A DNA stretch of 64,000 bases from NCBI GenBank assembly GCA_002189035.1, contig CM007989.1, positions 434,001 through 498,000 of the forward strand, read 5' to 3'. The first letter of the stretch is position 1. The number at the start of each line of letters is the position of its first letter. Below the pieces are notes generated by a model that saw only the letters and a program-made list of their open reading frames with translations, was not told the DNA's origin and searched no databases. Shown here piece by piece: positions 1 through 64,000 of the stretch. Origin of the DNA: Utricularia gibba. Lineage: Eukaryota; Plantae; Magnoliophyta. The position numbers were made by a program, and so were the translations under genes.

Positions 1-1448
1 GGAGGGCCTCATCCAAACAGCGAAAACGTCGGAAGGGCGGTTAGATTTGGCATTCAAACGTATCATTTTGCCAGTCCTCGAACTCTGCCAATCTCCACCT
101 CCTTTTTCTATTGAGCATCTTTCTTTAGCCCTTAAGCTACTTAGGAACCTATGTGCTGGAGAATCTAAAAACCAGAACTTGTTTATCGAACAAAGTGGTG
201 TGAGCGTTCTTTCAAATCTCATCTCGTCGCTTGGCCCAACATTTGCTTTTCAAAATGGTATACTTAATGTGGTCCTGCAAGTGCTGGCAAATGTATCATT
301 AGCTGGACAAAAGCATTGCGAAAGCATATGGCATCACTTCTTTCCTCATGGATTTTTGAATATTGCTAGATTCCGGAGCTGCAAAATTTGTGATCCCTTG
401 AGCATGATTATCTATGTATGTTTGCAATCTCTGGATGAAGGGGTCAGCGAGCTAATGTCAGATCAAGGGAAGCAAATTGTGATAGAAATCATTCAGACTG
501 TTGCAAAAGGTTATACCTTGTCTTCAATATTGATATCATTTTTTACCTTTGAGTTCTAATTACTTTCTTTCTTTTTCAGCTGGTTTTGAAGAGAATTGGG
601 TGAAACTGCTTCTTTCTGGAATTTGCATTGAGAAGAATTTCTTTCAGTCAGTTTTCAATGTATTGTCTGAGGAGAAAATCGATAATTTATCTTCAGCTAA
701 CCATTTTGGGGCCAATCAAGCTGCTTTGATGCGTGTTCTTGCAGAAGCAATAAATGATCATGTTGGAGAAGTTTCGGTTTCTACTGAATTTTCTCTTATG
801 TCTTTCAACGTATTCAGAAAGGCTATTGAGATTGTTAATTTCGGTATGGTGCCAAAGCTGCCTACTCTTCCAACCGCTTCAGCTGATGTTGATGTTCTTG
901 GTTACACCCTCTCCATTTTAAGGGACATTTGCGCTTGTGATTGTTCATCTGCTTCAAATCTTGAGAAACGGAATCCTGTGTCCATACTGGTTTCTGCGGG
1001 GATAGTTAAATTCCTGATAGAATTGCTTCGGGATTTAGGGCCACCAGCAGTTATTAGAAAGGCAACAATGCGTAACTCAGACAACGAGGCAGCATCTCAG
1101 ATGCCCACATTGAAGCATTGTCCTTACAAGGGATTTCGTAGAGATATTGTTGCCATTCTCGGGAACTGTAGCTACCGCTGGGCTCGTGTTCAGGATGAGA
1201 TTAGAGAGCGAGATGGTGTTTTTCTTCTTTTGCAGCAATGCGTCACTGATGAGGAGAATCCTTTCATGAGGGAGTGGGGGATTTGGTCACTAAGAAATAT
1301 TTTGGAAGGCAACACAAAAAACCAGCAATTGGTTGCTGAACTAGAACTACGCCAGGAAGTTGATACGCCTGAAACACGTGAACTTGGGATCAAAGTAGAA
1401 GTTGATCCTAACTCTGGACGTCCTAAGCTTGTGAACTTAACACCGTGA
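1..1448 (+). CDS. ATXN10: Ataxin-10 homolog (ARM-repeat; MEE50-like), 5'-truncated by window edge; intron 510-579
   Basis: The frame is open from base 2 (EGLIQTAKTSEGRLDLAFKR). Motifs LKLLRNLCAGE and LLLQQCVTDEENPFMREWGIWSLRNILEGN are typical of ataxin-10. A 70 bp GT-AG intron joins the two ORFs. Confidence 0.92.
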
Positions 1449-2802
1449 TGGTAAAATTTTCGAGTGTTCGCCTTTTCGCCTCTCGTTTGAGTTTCTTGTG
1501 GTCATCTTATGATTTTCTGGTACTTCTGTAGGAACAAGAATATCATGGATCGAAACGCATGTCCTGACTTAGGGATGCTGGCATTCGGCATTTGTGCTGC
1601 TCGACACCTCACCAATACATGATCGACCGATAAGCACCCTTCGCTTGACGTTAAAATCTAAGCTTGCACCATTCATATTGGATCAATTTTGAGCTGAAGC
1701 TTAAGAAGTTGATAAAACTTCTTGTATGCCGTGTTCCACACAACAGTTCAGATACTGGGGGCAGTATTCAACTCTGGGTCGCAGGCTCCTGGACACCTCT
1801 TACTCTGGTGAAAATCTCATCGTTCAGTTCCTCCTGGGAGATCTAGAAATTCTTGGGAATTTCTCTCTCTTTCTCGTTTTTCGTGTGTATCCTCAGATGT
1901 CTTGTAGCTGCAGTCGCATACTTGAAGTTCGATTATTTGGGATCACAATTATTACATTTATGTTACTAGAATTCATTAATGAGTGGTGCACATATGTTCC
2001 CTTCACTCTTGTTTGCAGGGACTGTAGAGGGTAGACTCTCTGCCCCCCCATTTACTCGCTGTCACCCTAAAGGCATCTTTTTTTGGTGGGGACTAGCTGG
2101 GGCTGAAATACAAAAAGCCAAGGACCTATCCTGGGCCCTTGATTTCACACATCACGTGATCGATGTTAGAAGCTACAGAGGCTTCCTTGACATTTCACGT
2201 AGACATCGCCTACCTGCCTAGTGTGGGGAGGTGAGATGGGTAGTGGGATTTCTCATTTATTACATGAACTTGGGTATGATTAGTTTTTTCATAATGATAG
2301 ATTCTTTGATAGTTTATTAACCGTATGAATTGAGGTTATCATACAACACAGTAAAAGAAGATATCTTGGAGTCACTGGATTGGAGTAAAGGCCAAAGAGC
2401 ACACTCACTCCAACTACCTGGATAATAAGGGATCTCTTTGCTTCTGCACTGGTGACAGGAATGCTGCTGTGTTCTCTCTTTTCGATCTGGGTTGATTCTT
2501 CACTTGCTCCTATGTTTTTGGTTTCTTGAAAAAGGTCAAGGATTTAGAAGATTTGCCTGTTTTTGGTTTCCACATTGTTGTTTCTTGTTAGGAGGTTGCG
2601 GAATACTTGTGGGATCTGCGTTTCTTTTGCTGCAGTTTTACCTTTTTCGCGATTGCAAATCCTTTTCTTTTTTCCCCTCTGTTGTGTATCTGTCTGTGTT
2701 GAGTATAGCTGCCTTGTTTTTCTGTGGGTCTTGCAGCTATCCAAGCAATTTCTGTAGTGGGGGGTCAATGGAATAGGCGGAGCAGGCAGTTAAGAGAAGT
2801 TC

Positions 2803-5800
2803 ATGGAACTCTTGGAGATGAATGGCCGGATATCTCCAGTGAGGGTGTTCTCTGATAAACCCGTTAAAAATGGTTCATTCTCTTTCTCTACTTACACTTG
2901 AGGATCTTTTTGTTAATGCTGCCTTGGAGCTTTTTCGCAATTTCTGCTGCAATTTTTCCGTGTTATCAAAATTTAGATCTGAAACTTAATGTCATATGAA
3001 CAGAATCTGGCTTTTCAAGAAATGTTTCAGATGCTACAAGGGTATGCTCATTAGAACAAAAGCGGGTAAATCAATATGTGCCGAACACTTTATTGTGCAT
3101 TCATTTTGTATTGTCTTGATTTGTTGTCACTTTTCTTGCCTCTGTGATGCTTTTAGATGACGTCTGAGCTGAATAACACTTGCACAACTGCCAAATCATG
3201 TGAAACGCCCGTCAAATTATTGATTGCCCAAGAGATGTCGAAGGAAGTGAAGTTCGCAGGTGGCCAACCAAACGTGGTCGCCAAGTTGATGGGACTTGAT
3301 GTCATTTCTAGAGTGGAGCCTGATTCATCTATGCAAAGAATGTGTGCTAGAAGTCGAAGTTGTTCACAAAATGGAGATGTGAACTGGGCTGATAGAAATA
3401 TGTTCAAGGATGCTCATGAAACAGGTAGACAGTCATGGAACGCACCCTGTAGAAAGGACTGTGAAAAGGTTGAAAAGGATGCACAGATAGCTCTTCTTGG
3501 ACGGAGATTGTCTGAAGCAAAGCGTTTTTCTAAAGATGAAGACCGATGTTTTAAAGAATTTCAAGACGCATTAGAGGTGTTGAGTTCCAATAAAGATGCA
3601 TTCCTCGAGTGTCTTCAGGAACGCACATCAGTATCCTCAGAGCCCCTTGACGGCTGGCATTCTGTTACTCCTTCTGATAAAAGACGAATCACAGTTCTTT
3701 TACCCTCAAAAAATCTGGCGAACCTCAATCCTCAGCTAGCTCTGAATAAGGATGGAAGTGATATGAACAAGGGCGCTATCTTTGGTCAAAAAGGTTCAGC
3801 AACAGCACATCCGGAATCATGCTCGTGTTCCACATGCATGGAGCGTTGTAAGAGCACAACTCAGCGAACCCGAATAGTGGTTCTGAAACCAGGGCCTCAG
3901 AACTTTAGTGTTGATAAGCTCAACGGCCCTCCCCGATTTGATCAATCTAGGCAGTTGTATGAGAAACTCTTCCATGGATGCGTGGAGAATGCCCAGAATC
4001 ATGAACCAAGGGGGACAAAAGTAGCAAGAGAGCATGCAGTTCCAGACCTTGACTGGCTATTCAGAGACCAAGTGTTGATTGCATCTGGCCCTTGCAATAG
4101 TTACACATGCGATGATCCTAATCCCAGGTGTCCAGACAACATGTCACCATTGTCTAGGCACTCATGGGATAATGCTAACAGGATTGGTAGTCCTATATCT
4201 TCTCCCTCGTATGGTCAAATGCCCTATTGTCCAGATTATTCAGATCGCTATGAAGCAAGAAAACGCCTCTCTGAAAGATGGGCTACGAACACGGTGACAT
4301 ATGATGGGACATGCAATGAACGGATGCTTAGTCAGGGAAGCTCCAAGTCATTAGGTGAGATGCTTGCCCTTTCTGAAGCAAGAAATTCAGCTGCTCCTAA
4401 TTCTGAAGAAGGAAATGCTCAGTTACTTCGTAGAACAAAAAGGGAGGGGGCTTCAGACAAGTTTCCCAGAAACCTCATCAGGTCAAATTCCCTCCCTGAA
4501 TCCTTTCCGGGGTTTGGAACTAGGTTGGATGTACGCACGGAGGAAGGAAAGAGAACAAGTGTGAAATTGTCATTCAAGGGGATGCTGTCTAGTTTATTTT
4601 CTTCGAGGAACAGAGGATCTGGTTTGGAGAAAGCCTACACCAAATATGAGAATGTCACTTTCTCCAATGAAGTTGGCTACAAAACCGTGATTAACTCTAC
4701 CAAGCTACACCAACCATTCCCTGCTCAAACTGGCAACAGAAAAATTCTGTCTCCCATGGTAAGATCACAATATTTTTTCATAAACTGAACGGAGCTGTTT
4801 TTAGGAGAGTTGGGTATCTACTCTCTTACTTTGATTTAACGACATTTTTGTGGAAAAAGAAAGGATTGCAAGGAATGCATAGAAACTTTCTGCACTTTGA
4901 GAAAATCAGCACCTTTTTATGATTTACTTCCTTCATCTCCATTTGTTATATAATGTTTTCATCAACTTCAGCCGTACGGAGGCCCTGTGGACAACCAGAA
5001 CCGGCCATGTCCAGTATTATTGGTTCCACATGTTGTAGATGAATGTATGGCTAGAGGTCTTCCCCAGAATTTAAAGCCAAATCAAAGATGTGCGAGTCCT
5101 GTCACCTAAGCCTTCTCATGTACAATACAGTATGCTTGGTATTTTCAATCATTATATAACATAGCTACTTTGTTTTCAGGTGCTAAGCTGTCTCCAAATT
5201 CTTGTGAATCCAACTTGATTGGAAAATCACCAGCAATTGGAACGGTTCCTCGCACCATTTCATGCAATGATCTACCCGCGGACACCACTTCGGCTCACCC
5301 TGCAACACGCCCCTTTGCAACTCCAAAAAGTAATGTGGTGCCTGACTGGATGATGCACGCCAAAACACTGCTGTCCGTTTCTGGTCTGCAGGATGTAGCA
5401 CTATCCAGCTACAATACTGAAAGCTGGCACTCACTTGAGAGTCCTTTGGACCCATCCCTCAGGGACAGGTATGTCGATCTCAGTGACAAGGAGACCCTCC
5501 ATGAGGCCAACAGAAGGCGAAGCCGTTCAACCAGAAACCTCGTGTATGATTGCGTAAACACAGCATTGATGCAGATCACCGGAACTTGGTTGGATTACTC
5601 CTCCAGTCGGGATAACACAGAAAGGCAGTCCCCTTTAGTGGACAAAGTTCTGGCCCTCATCGATGCATGGTGCTGTGGTGAAGCGCTGTGGCTGTCAGAT
5701 GAGGGTGTGGCGATGGACAATGTGGTGCAGGAGGAGGTTGTGGGATGGTGGTGGATGGATCAGTTGAAAACGCAGATGAACGATGTGAACATGAAGATTG

Positions 5801-5865
5801 CAGGGAGCTTAATGGAGAACCTCATGCATGATATGGTGGTTGACTTGGCAGGTGGAACTGACTGA
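2803..5865 (+). CDS. TON1-recruiting motif (TRM)/LONGIFOLIA-type protein, DUF3741 + DUF4378; exons ~2803-2872, 3004-3041, 3157-4758, 4972-5089, 5180-5865
   Basis: VVAKLMGLD (M1-type) motif, RITVLLP and RIVVLKP motifs, SKSLGEMLALSE, and C-terminal RNLVYDCVNTAL...MENLMHDMVVDL. Splice phases are consistent. Confidence 0.85.
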
Positions 5866-6092
5866 CACCATGGCCATGGGTGCTTTTTTCTCTTCTTAGT
5901 ATTCAATCCCCATTCTAAACTCTGGTAAAAATGCTGAATAAATCTGGCTGGGGATTACCCAGTTCGACTCATCCAATGCGAAGGGCTGCTGAGACTTGCT
6001 GCTTTTCAGCAGTGGCCCTGCTCTTCTTGCTGTGTGTTCCGGTTGGATGGGGCAAACGAGGATGGCGATGAAGACGAAGGCGTTTATGTTAC

Positions 6093-6121
6093 TGGGCCTA
6101 ATGGGCCCTGTAGATGGGCTT
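6093..6121. promoter_or_regulatory. Cluster of site II-like (TGGGCY) motifs
   Basis: tgggcc, tgggcc and tgggct occur within 30 bp; no recognised target gene is adjacent. Confidence 0.3.
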
Positions 6122-7843
6122 TCGTCCCACGAACTGGCTGAACTTGTTTTATTCTGCATGGAGAGCCTGGGGACTGGAAACCTTGCTTGCCAAGAGGTCT
6201 TGGATCAGATGTTTTGCAGGTTGAACTACTCTCTGCATTCCCCAGCTGAAGCTTCCATGTGCTCTGGAAGCCCGCCCCCCGGCCCCCACCAACAGTAGAA
6301 GCAAGGTGCCGCCTCATCAGAAGTCAGTCAGGAATGGAGACACGAGAAAAGGATTATTCCCACGTTTCCCATTATTTAATCAGCCTTATCTCCAATCTGA
6401 TAAGGTACTGGAATTAACTTTTTCTTCTCTCTTACCCTTCTGCGCTCTGCCTCCCTCCCTGCCTGCTTTTTTTTTTCTTTTTTTTTACCTGTGTGTGTTG
6501 GGGAGGGGACGCGTCCGCGTCCGCCTGCCCGCCGCAGTTTCGGCCAATCAGATCCCATTGTCATTATGATGACTTCACTCGGTCCATTCTGCACACTCCA
6601 CGTCGCACCCTGCACGGAGCCAATCACAAGCATCTCCGCGCCGCGCCCGCCCACTTGAGCCACGGACGCGACGCGGACAAAAGCAAAATATTCGTCCTTT
6701 CCGGCACTCACTAACCAATTGCTACTAAGAGAGGTAAGTGGTCTTGGCTTTCATAACATTTTAATTTTTTTTATTCTTTTATATTGAGTTTCAAGTTTTG
6801 TCCCTAATAAGAATCAACTTTGGTATTGTTTAGTTGATGAGATCATGTGGGTTTCATTTAACGAGTTTAAATAAACACATGATTATGTGAGTTTTTTTAA
6901 TTTTGTTTTATTTAAAACAATCTCTTTCTTTATTTTGCTTACTACCACTTAATCTCATTTTTAATTCTTTTAATTAAACATTATCTAAAAAACTAATTCA
7001 TCTCCAATATCTTTATTTAAAACTAATTAAGCTCAATTATTTTTATTTAATGTTCATTAACCTAATATTTACTTCATATTTTAGATGCTTTTTTATCTTT
7101 TCTCATCTAAAATTAATTTTTATTATCATAAATATGGAATGTAAAACTTATTCCATAACTATTTTCTGCAGCTGTTATCATCTAAGACTATGTCTTACAA
7201 AATAAATACTTTTAAATTAAAAATATATTTAGTCACAAGTTATTAAAAATTCCAAAAATTTAGAAGTAGTTTATTTATGTATTTAGGTCATGTATATATT
7301 ATAATATTGAATAGGTGTTGGAAGATGGGGGCATTAATAGATTCGTTATCTTGAGTGTATTTTAATGGAAGGAGCGGAGATGGGGAATGAGGACAATTCC
7401 TCGCCCATTCGAAATTTTGTACTTGAGCTACACCAAACGCACGACGACAAGAATGCGATGGGAAATGGAATCGGTTTCTCTTCTCTTCTCAGGGCTGGCC
7501 AATCGGGGGAGAGGCTGACGCACCGCGCCACTGGGGCTGGGCGGTGAGCAGACACACCGAGGAGGAGGATTTCTTTTAATCTTCCTGTCAATCCTCTTCG
7601 GATTCAAAACCTAACCTCATTCTTGTGGTGTGGTGCGGGCCCTTGTTTTCTAGAGCTCTCTTGTACTTTTGCTGGATTGGATTTCTGTCCCCTTTGCTCC
7701 AGCAGTGCTCCACTTCATCGGGTATTATATTCTGTAGCTTTCCTGATCTGGGAGAGAGGTACCCGTTTTGGGTCAGATTTTGTTGCTATGAGTGAAGTCG
7801 GGGAGAGTCCGTGCTTGTGCGGGGAGGCGGGGGCGGTGGGGGG

Positions 7844-9960
7844 ATGGCGGCGGATCAGATCGAGGGTTTGTGGGATAACGATATCCTGTCTGTGGACGGC
7901 GCTTCCTTTTTCTACGACGCCACGTTCCCACCTCTGCCGGAGTTTCCTTGCATGTCTTCCTCCTCCTCCTCCTCCTCACCGCCGGCACAGGCGCCTCACA
8001 AATCGGCTGGGCCTTCCTCGTCCTACTCCTCCGCCGCCTCCTCCTCATCCCCAGCCTCATGGGTATTGTTGAAGTCCGACCCGGAAGAGGTATCCGGGCA
8101 AACTGCGAATCTCGGCATCCCTCCGCTTCCGCCGCCGCCACCAGAAAGTATCGGGTATATGGAGTGTAATGAAATGTGGGACCCTTCATCTGTTTTCCAG
8201 AACGAGAATTTTCAGGAGCTGATTGAGGAAAGGGAGCCGGAAACAAGAATGAATTACGAGGACAAGAACGAAGGCCTAAGTTTCCTGAACGGAAACTCCG
8301 AGCTCGCTATGATTTTCTTGGACTGGTTGAAGCAGAACAAGGATTATATTTCAGCGGAGGACATGAGAAGCATCAAACTCAAGAGATCCACAATCGAATC
8401 CGCTTCCAGGCGCTTGGGTAGCGACAAAGAAGGTAAAAAACAGCTTCTCAAACTCATTCTAGAATGGGTTGAGCGCCACCAGCTCCAGAAGAAACGAACC
8501 ACTGTCGGTGAAACGTCCCAAGATTTCAACTTTATTCAAAACCCTGATTTTCCATATCCCGATCCCAAACCCTATTTCGCTCCGGTGCATGTGCCGCCAC
8601 CGCTGCCGCAGCCAATGATCATGCCGCCGTTGATGGCTCCTGGGTTTAACGCTGATCCGTACATGGATTATCAACAAGTGATTGATAGCTCGCCGCCCGT
8701 GTGGCAGATGGCGCCCCAATTCGGCACTTTCCCGGAGAATTGCAACTTTATCGGCAATCAACAAGGCTTGTATGGTCGTAATCCCTACCACCAAGTGGCC
8801 GATGGTGCAAATTTTGAGGGATTGGCGAGATTAGGGTCCTCGGCGACGAAGGAGGCTCGGAAGAAAAGAATGGCTAGACAAAGGAAGGTGCACTCGCATG
8901 GCCACCGTTACACTGATGGGTCAAACCAGCAGCCGCTCCAATTGAGTGATCATCCCCTTGTGCAAGGTGAGGGTGAAGTTAGTGATCTGTCTGGCAACTG
9001 GGTTTACTGGCCTACTGGAAACTCTCCCGATCCGGCAACTGCGATCGGATGCACCCCATGTGATCCGATGTCATCCAGTGATCGTGGCGGTGATCAGTCC
9101 TCCGGCGACCGCGCATTGCAGCAGGTTTGATTTTTCTTTTTCTTTTTTTTGTTACCCTAAAGGGTATTTCAAACTCAATACGTTAACCATGTCACCGAAC
9201 TTGTTCCAGGGATGGAAAACGGAGAAGAATCTGAAGTTTTTGCTGCAGAAGGTGTTGAAGCAAAGTGATGTGGGTAGTCTTGGGAGAATTGTGTTACCAA
9301 AGGTAATTCTTTGATTTCGTTTTATGCCCTATTGCAGTTGCGGAAACGACGATTTGAGTTTATCTATTTGAAAATGTGATGCTAGAGAGAAGCTGAAAGC
9401 CATCTCCCTGAACTCGAATCGAGAGACGGAATCTCCATTGCAATGGAAGACATTGGAACTTCTCGCGTTTGGAACATGCGTTACCGGTATCTACTTCATC
9501 ATCGTCCTACCACACGAATACGCGTCTTAGTTTCAGTTCAAAAATGTTTCAAAAGCGAGCCTGAAAATGCTGTAATGGGTTTCAGGTTTTGGCCGAACAA
9601 CAAGAGCCGAATGTATCTATTGGAGAACACAGGTATGCACACGCAATGATCTCCTTCTATAGATGTGTGTGTGTGTGTGGTTTGGATGGATTAAACTGTA
9701 TTACTGATTCTCTATCTGTAGGCGACTTTGTGAGGATGAATGGACTGCAGGAAGGAGATTTCATAGTAATCTACTCGGACACTAAATGCGGCAAATACGT
9801 AAGTACCATTTTCCTATTTTGACTTCGATTCTGTTGCATCAGCAGCATCCCGTATCCTTATATATTCCCTGTGCAGATGATCCGAGGGGTGAAAGTCCGG
9901 CAGCCGGGGGTGAAAACGGAAGCCAAGAAACCTGCCAGGAAGAACTGCCGCAACCGGTGA
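7844..9960 (+). CDS. ABI3: ABI3/VP1 B3-domain transcription factor; exons 7844-9124, 9210-9302, 9386-~9486, 9586-9632, 9722-9799, 9877-9960 (true start possibly 7788)
   Basis: A-domain [16 protein letters not shown]1 [31 protein letters not shown]2 [14 protein letters not shown], and B3 [21 protein letters not shown]...[15 protein letters not shown] split by the five typical introns. Confidence 0.97.
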
Positions 9961-12034
9961 TAGTGCGGCACGACAGCTGCATCCTTGTGTGTGTGTACAA
10001 GGCTGGTTAAGCTTGTAAAATGTGTGATTAGGAATTGTGAGACTGGATGATAAGGGGAGCAGCAGCTCCTCCCTCTGAACCACTCACTGTGTGCCCGCCC
10101 GTATTGTGCTGTGGGGATGTCACCGTATGTATGTGTTGGCTGTTGTGTTCCCGTAGCCCCCAGCCCTTGCCTCGTGTAGCTGCTGAACCAGGCTTCTTCA
10201 TAAGTGTATCATCATCGTTTCCCAGAGTAAAACACCCTCATCTTCCATGAACTTGCACCTTCACTATCAGGTGTGACCTGCTTTTCCCATCACCCTTCAT
10301 TCTGCTCTCACCCTAATGAAATGAAACCCCTTTTAAGTTCTCTGTGCAAGAAAAAGCACTGCTCTCACGATTAGGGTTTAGCCTGAAACTCCAGAAATGG
10401 GGTATCTGGAAATGAAATCTGCAAGGCTTCTTGGTACACGAAAGACCCCAATGGTTGGGGTCACTTTGTCAACACGCGAAACCTCAGGTGAATTATTCGA
10501 AATTACAAGGGTTGAAATCTATAATTTCTGTTTTCCAGGGGTCAATGTGCATGATCCTCAAAGTATGGCCATGCTTTTTTTTTTTCAAGAAAAAAAAAAA
10601 TTAATAATCTTCCCCCAGCAGGCGTACATATCATCATGCTGCTCCTTCCAGAATCTGCAATACGAAATTAGGGCTTCTTCCGTGGAATCGGGTCGGGTCA
10701 AAATAGAGGGTTACAGTTAGTGGTGGACCGGGCGGTCGGAAATGAATGGCATGGTGCACCACCTCAGGAATGGACCGCGAAGTCGGGAAGAACAGTGACC
10801 GGCCGGTCGGTGCGTCCACTTAAGGAAACTTCAACCTCACTCGAGACACATCCTCAATCATCCTCACACAAAAGTCTCTTTTTATTATCCTTCTCGAAAA
10901 GTGATTTTTTAAGTGCTTCATATTTAATAATCAAATATTTTTGAAATATTTTTTCAGAAGTTACTCAAAATAGATCTAAATATAACAGATAGTCTTTTTT
11001 TTTTTGAGGAATTGTTAAATAAATTAGAATTTATGAGTTATAATGAATACGAATAAATATCTAATTCATTAAATATTTTAAAAAATGGTATATTATGTCT
11101 CAAATTTTATGTAGAGAATTTACTATGTATGATATGAGTAATTGAGAAATATGATCATCTAGGTTAGATTAGGCGGGACTACCCGTTGAGTTTAAACATG
11201 TCAATAATTGAAGGAGAATAAACTTACGAGGATTCTCTTAGTAACGACAAGCGGATCCAGGAATAACCCAACTTGAGAATCATACGACTCCGTCTCTCGA
11301 ATTGTAGTATGTAGAAGTGTGTTGGAGCAGGGCTAAGTCAATATGTGTGTAAAAAAACGAACTATCTTTTTAATTTAATGTATAAAATAGAAAATGAAAA
11401 TGAAAATGATCGAATTTGTAAATGATAGTGGAGAATCTTGGCACTACACATGGAGTTTGGGGTGGGGCATCTTGGTGTAGCTCTCTCCCTGGACAAAATT
11501 ATGCGTTTCTTAATGGAGTTGCAAAGGCAGCGTCGGGAGAGGGCGGGCGGGTAGAGTGTCTTGTTCAGGTCCATGCATCGTATTAACTCCGGCGCCGTAC
11601 AAATGCGAGGGGGAGGACATGCCGACATGCGGCACCAGTTCCACTGACGCCCACCGCATGTCGTGTATCCATTTGCGCGCAACTGTCCGAAGATGCTTAC
11701 CCACCAAGCAAAGATTTGGGAAGAAGCTGTGGCCTTTTTTGTGCCATCTCCACTCCATCTTGCTGCAACGGTGTGTGTGTGTGTGTGTGTTTCCATCTGG
11801 GGATTCCGATTCTGCGGATTATTCTGGACTGGTTTGCCAAGGGGTCCTTCCACGTTTCACAGTTACCACGTAATTGATTAGCCGAAAACGAGATTAAAAG
11901 GGATGGCTTTATTCTATCTCTGTAACCGACTCAACTATAAAGATAACTACCGCTCTTCAGCTGCTCTGCAAATCATCTGCCTAACCTCTTCTGGCTTTTT
12001 GTCCTACGTGCATCACGTTCGGTTCCAGAGTAGC

Positions 12035-12804
12035 ATGCAGGTTTGTTCCTTGCTTCCTGTGTTGAATCATTCATAGCTCTGGTTCCTCACTTCCTTGTGT
12101 TTGTTTGTTTCGCAGCACCTTCAGGAGTGGTTTGGTGGGAAGGGCGAGGCGCATTCTCGAGGTGAGACAGCATAGCGATTTCGCAGGGCCCCTTCATTCT
12201 GCTCATTTTATTGTTATTGTTGTCGTCTTTCAGAGAAGCTGAAAGGGAAGCCGGGTGTAGGGAGAAGCGACGTCAACTGCGAGAGCCTGTACTTGCTCAG
12301 AAGAAGACACGGGTCCAAGGTCAAGGATAAGCAAAAAGGAGAGGATGATTCAGGATCCAATCATGCAGGAAAGAAGGTTCTCCCTGTAACTGTGGCTGAT
12401 CCATCTTCCACTGCTGCTAACAAGGGAGAGCTGGGGAGAGGGAAACCGATCTGGCGGATGAAGAAGCTCTTCAAATGGGCTTCAGATGCCGCCCCAAAGG
12501 TGAGATACGGCACATCTTTCTCACCATCATCATCATCATCATGTTATCTGACGCAGCAGCCTCTGAACAGGAGCAGCGCCCACAGAACAAGACCGCTGCT
12601 GGTGCACAAGCGTTCCCCGACTCCCCGAAGATCAGTCTGCAACTGGAGAGGGATCAGGCCGACAGCCTTCGAGGAAACTGGATCACCACCGACTCTCAAT
12701 GTACGCACCCCATACCAAACCACCATCATATTATAAGCACACCGACATTCTTTTACAGATCGCTTTGGTGTTCCTTCTTCGCAGATGTCGTCCTGGAGCT
12801 GTGA
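12035..12804 (+). CDS. LAZY/IGT-like protein with C-terminal CCL motif (GNWITTDSQYVVLEL); exons 12035-12040, 12116-12161, 12234-12499, 12571-12700, 12785-12804
   Basis: Micro first exon ATGCAG|GT. Manual splicing gives MQHLQEWF...GKKVLPVT...IWRMKKLFKWA...DSPKIS...RGNWITTDSQYVVLEL*, with all introns GT-AG and in phase. Confidence 0.75.
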
Positions 12805-13820
12805 CGGCTGATCGGCACCGCCCATGGCAACCGCTTTCTCTGTAATGTTGTTGAAAAGCTGAGTTGAACTCCGTGTCGTGACGTCACTATATGAAGGCCG
12901 ATGTCGTCATCTCTGTGTACTGTGAAAATGCGCATGGGTGATTTGGCAGTTGAATATATATATATATAATGAAATTATCAGTAATTCAACTCCAAAATAA
13001 GTAAAATAATTTACTAAAAAAAAGTATTTCTAAATTTTTGAGTTTTCAAAATAGAAATCAATAGTAATTAATAAAAAAATATTGTAACATTCTTTTTAGA
13101 AATATAATTTATTTAAATTAAGATTGAAATCACAATCTTTTAAAAATCACGGTTTAATCGTAAACTATTCATGATAAATATTGGATTGAATTCGAACTGT
13201 TATGAAATAGAAAAAAATAGATCACAATTTCAAATATAATTTAGTAAATGCTTTTTAAAAAAATATATTAAAAATATTTTTTAAGAAAACGAATAATTCA
13301 ATTGTCACGTTTGAATCATTCAAATTGCAAATTATTGGTGTCAACGATTTACGCTTTTTATTGACGATTTAAGACGTTGCATAAATGGATTTAACTCACA
13401 ATTCGATTTTGTGGATTCGGGTCGGGTTTGAATCCGGGTACCTCCATCTAATTTCGAAAAAAGAAAAATATTATATGAATAAAAGGGAGAATATATTGAC
13501 AGCAGTTGGAGACAAGGAGTTTTTGGCATAACTATGAAGCACACGAATGTTTATTTCTTGTATTTTTCTTTTATTTTTTAATATAAATGAATATTGAGAG
13601 GGGAAGGCGGGCATTGAAAACTCAGCAGTCTATGTATCCTACTTGAAAATGACGATTCCCTTCTAGTCAATTAGCTGGGATCAGCCATAATGAACCTGGA
13701 CACAACGGTGGTCCTCCTTCATCACTCGCTTTTGTTTCTGGAATGGCCAAGTTTTCCTTCCCCTGCTACACGTAGTTGGATGTGTATCTGGTCGAACTTG
13801 AACGACGATTCCGTGACGAA

Positions 13821-14950
13821 ATGGAAGCGGGAGGGCTCAAGGGGAGGAGTCCCCAAAGGGGAGATAAAGATTTGCTTCCCAAAGTTCCTTCCGGTGACGG
13901 TCCTTATGTTCGAGGAAAGCATGCTCAGGTACTAACTACTCCCTGAGTTTCTTCTTGTTTTCATGGAATATGGCACTGGGAAGGCGGTGAATTGAAGGGG
14001 AGTGGGATTAGTTTTATTGTGTGTTGATGATGATGGTGCTAGCAGTTAGTGGACAAGGATCCAGAGGCTGCAGTGGTCTGGTTTCGGAGAGCTGTAGGTG
14101 AAGGAGATAGAGTGGATAGTGCTCTGAAGGACATGGCCCTGGTGCTGAAGCAGCTTCATAGGACACAGGAAGCCATTGACGCGATCAACGATTTCCGGGG
14201 CTTGTGTTCAAGAAACGCACAGGAATCACTGGACAATGTGCTCATTGATCTGTACAGGGTGAGTGTGTGAATCCCCCCTTGTTCCCTGACAGGGCAGAGC
14301 TCACGGTCTTCTTCCATTGCAGAAATGCGGCAGAGTTGATGACCAGATTGAGCTTCTGAAGCATAAGCTCAGACTGATACATCAAGGGGAGCTTTTCAAC
14401 GGGAAGCCCACGAAAACAGCTCGCTCTCATGGGAAGAAGTTTCAAGTCTCTGTTAAACAAGAGACCTCCAGGATTCTGGCAAGTAGATAGATAGAACTGG
14501 AGCTAGAGTTTGTCTTTGTCTTTAGCTGCTGCTTCCTTGAAGTAAAAATGAATTTACAGGGTTGGTGTTTGTGGTGTTCAGGGAAACCTGGCCTGGGCAT
14601 ACATGCAGAAGCCCAACTTCATAGCTGCGGAGGTTGTGTACAGGAAGGCTCAGGCGATCGAGCCTGATGCAAACAAGGCCTTGAACCTCTGTCACTGCCT
14701 TTTAAAGCAGGGGAGGTATGATGAAGCTGAAGTGGTTTTGGACGATGTTTTGCAGTACAAGACGCCAGGCTCGGCTGAACCTAAAACGAGGGACAGAGCA
14801 GAGGAGTTGGCTCTGCAGCTGCTTAATGGGAAGCAGGGCACCGCTTCATCAGAACAAATGACGGGCAGGATCCAGTGGGCTCTCCCCAGATCAAGAAGGC
14901 TTCCTATTTTTGAAGAGATCACCCGATACAGGGATCAAATGGCATGTTGA
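13821..14950 (+). CDS. SDI1: SULFUR DEFICIENCY-INDUCED 1 / MS5-like TPR protein; exons 13821-13928, 14046-14258, 14323-14478, 14582-14950
   Basis: KVPSGDGPYVRGKHAQ, GDRVDSALKDMALVLKQ, QESLDNVLIDLY, KTARSHGKKFQVSVKQETSRILGNLAWAYMQ, C-terminal RRLPIFEEITRYRDQMAC. Confidence 0.9.
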
Positions 14951-15269
14951 CACGGCCTCATCAGTGCTGCTGGTTGCCGCTGATCATCATGTTTGTAAAA
15001 AACACACTGGGATGATACCGTTGTCAAGAATAAAACTGCTGTAATGTAGAGCATTATGGCAATGCATCATAGTTAAAGTAGTGTATACACCAAGCATTCA
15101 AGTACGACAGTATAAACATGGCAAGATAAGGAAAAAGAGTAGAGAAGCATACTATACTGAAGGACAGATACCGGATGGGACTCAAAAGAATTATGGCAGC
15201 AGAAGTAAATCTGATAACAGGCAACCATAGCCACCGCGCTGCTCAGTGAGGATGGATGAGGGTAAGGTT

Positions 15270-16707
15270 CTAGTGGCATTTGAAGCCATGACAAACCGAT
15301 AACACTATGATAAGGATCAGTGCAATGATGATGGCGAGGACGATAAGCTTTATCTTCATGTTCTGCAGCCACATCTTCTTCCTCATCTTGGTACCTTGCA
15401 CTTTGAAATCTTGTGCCTGCCAGCCCAAAGATCAACCGCATATCAAGCATGGTACAATATTAAACAGAAGAATAAGTAGCAGACATGTCGAATGCAATAT
15501 CAAGAAGATGAATCAACAAACCAGATATGATACAAACAGTCAAAAAACAATGAAGGCCCAAACCGAGTCTATGGAACCTAACATAGTGCAGTAAGACCAT
15601 GGACTTGGGTAGTCCCATTGAAAGAAAATCAAGAAATTTTCAACTTCAAATTGATGGCCGAAGATGAATTCTCAGACCTGAGAGCGAAGGTTCTCAGTTT
15701 TATCCACCAAAAGCTCAATCTTCTCTCCACGATCTAGAACCTGAGAGACAGCATCTGGAGGCTCAGACAATTTTCACGCATACTTCAGCTACTTCAATGA
15801 ATTCAGCAGCATTTACGAAAAAAAGGTAATAAAACAGCATTCTGTATTTCAGTGAACCTTCTCAATGTTCTCCATCATAACACCCTTGACTTCGGAAACC
15901 TGAGCCTTCACTTTTGCAAGCTTACTAATCTCCTCCGGATGATCTACACAGTACTGCATTTGCTCCTTCAACTTGGGTCTGATTGTTACGGTAATCCAGT
16001 TATCACGATGGAAACATAAATTTAACACATGATGATATTACAGAATTAGAGCAAATCTTACCCGAACTCCTTGTTCAAGCTATTAGCAACAGAAGTGGCA
16101 GCTTTCCCCCTCCATATTTCTTAACAAACTCCTCCTTGATCCGCTCGAGAAACGCAATAGGAATCTGCCTTCCAACAGATTCAACAGCCACCACACAATA
16201 CGCTGTGAACAGAAAAATAGATTTCAAGCTCCCGAAAAAGGAGATCAAGTGGCCTGAATCAGCTAGAAAATGCCCATGCGCGCTAGGTTGTAGAACAGAA
16301 ACTGTACTCATTTATGTACCATAACTGAAACTGGCGAATTCACAGAGCAACAATCCAATACCAAACAGTTCGATCGAATAAATGCGTATTCAAAGATCAT
16401 CCAATTCTTGAAAATTCATCAACCCCCACCCAATTAAATAAATAAAAGCTAAACAACAGATAACAGAACTAATCTAGGGATTCGTAGTGAAGACCGGATG
16501 CAAAAATCGGCACATACTGAATCCGTCCTCGACGAGGTAGTTGAAGGTGTGGTTGTCACAGTTGTAGGTAAACTTGTTGTTGGTAGCGGGGAGCTTCTGG
16601 AGACACTGCGCGGCGATTCCAGTGAAATTCCCGGTGAACTCTGTGTACTCGGAGAGAATCACCGTCCCACGCGCCACGAAGCTGTAGATCAACGACTGCT
16701 GCCCCAT
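15270..16707 (-). CDS. VAMP72: Vesicle-associated membrane protein VAMP72 family (longin R-SNARE)
   Basis: [70 protein letters not shown]...VCHGFKCH*. Confidence 0.95.
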
Positions 16708-16973
16708 TTCTATCCCCCCCTCAGATCCGAGGAACAAAACCCTTGACGCGGAGTTCCTGGTCGAGAAAATCAAGAAATGAGGAAAGCGAGTCCAAAGGCC
16801 CAAGCAGTAGAGAGAGAGAGACAGACAACACCTCCCCTGATGTTTAGCTTTTACCTTTTTCTTAAATAGAACGAGTTCTCTGTTTAAATTCAAAACCATC
16901 CCAAATTACGGATGTGCCATCGGTCTGGGACCCAGCGCCTCCTTATCGTTTCCCGAACTGAGCCTTTCCATAA

Positions 16974-17023
16974 GGCCCATTCGGGTGACAATGCCACAGC
17001 CCATTGAAGTACACCAGGCCCAA
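16974..17023. promoter_or_regulatory. Site II element cluster upstream of VAMP72
   Basis: ggccca, agccca and ggccca lie ~270-315 bp upstream of the ATG. Confidence 0.5.
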
Positions 17024-17449
17024 TCCAACAATAATTCTGATACACTGAATTTGATTAACCCAAAATTTTTTATTATAAATACATTTATTGAATTTTAAAT
17101 ATATGATATTTAAAATAGAAATAAATGAAAAAGTTTTTTGGGTATCCAGTTGTCTTGAAAATAAATTATTATAAATTATTTTTTAAATTATGGTGTAATT
17201 GATGAGTCACCTGGGGCGAAGAAAGAGAGAGTGAATGGCTGGTTCTCTTTCCCTCAATCAGGGAGAGGAAGAAGACACCTTTTAGTAGTCGGTAGCGAAA
17301 TTTTCAGACACGATGCCTTTCAAGTCTCGCCTTTTTGTGAACCCTCTTCCTTTCCAACTCCCTCCCTCAACCCCCTTTCGGTTCAGTCATTCAATCATAC
17401 TTCTTCTTCTTCTTCTTCTTGGCGTTCGTGCTTCCTGCTTCCATCTTGC

Positions 17450-17668
17450 ATGGAGACTTCATCTTTCAAGCCCCTTCCCGTTCTCATCTTGGTGCTCCTT
17501 CTCGTCGACTCGACGACCGCGCCGCCCCAGGCCACGCCTCATGCTTCTCGGGAGAGGAAAGCTGTTGGAATGGAGGGAAAGAGTCATGGCTTTGGATCAA
17601 GGAATGGGGTGTTCGTGGAGAGTGCTCATGAGGTTCCTAGTGGGCCTAACCCCATCTCCAACAGGTGA
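17450..17668 (+). CDS. CLE41: CLE41/44 (TDIF) peptide precursor
   Basis: Signal peptide (LPVLILVLLLVDS) and the exact TDIF dodecapeptide HEVPSGPNPISN at the C-terminus. Confidence 0.93.
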   Translation: METSSFKPLPVLILVLLLVDSTTAPPQATPHASRERKAVGMEGKSHGFGSRNGVFVESAHEVPSGPNPISNR

Positions 17669-18635
17669 AGGAAATGATGGATCCTCTGCTGCCCCTGGTG
17701 CCATACGGATGAATTAGTGAATGTCTTCTTCTCCTCATTCATCGCCCTCTCTAGCCTCTTCAGAGAAAGGGAGTATCCCATTTCTTCTCCCTCTGTGTGA
17801 TGATTGCTGATCTTGATCTTTGTCAAGAAAACGAATCCCCTATTGATGTTAATGATGAATATGATGGTTCATCCGTCTGATGAAACTGATGCATGCATTG
17901 GGATTTCTAGGTGTCTGGATCTTGCTTTTGTCCAAGGAAGAAAAAAAGCTAATCATCATCATCATCGTCAAATCTTTCATTTCATACTTTTCATCACACT
18001 TTCACATCGCTGTCTCACTCACTACCGAATGAATTATGAAGCACCGTGCGTACATGTTAATTTCACAGCAATTTCATGCTACTTTCAAATGGAATCGTAC
18101 AACCTGCATCATTCATTGTGTTGGAGTTTGGGAAGATTCAGTAGACCGTACTACGAGACTGAGGGAAAAAGGTTGAATCTACAGTGATGTCACCAGTTCT
18201 CTGCACTAGAAATGAATGATAATGGTATAAATCCATTCAATTTGATTACCAAACTGTGAATTGTATTCGTAGTCGCGTTCTTACATGGAAAGTGAAAATG
18301 AAGCCTCCATGTGCATGTGCCACCTAACTCTCAGACAAGATAGTTCCTTGCCTATTGGATGAATCCCAGATCCCTCTGTCTGCCTCTGGCATTCCCTCTC
18401 TGAATATGTAATATGATTCCCTTGGTGCTGAAAAGTTCACATCTTTGTGTTGAAATTCTACCGAAATTAACCATTTTTAACTTTTTTTCTACCAACAAAA
18501 GTTTGTAGGATCCTTCATGGGACCCCGTGAATCACAACCACTTGTTCGTGGCTTGAGGATCACAAAATCTACAACCAAAAAGTCTATGTTGCTCGAATCA
18601 TTGTGGTCTCATTTCTTCAGCAAATCTTGTCCAAA

Positions 18636-20433
18636 ATGGTGTGTATGGAAGCTAGGATAATTCCGCTACCCCTAAATCCTCGATCTGCGAACTTCCTAGG
18701 CACCAAGTATCACCAAAAAACCTACCGATTTTTATCATTAAAGTGTTCCCAGCAGACAATTCAGCAAGACGCTAAAAAAGATTCAGTTTTTACCGAAGAT
18801 GAAACTCAGCTAATCAATGCCTTGATTGGTATCCAGGGCAGAGGCCGCTCTGCTTCTCCTCAGCAAATCAAGGTACTTAACTATTTGATTGTTCTTGTAT
18901 CATTTGGGTTGTTTACCATGTTTTGTAACACAGGCAATTGAAAGAGCTGTGGAAAAATTGGAACTTGTTAAGGGTGTCGATAATCCAGTAAGTCTTCTTC
19001 CTGTTTCTGGTCTATTAAGTTTGAGGGTGTGAACGCGGTGCTTCTTGAATGAGAATTCTGAATGTCTGCACTAAACAGACTAGTTCGAGCTTGATTGATG
19101 GAAGATGGCAGTTGATGTTCACTACAAGGCCTGGAACTGCTTCCCCAATTCAGAGAACATTTGTTGGGGTGAATTCTTTCAGTGTGTTTCAAGATGTGTG
19201 TCTTGGAAACACAGATTCTCGTATATCAAACATTGTCAAATTTTCTGAGGCAATTGGTGAGCTCAAAGTTGAGGTATGGTTGGTGAGCACTAAACAGACT
19301 AGCTTCTGCGCAATGAGGATTCTCTAGTGGGAAATAGTTATGTCTCTGCATTTTATACAGGCAAAGGCTTTGATCAAAGATGAGAAGAGGATCATTTTTC
19401 AGTTTGACAGAGCTGCATTTTCCTTTAAGTTCCTTCCCTTCAACGTACCTTATCCTGTTCCATTTCGTCTATTGGGTGATGAAGCTAAGGGCTGGTTAGA
19501 CACTACTTATTTGTCAAAGTCCGGGAACATTCGAATTTCAAGAGGGAACAAGGTGAAAAACTGTCTATTCAAACAGTTTATGCACTTGCTGTTCGTTGGT
19601 TCTATGCTCTAAAGCACCTGGTATCTTACTCCAGGGAACAACATTTGTGCTGCAAAAGGAGACGGAGCCTAGACAAAAATTGCTTGCAGCTATTGCAACA
19701 GGCCAAGGTGTAAGCCAGGCTGTTGAAAAATTCGTTGAAACAGCATCTAGAAGTGATGTTGAACTCAGTCAAGGAGAATGGCTGATGATGTGGAGTACAC
19801 AGGTATAAGTTTTTCCATTTCATTGAAGCGAATTGTTTGGCAGTCTGCTGCTATCTATGTGTACTTTCAGGAAGCAACAGAGAGCTGGCTAGAGAATGCT
19901 TCCAAGGGATTAATGGGAAAGCAGGTACTCCAACTTTCCATCTTCTTCCCTGCATCCTTTTTTCATGATGCTTATAGATGGAACAATGGCAGATAATCCG
20001 GCCAAACGGGGAAATTAAGTTCCTAGTGGACATCCTCTTTGGCTTCAAATTTTCCATGACAGGGAAATATGCGTAAGTTGATGCTCTTGCTCCACACTAG
20101 AACACATCAAACATATATACTAGCTTGTGTTCTTACCTGCTTCTGTGTCTGTGTTCTGAAGGAAATGTGGCTCGAACACTTACGAGGTCACGATGGATGA
20201 TGCAGCGATCATAGCAGGTTCGTATGGGATTCCACAAGAAATGAGAACGGGCTTCACCATTCAACTCATGTAAGAGGAGACACTTTCACAGTATGAAACA
20301 GGCTTTCTGAGTTCAAACCATGGTGCTAACTGGTAGTAATGCCTGCCACTACAGATACGATGATGGCAAGATTCGGATCAGTCGCGGGTATGATGACATT
20401 CTTTTCATTCACATCCGTATTGATGATGATTAA
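18636..20433 (+). CDS. FBN10: Plastid lipid-associated protein 12 / fibrillin (two PAP domains), multi-exon
   Basis: Transit peptide, ETQLINALIGIQGRGRSASPQQ, WQLMFTTRPGTASPIQRTFVGV, LLGDEAKGWLDTTYLS, last exon YDDGKIRISRGYDDILFIHIRIDDD*. Confidence 0.88.
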
Positions 20434-20669
20434 GAGATGGTTTCATCATTTACAAGTAACACATTCCCTCAGACCTGCACATTGTAGTCCCATTACCAGC
20501 CACTTGTCCAAAATGCCTTGTATCTCATTTGATTACAAATATGTCCACGATTGTGCAGAGGCATTCAGACACAACAGTATTTCCACAATTCAAACACTAA
20601 AGAACAAGGCCAGTAACTTTCTCAAATTATGTGCTCTTCTCAGTGCGGTGGCTGATGAAAGGGACTATT

Positions 20670-21494
20670 TTATTTGTATTTTTCCATGATTCTTCTAGCC
20701 TCTTCAAGACTATCCTCCACAGAAGTGGAAGTGGTTTCTCCTCCATTTCCCTTTGAGCCTTGGTCTTTGTTGAGTGATAAGAATGCAGCGTAGCTTAGCG
20801 CCATAACTGCCTGTTATCACACCATTCAAAGCAGCTTCTTATTTGTTGCAGAAAGCAAAAACCAAAACAAAATGTTGGTTACTATTAACAAGGGAAGAAA
20901 TTGGTACCACTGCGAAAAACAGCGTAGAGATGAGGGATTTCAGCACAAAGAGTGCTAAAGAAACGGCAAGTACAGTTACAGATATCCTTGCTATAGGTCT
21001 CGGAACAGCATCCTACACGATCATATCAAGCAAGGGTGATTAGGTGTTAGTTTAGGCATGTCAAACATAGCAAGAGTCTATGCTGACTTACCGGCACCAA
21101 CTTCATGCCGAACCCAACGCTGCTCTTGCCCGCATTCCAGACGGCTAGAACAGCTGTTGCACAACAAAATACGATATGAAATCACTGGAAGTTTCAGGCT
21201 TTCCCTCCATTCACAGCCATAAATACAAAGGAATCTTGAAATAAACAAAAGAAGCCAAAGATGAAGGGTACTTTTCAAAAAACCGGATTGTCCGGAACAG
21301 CGGACCGCAGAAGGGCCACGTTTCTGATACTGGAACCGCTTAATTACTCGAACTGAAGAGAAAGATGACTTCTTCAACTTAAAACTAAGAGGTGAGACCG
21401 ATGGAGGAGATATTGAAGACAGAATACTTTTGGAACCTGACACGGACGGAAAGAAGGGAAGGGTGGCTAAAGAAGCACCACAAATGTAAGCCAT
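20670..21494 (-). CDS. Uncharacterised chloroplast-targeted small membrane protein (about 4 exons)
   Basis: Ser-rich transit peptide ending AVRCS. Downstream exons read DAVPRPIARISVTVLAVSLALFVLKSLISTLFFAV|AVMALSYAAFLSLNKD...EDSLEEARRIMEKYK*. Confidence 0.7.
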
Positions 21495-21638
21495 GAAACT
21501 CGATTTCGGTGGCCACTGATCACTCCGTCGACGCCATCAAATACGGCGGCGCAACCACCGTGCTGAACGGCTGAGCAGAACTGAGAATTCCTGAATCAGA
21601 TAAGGCATTGAATGAATATGGAGAACGGACAGAAAGCT

Positions 21639-21715
21639 ATGGGCTTTTTGGGTTCAGGAGTCGCGGTTGGCACAGACGATGGGCCCATTAAAAGATGCGA
21701 AAGCCCAGAGGCCCA
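21639..21715. promoter_or_regulatory. Site II cluster in a shared divergent promoter (chloroplast protein gene / RH41)
   Basis: tgggct, tgggccca, agccca and ggccca lie between head-to-head ATGs at 21494 and 21780. Confidence 0.6.
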
Positions 21716-21779
21716 ACCAGGGAGGGGTTTCTGGTGCTTTCCTGATCTCCTCCGGAATTTGGCGCAGCGATTGGGGATT

Positions 21780-23657
21780 ATGAATCCTTGCACAACAAGT
21801 TCGATGCATTCCGGCGAAAATCCTCCGGCAGGAAAGTTTAATTTCATCACGTTAATTTATCTGTGCAGTTGCCTTAAGAAAAAGACGCAGTGCTAAAAGA
21901 TGTGGACAATTGCTGCCACTTTTCCCTCCTTGTTTCCGTATCTTTCAAAATTCGCACTGAATCCATGTTCGCCAATATGTATTTTCTTGATCAGGAAGGG
22001 ACTGCTTCCAAGCACCGCTGTGGATGATTATTTGGCCATATCTACCCTAATTTTGGTGTAGTTTGGTTTCTGGGGAGGCTTGATTTCTCCTTACTAATGT
22101 TTTCCTTCTTGTTCTGTTGCGGCTGCAGAAGATGATGTGAAAGAAAGGCGTGAGGATCAAAGGGAAGCATTGCCTGGAGAACCTATCTGCGTTGTATGTG
22201 GGAGGTATGGTGAGTACATATGTGATGAGACTGATGATGATGTGTGCAGTATTGAGTGCAAAAGGTCTCTCCTCGGCCGGGTTGAGAGTTCTCTGGCTTC
22301 ATCGAGAAAACCACCGTCTCTAAGAATACCAGCTACGGATGAGTGCTACTACATCCATGATGCACATCAGAAACTGGAAAAGGGGTATCGAAATAGTCAG
22401 TCTGAAGTGATTAGGAGGAAACTTGAAATAGTCGTAAAGGGGGACAATGTTCCGGAACCCATGTTGTCTTTTTGCTCCGGCAATCTTCCTGAGAAGCTCT
22501 TTCAGAACTTAGGAGCTGCAGGGTACGACATACCAACTCCTGTGCAAATGCAAGCTATTCCACTTGCCTTATCTGGGCAGAGCTTGCTCGTCTCAGCTGA
22601 AACTGGGTCAGGGAAAACTTGTTCCTTTCTTGTCCCTATAATTTCACACTGTGCAAAGCTGAATAATTTCCCTCAGAAGCCTGCAGCATTGGTACTTGCT
22701 CCAACTAGAGAGCTCTGTATACAGGTGGAGGAACAAGCGAAGGTGCTTGGTAAGGGGTTGCCCTTCAAGACTGCACTGATAGTGGGAGGTGATGCCATGG
22801 CAGGGCAAGTATACCGCATACAACAAGGTGTTTCCATGATTGTGGGAACGCCGGGACGCCTTATCGACCTTCTGAGCAAACATGATTTCCCTTTGAATAG
22901 TGTATCCATGTTTGTGGTTGATGAAGTTGACTGCATGATACAGAAGGGGTTCCTTGAGCAAGTGACGCAAATTTTCAGGGCTTTGTATCAACCCCAAGTA
23001 TTGATGTACTCTGCCACGGTTTCCAAACAAGTTGAGATGGTTGCACTCTCAATGGTAAAGGAGATTGCGGTTGTTTCTGTAGGGATCCCCAGCAAACCCG
23101 CCAAAGCTGTCAAACAGTTAGCCATATGGGTGGAGTCCAACAAAAAGAAGGAAAAGCTTTTCAGTATAATAAAAAGCAAGCAGCATTTCAAGCCTCCGGT
23201 TGTGGTGTTTGTGGAATCAAAACTGGGAGCGGACCTACTTTCTTCTGCAATCACAACAGTTACAGGGGTGAAGGCTCTATCAATCCATGGAGATAAACCC
23301 ATGAAGGAGAGGAGAGAAGTGTTAAGTTCATTTTTGCTGGGGGAAGCGATGATTGTTGTGGCCACCGGAGTTTTAGGCCGAGGAGTTGACCTATTGCACG
23401 TCAGGCAGGTGATTGTTTTCGACATGCCGAATTCGATCAAAGAGTACGTGCATCAGATTGGGAGGGCGTCTAGAATGGGGGAACAGGGAACTGCCATTGC
23501 ATTTGTAAACGATGAGAGTAGGAAGCTGTTTCCAGACTTTGTTCAGCTACTCAAGTCAAGCGGGGCTGCTGTTCCTCCTGAGCTCGCGAACTCAAGATAT
23601 GGTAATCCAGGCTTCGCTTCAGCCAGAAACCCCCCTTCAAAGAAAAGGAAACGTTGA
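21780..23657 (+). CDS. RH41: DEAD-box RNA helicase 41 (zf-HIT + DEAD); short first exon from 21780, main exon 22129-23657
   Basis: CVVCGRYGEYICDETDDDVCSIEC zinc finger, PTPVQMQAIP, AETGSGKT, PTRELC, VDEVD, SAT, HQIGRASR. First-exon boundary is uncertain. Confidence 0.9.
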
Positions 23658-23993
23658 TTCCATATGCTTTTTGTACTAATCCAGATTCCTCACGGCTTCG
23701 AAAAGAGATCAAGGAAGCAAGATGTAAATTGAAGATAGAATCACAAGTTCAGGGTCAGAAATTACTGAGTAGATCTACATGGCGCTTACTTACATGACCA
23801 AGCCACATCAATGTAGAAACGGCACAATGTCTATGAGCTAGCAGCTCCCCACCAACTGTGAATACTAGTAAAAAGACTACAAGTTTCATCTTGTACAGTT
23901 TGCCTTCATTGGGTCGATTATTTGCTAGTAGTTTCATTGATCTCAGTAACTAGTTATCTAACTCTGCACACCTTGCTGGAATTGTGATGCACA

Positions 23994-25464
23994 TTACTCT
24001 GTACTGTTTTCCATGACAACGTCTTGAACAGGCAAGTCGAATTTGTTTTCATCTCCACCCTCAAGGTTATCTGAGACATCACATGTAGATAAGCCGGTAG
24101 TGTTATCGGCACCAACGAGTTCAATCTCATTGCTTGTTCCTCTGCTGTCAAGGGCTCCAAGGTTACTGCTTTCACCGGCATCTGGAACGCCATTTTTCTC
24201 TGTAAATGTGACTGCATCGAAGTTATCTGTTTCATGACCTGAAGTAGACGCATCCAAAAGAACCTTTTTCTCGTCACTCAATTCCTCATGCCTGTGAACT
24301 TCTTCACGACTCTCACTTTCATTGTCAGACTCATTCTCCATCACTTCCTCGTTCATCTCTTCTCCTCTGTTTTGTTTTCTCTCCAGAAATTGCATTCTCC
24401 TTCTCAGATTTCCCAACTCACTCTCCATCAGGAACAATCTTTCCTTCAAAATCAAATTCTCCTCCTCCAAATGTGCAATATGGTTATCTTGATCATCAAC
24501 GCGATTTTCCAATACGGTATGATACTCCATGCTGGGAAGATTGTTCCTGTTTGGATTGTAGATCATTTCAAACCGACTCAAATCATGGTCCAACCTCCGC
24601 TCCAACTCGACATGCTCTTCGACATCAAGCTCACTGGAACCTCCTTCATCCTCCTCCTCATTTTCATCTCCGGGTGACCTCAACCTAATCAACCCCTTCA
24701 TCGATCCATATCCATCTACTCCCCATTCTTCCTTCGCCATATCCACCAAAACTTCTCGAGATGGGGAGAAAAAAGGAGAGGGTAAAATCGCAGGTGTCCC
24801 CGGAGAAGGAGATACCAGCGATGCTATACCCCACTTTTCTTCGCTCTGATTATAAAAGAAGTGGTATTTCTTGGAGCGTAAGGTGCAGATCTGCCGCTGC
24901 TGTTATCGTAAAAATCATTATGATTTCCCTTGTCCATGTTAACACCACCACTTTTGTTGAACCTCTTTTTTGGAAAAAACTTCCTCGTCTTCAATCGGTT
25001 TCGATGCTGCAATTCGTTTAAATTTGGGGGTTGATAGTTTGTAAAACTTGAAGAATTTCCCAAGCCACCAACTCCCATCATTTTACCACCTGAACCGACT
25101 AGTGCTGCTACGTTCTGCTGTTCAATTCTCCTCTTATCGTTCACGTTGCTACTACCAGCCGCTTTCTTGCCCTTCCAGTTACTCCTTGGACCCAACGGTT
25201 TCTCAAAACCAGGCACAACCCCAGGAATTGGTTTTGAGCAACGAAAGTGAGCCGGTGGCGGCCACATTCCATAGCCTACACGTGCAGGAAGCATCTGTAG
25301 ACGATGATAATAAACAAATCATGATTTAAAAAATACTGAAAAATTTTGACAAACATGAATACTATTACCTGTTGTTGAGATTGATTCATATTCATCAAAT
25401 TGTGGTTGTTCAAGTTCATCAATGGCGGCAGCGGCTGCTGCTGCTGTTGTTGTTGGTTCATCAT
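23994..25464 (-). CDS. PRL1-interacting factor A-like coiled-coil protein (HEXIM-like motif order); exon 25464-25369, then 25294-23994 with a 1 bp frameshift near 24829
   Basis: Q/N-rich N-terminus, APYAPRNTTSFIIRAKKSG, EEWGVDGYGSMKGLIRLR, ERRLDHDLSRFEMIY and coiled coil HLEEENLILKERL. Adding one G restores KSGGIASLVSPSPGTPAILPSPFFSPSREVL. Confidence 0.8.
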
Positions 25465-25994
25465 AATCCACTACAAGGAAACCAGATCGGGAAACCTAGC
25501 GCCTCTTAAACACACTGAACATGAGAAAATCGATTAGAATTCAGACAACCCCATATTTCAACAAAAAATAAATCAAGAAAAATTGAATCGCAAACCTAAT
25601 CGAAATCGGAGAAAAAGGTAGAAAATATAGGGAGATTTCCAGTTCGAGATTTCAAGATCCCAAGGAAGAACGATTCGACGAGAGCCCGTTAAAGGTTTAT
25701 TTCCCCAGGTTTCAGACGATTCCTTGCGAAGATGGATTTGTTGGTATATATAGACGGGGAATCGGGAAATCAACGGCTTGGATCATCTCATTGCCTTCAA
25801 CGGCTAAGATTAAGGCACGTGTCACCAATCGCGGAAAAAAAGAGACGAAATTATTTTGGTGCAAGAAAGACTAGACGACCGTGATGACAACAGTTGACAG
25901 CAAAGAACACAGCACAAAGGGAAACGCAATAACAACGAAAAATAAGCAGTTATGGCTGCAGCTTCACCAGCACCTGCATCCCCATGCTTCAATC

Positions 25995-27146
25995 TCAGTA
26001 CTTATTCTTGTACCAGTACACGCCCTTGTCCTCAGGAACCTCATCTTTCTCCACATACAAGCATTCTTTAGCCTCCCTCCAGAGGGCCTGGATCACAGGG
26101 GTGGAATCGAACTTGTAGTAATCTCCCAGCAATGGCTTGATTGCCTTGGTTGCTTCCATGGCGTGGTAATGGGGCATGGTGGAGAAGAGATGATGAGTCA
26201 CATGTGTGTCTGTGATGTTGTGGAACACTTTGTTCAGCACCCCATAGTCCCGATCCATGGTTGCAAGAGCTCCTCTCAGCCAGTCCCACTCAGAGGAATC
26301 ATAGTGTGGCAATGCCGGGTGAGTGTGTTGCAGGTAGGTGATGAGGACGAGGAAGCCATTGACGATGAGCAGCGGGATTCCGTAGATGGAGATGAGCCAG
26401 AACAGCCCTTTGGTCACAGCAACACGATAGAGCACAAACAAGGTTGCCAGAATACCTGCATCAGAGATAAAGATCTGAAGCCGCTCACGGTCATTGTAGA
26501 TCGGACCATAGGGATCGAAGTGGCAGGCGAAGCGATCATACGGCCTTCCTGATACATTAAACGCCAAGTACATTGGCCAGCCAAGGATAAGTTGGATCAG
26601 AATGATGAGAACACGGCCTGGTGGATTGTTCAGGTACTTGGAAAACCAGGGGACCTCTGACTTGGGCTTTGGGACAAACACTTCGTCTCTCTCAAGAGAT
26701 CCTGTGTTGGAGTGATGGCGGCGGTGGCTGTACTTCCAGGAGAAGTATGGGACAAGAAGAGCAGAATGAAGAATCAAGCCAACAGTGTCATCCACCCATT
26801 GGAAGTTACTGAATGCATGGTGGCCACATTCATGGGCTATCACCCACACTCCAGTGCAAACACAGCCTTGAACAACCCAATAAACCAGCCAGGCAGCGTA
26901 GCTCAACGGGGCAGGAAGCAGATGAAAGTAGGCTGTGGCGATGTAGTAGAACGCATAAACTATAGCAAGATCGTGAAGCACATATGAAAAGGAGCGGGTG
27001 AGTGATCTCTCGAAGCAGCGGGGTGGGATAGCCTTCTTGATGTCCCCCAGGGTGAAACTGGGTTTTTCTACAGGTGCTCTTTGGAGTGCATTTTCCTTAA
27101 GTTTATCTTTGGGAGTTGGAACTGGCATGCGTCCTCCGGCTCCCAT
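25995..27146 (-). CDS. FAD2: Microsomal omega-6 fatty acid desaturase, single coding exon
   Basis: MGAGGRM start, His boxes HECGH, HRRHH and HVTHH, ER-retrieval end YWYKNKY. Confidence 0.98.
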
Positions 27147-27169
27147 CTTCCCCAACTGCTTCAAAGACC

Positions 27170-27885
27170 CTAAAAAAATTAACTATGAATTGCGGTGGGT
27201 TCTTAAACAATAAAACAGAGTTACGATTCACCATCACTGAATTTAGTACCACAAATATGATAGTAGCTTCAAAGAGACAGTAGCTGAAGAACAAGAAAAT
27301 ATTGATAAGAGATGCAAAGAATGAGTGATTAAAGTTCCTCAATCTCCTGAGAAACTCAAAAACAGACACCCAATTAAACCAGATGCCAAATATTGTTTTT
27401 AAGTGTAAAATTGCGTAACTTCACAATTGAGGTAGATGCCTACACAGAACATCATCCGTGAAACATAAAGCAACTTTTTTCCAAATGGAATCCCACACGC
27501 ATTCTGTGGGTTGAAACTTCAGCCATTTGAAAACGTGGACCACAAAAGTTTCAGGACATTGTAGACACAAACATGAAGAATCAATCAAAAAGACGACGAA
27601 ATATTCCAAAATAAACAAAAGAACACACCTTTCTCCACAAAAACCTCCAGGAAACATTAAATGCAGTTAGAGACACAAATCCTCGAAAAAAGACAGAGCA
27701 TTGAGCGACATAAAATCAAAATCCCAGAAAAAACGGGAATTTCCCCTGAAGAAACCCACCATTCCTTATTCAGATCTACAGATTACATGCCAATGTAGCT
27801 CCAAGAAACATCAGTAAAACAAAAAAACACGAAGCATGTTCATAAACTGATCACAGGATAAGGAAAATTCAGCCAGACCCCATAC
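27170..27885 (-). promoter_or_regulatory. Probable FAD2 5'-UTR intron (~716 bp)
   Basis: Acceptor tttttag ends 24 nt upstream of the ATG; candidate donor cgg|gtatgg at 27885. A large 5'-UTR intron is a known FAD2 trait. Confidence 0.55.
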
Positions 27886-28325
27886 CCGGAAGAAGGAAAT
27901 TCGAGAGACTGAAACTCAACCACGAACGCCAATCCTCTTGTGCCCACTATTTGAGGAGCGGCCCACTGTTTTAGTAGACACAGCAACTTGTCATTTTCCG
28001 GGGCTGCACAAAACGGACCCTTCCTTCCATATAACGTCAATTTTATTTCTTCTTTTAATAGAATATCAAATTTTCGAGGAGCTAAAAAAAAAAGAAGACC
28101 GTGACGTGTGGGAATGGCTAAGAATAGTCCACCACGTGTCTCCTTAACATTGGTTGAGACCTCGTCAAAATTGGCTGTGGCGAATGGGGATTGCCCGATA
28201 CAATGCACCAGCCACACGGAACGGTGGAACATTCAAAATATACACGTGGCGTGGGCTTTTCTTTTTGAAAAATAAAAAAAGAAAACCATCGGGAAAATGA
28301 GAGGCGATGGAAACTCCGGCGGAGT

Positions 28326-30794
28326 TCACGAATGCTTTGCGAGGATGGCTGCCTCGGAAAACACCCGTCTGGGAAATGCATCTTCTTCTCTCCCATTGGC
28401 TTTGACTAGTGATGTGTAGAGAGGACGCAGGTACTTCATCCTTCCAACTCCTTTCGGAGTTCTGTCAACTTCAGCATGGTAGCTGCGGTACCCTACCGAA
28501 GAAACGCCACCGTCACGTCGTAATTTCTCGATTCCGAGTGTCTATCCCTCTCATCCGGAGGTGATACCTCTCATTCGACTGTCGAAAGTTGACAGTACAG
28601 AACGAGATCTCGACACAGGTGGAAAAACTGCCACCTTATAATCCGTTCATGGTGAGATAAATCTAGGGTGTCATCGGTATTAGTATCGAGAAGCATGTGT
28701 AGGGATTTGTGCAGATTGGTGTATGCAGAATCAAACAAATGCACCACAATTTTTAGCCAGAAAACCTGTAAAGGGAAAAAATTGGGTTCTGGCCACACCC
28801 CATAACTACGGGAGTCCACTAAAATAGGTGTTGTATACACAATACAAGATATGATCAGCAAGAAGAAACCTCTATCTAGTTGCTCTTCAATGTGCAATTT
28901 AGAAGAGAAAAACCAGAGCTCTCCTCTACTTCACCTACGTAACGGTGATCAAACAAAAAACCAGAACTCTGCTGTCTGATCTCCCTCCCCTTCGTGGTCA
29001 TGAGTCTGTTACATTTTCTCCTCCTCCATTTCCGGTTAGTTGAGAATATGTAGTTTGACTTGAACCTTGTTATCTTGAATCAGCTTGACTTGGGACTCAG
29101 CTAGTTAATTCTGGTTCAATACAAACTCCTTAGCTGAGCCCAACAGCATGAACAGGTCTAAGCAAGTTTTCCACGTAGAGTTCCCATTCCTGTTCTCCCC
29201 ATTCGGCAAGTTCAGTTCATCCTCTCTAGGCATTCTGTCCTCACTGAATTCATTAGACAGAGGTAAAATACATGTATACACATCAGAAGTAGGTTCTAGA
29301 GCATATGGCGGTATGCCAGTTCCCTCAATCCACATTTTCAAATCAATGTGAGCTGGTATACCAGAAGCATTGGCTATATTCTTCTTGAATATGGAGGTGT
29401 CAATAGATTGAAACTTGAATGTGCCTATATTCTTCTTAAGAAGTTCATCACGTGCTGGTATACCAATCTGTGTATCAAGAGGAAACTTATCAAAATCTTG
29501 TGCGAAAAGGTAAAGCACAAAGAAATTCGATGTTTCAAAACAGCGACAAGTTGGCCACCTGTCTCTCGGTTCGCAGTAAGAAATGGTCTCGTATGGCACT
29601 CGAGAGTAGACATTGGATCAACTCCTTGCTGATCAGGTATCAGTTTTGTGAACCCCATGTAATCCCTGAAGCGCTCTGTTTCCTCAATCAGTCTCCTCCA
29701 ACCACTGCCAACTGACAGTGCAGCTTTTTCCTTGCTTTGCAGAGCCTCTACTATTTGCCCCTCAGCATATGTTGTGAAGCCCTGTAATCATGAATGGGTT
29801 TAAAGTTGACTGCTCAGTTTCATTCTCACTAGAGCCTTACAGTAGAATACTAGACGAGAAGTAACAGCGATACCTGTTTCAACCAGAAGTGGTCATTACT
29901 TTTGTTGGTGATCAAATTCCTGGTCTATCTGTGACCAACCTCATGAGCCACTACCTGTGCACCTGTTGCATCTTCTTCTATAACAGTTGGAGTTAAAGCA
30001 CCATCATAGGATCCTCCATTTCTCCTTAAGGAAAACTAGGGGGCAGAACCAAAAAGTCAAATCTTTCCTCGGTACCAGAAAACTCCGCAGCAGCAGCATC
30101 TAACAAGCTAGTAACCGCCTCCGAGTAAACCTCGATCCTCGGACCCGCTTCCTCAGATAGCAACTCTCCAACAGCAAAAGCAAATAAGTAAGGTGGGACT
30201 GGCTGCTCCATCACAAACTCCTCAACAACTCTGCCTTCCCTGCACCCCATTGAATCATCACACATGCACCAAAGCACTCACCAGGAAGAGGGTCTCTCCT
30301 GGAGACATGTTTGGCTGCCATGACATCAGATAAGTTGCTGGGTATGTTCAACTTTGCGGAATACTTGCTGCGGGCTGCAGGGGTATCTTGGCATGGGAAA
30401 CTTGACCTAGCGTGGATGGATTGGCACTGTGTGCACGAAAGGAAACGTCTTGTTGGATTTCTGAGATGGGTAAAGCGATTGAAGGGCAGAAGAGGAAGGT
30501 GTAGTTTTGTAGATGATAAGTAACTCTCAACCCCCAGATAGCGTCGCGACGATGGATTGGCCTACGATCGGGTCTGGATAAGTACCTGGAGCGAAAAATA
30601 TAGGGAAGGAAGAGTCTCCGGATCTAGAACGGCGGAGGCTTGGAGGGTGCCGGAAGCGAGAGACAAGGGACCGGAGTGAGGAGTGCTGTTAGAAAGAATG
30701 GTGGAAGAAGGGAAATCAAAGTAGAAGGAGAAATCGATGCGGTTGTTGAAGGGATGGGTTGAATCAGTGTATGAGCGAGGATCGACGGCGCCAT
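28326..30794 (-). pseudogene. LTA4H: Leukotriene A4 hydrolase homolog (M1 aminopeptidase) pseudogene
   Basis: Fragments DPRSYTDSTHP, CQSIHARSSFPCQDTPAAR, EEFVMEQPVPPYLFAFAVGEL, ERFDFLVLPPSFP*, SRVPYE and GRMKYLRPLY, broken by stops, frameshifts and deletions. Confidence 0.85.
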
Positions 30795-31510
30795 TTCTGA
30801 ACGACAATGAGGATCCGCAGACAGAGGGGGGACGAAGATGACGACGGTAGAGAAGGGGGCTGTTTTTGAATCAAAGCATTCGACATTTTAATTAAATTAA
30901 AACAAGAAAAATTCACTTTGTTGATCCATTTGCAAATTTTTTTAACTGGGTTCCATGAAGGTAAAAACCCCATTTCTGCATTCTTTCGTTCTTTACAGCG
31001 CATGTTGCATAGGCTGCAAGTGGTGTAAGCGAAGCAAAGGCATATCGCCAAGTAACCAAACTCGAGAGTTTTTGTCCGTTTTCTTTAATCCTTTAACGGC
31101 CATCTCCATGATGATTGCCTTTCCTTTGAGAGTTTTGATTATGGGATGCGAACAAGAATCTCACAGTTAATATTCCTTTGTCTTATTATTCTTGGCTGGT
31201 TTCTCAACTGGGTGAGGGTCCTCTTTTCTTACGAGGTTGAATTTCTTCACTCCACTTTCTGCTGCTGCAAAATTTACTGGTATGGGAAGAAGCGATATCT
31301 CAAGAATTGTGTTTCGTGCTGATAGTTGAATTTCTTGTTCCCCTTTCTCTTCACTATTCCAGCAGCAGTACTTATTGCTTCTTTGATCTGCGCATTTATT
31401 GAAAAGGTAAGCATATATGTTTTAACACTTATCGGCATTTGACTGTAATCCTCACCTTACAAAAAAAGTTATTTTTATTTTCGGAGAAAGATGGGAACAT
31501 TCAATTTTGA

Positions 31511-34500
31511 ATGATGCAGATGCTGCTTACGGCAGTTTTATTCAGGATTTTGGCAGGGGCAGTGCTGTATTCTCTTTTTCTAGGGTGTGTTCTGACTGAT
31601 AAGGTTTGCACCAATTCCGGGGTGCATTATTCTCATACTTCACGACATGAATTGTTACACCCGAAAAAATCAGCTTGGGAAAAGCAAAATCTTGTCAACT
31701 TCTACCAAGTGCCTGGTGATGATCATAACTTAACTAAGTCGATTCCGAGGAAAATTTTGACTGAGAGTAGGCCTGAATGGAGTATACTGAATAGCCATGC
31801 TGGATTTAGAAGGGGAACTGGAACTAATTTTCTGCAGGAAGTTTCATTGCATGATGTGAGATTAGATCCAAATTCAATTCATGGTCACGCCCAGCAAACG
31901 AATTTGGAATATTTGATGCTGCTGGATGTCGACAGGCTTGTATGGAGCTTTAGGAAGACAGCAGGTTTGGCTACACCAAGTGAGCCATATGGCGGCTGGG
32001 AAGTTCCCAATGGAGAACTTCGTGGACATTTTGTAGGTTGGTATTGAGCATGTGGCTAGTTGCATCCTCTTTGTTAGTTTTTTTACATGTTGCAGGGTAA
32101 TACACTAGAGGGCTCTATCTTTTTTTCCTGGTTGTAGACTATTTTATATCCAATGGATTGCAACAGCTATCTCACAACACCTTCTTTCCTTTTCTTATTG
32201 AAGGGCATTTCTTGAGTGCTTCAGCACAAATGTGGGCTAGCACGCATAATGCTGATCTTCATGAGAAAATGTCTTCCCTGGTTTCTGCGCTTTCAGAATG
32301 CCAAACTAAAATAGGTACAGGGTACCTTTCTGCATTCCCATCTGAACTGTTCGACCGGTTTGAAGCTTTGGAGGATGTTTGGGCTCCATATTATACTATT
32401 CATAAGGTTAGAGGTTCTTGCAAGATTCATTGATATTCTTAAGACAGCTTGCGAACATGATCAGTTGATCATTCTCAATGTCTGTAGATATTGGCTGGTC
32501 TCTTGGATCAGTACACTTTTTCCGCAAACACGCAAGCCTTCAATATGGCTATCTGGATGGTTGACTACTTTCATAACCGTGTAAAAAGTGTAATTGCCAA
32601 CTACACAATTGAAAGGCACTGGCTATCGCTTAATGAAGAAACTGGAGGAATGAATGATGTTCTCTACAGATTGTATAGTATAACGGTGAGCGTGTTCTTG
32701 GATTCTTTTCACTTTTCTTTCCACTGTAGCTCTGCATAAACTAATGGTATTCCACTTCGGTTAAGAGTTGAAAATGCTTTTTCTAGTTTGCAATAGGGTA
32801 ACTTTTAAGGCGTATTGTTTACTGGCAGGGCGATACTAAGCATTTTTTGTTAGCTCACCTGTTTGACAAGCCCTGCTTTTTGGGACTTCTGGCCCTAAAG
32901 GTAGTCACTCAATTGCCCAACCTCTGTCTCTTCTCTCTCTCTCTCTCTATATATATATATACACACGCATACATATACTTTGGACTCATGGATTAAACTA
33001 TGAGATCAGAAGGCATGATTATCTTTTCTTGTAGGCTGATGACATATCAGGCTTCCATTCTAACACGCATATTCCAATTGTAATTGGATCTCAAATGCGT
33101 TATGAGATAACTGGTGATCCACTCTATAAAGAAATAGGGCATTTTTCATGGACATTGTCAACTCATCACACAGCTATGCAACTGGAGGCACGTCAGTTGA
33201 TGAATTCTGGTGCAAACTCTTAACATTGGGTAGTTCTTTTATCATATGAATGATGAAGTGTTGGCATCATTCATATGTTTTGTGGCACCACACCTCGTGC
33301 TGGTTTATGATGTTTTCTTTGTAAGTTTGGCTGCAGGGTTGATCCCCGCAGACTGGCTACCAAACTCGGAACTGAAAATCAAGAATCTTGTACAACTTAT
33401 AACATGCTGAAGGTGCATGCTCATGTCTATCTTTCAACTTTGTTTGAGGTTGTGGCAGGGTAACTCAGTGAACATCCTGTTATTTACCTTTTGATTGGAT
33501 TTTTTTTGTTGTATTCTTGCATTTTTTGAGTTTTAACTGGTTACAAGCCTGAAGAAAGGAGAATTTCATTATGCGATAACCATGTTAAAACCATTCCTTG
33601 TTTAAGATATCCAGCGCACTCAGTGAAAAAAAAATGGCTTGATTTTTCTACTTTTGTATTCACACCCTGATTTGATGCACTTTTGGTGCTGTACTTTTGG
33701 AATTTTTAGGTGTCCCGCCATCTCTTTAGATGGACCAAAGAAATGGCATATGCTGATTACTATGAGAGAGCACTAACAAATGGCGTTTTGGGCATCCAAA
33801 GGGGGAGAGAGCCGGGAGTCATGATTTATATGCTCCCATTGCGCCCAGGCAGCTCCAAGGCTCGGAGCTACCACGGATGGGGAACTAAGTTTAATTCCTT
33901 CTGGTGCTGCTATGGAACAGGTGCAGTGTCATTTAGTTGTCTTCCTAATATTGCTTATGGTGAAATACAAAGATTTGGGTGAAGTTCCGTCTTTTCTACT
34001 GTTGCTTATGGATCAGCCTTACATTACTCTAGCATTACGGGGGAATGTTCCTGTCTCCAGGGATTGAGTCCTTCTCAAAGCTAGGAGATTCCTTATACTT
34101 CGAAGATGTGGGAGGAAGCTTGGCACTCTATATCATACAGTACGTATCTAGCTCGCTTGATTGGAAGTCTGGCCAGATTGTTGTCACCCAGTCCGTAGAA
34201 CCCATTCTTTCATGGCAACAAAGGCTTAAAGTAACGGTGAAAATATCCAGCAAGAAGGTATGGAGCGCCTTTGAGATGCTGGCATGTAGCCACACGATGA
34301 TTTCCTTTTCCTGTAAATGATCACACTGGTCTTGTTTCTTGCAGCTCGTCCCAACAGCTTATCCATCAACTCTGAACTTGAGGATTCCCTTGTGGACACT
34401 TACAAGCGGTTCAAGGGCGTCTTTAAATGGTTTAAAACTCCCATTGCCACCACCAGGTATGAGCTCTTTCTTCTTCTTCTTCTTCTTCTTCTTCTCTTCT

Positions 34501-35469
34501 TCTTCCTCTTCTTCTTCTTCTTCTATGCACGGTTGTTGTATAAGCTTTCGTTTCTATCACTTGTGGGGCAGGAAATTTCCTGTCTGTAACAAAAATTTGG
34601 AGCCAGGGAGACGAAATCTACCTCGACCTTCCCGTGATTCTAAGGTCTGAATCCATTAAAGGTACCTCATCTTTTGAGTCTCTCCATGTTGAGCACTTCT
34701 ATGCTGTGTACCACCGCCTTTAACATGATAACCGTCTTCTAGATGATCGGCCAGAGTATGCTTCCGTTCAGGCTTTTCTTTTCGGCCCCTACCTTCTCGC
34801 CGGATTGTCTAGTGGCGATTGGGACATCAAAGTGCATCCCTATACCTCTGTTTCCGAGTTCATCAGCCCTGTCCCTGCTGATTACAGCTCCCACTTGATC
34901 ACCCTTGTCCAAGAATCCAACAGCTCCCTGTCTGTTGTAACGAACTCGAATCATTCGATCAAAATGGCTGCCTATCCGGAAGCTGGAACTGATTCCGCTG
35001 TGTCTGCAACTTTTAGGCTGATTGCAGCTAATCCAACTGATGCAGCAGGTCAAGTCGTCATGTTGGAGCCATTCGATCTTCCTGGTTATCTCGTATCACA
35101 CCAGGGCGAAGGCCAGACCCTCCGAGTCTCAGATGCTGCAGCCACTGGCATAGAGTTTTCTGAGTTTCGTCTGGTTTCCGGCCTGGACGGCAAGAACGGA
35201 AGTGTTTCCTTGGAGGCTGAATCCATGAGAGGCTGCTACGTTTGTTCCAGCAACCAGGGGCCAATCGTGGCGCTGAATTGTAGCTCGGGAGCCGCCGTGT
35301 CGATGGATTCCGAGTTCCGGAAAGCTGCGAGCTTTGCCTCCGAAAGTGGCATCAGCAGGTATCACAGTATCAGCTTTGTAGCGCGGGTGCTAAGAGGAAC
35401 TTCCTTTTGGCGCCATTGATGAGCTTCCGAGATGAGTCGTACACTGTGTATTTCAATGTCACGCAGTAG
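31511..35469 (+). CDS. GH127/DUF1680-family beta-L-arabinofuranosidase-like secreted protein, multi-exon, two apparent 1 bp frameshifts (~33138, ~35386)
   Basis: Signal peptide, EVSLHDVRLDP, AQQTNLEYLMLLDVDRLVWSFRKTAG, LNEETGGMNDVLY, ESCTTYNMLK, FWCCYGTG, C-terminus RDESYTVYFNVTQ*. Confidence 0.88.
32933..32966. repeat. Compound (CT)n(AT)n(AC)n microsatellite in an intron
   Basis: Directly visible. Confidence 0.85.
34468..34523. repeat. (CTT)n microsatellite in a GH127 intron
   Basis: About 18 imperfect CTT units directly visible. Confidence 0.9.
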
Positions 35470-35677
35470 AAGGTTTGCTGGGTGCTATGACCGCCATAGC
35501 TGCTCCTGTATTTTCCGATGAAATAAAGCCGGCCGGTGCATTTTTTGTTGTCGTATTATTAAAAAAAATGAACAAGTTAATTGCTAATTTCTCGTTTTTT
35601 TTTTCTTTTTTATGGGGGAAGAAATTCCGAAGTCACTCAAATTGGATCGGTTGATCAGCTGGAGAAGGAAGGTACAG

Positions 35678-37236
35678 ATGGCTGTCCATATTCGGAGCCC
35701 TCCTCCGGCGCCATATCCAGCCTCACGCGCCTCCGGCGGCTGGTCTGGGAATCGATTACACCGCAGCGCCGCTTCATCCAGTGTCCGTTTCCATTTCTGT
35801 TCCCAATTTTCCGGTTGCCGAGCTTCCCCGCTACTCTCATTCACTCCCAACGCCTCGCCATCTCATCTTCCGGAATTGTGTGTCTCGGAAGCGATTTCCG
35901 ATTACGAGATTTTCGCTGCAGCGTCTCTTCGGGTCCGTACGTTTTATAATTTCTGTGACCAGATGTTTCGCGTTCAAGTGAGTCTCTTTAGGCTTTACCC
36001 CTTTGATTTGTTGATGTAATGTAAGCCTGATGTTTGCTTCCGATTCATCAAGTTGTATTAGGATCATAAAAGGTATTTATCGGAACGGGAATATGAAGCC
36101 ACGAAGGAGCGTTTAGCAGGGCAGACAAAGGGCTTCACGAGAGTTTCCTGCATCAACGCCACGCTTCCTCTGTCGAGTGTAATAAATGTGTCTGCAGATT
36201 TGTGTGCTTCTTGCAAAGTAAAGCTTCCCTTTTTACTTTCCTTACAAACCTCGAAGGATCACCATATGTTTGTTCATTGACGAAGAATTTGGGTGTTATA
36301 TGTAGTTTTCAGTGAAGGGAGAAGACCGAGTCGTTGTTGGTACACTAGATTTGAATCAATGCCTTAGCCTTCCAAATGAAATAGCTGGATTGAAACCCAA
36401 GGTAGTTGAGCTACTTGATCCTAGTGTTAGATTGATGAAAATGCAAAATGAGCTGCTTATAATCTCGACCCAAGTGCTTCTTAGGATACATGCATGCTAA
36501 TAACTATTTATTTTGATGGAAGAAGGAACGTATCCACATGTACATGATGACTTAAATATCCACGATCTCGTGATGATGCTGCATTTTATCAGGGTATTGA
36601 AGCTGAGTTACACAGAGTGTATACGAGCTTCTTGATCCTAGTGTATATCAGGCAATGCAAAATAAGCTTCTTATAATCTCGACCTTCTGCGATTCGTGGA
36701 ATAAACATGCAAGATTTATGATCTACTATGATGTGGCATTGGAGCTGAGTTACACAAAGTGTATATCAGCTTCTTGAACGTAGTGTCAGATTGATGAAAA
36801 TGCAAAATAAGCTGCTTGTAGTCTTGGCCTTTTATGATCTGCTATCATGTGACAGTGCTTCTGTTCTTTACCAGGGCATTGGAGCTGAGTCTCATAGAGC
36901 GTACATTAGCAATGTATGTGTGGCTAAAGAGTTGCAGCAAAAGGGTTTGGGCTCTCAGCTGTTGGCTACATGTAAGGATATTGCTGAAGATTGGGGTAAG
37001 GACAGGAGGCCTGATATTAAATCCATCATATATGTATGTGACTGAAGGGATGCTCTGTTATGTACCTTTTAGGAATAAGCGACTTGTATGTGCATGTGGC
37101 GGTGGACAATCTGCCTGCCAAGAAACTCTACATGAAAAGTGGCTTCACCTTTGAGAGCGAGGAACCTGCATCACGAGCCAGGTTGCTGGATCGGCGTCGA
37201 AGGCTCCTGTTGTGGACCGGCATCGTGAGACACTGA
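35678..37236 (+). CDS. GNAT7: Plastid GNAT N-acetyltransferase (At4g28030/GNAT7-like), multi-exon
   Basis: EIFAAASLRVRTF, GFTRVSCINATLPLS, DRVVVGTLDLNQC, RAYISNVCVAKEL, LYVHVAVDNLPAKKLYMKSGF. Confidence 0.85.
36408..36906 (+). repeat. Degenerate tandem triplication of intron body plus exon start inside GNAT7
   Basis: (g/c)agct(a/t)cttga(t/a)c(c/g)tagtg...atgcaaaat(g/a)agct occurs 3 times; gg(c/t)attg(g/a)agctgagt occurs at 36593, 36735 and 36875 (the real exon). Confidence 0.85.
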
Positions 37237-37531
37237 TGATGCTGCAAGTGTTTCATTGTTCAGTCTCATTCAAAACTGCAATTCCAAAACCGGGCTGGCG
37301 TGCTAGACCCGGCCCAGCCACCCGGTTCTCATAGCAAAGAATGACAATATTTAATGAATAAACTAAAAAAAAGTAAAAACATAAAAAAAGCATCAACAAG
37401 AATGATTTTGACGCTATTTTCATGAAGCTTAAAAAATATATTAAATACGATATATTAATATGTTTTATTTATTTATTTTTAGTTCAACAAACAGATATTG
37501 GAGAGTCAGCAGGCGATCCACCATCCTAAAA

Positions 37532-38608
37532 ATGGCGACCACCGGTTGTGATGGGCAAGAGCTCGAAACTCCGGCGTCGCCCATAGTCATCACGATAAAG
37601 CCCATTGAAGCCACGGCCGTGAGCTTCCAAGAATTCGGACAAGTAATCGAGCCGTCGATGGACGGTGATGAGTACGGCCCTCGTGACGCGATCCTCGATC
37701 TTTCCCGCGGCACACCTAGGTCCTCCTACACCTAAAAATCTGTTATTTATTTGCAATCTTTCGATTCTTTAGCTGTTCTGTGACATTACTGTGATGGAGT
37801 TATATGATTTTAACTTCTCCCCTGCTTCTTCCAAAGTGTTCAGAGAGGATTCTTGGATGGGTATCAATATTCTGTTGACGTGTAGTTTCAAATGCTAGTT
37901 AAATTCCAAGCTGTTTGGTGTCCGTCCTTGGTCTCCTTCTCATATGTGATATTGGTTTCACGTGTCTGAAGTTATTCCAAAGACTTACTAGGATGGATTT
38001 GTTGAGAATCTTGTCTTTTACCCTGTGATAAGCTGTACTGAATTCCTTTTTGGTCTGCAAATGCTTATTCGTGGAAGTGACATGTTTCGTCAGGTTTTAC
38101 ATCATGCATATTGAGGATAGACCTCTGAAATTCTCAACTATTACACATCACGCCAATGTGACGCAGTGCCTTGGGTCTGTGGGTGGTCATGTTTGGTATC
38201 TTGGGGTCTCATCATCCACAATGGTGGATCCCGTGAGATTGATGGGAAGGAAACAGCAGATTTGGTGCAATCTCCCTGTGGCCATTTTTATATCCCTCCA
38301 AGGATTGAAGATGTTCGTGTTTTTAGAATTTCAGGGCCCAAGTTCTTGAAGTTAAACCATGGCACATGGCATGCTGGACCACTCTTCTCTCAGAAGGGAA
38401 TGGATTTCTACAATCTGGAACTCAGCAATACGAATGTTCGGCTGATCTCTATTTTCTTCCATCTTTTGCTTATTTTAGACCCAAGATCTGAAATTAGGTT
38501 TGCTTGTTCCTGTTGAGTTGACTTCCTAGTTTTAATGTGCAGGTGGTAGATCATACAACACACAACTTCCGTAAAAGAAACAAGGTTGTTTATTCGATTG
38601 AGGAATAG
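37532..38608 (+). CDS. Ureidoglycolate lyase/hydrolase-like cupin protein (At2g35810-30-like), apparent 1 bp frameshift ~38231
   Basis: PIEATAVSFQEFGQVIE, LDLSRGTPRFYIM, ITHHANVTQCLGSVGG, GPKFLKLNHGTWHAGPLF, DFYNLELSNTN. Confidence 0.85.
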
Positions 38609-40003
38609 CAAAAGCAGCTTGTGGTGATGTTTCATTCTCTTGTTAGTTTGATTCTGCCTCGCAAGTCATATTTTGTATATCATACATTCAGAATTACTGA
38701 AGGAGTATATTGTAATCATCATGCATACGCAGATGTGCAGAAATAACAGGCAGATTAATTGTTCTTGAAAGACATATCTTGAAACATGAAAGACCCCTAA
38801 GGAGTAAGAAACAGAGTGAAATGGGTGATAGTTTCCATGCCGTCTGTTGTGTGCTGGTCTTCATGTGGAAGAGTTTCGATACTAGAATACGCTTTAGCAT
38901 TCTCATACTAATGATGGCTATGTTAGAAATCGGTGTGGTTGTCCTATATATACCAAAGAAGCAAATACTATCCTCAATATCTTGATCTCCACCATGGAAT
39001 ACTGCTGTCAAATGCCAGAGTATGGCTGCTGCCCTCCACGGAACTCTACAGGTAAAACCCCTGAGCCTTTCCTGTTACTGAGAAATCAAGCTCATGTTCT
39101 TCTATCACCTCAAAGTCCGCCTCTGTAATAGATTCAAACATTAGCTTCTGGAGGGTGAGACTGGCCGGAAGTTTCCCTGCTGTCACGAAAGCTTGGTTCC
39201 CAGGATTTTTGCTATTAGATTGAGTGGCCGGAGAGCCAGTGCGCCCAATCAAGAAGGGGTAGTTGTTATTGTTGATAATACTATTGATGTTGTTTAGGGG
39301 ACTCCGCCATTGATTGGTATGATCAGGCTATTGGGCTTGGAGAATGGGAGTTCATTAGCTCCACTGTTGGCTACTATACTGGTGGAGGCACAGTCATGGT
39401 GGATGAAGAAGTATCTGAACATGTGCTGGTGGAGCCTCCTGGATTAGGGATATTGGTAGGGAAAGGAAATGGTGAGGCAACAGTAACATCCTCTAGAATC
39501 CTGGCTGAAGATCCTGGAGTGCATACTGTGAGACAACAAAACAACAGGAAAGCAGGCACACAAAGCCCTCATCTTGGCAGTTTAGGAACAAAGATGCTTC
39601 ATTGATTTCAGCATACTTATAGCCCCCGGAGGCTGCAGTATTGAAATGGGAGAAAGCTCAACATCTGCTGCACTCAAATTGCTGATGGTTCAGTTGGAAA
39701 CCCACGAGTTGAAATCCTGTTGAATCTGGTCATTTCGGTAATATGCTTTTTAAAAAAATATATTTTTTGTTTAAAAATTGAAATCTAGTGCGCTCAAATA
39801 CGTTTGCAATAAACCCCTTGCATTTTGAGGAAAACTCGAAAGAGACCACCACTCACCAGGTAAAGTTACGAGTCGAGAACAAGAGCCCTCTACTTCGAAT
39901 TAAACGGCGTCCAGTTCAGTTTCAGCCCCACGAGGAAAGCAACCGCGGCCCCTTCCCCGAGGCCGTGCCTGAGAATTGGGGCAGTTTCGAAGCCAGTTTC
40001 AAA

Positions 40004-41812
40004 ATGGATGATTATACCAGAGAAATGATGGATTTGAAGACGCTCATAACTCGTACGCTGGAGAAGAAGGGTGTTCTTGCTAAGATCCGCGTTTGTATAC
40101 TTGATTCCTCTCAATTTCATGCATTTGCTTTGGAATTTGTGTTTCTTTTACGTCTGCTTGTTTATATCGCGCTCCCGCGGCAGTCGTCGGGTATTTTGCT
40201 TATTGCTTGACGGTGATTTGGTAGATCTTGTCAATTGGGTTCATAAGGTTTCGGTTTGCATTTTCCTGTGGATTTGATGCCTGAATTCTTGTGTATTTTT
40301 GCCCTAGGCATTAGGAATTAGGAAATGTTAGTGTCCATTTCACTTATGCTTAGGAAATTACGTTCTCGTTGCTGAAACTTTGTCGCACGTGAGCGTTCTA
40401 TGAAATTGCTTCATGGATTGTTTTGTATCTTCTGCTTTTCTGCGTTAACAGGCCGAGTTGCGAGCCAGCGTTTTTGAAGCAATTGAAGAGGAGGATAGAG
40501 TACTAGAGAAAGAAGAAGGCCTTCCTCCTGCTCTTTTGGGTAGCTGCAATGCCCGTGCAAAGCAACTTCATAACTCGCCATCAGGCAATTTTCATTTGAT
40601 GACCTTTTCATTGGAATTATGCCGAAATTCTCCGTAACTTTGGATGCTCAATTTCAGGAAGGCTCCTCACTGCGTTGATATCTGAATATTTGGACTGGGC
40701 ACAGTTAAATCACACATTGAAAGTCTATCTTCCAGAATGTAATTTGGTATATATTCCAAGCATATTTTTTCATGGTTCGTCTGTCAAAAAATTATTCATA
40801 ATTCTTTAGCATAACATGCATGTGCTTTCTTTACCAGCCAAAGGATTCATGGAAAGCTGAGTTAAAGGAATTTAGTAGCAAGAATGGATATGACCTTAAT
40901 CGAAGTTCGGAGAGTGGGCCTCTGCTCTTGGATGTCCTTGAGGGTTTTTTGAAATATGAGGTCTGGTCGGGTGTAAACCCATTATTTTCTTACTGGAAAT
41001 TTAGATCCTATGCTGCAGGAAATCTTTACATATTGATAACATGTATCTATGAAGAAGCAATTCAGCCTTCTTAATATGTTACACTTGCCAGCTAATGTGA
41101 ATATTTCTCTTGGTGTTTTTTTATCGTTGTATGCTTTAATAATGGCTAAAGAAGGGCTTTTAACCGTTTTTCTTTTGTCGATTGTAGAATTTATCTCAAG
41201 GAAGGGGTAATAGCAACAGGAGATTCAGTCCCATGGATCCTGAACCTCTAACAAACTTGGAATCCCGAACTAGTAGAAGACCATCACCTTCGCCGATGGC
41301 TGGAGGCTTGCCTTCCCTCGGAAAGTAAACCCATTACAACTACCCTACTGTAACCTGCAAGTTTTTTACCCCATTAGTTGCTCATTTGTTCATCTTTTTG
41401 CAGGCCTATCCCAGGCTTACATTTACCTGGTAAGCAGTGACACTGATAAGGAGTTAGTCTACAGCTGTTTGAATGTGTTCCCCCCTTTAAATAGCACCTG
41501 CTCTCGAGTCTCAGATAGAAGAGCTGGATCATCCGCAGCTGGCTACAGGAAAGATGACTACAACTGGCGCGGTGACATTGACGAGTTTCCCGATGATTTA
41601 GTCCGTGCATCGAGTGCGTTAGAGAACCTGCAGCTGGAAAAAAAACCTCGCTGATCAGACACCGGAGGTCCGCTTTGTTAACAATATATTCAAGGTGTTT
41701 AGGCCTATTTGACAGCCATGATGGCAAATGCCTTGAGTACATTTCACCCCGTGTTTGCTGTTGCAGGCACCAAGGAGACGGAAATTGGCATCCGGCGCCG
41801 GACACCAGATGA
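40004..41812 (+). CDS. TON1: TONNEAU1 (LisH/FOP-like), multi-exon; apparent 1 bp frameshift in the A8 run at 41638-41645
   Basis: MDDYTREMMDLKTLITRTLEKKGVLAKIRAELRASVFEAIEEEDR, EYLDWAQLNHTLKVYLPECN, RASSALENLQL. Confidence 0.95.
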
Positions 41813-42354
41813 ATGAATGATTTTATAGTTGAGAAATGTTGGCCGTTGGCACTGAGAACCAAAACTCGTGTTATAAGTGGAGCTCTTTCTGCGTTTTCAT
41901 TTCACTCTTTATTCGGTTTGGGAATTTCAAATGTATTTTATTCTCATATAATTGCTTTTATCGTTCAAATACATATTAAATTTTCATCTACCATAAATTT
42001 TATTTTAGAATTATTTTAATAAGTATATATTTATAATTTATAGTTATTTTTATAAATAATAATTATTAATATATATTATCTCGAACATGTTTTGCGTGGG
42101 AAAAAGTAGCATGAGATTCAGAGAAACTGTGAATTTGCGGAAGGGGGCGATTTTGTAATATTTTAAAAGAGGAGGGGCCTTCATCGCCACTGTTGTCATC
42201 TCTCTCCTCTCTCAAGTCGTCTTGGTCTCTTCTTTCCTTCTTTCTCGGGCCCCTTTTTCTTTTCTACTTCACCTCCTGCTGATTTTTTTTTTCTTTTCTC
42301 ACGTCTCCTGCTACTCACCAGCACTTCACTTACTCACACTCGGAGAATTGGAGA

Positions 42355-44578
42355 ATGGGCTGGTTTCTTTGTTCCGGAAAATTTAAGAAGAAATCAGAGG
42401 ACAAGAGCTCCGAGGATCAGATCCCATCTAACGCAAGTACCTCAGGGTTCAAAATGTCGGACAAAGGTTTCTGGGCCTTTTTTCTTCACTGATAATCTAA
42501 TATTTTCAGCTCTTCTTTGCAATCCTTGTTTTTAATTTGAGAAATATATTTTTAGTTGCATTCTCCACTCTCATATTCCTCACTTGATCGTCCTTGTGTT
42601 TTTTTTCCTGATCCCATTTGATTTCTGTGCAAATTGGTTGTTAAAATGAATTTTCTTTCTCTTTAAACTAGGCTTGGGTTGCTTCTTCTTTGGCATGAAT
42701 ATTATGCGTTTTTTGTGTCCTGATCCTTCTTGCATTTTCAAGTTGAGTGAAATAAGCCTTGTTACTTCAGATTTTTTTCTGTTTCTCCACAATGATTCCT
42801 GTGGGACACATGGGTTCTGGTGAACGGTGATTGGTTCCGGTTTTTTGAATCTGCTAAAACAGTCGGTTTCCATTTTTTTTTTTTTTTTTGTTGCTATAAT
42901 TCTGTTGATCCAAAGTTTCGTTTAACTGTGTATGCTTAATTCGGGCATTGAATCTGATTTTAATCTATTGGTTGAACCTGGAGTTTTGAATAATCTTATT
43001 GCAGAAAAGGGGAGGGTGAATTCTTCATTTGATTTGAAAAAAGAAGCTTCGAAAGATGGAGGATCTGGCCTCATTGCCGCTCACACATTCACGTTTCGTG
43101 AACTTGCCACAGCTACCAAGAACTTTAGGGCAGATTGTCTTTTGGGTGAAGGTGGATTTGGAAGAGTATACAAAGGACGTCTAGAAAGTACTAATCAGGT
43201 AACTGGCTCTGTCCTTGGTATCTAGTTTTTTTTTTTTTTTACACAGAGGAACCTGTCCACTTTTCCATGGGGATCCGATGAACTTACTCTTGGTGAGATC
43301 CGGAATCTTTCTTTTTTGTTTGTGGGCCTGAAAGAGCAAGCTGTTCACCATTGTTATGTTTGATAAAAGGGTGTAATATTAAGCAAATCATATGCAGTTG
43401 TCAACGAGTGATTTTTCATAAGACCTCCCAATAGCGGGTTCCTTACTAAAGGCACTGTCTTGCTTAGGTTGTGGCTATAAAGCAGCTTGATCGAAATGGT
43501 CTGCAAGGAAACCGAGAATTTCTCGTTGAAGTGTTGATGTTAAGCCTTCTTCATCACCCCAACTTGGTAAATTTGATTGGTTATTGCGCTGATGGAGATC
43601 AAAGACTCTTGGTGTATGAATACATGCCATTGGGGTCCCTTGAAGATCATCTTCATGGTATGTTCTGAGAAATGCAATGTTACTTACTTTCTGCATTTTA
43701 AGAAATTAAGAGAACTACGGATGCATTTTTACGCACATGATATGAGCAAGAAGTGGATGGTAATTTTTCTTTGATCTCCAGGTCTTCCTCCTGACAAAAA
43801 GAGACTCGACTGGAACACAAGAATGAAAATAGCTGCAGGGGCTGCAAAAGGCTTGGAATATTTACATGATAAAGCAAGTCCTCCTGTCATATATCGAGAT
43901 TTGAAATGCTCAAACATTCTACTGGATGAAGGATATCACCCGAAGCTTTCTGATTTTGGGTTGGCTAAATTGGGGCCTGTTGGGACAAGACGCATGTTTC
44001 CACTAGAGTGATGGGAACATATGGATACTGTGCTCCCGAATATGCAATGACAGGGCAGCTTACACTAAAATCTGATGTTTATAGTTTTGGAGTTGTACTC
44101 CTGGAGATAATTACTGGCAGAAGGGCTATTGATAACTCAAAGGCAGCTGGTGAAAACAATCTAGTTGCATGGGTAATATACCTTTCAACTATTTTTGCTG
44201 CACATTTCATTTGATTACCTGCTATAGACTGAAGAAGCGTAGTTTCTTCAAATGTATATTCACATCCTCCAATGCAAGTGCTCTTCTCTGTTGTTTGTAC
44301 AGGCCAGGCCCCTGTTCAAGGATCGTCGAAAGTTCTCCCAGATGGCTGACCCCATGCTTCAAGGGCTGTACCCAGCCAGGGGCTTGTACCAAGCTCTAGC
44401 AGTTGCTGCAATGTGTGTTCAGGAGCAACCTACCATGCGGCCTCTAATCGCGGATGTTGTAACAGCCTTGACCTACCTTGCTGCTCAGAAATACAAACCG
44501 GAAACACACACAGTCCAGAGGCAGCAGGCTCCTGGTTCAGGATCTTCTACACCAAGGATGCAGCGGGAACAGAGGTAG
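42355..44578 (+). CDS. PBL7: RLCK-VII serine/threonine kinase (PBS1-like, PBL7-type), apparent 1 bp frameshift ~43983
   Basis: MGWFLCSGK acylation-type N-terminus, [57 protein letters not shown]. Confidence 0.88.
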
Positions 44579-45172
44579 CGATCACCCTGACTGAACACTC
44601 CCAACTTCTCAAACTTTCACCACTCTGCCGTTTCAAAACATGGAAGAGCTACTCAACAAAGAGAAAACAAAAAAGAAGTGGAATGCAGTTCCCCCCTCCC
44701 CAAAAAACCTCACCAAGCTAAATTTTGTGATGTTGGTATTCATTTGTTTATAGGTTTGATTCATTTGCATCTCCTCCGAGGAAACTTTCCCTTCATCCTT
44801 TTCGTATCAGTTTACCTCTGCCTCCATCTCCATCTTGTATCAATTCTCTTCTAATCTCCCTTTTGGGTAGACAGTAATGCGCACTCTTGTACATTTGAGA
44901 GTGTGAGTTCTCATGACATTCATCCTGAAAGCAGAAGAGAAGTTGAGATAACTCACACATACAACTCTGTACTTGCTGCAAGACCGCCTCTAAACTAAGT
45001 TGATCTATGGGCCCTCCTTTTTTTAACAGAATGGTCTTGGACCCAAAGGCCAAAAATCTTGTCTTTGGAACCATTCTTATAAGGGTAAAAAAATACTTGT
45101 TTTTTGAGTCCTGCAGAGAAACAATCTTCTACAATCTCGGCCCGCCGTTGGAAGTGAGCCCTGCTCCCCGCC

Positions 45173-47249
45173 ATGTCTAGGGCCATAAAGCTTACCAATT
45201 TATATACTCTTCTTCACGATCGTAAACCCTACAGACTGATTCGCAGATGGAAATCGACACCCCCTGACGCGTCTGGGTTCAAATTTAAAGTTTTTGCTGC
45301 TAGGTGGGCAATCCCCCATCGACGGGGCGCCACCCAGTTTTCTGATTTGTGGAATAGCGGCGGGAATCTGTGTTCGTACACTTCCCATTCTAGGAAGGGA
45401 GATCGAGAGCAAGATATGCGCTCTAGGGCCAGAAGTGACATCACTGGGACTGAAATGGGCACTACCCCTGTTCCCGGAAAATTTAACGAATCTGTCCAGA
45501 CGCCACCACCGCAAAATCACAGCGAGGAACAGCCGATGGTTTCGTCAAAGTTACTCACTTTTCCTACTGTACTGACGATTGGGCGGGTTGCTGCTACCCC
45601 TCTTCTAGTATGTGGTAGGTATTCGACGTTAATCCCTCATGTTGCTGACAATCATGTTTCCTTTGTCTTGTCTTCTTCCTTAATGTATGAGCATTGAGCC
45701 GTGAGGCTGATTCAGTTTTGTATGCGGATTTGCTTTGCTGATTGGAGCTATCGTGTTGATCATCTTTGAATAGCCTTTTATTCTAGTAGCTGGTGGGCAC
45801 CGGCTGCTGCCACTGGAATATTCATAGCAGCTGCGATTACTGATTGGCTTGATGGATATCTCGCTCGAAAGGTGATACATTGATCATTTTGCTGAAGAGC
45901 CTTCCAGTTAGTTGCAATCTGCTGTCTCTTGACTGCCTTGGTCTTTTCATTTTGGATTTCCAGATGCAAGTGCGTACTCAGTTTGGTGCATTTTTAGATC
46001 CTGTGGCAGATAAGGTAAGCTCTATAATCTCTTTGCTGGAAGTTTACATTACCTATTAGAGGGTTGTCATGATTGATGATGAAGCTCAGTGATGTATGCT
46101 GTATGAGCTTCAGCAAATTTGAATACTTAACGTTCTATTTCAGCCCAAGATTTAGTCTTTCATGTCCATTGTTTTTCAGCTGATCGTAGCAACTACCTTG
46201 ATCTTGTTGTGCACAAGACCCTTTGCAGGGCATACATCATGGCTAATGGCGGTGCCTGCTATTGCCATAATTGGTAGAGAGGTGAGATCTAGAACGTTTT
46301 ACCATTTTGTAGAACTTGCGTATTTTCATTACTTCACCACCCGTACTGATATACAGTTGAACTTTGGCTGTCCAAAATAATAGCCGTGTATGTCATTTTT
46401 CCATGTTTTTCGGGTTGTCAAGTCAAAGTTAGCAGCACATGATGGACCTGTTTTTCTTTTTAACGGTAAAAAAAGTCAAATTTAGCTGCGTACTGTGTGG
46501 TTCTCTGGCCTCAACCTGAAGAAACAGTTTCGTGGGAGAAAAAGTTATTTCTTTGTCCTTTGTTTCGTAAAAAAATTTGAAGTTTATATTGCGGCCTTAC
46601 CACTTCACTTTAAGCCCCATTAATCATGCTAAACAGTGTCTTTTTCGCTTACAACGCTTGTGTAAGTAGACCTAGTTCAGCATATTAGGAACCCTGACTC
46701 TGAGATTCCACTCAAAGCACCTTATTCTTTGTTTCTTTGCAATCCGATTTCAGATAACCATGTCTGCAGTCAGGGAATGGGCTGCTACACAGGATAAAAA
46801 GCTGTTAAAGGTTCTGTCTAAATTGTGGGAAATAACAATTATTTGCCCACCGCTTCACTTCAACCCAATCATCTTGCATTCCCATACAGGCTGTTGCTGT
46901 CAATGACATTGGCAAATGGAAAACTGCAACACAGATGGTTGCGCTCACCATTCTTTTAGCTGCCCAAGATGGAAGGTTTTGCCATCCGAATCTCATTCTT
47001 TACAAACTTGTGTGTTACATCATGATAGATGCAATTCTCCTGCATTGTTTCCATTAGATACAAATGCATCCCATCTATCTGATACACATCTTCCCCTCAA
47101 CCAGCACTCTCTCGCTTTGCTTGTGCAGCTTGGTGGGCGCAGGAAGCCTTGCATCAGCTGGCATTGTGCTTCTGTACGTATCAGCATGGCTATCATTATG
47201 GTCACTGTACATCTACATCAGCAAAATATGGAGACAGCTCTTGCTGTAA
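45173..47249 (+). CDS. PGP1: CDP-diacylglycerol--glycerol-3-phosphate 3-phosphatidyltransferase (organellar PGP synthase)
   Basis: Transit peptide, LLTFPTVLTIGRV, AAITDWLDGYLARK, FGAFLDPVADK, AIIGRE, AVNDIGKWKTATQMVAL. Confidence 0.9.
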
Positions 47250-47937
47250 TCCCAACATGATGAAAATGTGCAAATGTTCTTTCTGTACACTGAGTTTTAC
47301 AACAGATCGAAGTGTGATTGATAACAGTTTTGGTAACGTGTGTTTTTGTTTCATAAAGCATCCACCAGTTAGAACCAGAGAGCAGAGGCTTCTCTCAGGC
47401 GGGTTCTGTGTCCTGCCACACCATTTGGCTGAATCCGTGTGCCAACTTTGGACTGTTGGATGGGGCCTACCTCGCTGGCCCAAATCTTGTGGGCTATAGA
47501 CAGAGCCGCATGGCGATCCGTTTCGAATCAATGTACAACGGTATTTTGAAACGCTCAATTCATAAATCATGATTCATTATTGATTTCAATTTTGACTTCG
47601 ATTTAAAACCAAATTTTTAAACCTTAAATCGAAACACGTGATTTAGATTTGAAAATATTGAATCAAATCGGAATCGAATGATTTCAGGTTCTTATAATGG
47701 TATGTTAAAAAATATTTAGAAATGATACTAAAAAATATAGAATATTTCTTAAACACTCATACAAGACATTGTAGATATTTAAAAAACACTTTATTTTTTT
47801 AAATGTTCCTTTGTTACAGCTCTGGCCTGTAGGTTTGAGACAGCCCAAATAGATGTAATAAAAAAATATATTTGTCATTATATATTTTTTAAATAGAGGG
47901 GCATGTCTGCGGACTGCGAATGATTGAGGGTGGCATA

Positions 47938-47991
47938 TGGGCCCACCATTCTGCGGGAGTAGGCCCATTAGAAACGGGCCCAAATAGCCCA
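47938..47991. promoter_or_regulatory. Site II element cluster upstream of the PWR-like gene
   Basis: tgggccca, ggccca, gggccca and agccca lie within 55 bp. Confidence 0.55.
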
Positions 47992-48454
47992 CGATGACCC
48001 GTATTCGATACATATATGTAAATGGGAAAGTTGGAAAAAAAAAAAGAGGTATTGAAGCCGGACGCGAGCAGGAGGTTGAACTGGGGATTAAATGTTGGGT
48101 TTGGAGTCCGCGGAGGGGGCGCCCTCCATTTCATTTCTTCCTCCTTACCTTTCCTTTTCGCCCTCCTCGCTTGTCGCTTCTCGCTTCTTATTGTTTCACT
48201 TTACCCTCTTTCTCTTCTATTCTCCTCACAAACAACAGATTACAGGAAATCTTGTATTGCAATTCGCAAGGATTCCGATTCAGAGTTGTGGAAGGAAAAT
48301 TCGCAATCCGAGCATATATATTTTTTTCCTTGTTCAGTTCTTGAACCCACCAAAAATACTTCCCTTTGCTCCTGTAATTCGTCGAGGGAGGTATCTTTTG
48401 GCTGTTTTCTTTGGATGAGACTGAAAAGAAACGGTGGAACAATTTGAGAAATTG

Positions 48455-51400
48455 ATGCCGCCGGAGCAATTGCCTTGGGATCGACGGGACTTTAGAAAGC
48501 ATGAGAGATCCGCATCCGACCCACGGTTTGTAAATGGTGGTGGAGGTTTTGGAGGTAGGTGGAGGGACCACCACCATCCTCATGCCCCTCCGCCGCCGTC
48601 GCATCCTCCGCCTTATCATCATCACCAAAACCCCCAGCAACCGCAGCGTTGGTATTCGGATTTTCGTTCATCTAGGCCTATCCCTAACGGTGAGTTCCTT
48701 TTTTCGGTTAATACAGCTGGGCGTGACTTCCTCTGGTTTTACGTTGCTGTGTTCTCTTTAGACCTCCCTCCGTTTCTGTTGACTCTCTGGAACGGCGCTT
48801 GTTTATGGAATGTTAGTCGTGCTGAGTTATTAGGTTTGGAGTGTCCCTGGTGTGGGAAATCCGTTATTCTTTTGACTTTTTTGCGGAAAGGTTTCCTCTT
48901 TTGTGATTGTTATCGACGAGAGGATTCTAGGATATGAAATAAATGAGCAAGGTTTGATCTTTTTCACGGGGACTGCCTCAGATAGCTTCTGCTTTTTGAC
49001 TCACACGAGTGTCCTGTGTTGGAAATATTGTTAGATCTGATAACTTAAAACTGGCAACATAAATCGGGTTGCAAAGGGTGTTAATGCTTTATTGGGGATA
49101 TTATGCTTTTTTAGTTAACGTTGAAGTCCCGTATGCAAATTAAACCCACAATACTTGGTGATCTTATTGTTCGTTTTCAGTTCTTTCGTTAATTTCTTCT
49201 TTGTTTTTTTTTTTCCATGTTCTTGCTGAAGGTCATAGTAAGCAGGGTGGATGGCATGTGCATTCAGATGAAGCTGGTCATGGGTTTCCACCATTTGGAT
49301 CTAGACACAACGACAGAAATTTTGAGGATGACGGACTGCGACCTTTAGGTTTTCGTGGGGATGGAAGGTATATCCGGAATAGCAGGGAAAGTAGGGGGGG
49401 TTTTGGCCACAAGGAGTGGAGATCTCCTAATTGGGAGATCACTGCAGGCTCCAGTGGTCCAGGGAAACACACTGTCGAGATTGGTAATCATCAGCCTCAA
49501 GAAAATGCATCCTGCCATAAGCCTGCTATTCCTGTCACCGTTTTGCCATCAGATCAGCATAAGTCTGATTTAAAAGAGAAGAATGAAGACAGAGGGGTTT
49601 CTGAGTGGCATGCGGGATCAAGCCAGAATATTGCATCTTCTAGTAGTCTGGAGAAACCACTTGTTGAGCTTACTAGTCCTAAGCCTGTGGAAAATGTATC
49701 ATTGCCTTATAACGGTAAACTTGATGACTTGGCTTGTGCTGTCACTGTTTCACCTTTAGATCAGCATCCAACTGTCTTGAATGAGAAGAATGAAGACGTC
49801 ATGGGTGCTGATGCTGTGACTAGATCAGTCCAGAGTTTTGAAAAAGAAAATACTCTTGGATCCATTGACAGGAGATTCCTTAAATGGTCACGGTCAGGAA
49901 GTCTGTCATCAAGGTGCTCTTTTGTAAATTCCAGTAGCTCAAAGGGTGATGAAGTACGCCATACTGAGACTGGTAGCGATCTGTGTTCACAGAGCATGAT
50001 GCCTCTTGATTCACCTTCTACAGGTGTTTGTGTTGCTTCCATTGTTACAAGCCCTACTGATAACACAAATTCTAGGAAAAAGCCACGGCTGGGTTGGGGG
50101 GAGGGTCTTGCTAAGTATGAAAGAAAGAAGGTTGAAGGGCCTGACAACATTCCAGAGAAAAGTGAACCGTTTTCCATCCCTGATACAGAAATCGGGCATT
50201 CACCACCTGGAAATTTGCTAGAGAAAACTCCCATACTTGCAAGTTTACCAGTGTCCCCTACCACTCCAACTTCTGTCACTTGTCGCCTTTCACCTGGTAA
50301 TTTTTTTACCTTTTTAGCGTGGTAAAAAAAATTGATGATATTCATGGTCTTTACCTTTTCTTTTGTTCTGGGATTTTCCCAGCCATGGTAACAATTTAAC
50401 GGATGGGGTTACTCCACCATGCATGCTTTTGTTTCTACGCAGCAGAAATTGCTTCCGCGATAAACCTATAAGCGAAATAGCTCTTGCTCCATATATTTTG
50501 ATTCTGTATGCCATGGAAGATTTTTGTGTTATCCTGTTTTCCTATAAAGAGTGATTCTTGGTGATTTGTTGACTATATACGTTTTTTTGGTACTTTTGGT
50601 AACATTTTTTGTGATGGTGGTCCATATTCATTCCAAAGTACGTGTCTTCCCCATTTTTTTGGTGTGCAAGAATATTGATTTAATATCCTGGGCAGGTATG
50701 GATGAGCATCAATCCCGCAAAGCAGTGGGTGCTGATCAAATAAGTGCAAGTATCAAAAGCTCAGAACCTGAATGCAAGGAACCGAGTTTTAAGTTAGAAA
50801 GCATTGACGAGTTGTCTAATTTGAGTAGTCTGGTGAATGAGTTGCTGCAATCTAATGATCAGGGATTTGTTGAAACAGAGTATGTTAAATCAACTTCATT
50901 GAATAAGTTGCTTTTGTGGAAAGTGAACGCATTGAAGGCCCTTGAGGTGACAGAATCTGAAATAGATTCACTTGAAACACAATTTAGAACACTGGTTGGT
51001 GATCCTAGAAGTTGCTGTCCTGGCCCATCAGTCTCAGTGTCTTCAACAGGGGACTGCTGTATAAAGCCTTGTTCAGAAATGGTCAATTCTTGGAGTTTCA
51101 ACACTGAACCTACTTTGTTGAAGGAAGCTGTGCCTAAAGATATGAATGTTGGGGATGCTGCAGCTCAACAGGAAGACGATTCTGTCCTGCGAAATGATGG
51201 AAGGACTGACGTTACACTCAGCAATTCACTTGAATTAGTTGATTCTTCACCATCTGAACTATCTTCCAAGACATTTAAACATACTGAATACCAGAGTACA
51301 GACCCTGCCAGTTCCTGTAACTTTGGTCAGGCATATGTTTGGAACATGGATCATCTTTATGACTCTATAATTTCTTCCAATAAAGATGCCGCTGGTAAAG

Positions 51401-54400
51401 TGTCAGATGACTTGAATAAAATATTACCTTCTCAGTGGCATAATTTTGATCCTTCATCCTCATCGCACACCTCCTCTTTTATGTGGAATCCCTCGGGCAT
51501 TAAGGAGAAGATTCTGAAGAGAAGGTGGGCAACCCGATTCAATGAGAAGGTTCTGATTCTCAAGTATAAGGTATTTCAGCATTTCTGGAAGGAAGGCCGA
51601 GTCATCTCTGTGAAGAAAATTAGAGGGAAGTTTCACAAGAAATTTGGTTTGAGTCAGAATACATGCAGCTCAAATCGCTCATCCAGTCATTCTAGACTTC
51701 TATATTCTGGTAAGCATGCTCATTGTTGGTTCTTGGTTTTTCTTTTTTTTTTCCCTCTTTCAAAATGATTGCACCAGCTCCTGCCTTTTTTTGTTTCTAC
51801 TTGAAGGCCATGCCTTTCTTGACTGCCATTTTTTTTCTTGTGGTTATGATGTTTGATTGTTATGTTGTATTTCATTTGCATACATAACAAGAAATAGACA
51901 GCGGGTAGGCTTTAAAGATTCTTGTGATACTAATGGTGCAACATTCTTCCGGAAAAAATTATTATGGTGTAATGAGAAATACTGTTATCTATACGTTTCT
52001 AGGACAAGAAGTTGGAATACTGTTATCTATACCTTTTAAGATCATTTCTTACGGCATTTTCCTTGTTAGCTAGTTGATTTCTACATTTACTGCTGATCAG
52101 GGATCTTTCCTGAGATAAAGTATCTTAATTAAGTAGCATGTAAATGATTGAATGGTTAAATGTGTCCATTGTCCTGTTTGGCAAGTTGGTCTACTCTAAT
52201 AAAATATGGGCGACGTTGTAAAAAGCAGGAGTTAATAGTAGGTTTTTAGAAGATGTCAAACTCAAATGAATTCAATGTGTATTTTATCTTTGACTTCGTA
52301 TGACTTTTGATGAATTGGTGTGAGACTATTTGAATAGAGAATTACATTTATTTTCACGTGAATTGCACTTCAAAGTTTATACGGTCACGCATTATCTCAG
52401 GATGATTGCTTCTTTTTGCCATTGGGCACTACATGAGTGAATCACTTTTCCTTTTCTCTTTTGCATGCTATAATGTCAACGCAAATTCCAATAGAATCCA
52501 GAATCTTCTTAAAGCTGGGAATTGTTCCATCCATCTTTTTGTGATTTACACATTGACGTTTAAGATCTACTTGTATTGCAGCTGGGAGCCTTATAACAGT
52601 GCCTGCTGAAGAAATAGTTGATTTGGTCAATAATTTGCTCTCAAATTTTCCATTCAAACCATGTAGGAGTACTCTCAAAATGCCATCATTAATTCTTGAC
52701 AGTCAAACAAAGAAGTCACAGTTCGTTTCAAACAATGGCCTCGTGGATGATCCTGCTGCTGTTGAAAACGAAAGGTCTATTATTAACCCATGGACTTTCG
52801 AAGAGCAGGAAGTTTTCATTGACAAGCTTGCTGCATTTGGCAAAGACTTTCGGAAAATTGCTTCTTTTCTGGATCACAAAACAATAGCTGACTGCATTGA
52901 TTTCTATTACAAGAACCACAAGTCTGAATGCTTTTCAAGAGCTAAGAGAAAATCTGATTGCGCCAAAAAGAAGTCTCACTCCAGCACATACCTGGTGGGA
53001 GCCGGGAAAAGATTGTATCGGGATTCGAATGCTGTCTCTCTCAGTATACTGGGTGAAGCAGCAAACGCCAGTAGTTACATTGAGATGCAGCCTAAATACA
53101 AATCTCGAACGCCCCTGGGTTCTTCTAGATACCAGAACTCTCCAAGGGGTGAGGAAAGCACATCACAGTTACCGGACAATGTGGATTTCTATAGCAATGA
53201 AACTGCAGCTGTTGATGTATTGGCAGGCATATGTGGTTCCTTATCATCCGAGGCTATGAGTTCTTGCATCACGAGTTCCATTGATCCTGTTGATGGAAAC
53301 CAAGATCGGAAAATACAGAGGCAAAATTTGTGCATAAAACGCCCTCTTACCCCTGATGTTACACAGTGTGTTGATGAGTGCTCAGAAGAGAGCTGTGAAG
53401 AGATTGATTCTACCGACTGGACTGATGAGGAGAAGTCCATGTTTATTCAGGCTGTTTCATTGTATGGCAAAGATTTCTTGATGATATCACGTTTTATGAG
53501 AACAAGATCCAGAGACCAGTGCAGAATTTTTTTCAGCAAGGCTCGTAAGTGTCTGGGGTTAGATCTTATTCAGCCTCCTGCACCCTATGTCTCATCTGAT
53601 AATATAGGTGTTGGTGGTGGTGATACTGAAGGGGCCTCTGTCATGGGGACCAGCTCATCTTTTTGCAATATTGTCTCTGGGGAACCTTTTGATGGCAAGC
53701 CCGTGAAAGAAAATAAAGTTTCTAATGGACATGAACCCAGTGCTGAAGTTCAAACCATGTTTGTGTCATCTGAAGTTGGATCCAGGCCCGTTTATAAGCA
53801 AGACAATGCTTTCTTTGCTACAAGCAATAAAATCACATTAAAGGATTCTAATTTGAATCATTCCATGGATAAAAATGGATCGTGCACTTCAGCTGAAGAG
53901 TTTAAGGACAATGATACTGAGAAAACAGGTATTATGTCATTTAATGTTCCTATTTTTAGCTTCACAAGTGATAGAATGATGACTGAGCGCCACCTACCAT
54001 ATACTGATCCATGTCCTGTTGATGCAGATTCTTGTATGCTTAATAAACGTGATGGGACGGCCGATGAGATTGTTAACGTTTGTGATGGAATTACATCTTG
54101 TATGTTGTCATTGCAAAAGGATGATGCTTCGGAATCCATGGTTTCGACATCGATGTTGTTCCCAGTTCCAATCAAGTACCAAAGGAATTCGTTTAGTGGT
54201 GTGATCGCCAAAACGTTTGTTCAAGTGGTGTTGATGCTGTGCATTCTCAGAGGGTCTTGCAGACTACAGAGTGCCTGTCTTGTCACTCGTTTTCTTCCCA
54301 GTCAAATCCTTCTGAATCTACCCATATCCCAAAAGGGTACCCTGTTTCAGTGACAACCTGTGAAGGAATAACCTGGGACGGTGATAACAAAACACGGATC

Positions 54401-55102
54401 ACACGTGATTGCGGATCTAAACAGATCAAAGAAGTACCATCAGATCAACATGAAGTTTCCTCCCAACAGGAATGTGATCATGCAAGCCATCAGAATGATA
54501 CAGTTCCTCAGTGGATTCATTCACCGGGACAAAATGGCACACACTCTAGATGTCAGTCAAGTGTTTCAGTAGAGGATAAATCGCCCAGGAATGGTGATGT
54601 GAAGCTGTTTGGAAAAGTTTTGGTAGCCCTTGAATCAAAATCTAGCCCTGTAGAGAGTGATGATCATGGGAAATGCCATAAACAGGAGTCTTTGAAACTG
54701 AACTCCGAGACAGGGACCGGGTTTCCCCATATGCCCGATTCCAGATCTACTGCAGAATTGCACCAGATATCGACACAAACAGCTGTGCAGAGCAATGAAT
54801 ACCTTCCAAATGGTGCTTCTGTCTTCTCAGGAAAAGCGCTAAGCAGATGTCATGGATCACCGGGGGCCAGTGTGTTACAGGCGCAAGATGTACTGTGGAC
54901 AGGAAACCGGGCGCATTTTAACTCAAGAGATGCCTCCACCGGCTCAAGAGTTGTCGTTGGAGGTCAGTGTTCCAGTGTTTCAGACCCCATATCTGTGATC
55001 AAAAAGCACCACTATTCAAAAGGTCAAAGTGTTAGTGTTCAAGGAGGAAACATAGTTGGTGATGAGGATGCATGGAGAATGAACGGGGATGTGGCTCGGT
55101 AG
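48455..55102 (+). CDS. PWR: POWERDRESS / NCoR-like double SANT-domain protein, multi-exon; probable frameshift ~54170-54300
   Basis: MPPEQLPWDRRDFRKHER, RKKPRLGWGEGLAKYERKKV, SANT1 NPWTFEEQEVFIDKLAAFGKDF, SANT2 DWTDEEKSMFIQAVSLYGKDF, GDVKLFGKVL. Confidence 0.88.
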
Positions 55103-55502
55103 CAGATCCCCTTATTGCTTTCTGTTGTATCATATTTTTTTTGTTTTGTCTTTGATTTACCTAGTTTATAGAGCATTCGGTAGTCTATGATCCACTCCTT
55201 TCTGTGTAGAGGTAGAAAAACTATCGATCCTGTAATGTATCAAAAAGCCCCTGTCTCTTGTTGTTTTGTGGAGATACAGCTGAATAATTTCTAGGATTTG
55301 TTGAAGAAGGAAACTCCTTTCCTTTAGCATCCTTGCCAAGTAGAGTTGAGCAGTATTTAAATAATAGCTTTGGGTTCAACTCGGTCTAGGTATTCATGCT
55401 TCTAAAGTTTCATAATGCGGCTTTATATCGAATGCTTCACTGCCAAGTTGGTGAGTGGACTGCACTCCAGGGCGAGGATCCACCCCTCTTGAACAACAGC
55501 AT

Positions 55503-56896
55503 TCACTCCTGGGATCTCCGGTACTCAGGCTTGAGCTCATATGTTCCTTGGTTGGCTCCTTTGTTGTTATACACACAGAGGAGCTTAAGCATGTCCTTCA
55601 GAAATTGCTGCACACAAACACAGTATTATCACACCAGAAGCAAAGATAATGGATGCTCTCCGGCACACCTCTGGCTGGTCTGTCTCCTGAACCAGTTTCT
55701 TAAGTGTCCAGTTGGGCTGCTTCTCGAACAGCTTAAACATGATCTTTTCCATTTCTGCAGGATCTCTTCTGGTTCTTTTAGTCTCTGATGCCTTCATGCC
55801 TACTTTCTTCTTCTCCTGCAGGCATCCCTATCCCATTAAAAATGACTGACAAACCTCTGTTGCATTAATTGGTTGTTATCTCAACATGGTGAGTACCGCA
55901 GAGCCGGAAGCTTTGACATCAAACATCCCAGGCAGAGCCGTCATCCGCATTCCGCTATCATTATCAATTATCTGATTGGGTTCATCAGCACACAAATACC
56001 AGCCATGAGTGCCACCTGCCTTTCTACTAAAAACGTCAAATAGATAGATGAGTGTCATGTGTACCTGTATTTGCCTGGTTCTTGTCATGTATTTATTCGT
56101 CCTCTCACGGCACAGCTTCGCATAGTCTTCACAGTTTTCATCAAGCGGTTTCACGTCGAACTTGTGGTATATTTTCCCCTCCACAGTAGACTTCCCTGGA
56201 TAATTAATCACAGCAAGAAATCAATGAAGCCATGGCTGCACACCATCTGTGCATTCATTGCTAGATGATAAGGATATACGTATACATGCCACTAAAACTT
56301 CATCCAACGCCTATCTCTGAGCAGTGCAAATGCATCACCTAAAACCAAGAAAATGCAGCAGCGGTGAACACAGGATTCACCTTGAGATGACTCTGAGAAC
56401 ACAGACATGGGAACTAAATCTGTGGACATGTCCATTGCGTAGCATTGGGTATGTTCGTCTCCACCGCACCTGATAACTCCATCTTGAACTGATCACCAGG
56501 GATTGAATTAGAAAGCTAATCCCCATGGCAAATATTACAATCAAGAAGAGATCGCGTTTCTTGAATAAAAGCATAACGTGCGGGTTCACAGAAAGCGTCA
56601 CATCTCTTCTCGGCCGCCAAATCCACACCCAAAAAAAAAAAAAAAAAAAAAAAATTCAATCAAGAAAGGGCACCTGGGTCGAGGAGCAATCATCGGCGGG
56701 AATCAACGGGTCCACTGCGACGACAACCTTGGCGATGCTCGTACCACATGGGGGCGAGAACGGCGATGTGGGGTGGTTGCTGGATCTGCATGGCGTGGGT
56801 CACGAGAGGCGGGCATTTCATCAGCCACACATGCCGCTCGGCCTTGCTGGTATCCAGGAAACAATCGCTAAACCCCCTGTTGGATCCCTCCGCCAT
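55503..56896 (-). CDS. RAP30: Transcription initiation factor IIF beta subunit (RAP30), multi-exon; apparent frameshift ~56775
   Basis: LDTSKAERHVWLMKCP, IAKVVVAVDPL, VEGKIYHKFDVKP, MEKIMFKLFEKQPNWTLKKLVQETDQP, GTYELKPEY. Confidence 0.92.
56631..56654. repeat. Poly(A)24 run (poly-T on the TFIIF-beta sense strand, intronic)
   Basis: Directly visible. Confidence 0.9.
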
Positions 56897-57952
56897 AACT
56901 GCCGCTGCGCGAATGACGGTATATATAATAGTGGTCCAGCAATACGTAGATTTTAGACCTACCTAAAAACAACCCGTGGATTCCACCAACATTGCCCAAA
57001 ATGCACTATTTACCACCTCCTCCTCCTCGCCAAGTCAAACATTGGAGATCGAGATCTAGGGTAGGCTCCACGATTCGTCAGACAGAAAGTGACTGGGGCG
57101 CCATGGCCATGCTTCACAACTCACGATAGAATTCTGTTGGATTTGGGTGGATCCAAACCCTAAATGTTGCAGTACTTTTCTTCATATCGCATCAGTGAAA
57201 CAACACCAGAGCATTAATAAGATGGTTGAGAATCTTAAGATGCATTGGAAGCCTTCCCTTTCTGGGAGCCCTGCATTGGGTCTCATTGCATAGTGGTGCG
57301 TGCAACTTGCCAGTGGCGAACTGCGTCGGATCTCCACCACTTGGAGGGTGTGGTCGGCAATGCTGTAATGGTGCAACATGTCACTGTCCTCCCTGTCTTT
57401 TTCTATTAAACTTAAACGCAGAGAGGAGAAGAGGAGAGAGTAAATCCTAGCCCATGCTGCCCAGACCTGGAAGCTGATTGGGCGCGCAGCAGAGAGATGT
57501 TGAATGTGGGGGAATTGGGGTTGACGTGTCACCTTCTTCCGTACCGCCATTGATGGTGCTCCGGGCCAACACCATGACCCACACTCCTTCAACCTGCAAG
57601 ACAACTTTCACCTCCCGCCGGAGCACCACTTCTTCTGCAGTAGATCGGCAAACAGACCACCACCATTCTATAACGTGGAACTCCCCTTTTCTTTGTTTTT
57701 ACGGTGGTAATTTGATTGCCAGAGATTGTTTCACTTTACGACCAAATTGTGTAGCAAACAAGTGTTGATGAAGAGAGGGGGGCCACCACGTGTGCGCCAT
57801 TCTCTTCTCCCCTCACTCCATTCCAATTCTCTCTTACTTCTTGCTGGTATTACTCACACACACGCCAATCTCCTCCACCCCTGCTCACTACCGTTCTCCT
57901 TGTAATCGCATCCCTCTCCCCAACACAAAGAAAGCTTCGGTTCAGGCTCAGC

Positions 57953-58426
57953 ATGGATTCGCCTTCAGCCGGGGAGGGAGCGCCGACCAGCCGATACGAG
58001 TCCCAGAAGCGCCGAGACTGGCATACTTTCCAGCAGTACCTGAGGAGCCACGAGCCCCCCCTGACGGTGGAGAGCTTCAGCGGCGAGCACGTGATCGAGT
58101 TTCTCAAGTACCTGGATCAGTTCGGGAAGACGAAGGTGCACGTCTCTGGATGCCCTTATTTCGGCGATCCCAATCCACCGGCCGCTTGCCCCTGCCCTTT
58201 GAAGCAAGCTTGGGGCAGCCTGGATGCGCTCATCGGTCGACTCCGCGCCGCCTACGACGAAAACGGCGGCGCCCAAGAGGACAATCCCTTCGGAGATAAA
58301 TCCGTGAGGGGGTATCTCAAAGAGTTGCGCCAATCACAAGCCGAGGCACGCGGCGTCCCCTACGATAAGAAGAAGCGGAAAAGAGCGGCACCAGGCGGCG
58401 TCGGCAGCAGCTCCAGCGCCGGCTGA
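57953..58426 (+). CDS. LSH: ALOG/LSH (LIGHT-DEPENDENT SHORT HYPOCOTYLS) family protein
   Basis: [68 protein letters not shown]. Confidence 0.96.
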
Positions 58427-58690
58427 AGATTATGTGCAACACTTTACGCTACACCTGGATGACTCAGTACGAAAAGGGAAGGCGTACGCGTGGGTGGACG
58501 AGGTCATTTTGTATGCAGAAACAAGGGATGTTCTCTGTAGCTGCCTCGTGACTTTTTTTTGAGTTCCATCTTCTGCATTGAGATTCTTCCATTTTCAAAC
58601 CAGCAGCACCGTGGGCCCTTCCTGTTGGATCTTGTTCCTCGTGTGGTTAATCAGGCTAAGACACATTTATTTTAGCAACTCTCATCACCG

Positions 58691-58761
58691 GCACCAGTGG
58701 TCTAGTGGTAGAATAGTACCCTGCCACGGTACAGACCCGGGTTCGATTCCCGGCTGGTGCA
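58691..58761 (+). tRNA. trnG-GCC: tRNA-Gly (GCC)
   Basis: GCACCAG/CTGGTGC acceptor stem, TGGTCTAGTGG A-box, anticodon arm GTACC-CTGCCAC-GGTAC, GGTTCGATTCC B-box, T5 terminator 6 nt downstream. Confidence 0.98.
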
Positions 58762-58973
58762 CATCCTTTTTCAATTCTGGCCCCAAAACTCTTGCGTAAT
58801 TGCAACACACACCCTTCCAATGATTTTGGTGGTGTCCACTGTCCACATGAGCTTCTCAAAAACCGAAAACGAAGATGAACAAACCATAATTAGCAGAAGC
58901 CACGGAGAACCAGGAAATGGAACTTGTGTGTTTCGGGTTCTCCTTTTGATGCTCGCATGCGTTTGTTTCTTCG

Positions 58974-61426
58974 ATGGACAATGTCGATCTCCCCCAGTAC
59001 GCGGAGTTGATCAAGAAAGGCCTCGTCATTTGTCGCCGGAAACGAAAAGCTCATCCTTTCGGCGTATTCTACGGGCAAAATCCGTTGGATTACGGCTTCC
59101 CCCTAATCTTAATCCTTGCCTCGACCAAGATCGTTCTTACCCGCATTGTCCGTTTTTTAATCAAGCCCCTGCGCCAACCCACCATCGTTTCCGATGTCCT
59201 TGTAAGTACCCATTTTCTTGAAATGCTCTTAGGTTCCGTTGATTTTGGTCGTAATGATGATGGGTTTTTGTGTGCGTAGGCTGGCATCATCATTGGTCCT
59301 CGGTGATGGGTCGAAACAGTAAATTCTTTACATACGTTTACAGGGACAACGCCTATTATGTGATTAGGAACATAGCGCTGTTGGGATTCATGTACTTTCT
59401 GTTTTTAGCTGGAGTGAAAATGGATTTGGGGATCATAAAGAAGGCGAGGAGAAAGCACTGGTGCATTGCATCAGTTGCAATTTTTTTCCCACTGGGGTGT
59501 GCTATGTTGGTGGGATATCTAGAAAGATCAAACTGTACCCACTCACTGGCTCAGCCTGCTTCTTTATGGGGAATAAGTGCAATTTTCTCTTCTACAACCT
59601 TTCCAGTTCTGTATCCAATAGTCAGAGAGCTCAATCTTTTGAGCTCCGGGATCGGGCGTATGGCGTTGTATACAACACTGGCTGAGGATTTTATAATGGG
59701 AACAACTGTGTTTCTCATTTTTCAGATTCTGGGACAGTTGAAACACCATCCTATCAATATTCTGTGGTATGTTATTTCATTTGTTGTCATTGCAACAATC
59801 ATGTCAGGCGTTAGATATCTAATGAAGTGGATTGTGCGTTTCACTCCAGAAGGAGAGCCGGTGGCTCAAATCTATGTCATTGCGATATTGCTAAGTGTCC
59901 TGGTTGCAGGGCTAGTCACAGACACCTTTGGCCTTTCCGTTGCAATTGGACCACTGTGGCTAGGTTTGGCTGTTCCTTCTGGACCTCCTCTGGGAGCCAT
60001 CTTGGTAGAGAAGAGCGAGACTATTCTCAAGCACATTCTCATGCCCTTCTGCTTCATCTACATAGGTGTAACATTTGATCTCTATTCACTGAGCAACCAC
60101 TGGCCCCATCTAAAGCCAATCTTATTGATGATCATGGGTAGTTATATAGTCAAGATTGCTTCCATTGCCGTTTCTTCTCGCTTTTTATCCTTGACAGTCA
60201 GAGATAGCCTCACACTCTCCCTGATAATGACTTTGAAGGGTGAGGTGGAGTTTCTATGGTTACTTCACTTCTGGGAGATGAAGATTGTAGGCATACCAGA
60301 ATACACATTCCTGGTGCTTTTAGCCACATCTATGACAGCCTTGTCCACACCACTTATCTGCATGCTCTATGATCCCACAAGGCCCTACATGGTGAATAAG
60401 AGGAGGAATATTCAGCACACTCCACCCAATACTGAACTCCAAATAGTGGCTTGTATTCATGGGGAGGATACTCTCTCTGGTGTCATGAAGTTGCTCGAGG
60501 TATCGAATCCCACACTCAGTAGCCCTTTATCGGTCTCCGCTCTTTGCTTGGTGGAGCTGGTGGGTCGCTCCAATCCAGACCTCATAGACCATGAGATTGA
60601 GCAGACAGCCTCTGTCCGCATCCACAATGCTCTGAAAATGTTCGAGGAGTCGAGAAGCGAGTGTATGAAGATACATTCCTACACAACCATCACTTCCAAG
60701 CAGAGCATGTATCAAGACATCTGCGAGCTAGCATTCTCCAAGAAAGCTTGCCTGATCATCCTCCCCTTAAAGCTTGACAGCATAAAGGGAACGAGAGGTT
60801 CAAACCAAGGTGCCCACTCAGTGAACTCGTATGTTCTTAAGCATGCACCTTGCTCGGTTGCCATTCTTGTTGACAGGAGCCCATATCAGAATCTTGTCAA
60901 CGGTATTCTCAGAAGCTCCATACATCGCCTGGCACTTCTCTTCCTAGGAGGAGCCGATGCAAGAGAGGCGTTGATGTATGCGGACCGGATGGCAGAAAAC
61001 CCGTCTGTATCACTAACGGTAGTAAGATTTCTGTCACAAGACAGCCTTGGAGATGACGAAATGGAAAAGAAACTGGACGACGGGTTGGTAACACGGTTCT
61101 GGGTGAAAAGCGAGAGAAATCGCCGCATCGCATATCGCGAGGCCGTGGTGAGGAATGGACAGGAGACAATGGCAGCCATAAGAGAAATGAACAACGAGTC
61201 TCATGATCTATGGATCGTGGGAAGAACACATGGGATCAATCCTGTTTTGCTGAGAGGATTAACCAACTGGAGTGAAACCAATGAACTGGGAGTCATCGGT
61301 GACTTCGTCGCATCCGCAGATTTCGACACAAACGCCTCAGTTTTGTCCGTGCAGCAGCAGATACTCAGAGGCCAAGAGAAGTCTAGCCTTTTCAGGGTGT
61401 TCACCTCCCGCGCATGGCTGCGGTAA
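58974..61426 (+). CDS. CHX: Cation/H+ antiporter (CPA2, CHX family); one intron ~59202-59280; apparent 1 bp frameshift ~59298
   Basis: GVFYGQNPLDY, KPLRQPTIVSDVL|AGIIIGP, many TM segments, LAVPSGPPLG, LELVGRS, LGGADAREAL, NELGVIGDFVAS. Confidence 0.92.
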
Positions 61427-62218
61427 GAAGCCAGCCAAGTCCCCCAGTCTTCCCTTCATCTGTACATCAAACGCCATTACTCGGAGGATTCATTTCTCTC
61501 TCTGTTTCATCAAGGCAAGCCCGTAGGCATCGTCTTGTCGGGGCAAGAAATGAGTAATATTCTAACAATTATTGCGGCCCTTAGGCTTCTAGAAGAGCAA
61601 TTTACAGTTACAGACATGCCCCCCACTACGCACTGCATGTCCCTACCCCCTCGATGCTGCAATAATTACCATAATGTCCTCCAGGCCCACGCCACCATCC
61701 CTAGATGCCCGTTCCGTACCACCCGCGTGATAAAAAAAAAATACAACATTTTTTAATAATAATTTGAAAGTTTTCCCGCACATGTTGGCATATGTGATTA
61801 AATAAATATTCATTTGCGTGACGTATGCATTAATATATTTAAAAACTAATATTGTATCAATATTATTTTTTTAATAATATAATAAAAAATTCCTTACTAT
61901 CTTCTTTTCCTGTATCGGCTCACGTGATAAAAAAAACACGTGGTCATTTATAATAATAATAATACTACTATAATGAATAACATATACGTATTTTTTAAAA
62001 TTAAAATTTTGAAACAAAATCGACAAGTTCACCATTTTTTGATCGGTAAATTTTTTTTTATATAGTTAATAAAATTTAACTATTTGATGATTTCATGTCA
62101 TAAGGTATTTGATTGGATTTTTCTAACCATAAAATCAAACATGACAAACCATTGAGCCGTACGAATGGGCTCGAAATTGAATAAGGGTCATGGAACACTA
62201 CATTCCGATCATCATGAA

Positions 62219-63532
62219 TCAGGTGTCTTCCGGCGGGAATAGAACGGGAACGAGGAGCCTGGTTAGCTGCTGGGTGACGATCCGGTAAACGGGCTCCGTG
62301 GGGTGTATGCTGTCGAAGAACATGTACTGGTTAGGGTTCCCACACGGGGCTCAGCTCCGTACAGAGCGGGCCGGCTTCCACCACACCGGAGCCGCAGCAA
62401 CCTTTACCTGTTTCCAGGAATCCTGCATCACGAATTTGGGTGTTTTATTTGGGAAAGACAAGGATGAGGGCGATTTGGGAATGATGATAGGCTTGTGGTT
62501 GTTACCGTAATGATGTGGGTTGTGGACCATGTCGAGGAGGGTGGTGAAGATGTCAGCGTACACGATTTTACTTCCCGGGAGCTGGGTTTCGATCTGAGGG
62601 AGAAGCCTTTGGAGTTTCATGTTGTAAGACTGAGCATCTACGTTTTGCCGGTGGATGCATTGGCGGAGAAGCGGCGACCTCGCTGTCATTTGTATCGGTA
62701 GACATCCCAGCGGCGGCAGCCCGGCCACCACGATTTTGCGACCGCCCAGTTGGTACAGCTCCTGTCACTCAAATGTCAGTAGGTTCCGGCCATCCAAAAG
62801 GAACTTCCAGGAAGGTTCAGAGCTTATATGACCTCAAGGAAGGTTTGGAGCTTATTTAGCAGCAAGTCTTGGTACTTGTCAATGGTGTACTCTACGCGTC
62901 TCCTGGGGATATCGTAGAAGTTGAGAACGAAGTCATTGGTGCCGGCGCTAATGATCAGCGGCGACCGGTTGAGAATTTCGGAGGCCTCGCCCTCCCCAAC
63001 GATCCCTCGAGCCTGCGAATGTATGCTCGGAAGTACTCAAGTTGACCGGAGAAGGGGATACCCAGAGAAATGGTTGTCGTCATCTCATCATACCTTTACA
63101 TAAAAAATAAACAGTTGTACTTAAGGCAGTACTTTCACATTTAAAAAGACAGAAGAGTGCGACGGGTACCCTGATCCGGCGGAAGCAAAGCTGACTCCGG
63201 TGAGAAGATCCTCCTCGGAAAGATAAGGATCAAGGAAGGGGGGAACGGTTTCCTTGAGACGAAACATGGAAGCCAGGAAGTCTGGAATGAGCTTGCCGTC
63301 GGTTAAGCGGCCGGTGGGGATGCTGCCTTGGAAGTTGAGGCCGTACGGGGGATGATTGCCTCTGAAGAGTGTGGTTATGAAGTTGTTGTTACCAGGATCC
63401 ACGGTGGAGTCTCCGAAGACGTAAGATCGCCGGAAACAGCGTCTCGTTCCCCCTTCTAGAATCCACCAGAGGGAACCAGAGGCAAAAGAAGAAGACGAAG
63501 AAGCCGCAGAAGGTGGCGGTAGAAGCAGCCAT
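62219..63532 (-). CDS. GDSL esterase/lipase, 5 exons, apparent frameshifts ~63423 and ~62345
   Basis: Signal peptide, (Y)VFGDSTVDPGNNN, PPYGLNF, TGRLTDGKLIPDF, GVSFASAGSG, GLPPLGCLP, MFFDSIHPTE. Confidence 0.9.
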
Positions 63533-63741
63533 GGGCGTTTTGCCTGGTTTCGCGCGTGTGAGCCGAGAATATGCAGAAGAAGAGTTGTAGTGCAACCGTC
63601 GCGGTGGCCGGCATTTAATTCGGAGCATTATGAAGGTGACCCCATAGGCCCCAGTTCACGTCTTCTGCGACCGTGACTGAGAGCACCTTCCACCTTCCAC
63701 CTTCACCCACATCCACTTTCACCTCACTAAACTCCCACTGG

Positions 63742-63755
63742 CCTAAACCCTAAAC
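63742..63755. promoter_or_regulatory. Telo-box / interstitial telomere motif
   Basis: cctaaaccctaaac lies upstream of the GDSL gene. Confidence 0.4.
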
Positions 63756-64000
63756 CAACCCTGCATCTCCCCATCCGTTTCGACGTCAATTTTATTTTTA
63801 TCGAACTCTGTCGAACAAATGAAAACGAACACCTATGTTTTGTATTCATTTATTTGATTTTATCGAACTAAAAAATTAATAAATTCTTAACCTCATGTCC
63901 ACCCAATGGCAGAGGAGCGATATGCCACATAAATTTTGGAATGTATTTACATAAAACGATACAAAATCTAATGTTGAAAATAATAATATCTTACAGTAAA

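What the first reader, a model, noticed from the sequence alone, without database searches (positions are those of the whole stretch)
23994..25464. Plant protein with HEXIM-like architecture: a possible undescribed plant P-TEFb/7SK-type control system
After repairing one frameshift, the motif order parallels metazoan HEXIM1 as I recall it. A basic region (NWKGKK...RNRLKTRKFFPKKRF) corresponds to the 7SK-binding basic region. YAPRNTTSFII corresponds to VAPYNTTQFLM, the PYNT CDK9-inhibitory motif. Acidic EEEDEGGSS corresponds to EEGGEEDGGSD. RRLDHDLSRFEMIY corresponds to FLQRDFSETYERY. The coiled coil HLEEENLILKERL corresponds to RMEDENNRLRLE, the cyclin T-binding/dimerisation region. Plants have P-TEFb (CDKC/CYCT), but I know of no characterised plant HEXIM or 7SK RNA; this family is only labelled PRL1-interacting factor A. 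If homologous, an RNA-gated inhibitor of CDKC-CYCT may exist in plants.
Basis: inference. Interest (0 to 1): 0.75.

Follow-up and report, generated by a model that had tools for sequence, protein, structure and literature searches.

The report
Plant homolog of the HEXIM regulator
This expressed plant gene belongs to a land-plant-wide family that is very probably the unrecognised plant branch of HEXIM, the animal protein that switches off the transcription-elongation kinase P-TEFb, so plants may have an inhibitor of their own P-TEFb-type kinase (CDKC-CYCT) that nobody has tested.

Summary

The single frameshift lies in a G-run at 24829-24832. It looks like an assembly error or a private allele: four other public runs of the same organism carry one more G, which restores the frame. 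RNA-like contigs also splice out a 74-nt intron, so the gene is intact and expressed (465 aa).

It belongs to the "PRLI-interacting factor A" family, which runs from charophyte algae and bryophytes to angiosperms.

- **For HEXIM homology:** Pfam HEXIM hit 36 of 99 family representatives, always on the helix plus AP[R/Y]NTTSF motif. The best was E 2.2e-5, below Pfam's cutoff. In the reverse direction, the HEXIM consensus scores 23.8 bits on the plant profile, against at most 11.5 for 20,000 shuffles.
- **Bridging evidence:** published protist "HEXIM-like" proteins share three collinear blocks with plants by eye (APRNTTQF, VDGSMQGLI, QLxEENxxLK).
- **Against:** no member passes Pfam's cutoff, the Y271 region and the HEXIM1 cyclin-binding coiled coil were not matched, and function is untested.

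I put homology at about 0.85, CDKC-CYCT inhibition at about 0.45 and RNA gating at about 0.2.

The parts
25465..25516 (-). 5' UTR part of the ATG-containing exon. RNA contigs continue from 25516 into sequence near 25599, so a further 5'-UTR intron starts at 25517.
   Evidence: loose ends behind 25516 in X4 and X10 read AATCGAAATCGGAG..., which matches the window at about 25599.
25369..25464 (-). First coding exon: 32 codons, Q/N-rich N-terminus (MMNQQQQQQQ...).
   Evidence: Its junction is confirmed by RNA contigs. Family members have the same Q-rich start.
25295..25368 (-). 74-nt GT..AG intron.
   Evidence: joint 25294/25369 (CT..AC on the + strand) in three RNA-like runs and absent from DNA run X8. 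Sequence.
23994..25294 (-). Last coding exon, including the stop at 23994-23996. It holds the rest of the 465-aa protein.
   Evidence: Homologs (best hit E 6e-83).
25127..25180 (-). Basic patch 1 (NWKGKK...KRR). W-K-G is nearly invariant in angiosperms. It is a possible counterpart of the HEXIM basic region / WKPY block.
   Evidence: The correspondence to HEXIM is by eye only.
24959..25021 (-). Conserved L.EL...NR.K.RKF segment, a predicted short helix plus basic patch 2. It sits where HEXIM1 has linker helix alphaL.
   Evidence: helix 46-57 of the model. Pfam HEXIM hits start here, at profile positions ~11-20. HEXIM1 alphaL spans residues 171-194.
24848..24877 (-). PYNT-type motif APRNTTSFII. 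P, A-P and N are invariant across streptophytes.
   Evidence: HEXIM consensus vApyNttqFLm. Protist HEXIM-like proteins have APRNTTQF.
24829..24832 (-). G homopolymer where the window sequence is one base short (apparent frameshift).
   Evidence: All four laid runs insert one C behind 24828.
24759..24830 (-). S/T-P-rich block (SPSPGTP..SPFFSPS), predicted disordered. These could be proline-directed phosphosites.
   Evidence: The role is inferred.
24675..24731 (-). EEWGVDGYGSMKGLIRLRS block. YGSM is invariant in the family. A related block (VDGSMQGLI, LDLSMQGIL, EW..D..FGSMHGVL) occurs in protist HEXIM-like proteins.
24615..24668 (-). Acidic region (DENEEEDEGGSSELDVEE).
   Evidence: The likeness to the HEXIM acidic region is compositional only.
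24558..24614 (-). Helix alpha1 (HVELERRLDHDLSRFEMIY), which precedes the coiled coil.
   Evidence: helix at pLDDT 83-89. No Pfam HEXIM match for this part.
24375..24515 (-). Long coiled-coil helix that opens with the invariant L-E-x-x-N-x-x-L (HLEEENLILKERL).
   Evidence: pLDDT above 90. Protist HEXIM-like proteins have QLTEENVQLKTKL. Language-model feature search returns HEXIM as the top named family.
23997..24362 (-). Poorly conserved acidic C-terminal tail of the long paralog class.

Best explanation
The locus is an intact, spliced, expressed gene. The frameshift is a homopolymer miscall or a private allele of the window sequence. It encodes a 465-aa, largely disordered protein with a C-terminal coiled coil, of the streptophyte-wide "PRLI-interacting factor A" family.

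This family is most likely the plant branch of the HEXIM family. It keeps the order: basic patch, short helix, PYNT-type motif (APRNTTSF), acidic region, helix plus dimerising coiled coil.

By analogy with HEXIM1, the coiled coil would dimerise and bind the cyclin (CYCT1), and the APRNTTSF motif would dock on the kinase (CDKC;1/2) and block it. Basic-acidic intramolecular contacts would mask the motif until a ligand, possibly an RNA, binds the basic patch.

- **Shown here:** gene integrity and expression, family range, motif-level homology signal, architecture.
- **Inferred:** every binding and inhibition step.

My odds are: intact gene 0.95, HEXIM homology 0.85, CDKC-CYCT inhibitor 0.45.
For: **Gene integrity and family**
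- Extra base and spliced joint in independent runs.
- 612 relatives in the word search. 237 relatives in 1.8 billion representatives, including Marchantia, Mesotaenium, Physcomitrium and Riccia.

**Pfam HEXIM PF15313**
- Hit 36 of 99 representatives at E<=1, making it the second most frequently hit family after the generic coiled-coil model Csm1_N.
- The hits always map the helix plus AP.N..SF motif to profile positions ~11-53.
- Best scores: P0266 E 2.2e-5 (25.1 bits, profile 16-100, its only Pfam hit), P0163 4e-4, P0164 4.6e-4. P0266 matches the plant profile at 4e-19.
- Eight of ten distant members were hit, and six of ten in a second set of divergent members, mostly AP[Y/F]N variants.

**Reverse test**
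- HEXIM consensus positions 11-53 score 23.8 bits (alignment A3) and 21.7 bits (A5) on plant profiles. The maximum over 20,000 shuffles was 11.5 and 10.5.

**Protist bridge**
- Published non-holozoan HEXIM-like proteins carry APRNTTQF, VDGSMQGLI and KDAQIRQLTEENVQLKTKL, collinear with plant APRNTTSFII, VDGYGSMKGLI and QD.HIA.LEEENL.LKERL.
- One of them passes Pfam's HEXIM cutoff.

**Other**
- Language-model feature search gives HEXIM as the top named family for the whole protein (0.78) and for the C-terminal part alone (0.76).
- AlphaFold2 predicts disorder plus a helix before the motif, then helix and coiled coil. This matches the HEXIM1 domain map in PMC12901311.
Against: - No family member reaches Pfam's gathering score (29 bits; maximum 25.1).
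- The window's own N-terminal piece gives no Pfam hit at all.
- The C-terminal half of the Pfam HEXIM domain, including the Y271 region, was not matched in 0 of 10 C-terminal segments.
- Three profile searches of the PDB found no HEXIM chain at E<=10, only generic coiled coils. I did not check that HEXIM1 cyclin-binding-domain entries are in that PDB copy.
- Fold searches are uninformative for long helices.
- The canonical WKPYxxLTWEEK block of HEXIM and protist HEXIM-like proteins is absent or unrecognisable in plants.
- The language-model scores (0.76-0.78) are below the tool's reliability level, and the N-terminal part alone gave nothing.
- The block comparison with protist sequences is by eye, not a computed alignment.
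- From general knowledge, no 7SK RNA or LARP7 is described in plants.
- The only interaction on record is the one implied by the family's name, PRLI (PRL1)-interacting; I recall it as a yeast two-hybrid result and did not check it here.
Confidence: 0.6

Rival explanations
1. True HEXIM homolog, but functionally diverged. The plant protein no longer (or never did) inhibit the P-TEFb-type kinase. It would instead act as a dimeric disordered adaptor for other partners, for example PRL1 and the MOS4-associated splicing complex, another CDK, or a phosphorylation-regulated scaffold using the S/T-P block.
For: - The plant family lacks the WKPY..WEEK block and has a plant-expanded S/T-P-rich insert.
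- The Y271-region equivalent was not detectable.
- The family name records a PRL1 interaction.
- The HEXIM survey notes that functionally important residues are absent from many non-holozoan HEXIM-like sequences.
Against: - The best conserved residues across about 500 My of streptophyte evolution are those of the kinase-binding PYNT-type motif (P, A-P, N, S-F) and the start of the coiled coil. These are the two elements HEXIM1 uses on Cdk9 and cyclin T.
- From general knowledge, plants keep CDKC and CYCT1.
Confidence: 0.25
2. No common ancestry. A plant-specific coiled-coil disordered protein resembles HEXIM by chance or by convergence of a short linear motif and of charge pattern.
For: - All Pfam HEXIM hits are below the curated cutoff, and most of the score sits in a 12-residue motif.
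- Generic coiled-coil families (Csm1_N, Cnn_1N) give equal or better E-values.
- There are no PDB or Pfam C-half matches.
Against: - The best E of 2.2e-5 survives correction for the ~136 proteins scanned (about 3e-3).
- The reverse test exceeds 20,000 shuffles by 12 bits.
- Three collinear blocks, not one, are shared with protist HEXIM-like proteins.
- A separate method points to HEXIM for the C-terminal part.
Confidence: 0.1
3. The gene is a pseudogene broken by a frameshift.
For: The window sequence has a stop after ...KKSGV.
Against: - One extra base restores the frame in all four runs laid, both DNA and RNA-like, from four studies.
- The transcript is spliced.
- Both halves are under strong conservation: 80% identity to Orobanche and invariant motifs on both sides of the break.
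Confidence: 0.03

Closest known systems
Metazoan HEXIM1/HEXIM2 (Pfam PF15313, 7SK snRNP subunit)
   Same: - Order of elements: basic region, linker helix, [A]P-x-N-T-T-x-F-[LI]-[MI] motif, acidic region, helix plus parallel coiled coil.
- Mostly disordered.
- The L/M-E-[DE]-E-N-x-x-L start of the coiled coil.
   Different: - No WKPYxxLTWEEK block.
- R instead of Y in most plants (Y or F in mosses and some others), and S instead of Q before the F.
- About 60 extra residues (S/T-P block and YGSM block) between the motif and the acidic region.
- The Y271 region and the cyclin-binding-domain sequence are not detectably similar.
- No known 7SK partner.
- Below Pfam's cutoff.
Non-holozoan "HEXIM-like" proteins listed by the pausing-evolution study (PMC11482795): cryptophytes, glaucophytes, colponemids, Spironema, Malawimonas, Rigifila
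   Same: - APRNTT(Q/S)F motif with R at the Y position.
- A D-x-SM-x-G-L-[IL] block after it.
- An acidic stretch.
- A coiled coil opening (K/Q)D..I..L.EEN..LK.
   Different: - They keep the canonical basic KRRxR-WKPYSxLTWEEK start, which plants lack.
- They lack the long S/T-P block.
- None of them has been tested functionally.
- No green-plant sequence is in that published set.
Csm1 N-terminal coiled coil (PF18504), the most frequent Pfam hit
   Same: Heptad pattern over about 55-65 residues of the coiled coil, with scores just under the cutoff (25.6 against 26.3 bits).
   Different: The match is confined to the coiled coil. The Pfam scans show nothing of Csm1 outside the coiled coil. The hit is shared with many other coiled-coil families at similar E-values.
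Plant CDK inhibitors ICK/KRP and SIAMESE/SMR (from general knowledge)
   Same: Small or disordered proteins that inhibit cyclin-CDK pairs through short motifs.
   Different: They are unrelated in sequence, act on cell-cycle CDKA/CDKB rather than the transcriptional CDKC, and have no coiled coil.

Membership tests
HEXIM (Pfam PF15313 / IPR024872) | Match to the Pfam HEXIM model at or above the gathering score (29 bits). | tested here: not met
   - About 136 family proteins were scanned. The maximum was 25.1 bits (P0266, E 2.2e-5), followed by 21.0 and 20.9 bits.
- 36 of 99 representatives hit at E<=1.
- The window's own pieces gave no HEXIM hit.
HEXIM (Pfam PF15313 / IPR024872) | Conserved kinase-binding motif 202-PYNTTQFLM-210, preceded by linker helix alphaL. 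| tested here: met
   - The window has APRNTTSFII at 24848-24877.
- P, A-P and N are invariant, and S-F nearly so, in 99 representatives.
- The second position varies in bona fide HEXIMs too: K, P and H.
- The reverse profile test gave 23.8 bits against at most 11.5 for shuffles.
- A helix is predicted just upstream.
HEXIM (Pfam PF15313 / IPR024872) | Bipartite arginine-rich basic region that binds 7SK, followed by WKPYxxLTWEEK. | tested here: inconclusive
   Basic patches exist (25127-25180 and 24959-25021). A regex search of all fetched family proteins found no WKPY..WEE block. RNA binding is not testable here.
HEXIM (Pfam PF15313 / IPR024872) | Acidic region downstream of the motif. | tested here: met
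   DENEEEDEGGSSELDVEE at 24615-24668, conserved as an acidic stretch in the family. This is compositional evidence only.
HEXIM (Pfam PF15313 / IPR024872) | F267/Y271/Y274 segment (FsetYeevh) needed for P-TEFb inhibition. | tested here: not met
   Ten C-terminal segments scanned alone gave no HEXIM hit. The by-eye pairing with DLSRFEMIY is ambiguous by one register.
HEXIM (Pfam PF15313 / IPR024872) | C-terminal helix plus dimeric coiled coil (cyclin T-binding domain). | tested here: inconclusive
   - AlphaFold2 predicts helix 5-28, a break, then helix 32-95 at pLDDT 87.
- The LE.EN..L start is shared with human and protist sequences by eye.
- Language-model features return HEXIM as the top family at 0.76.
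- No HEXIM chain was found in three PDB profile searches.
HEXIM (Pfam PF15313 / IPR024872) | Binds and inhibits Cdk9-cyclin T in an RNA-dependent way. | not testable with these tools
   This needs co-IP, kinase assays and RIP/CLIP with CDKC;1/2, CYCT1 and the plant protein.
Csm1 / monopolin (PF18504 Csm1_N) | Csm1_N match above the cutoff, together with similarity outside the coiled coil (from general knowledge, Csm1 has a C-terminal globular domain). | tested here: not met
   The best score was 25.6 bits against a cutoff of 26.3, on the coiled coil only. The C-terminus after the coiled coil is an unconserved acidic tail.

The most novel reading that the evidence does not exclude
Plants, and by extension the common ancestor of plants and animals, possess a complete HEXIM-type sequestration system for the P-TEFb kinase. 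In it this protein, gated by an as yet unidentified small nuclear RNA that plays the part of 7SK, reversibly inactivates CDKC-CYCT. That would place 7SK-style elongation control before the plant-animal split rather than at the origin of Holozoa.
Probability: 0.2. Interest if true: 0.9.

Novelty: new variant of a known kind. Interest (0 to 1): 0.75.

Why it matters
HEXIM and the 7SK snRNP are treated as an animal, or at most holozoan, invention. The most recent survey concluded that HEXIM arose in the ancestor of animals and their unicellular relatives, and it listed no green-plant sequence even though Arabidopsis, rice and maize were searched.

How plants restrain their P-TEFb-type kinase (CDKC-CYCT) is an open question, and from general knowledge they lack NELF.

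A conserved plant HEXIM homolog gives that question a named candidate gene family. The family has a short, mutable motif and is present in tractable models (Arabidopsis, Marchantia, Physcomitrium). It would also push the origin of the HEXIM module back towards the last eukaryotic common ancestor.

Tried and rejected
- **PDB profile searches** with three alignments returned only generic coiled coils (Csm1, STAT3, designed coils) and no HEXIM chain.
- **Fold searches** with Foldseek/PDB, the ESM Atlas and VIA-align on the AlphaFold2 C-terminal model returned nothing or unspecific long helices (Z about 7). Structure cannot discriminate here.
- **Language-model search on the N-terminal part alone** gave no usable hit.
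- **Pfam on C-terminal segments** gave no HEXIM hit.
- **Metagenome scan for bridging protist genes**. The tool's pattern required ...SF, so only plant and moss loci came back.
- **Regex search of the fetched proteins** for the WKPY..WEE block or for NTTQ/NTTR found none.
- **Earlier notes of this scan** held nothing.
- **Literature on plant CDKC/CYCT interactors** turned up nothing usable. I did not obtain the Arabidopsis gene identifiers.
- **Profile-profile comparison (hhalign)** between the plant family and HEXIM was not run. No tool returned holozoan or protist HEXIM sequences as ids, and the 87 weakest hits are not listed. I used only the 43-residue Pfam consensus stretch printed.
- **Csm1/monopolin membership** was considered and rejected as coiled-coil-only similarity.
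- **Pseudogene reading** was rejected on the laid contigs.

Full report
**1. The sequence**

The region 23994-25464 holds a minus-strand gene. The first 32 codons (25464-25369) are Q/N-rich. They are followed by a 74-nt GT..AG intron (25368-25295) and then one long exon.

In the window sequence that exon is split into two frames. Frame A (25294-24827) ends ...APYAPRNTTSFIIRAKKSGV*. Frame B (24830-23997) begins GIASLVSPSPG.... The break lies in a GGGG run at 24829-24832.

**2. The frameshift is not a property of the gene**

I laid Logan contigs of four other public runs of the same organism on 23900-25600. Three runs were RNA-like, from three studies, and one was DNA.

All four insert one C behind + strand 24828, giving GGGGG on the coding strand. 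The reading becomes ...RAKKSGGIASLVSP..., which is exactly the family consensus.

The three RNA-like runs skip 25295-25368 and the DNA run does not, so the gene is transcribed and spliced. Their contigs also leave the window sequence at 25516 and resume near 25599, which indicates a second intron in the 5' UTR.

The intact product is 465 aa.

I therefore cannot tell an assembly miscall from a private allele.

**3. Family and range**

The C-terminal piece finds 612 relatives in the word search. Where they are named, the name is "PRLI-interacting factor A". The best hit is Orobanche minor at 80% identity, so the window comes from a Lamiales-like plant.

An alignment of 36 angiosperm members shows a very conserved core:
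- NWKGKK
- Y.PP.L.EL...NR.K.RKF
- AP.APRNTTSFIIRAKKSGGIASLVSP.P.TPA.LPTP..SPSRE
- EEWGVDGYGSMKGLIRLRS
- an acidic run
- EEH.EVERRLDHDLSRFEMIY
- a coiled coil opening QD.HIAQLEEENL.LKERL

A profile search of 1.84 billion representative proteins gives 237 hits at E<=1e-3. They include Marchantia, the zygnematophyte Mesotaenium, Physcomitrium and Riccia.

Across these, the invariant residues are P-x-A-P-x-N of the motif, YGSM, and L...N at the start of the coiled coil.

**4. Test against Pfam HEXIM**

No member reaches Pfam's gathering score of 29 bits, and the window's own pieces give no HEXIM hit. The sub-threshold signal is nonetheless reproducible and always in one register.

| Set scanned | HEXIM hits |
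|---|---|
| 36 angiosperm members | 7 |
| 10 distant members | 8 |
| 10 further divergent members, mostly AP[Y/F]N variants | 6 |
| 99 representatives, at E<=1 | 36 |

In the 99-member scan HEXIM is the second most frequently hit family, after the generic coiled-coil model Csm1_N.

The hits map the short helix plus the AP.N..SF motif to profile positions ~11-53, which correspond to HEXIM1's linker helix alphaL and 202-PYNTTQFLM-210.

The best scores come:
- P0266: E 2.2e-5, 25.1 bits, residues 37-121 on profile 16-100, its only Pfam hit.
- P0163: E 4e-4.
- P0164 (Artemisia): E 4.6e-4.

P0266 is a secure family member. It matched the plant profile at E 4e-19 and carries EWGVDSYGSMNGLI and LEQRIDH.

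After multiplying by the ~136 proteins scanned, the best E is still about 3e-3.

**5. Reverse test**

I took the 43-residue stretch of the Pfam HEXIM consensus (positions 11-53) as printed in a paper supplement. I scored it against HMMs built from the plant alignments, together with 20,000 composition-preserving shuffles.

| Plant alignment | Real consensus (bits) | Best shuffle (bits) |
|---|---|---|
| A3 | 23.8 | 11.5 |
| A5 | 21.7 | 10.5 |
| A2 | 10.7 | 9.6 |

No shuffle reached the real score. The alignment pairs PrAPrNttSFim with PVAPYNTTQFLM.

**6. A bridge in published data**

The pausing-evolution study (PMC11482795) ran iterative HEXIM HMM searches over EukProt, and also over the Arabidopsis, rice and maize proteomes. 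[quoted passage not shown]

Its HEXIM files contain no Chloroplastida or Arabidopsis entry, and none of its supplementary files contains a sequence with the plant hallmark YGSMKG or YGSMNG.

Its HEXIM-like sequences come from cryptophytes, glaucophytes, colponemids, Spironema, Malawimonas and Rigifila. They carry three blocks collinear with the plant family:

| Block | Protist HEXIM-like | Plant family |
|---|---|---|
| Kinase-binding motif | [M/H]P.APRNTTQF[LI] | APRNTTSFII |
| Block after the motif | VDGSMQGLI, LDLSMQGIL, EW..D..FGSMHGVL | VDGYGSMKGLI |
| Coiled-coil start | KDAQIRQLTEENVQLKTKL, DSELAQLRTENTSLRMRLYFL | QD.HIA.LEEENL.LKERLFLM |

R is the common residue at the "Y" position outside animals. 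One colponemid sequence passes Pfam's HEXIM cutoff at 30.5 bits.

These comparisons are by eye. I could not load those sequences by reference.

**7. Other lines of evidence**

The language-model feature search returns only HEXIM clusters as top named hits. The whole Nelumbo member scores 0.78 and its C-terminal 195-300 part alone scores 0.76. The N-terminal part gives nothing. All these scores are below the tool's reliability level, so I count them only as a lead that happens to name the same family.

AlphaFold2 predicts:
- a disordered protein with a short helix just before the motif;
- a helix over EEHVEVERRLDHDLSRFEMIY;
- a long coiled-coil helix at pLDDT above 90.

HEXIM1 is described with the same plan in PMC12901311: basic region, linker with helix alphaL (171-194), the PYNT motif that binds and inactivates Cdk9, acidic region, and a coiled coil that dimerises and binds cyclin T1. 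There, RNA binding to the basic region unmasks PYNT.

**8. What does not fit**

- The second half of the Pfam HEXIM domain, including the Y271 region, is not detected in ten C-terminal segments.
- No PDB profile search finds a HEXIM chain.
- Fold searches return only generic coiled coils.
- The WKPYxxLTWEEK block is not recognisable in plants.
- Plants carry about 60 extra residues between the motif and the acidic region.
- From general knowledge, neither 7SK nor LARP7 is described in plants.

**9. Reading**

I take the gene to be intact and expressed (0.95). I take the family to be the streptophyte branch of an ancient HEXIM(-like) family (0.85).

The most likely mechanism, by analogy, has three parts:
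- a coiled-coil dimer binds CYCT1;
- the APRNTTSF motif occupies CDKC;
- basic-acidic contacts mask the motif until a ligand binds.

I give CDKC-CYCT inhibition 0.45 and RNA gating about 0.2.

The main rival is a homolog with a diverged function (0.25). Chance or convergence gets 0.1, and a pseudogene 0.03.

**10. Novelty**

I found no paper describing a plant HEXIM. The family appears in the literature only as a QTL or expression candidate. Subscription journals and InterPro/PANTHER could not be checked.

Noticed in passing
window 22137-23657 (+): An intronless 506-aa ORF for a DEAD-box helicase with an N-terminal HIT zinc finger (Pfam zf-HIT + DEAD + Helicase_C; DDX59-like by my recollection). 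It is convergent with the HEXIM-like gene, with only 337 bp between the two stop codons. One RNA-like contig spans both genes.
   Followed up: partly
window 25995-27164 (-): A 389-aa ORF with Pfam FA_desaturase and DUF3474 domains, which I take to be a FAD2-type fatty-acid desaturase. It starts about 500 bp upstream of the HEXIM-like gene's 5' end, so the locus is very gene-dense.
   Followed up: partly
window 58691-58762 (+): tRNA-Gly (GCC). It was the only Rfam hit at gathering threshold in the whole window, and no 7SK-like RNA was found there.
   Followed up: yes
window 24649 and 23915: Polymorphisms between runs of the same organism. One run has a 3-nt deletion at 24649, in the acidic run. 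Two runs have a 12-nt insertion behind 23915, in the 3' UTR. There are also several single-base differences.
   Followed up: no
relatives P0020, P0022, P0026, P0120: Members of this family carry misleading automatic names in public records: "Large tegument protein like", "Liprin-alpha-2 like", "Protein distal antenna" and "midasin".
   Followed up: no
family alignment A1: The alignment shows two size classes. A long form (about 420-490 aa) has a Q-rich N-terminus and a long acidic tail. A short form (about 300-335 aa) lacks both. Nyssa sinensis has two proteins of each class. The window gene is of the long form.
   Followed up: no
P0239, P0231, P0236, P0238 and relatives: A subfamily that includes a Physcomitrium patens protein (in the P0239 cluster) has APYND/APFND in place of APRNTT. 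It therefore keeps the Y or F of the animal PYNT motif but changes T to D.
   Followed up: partly
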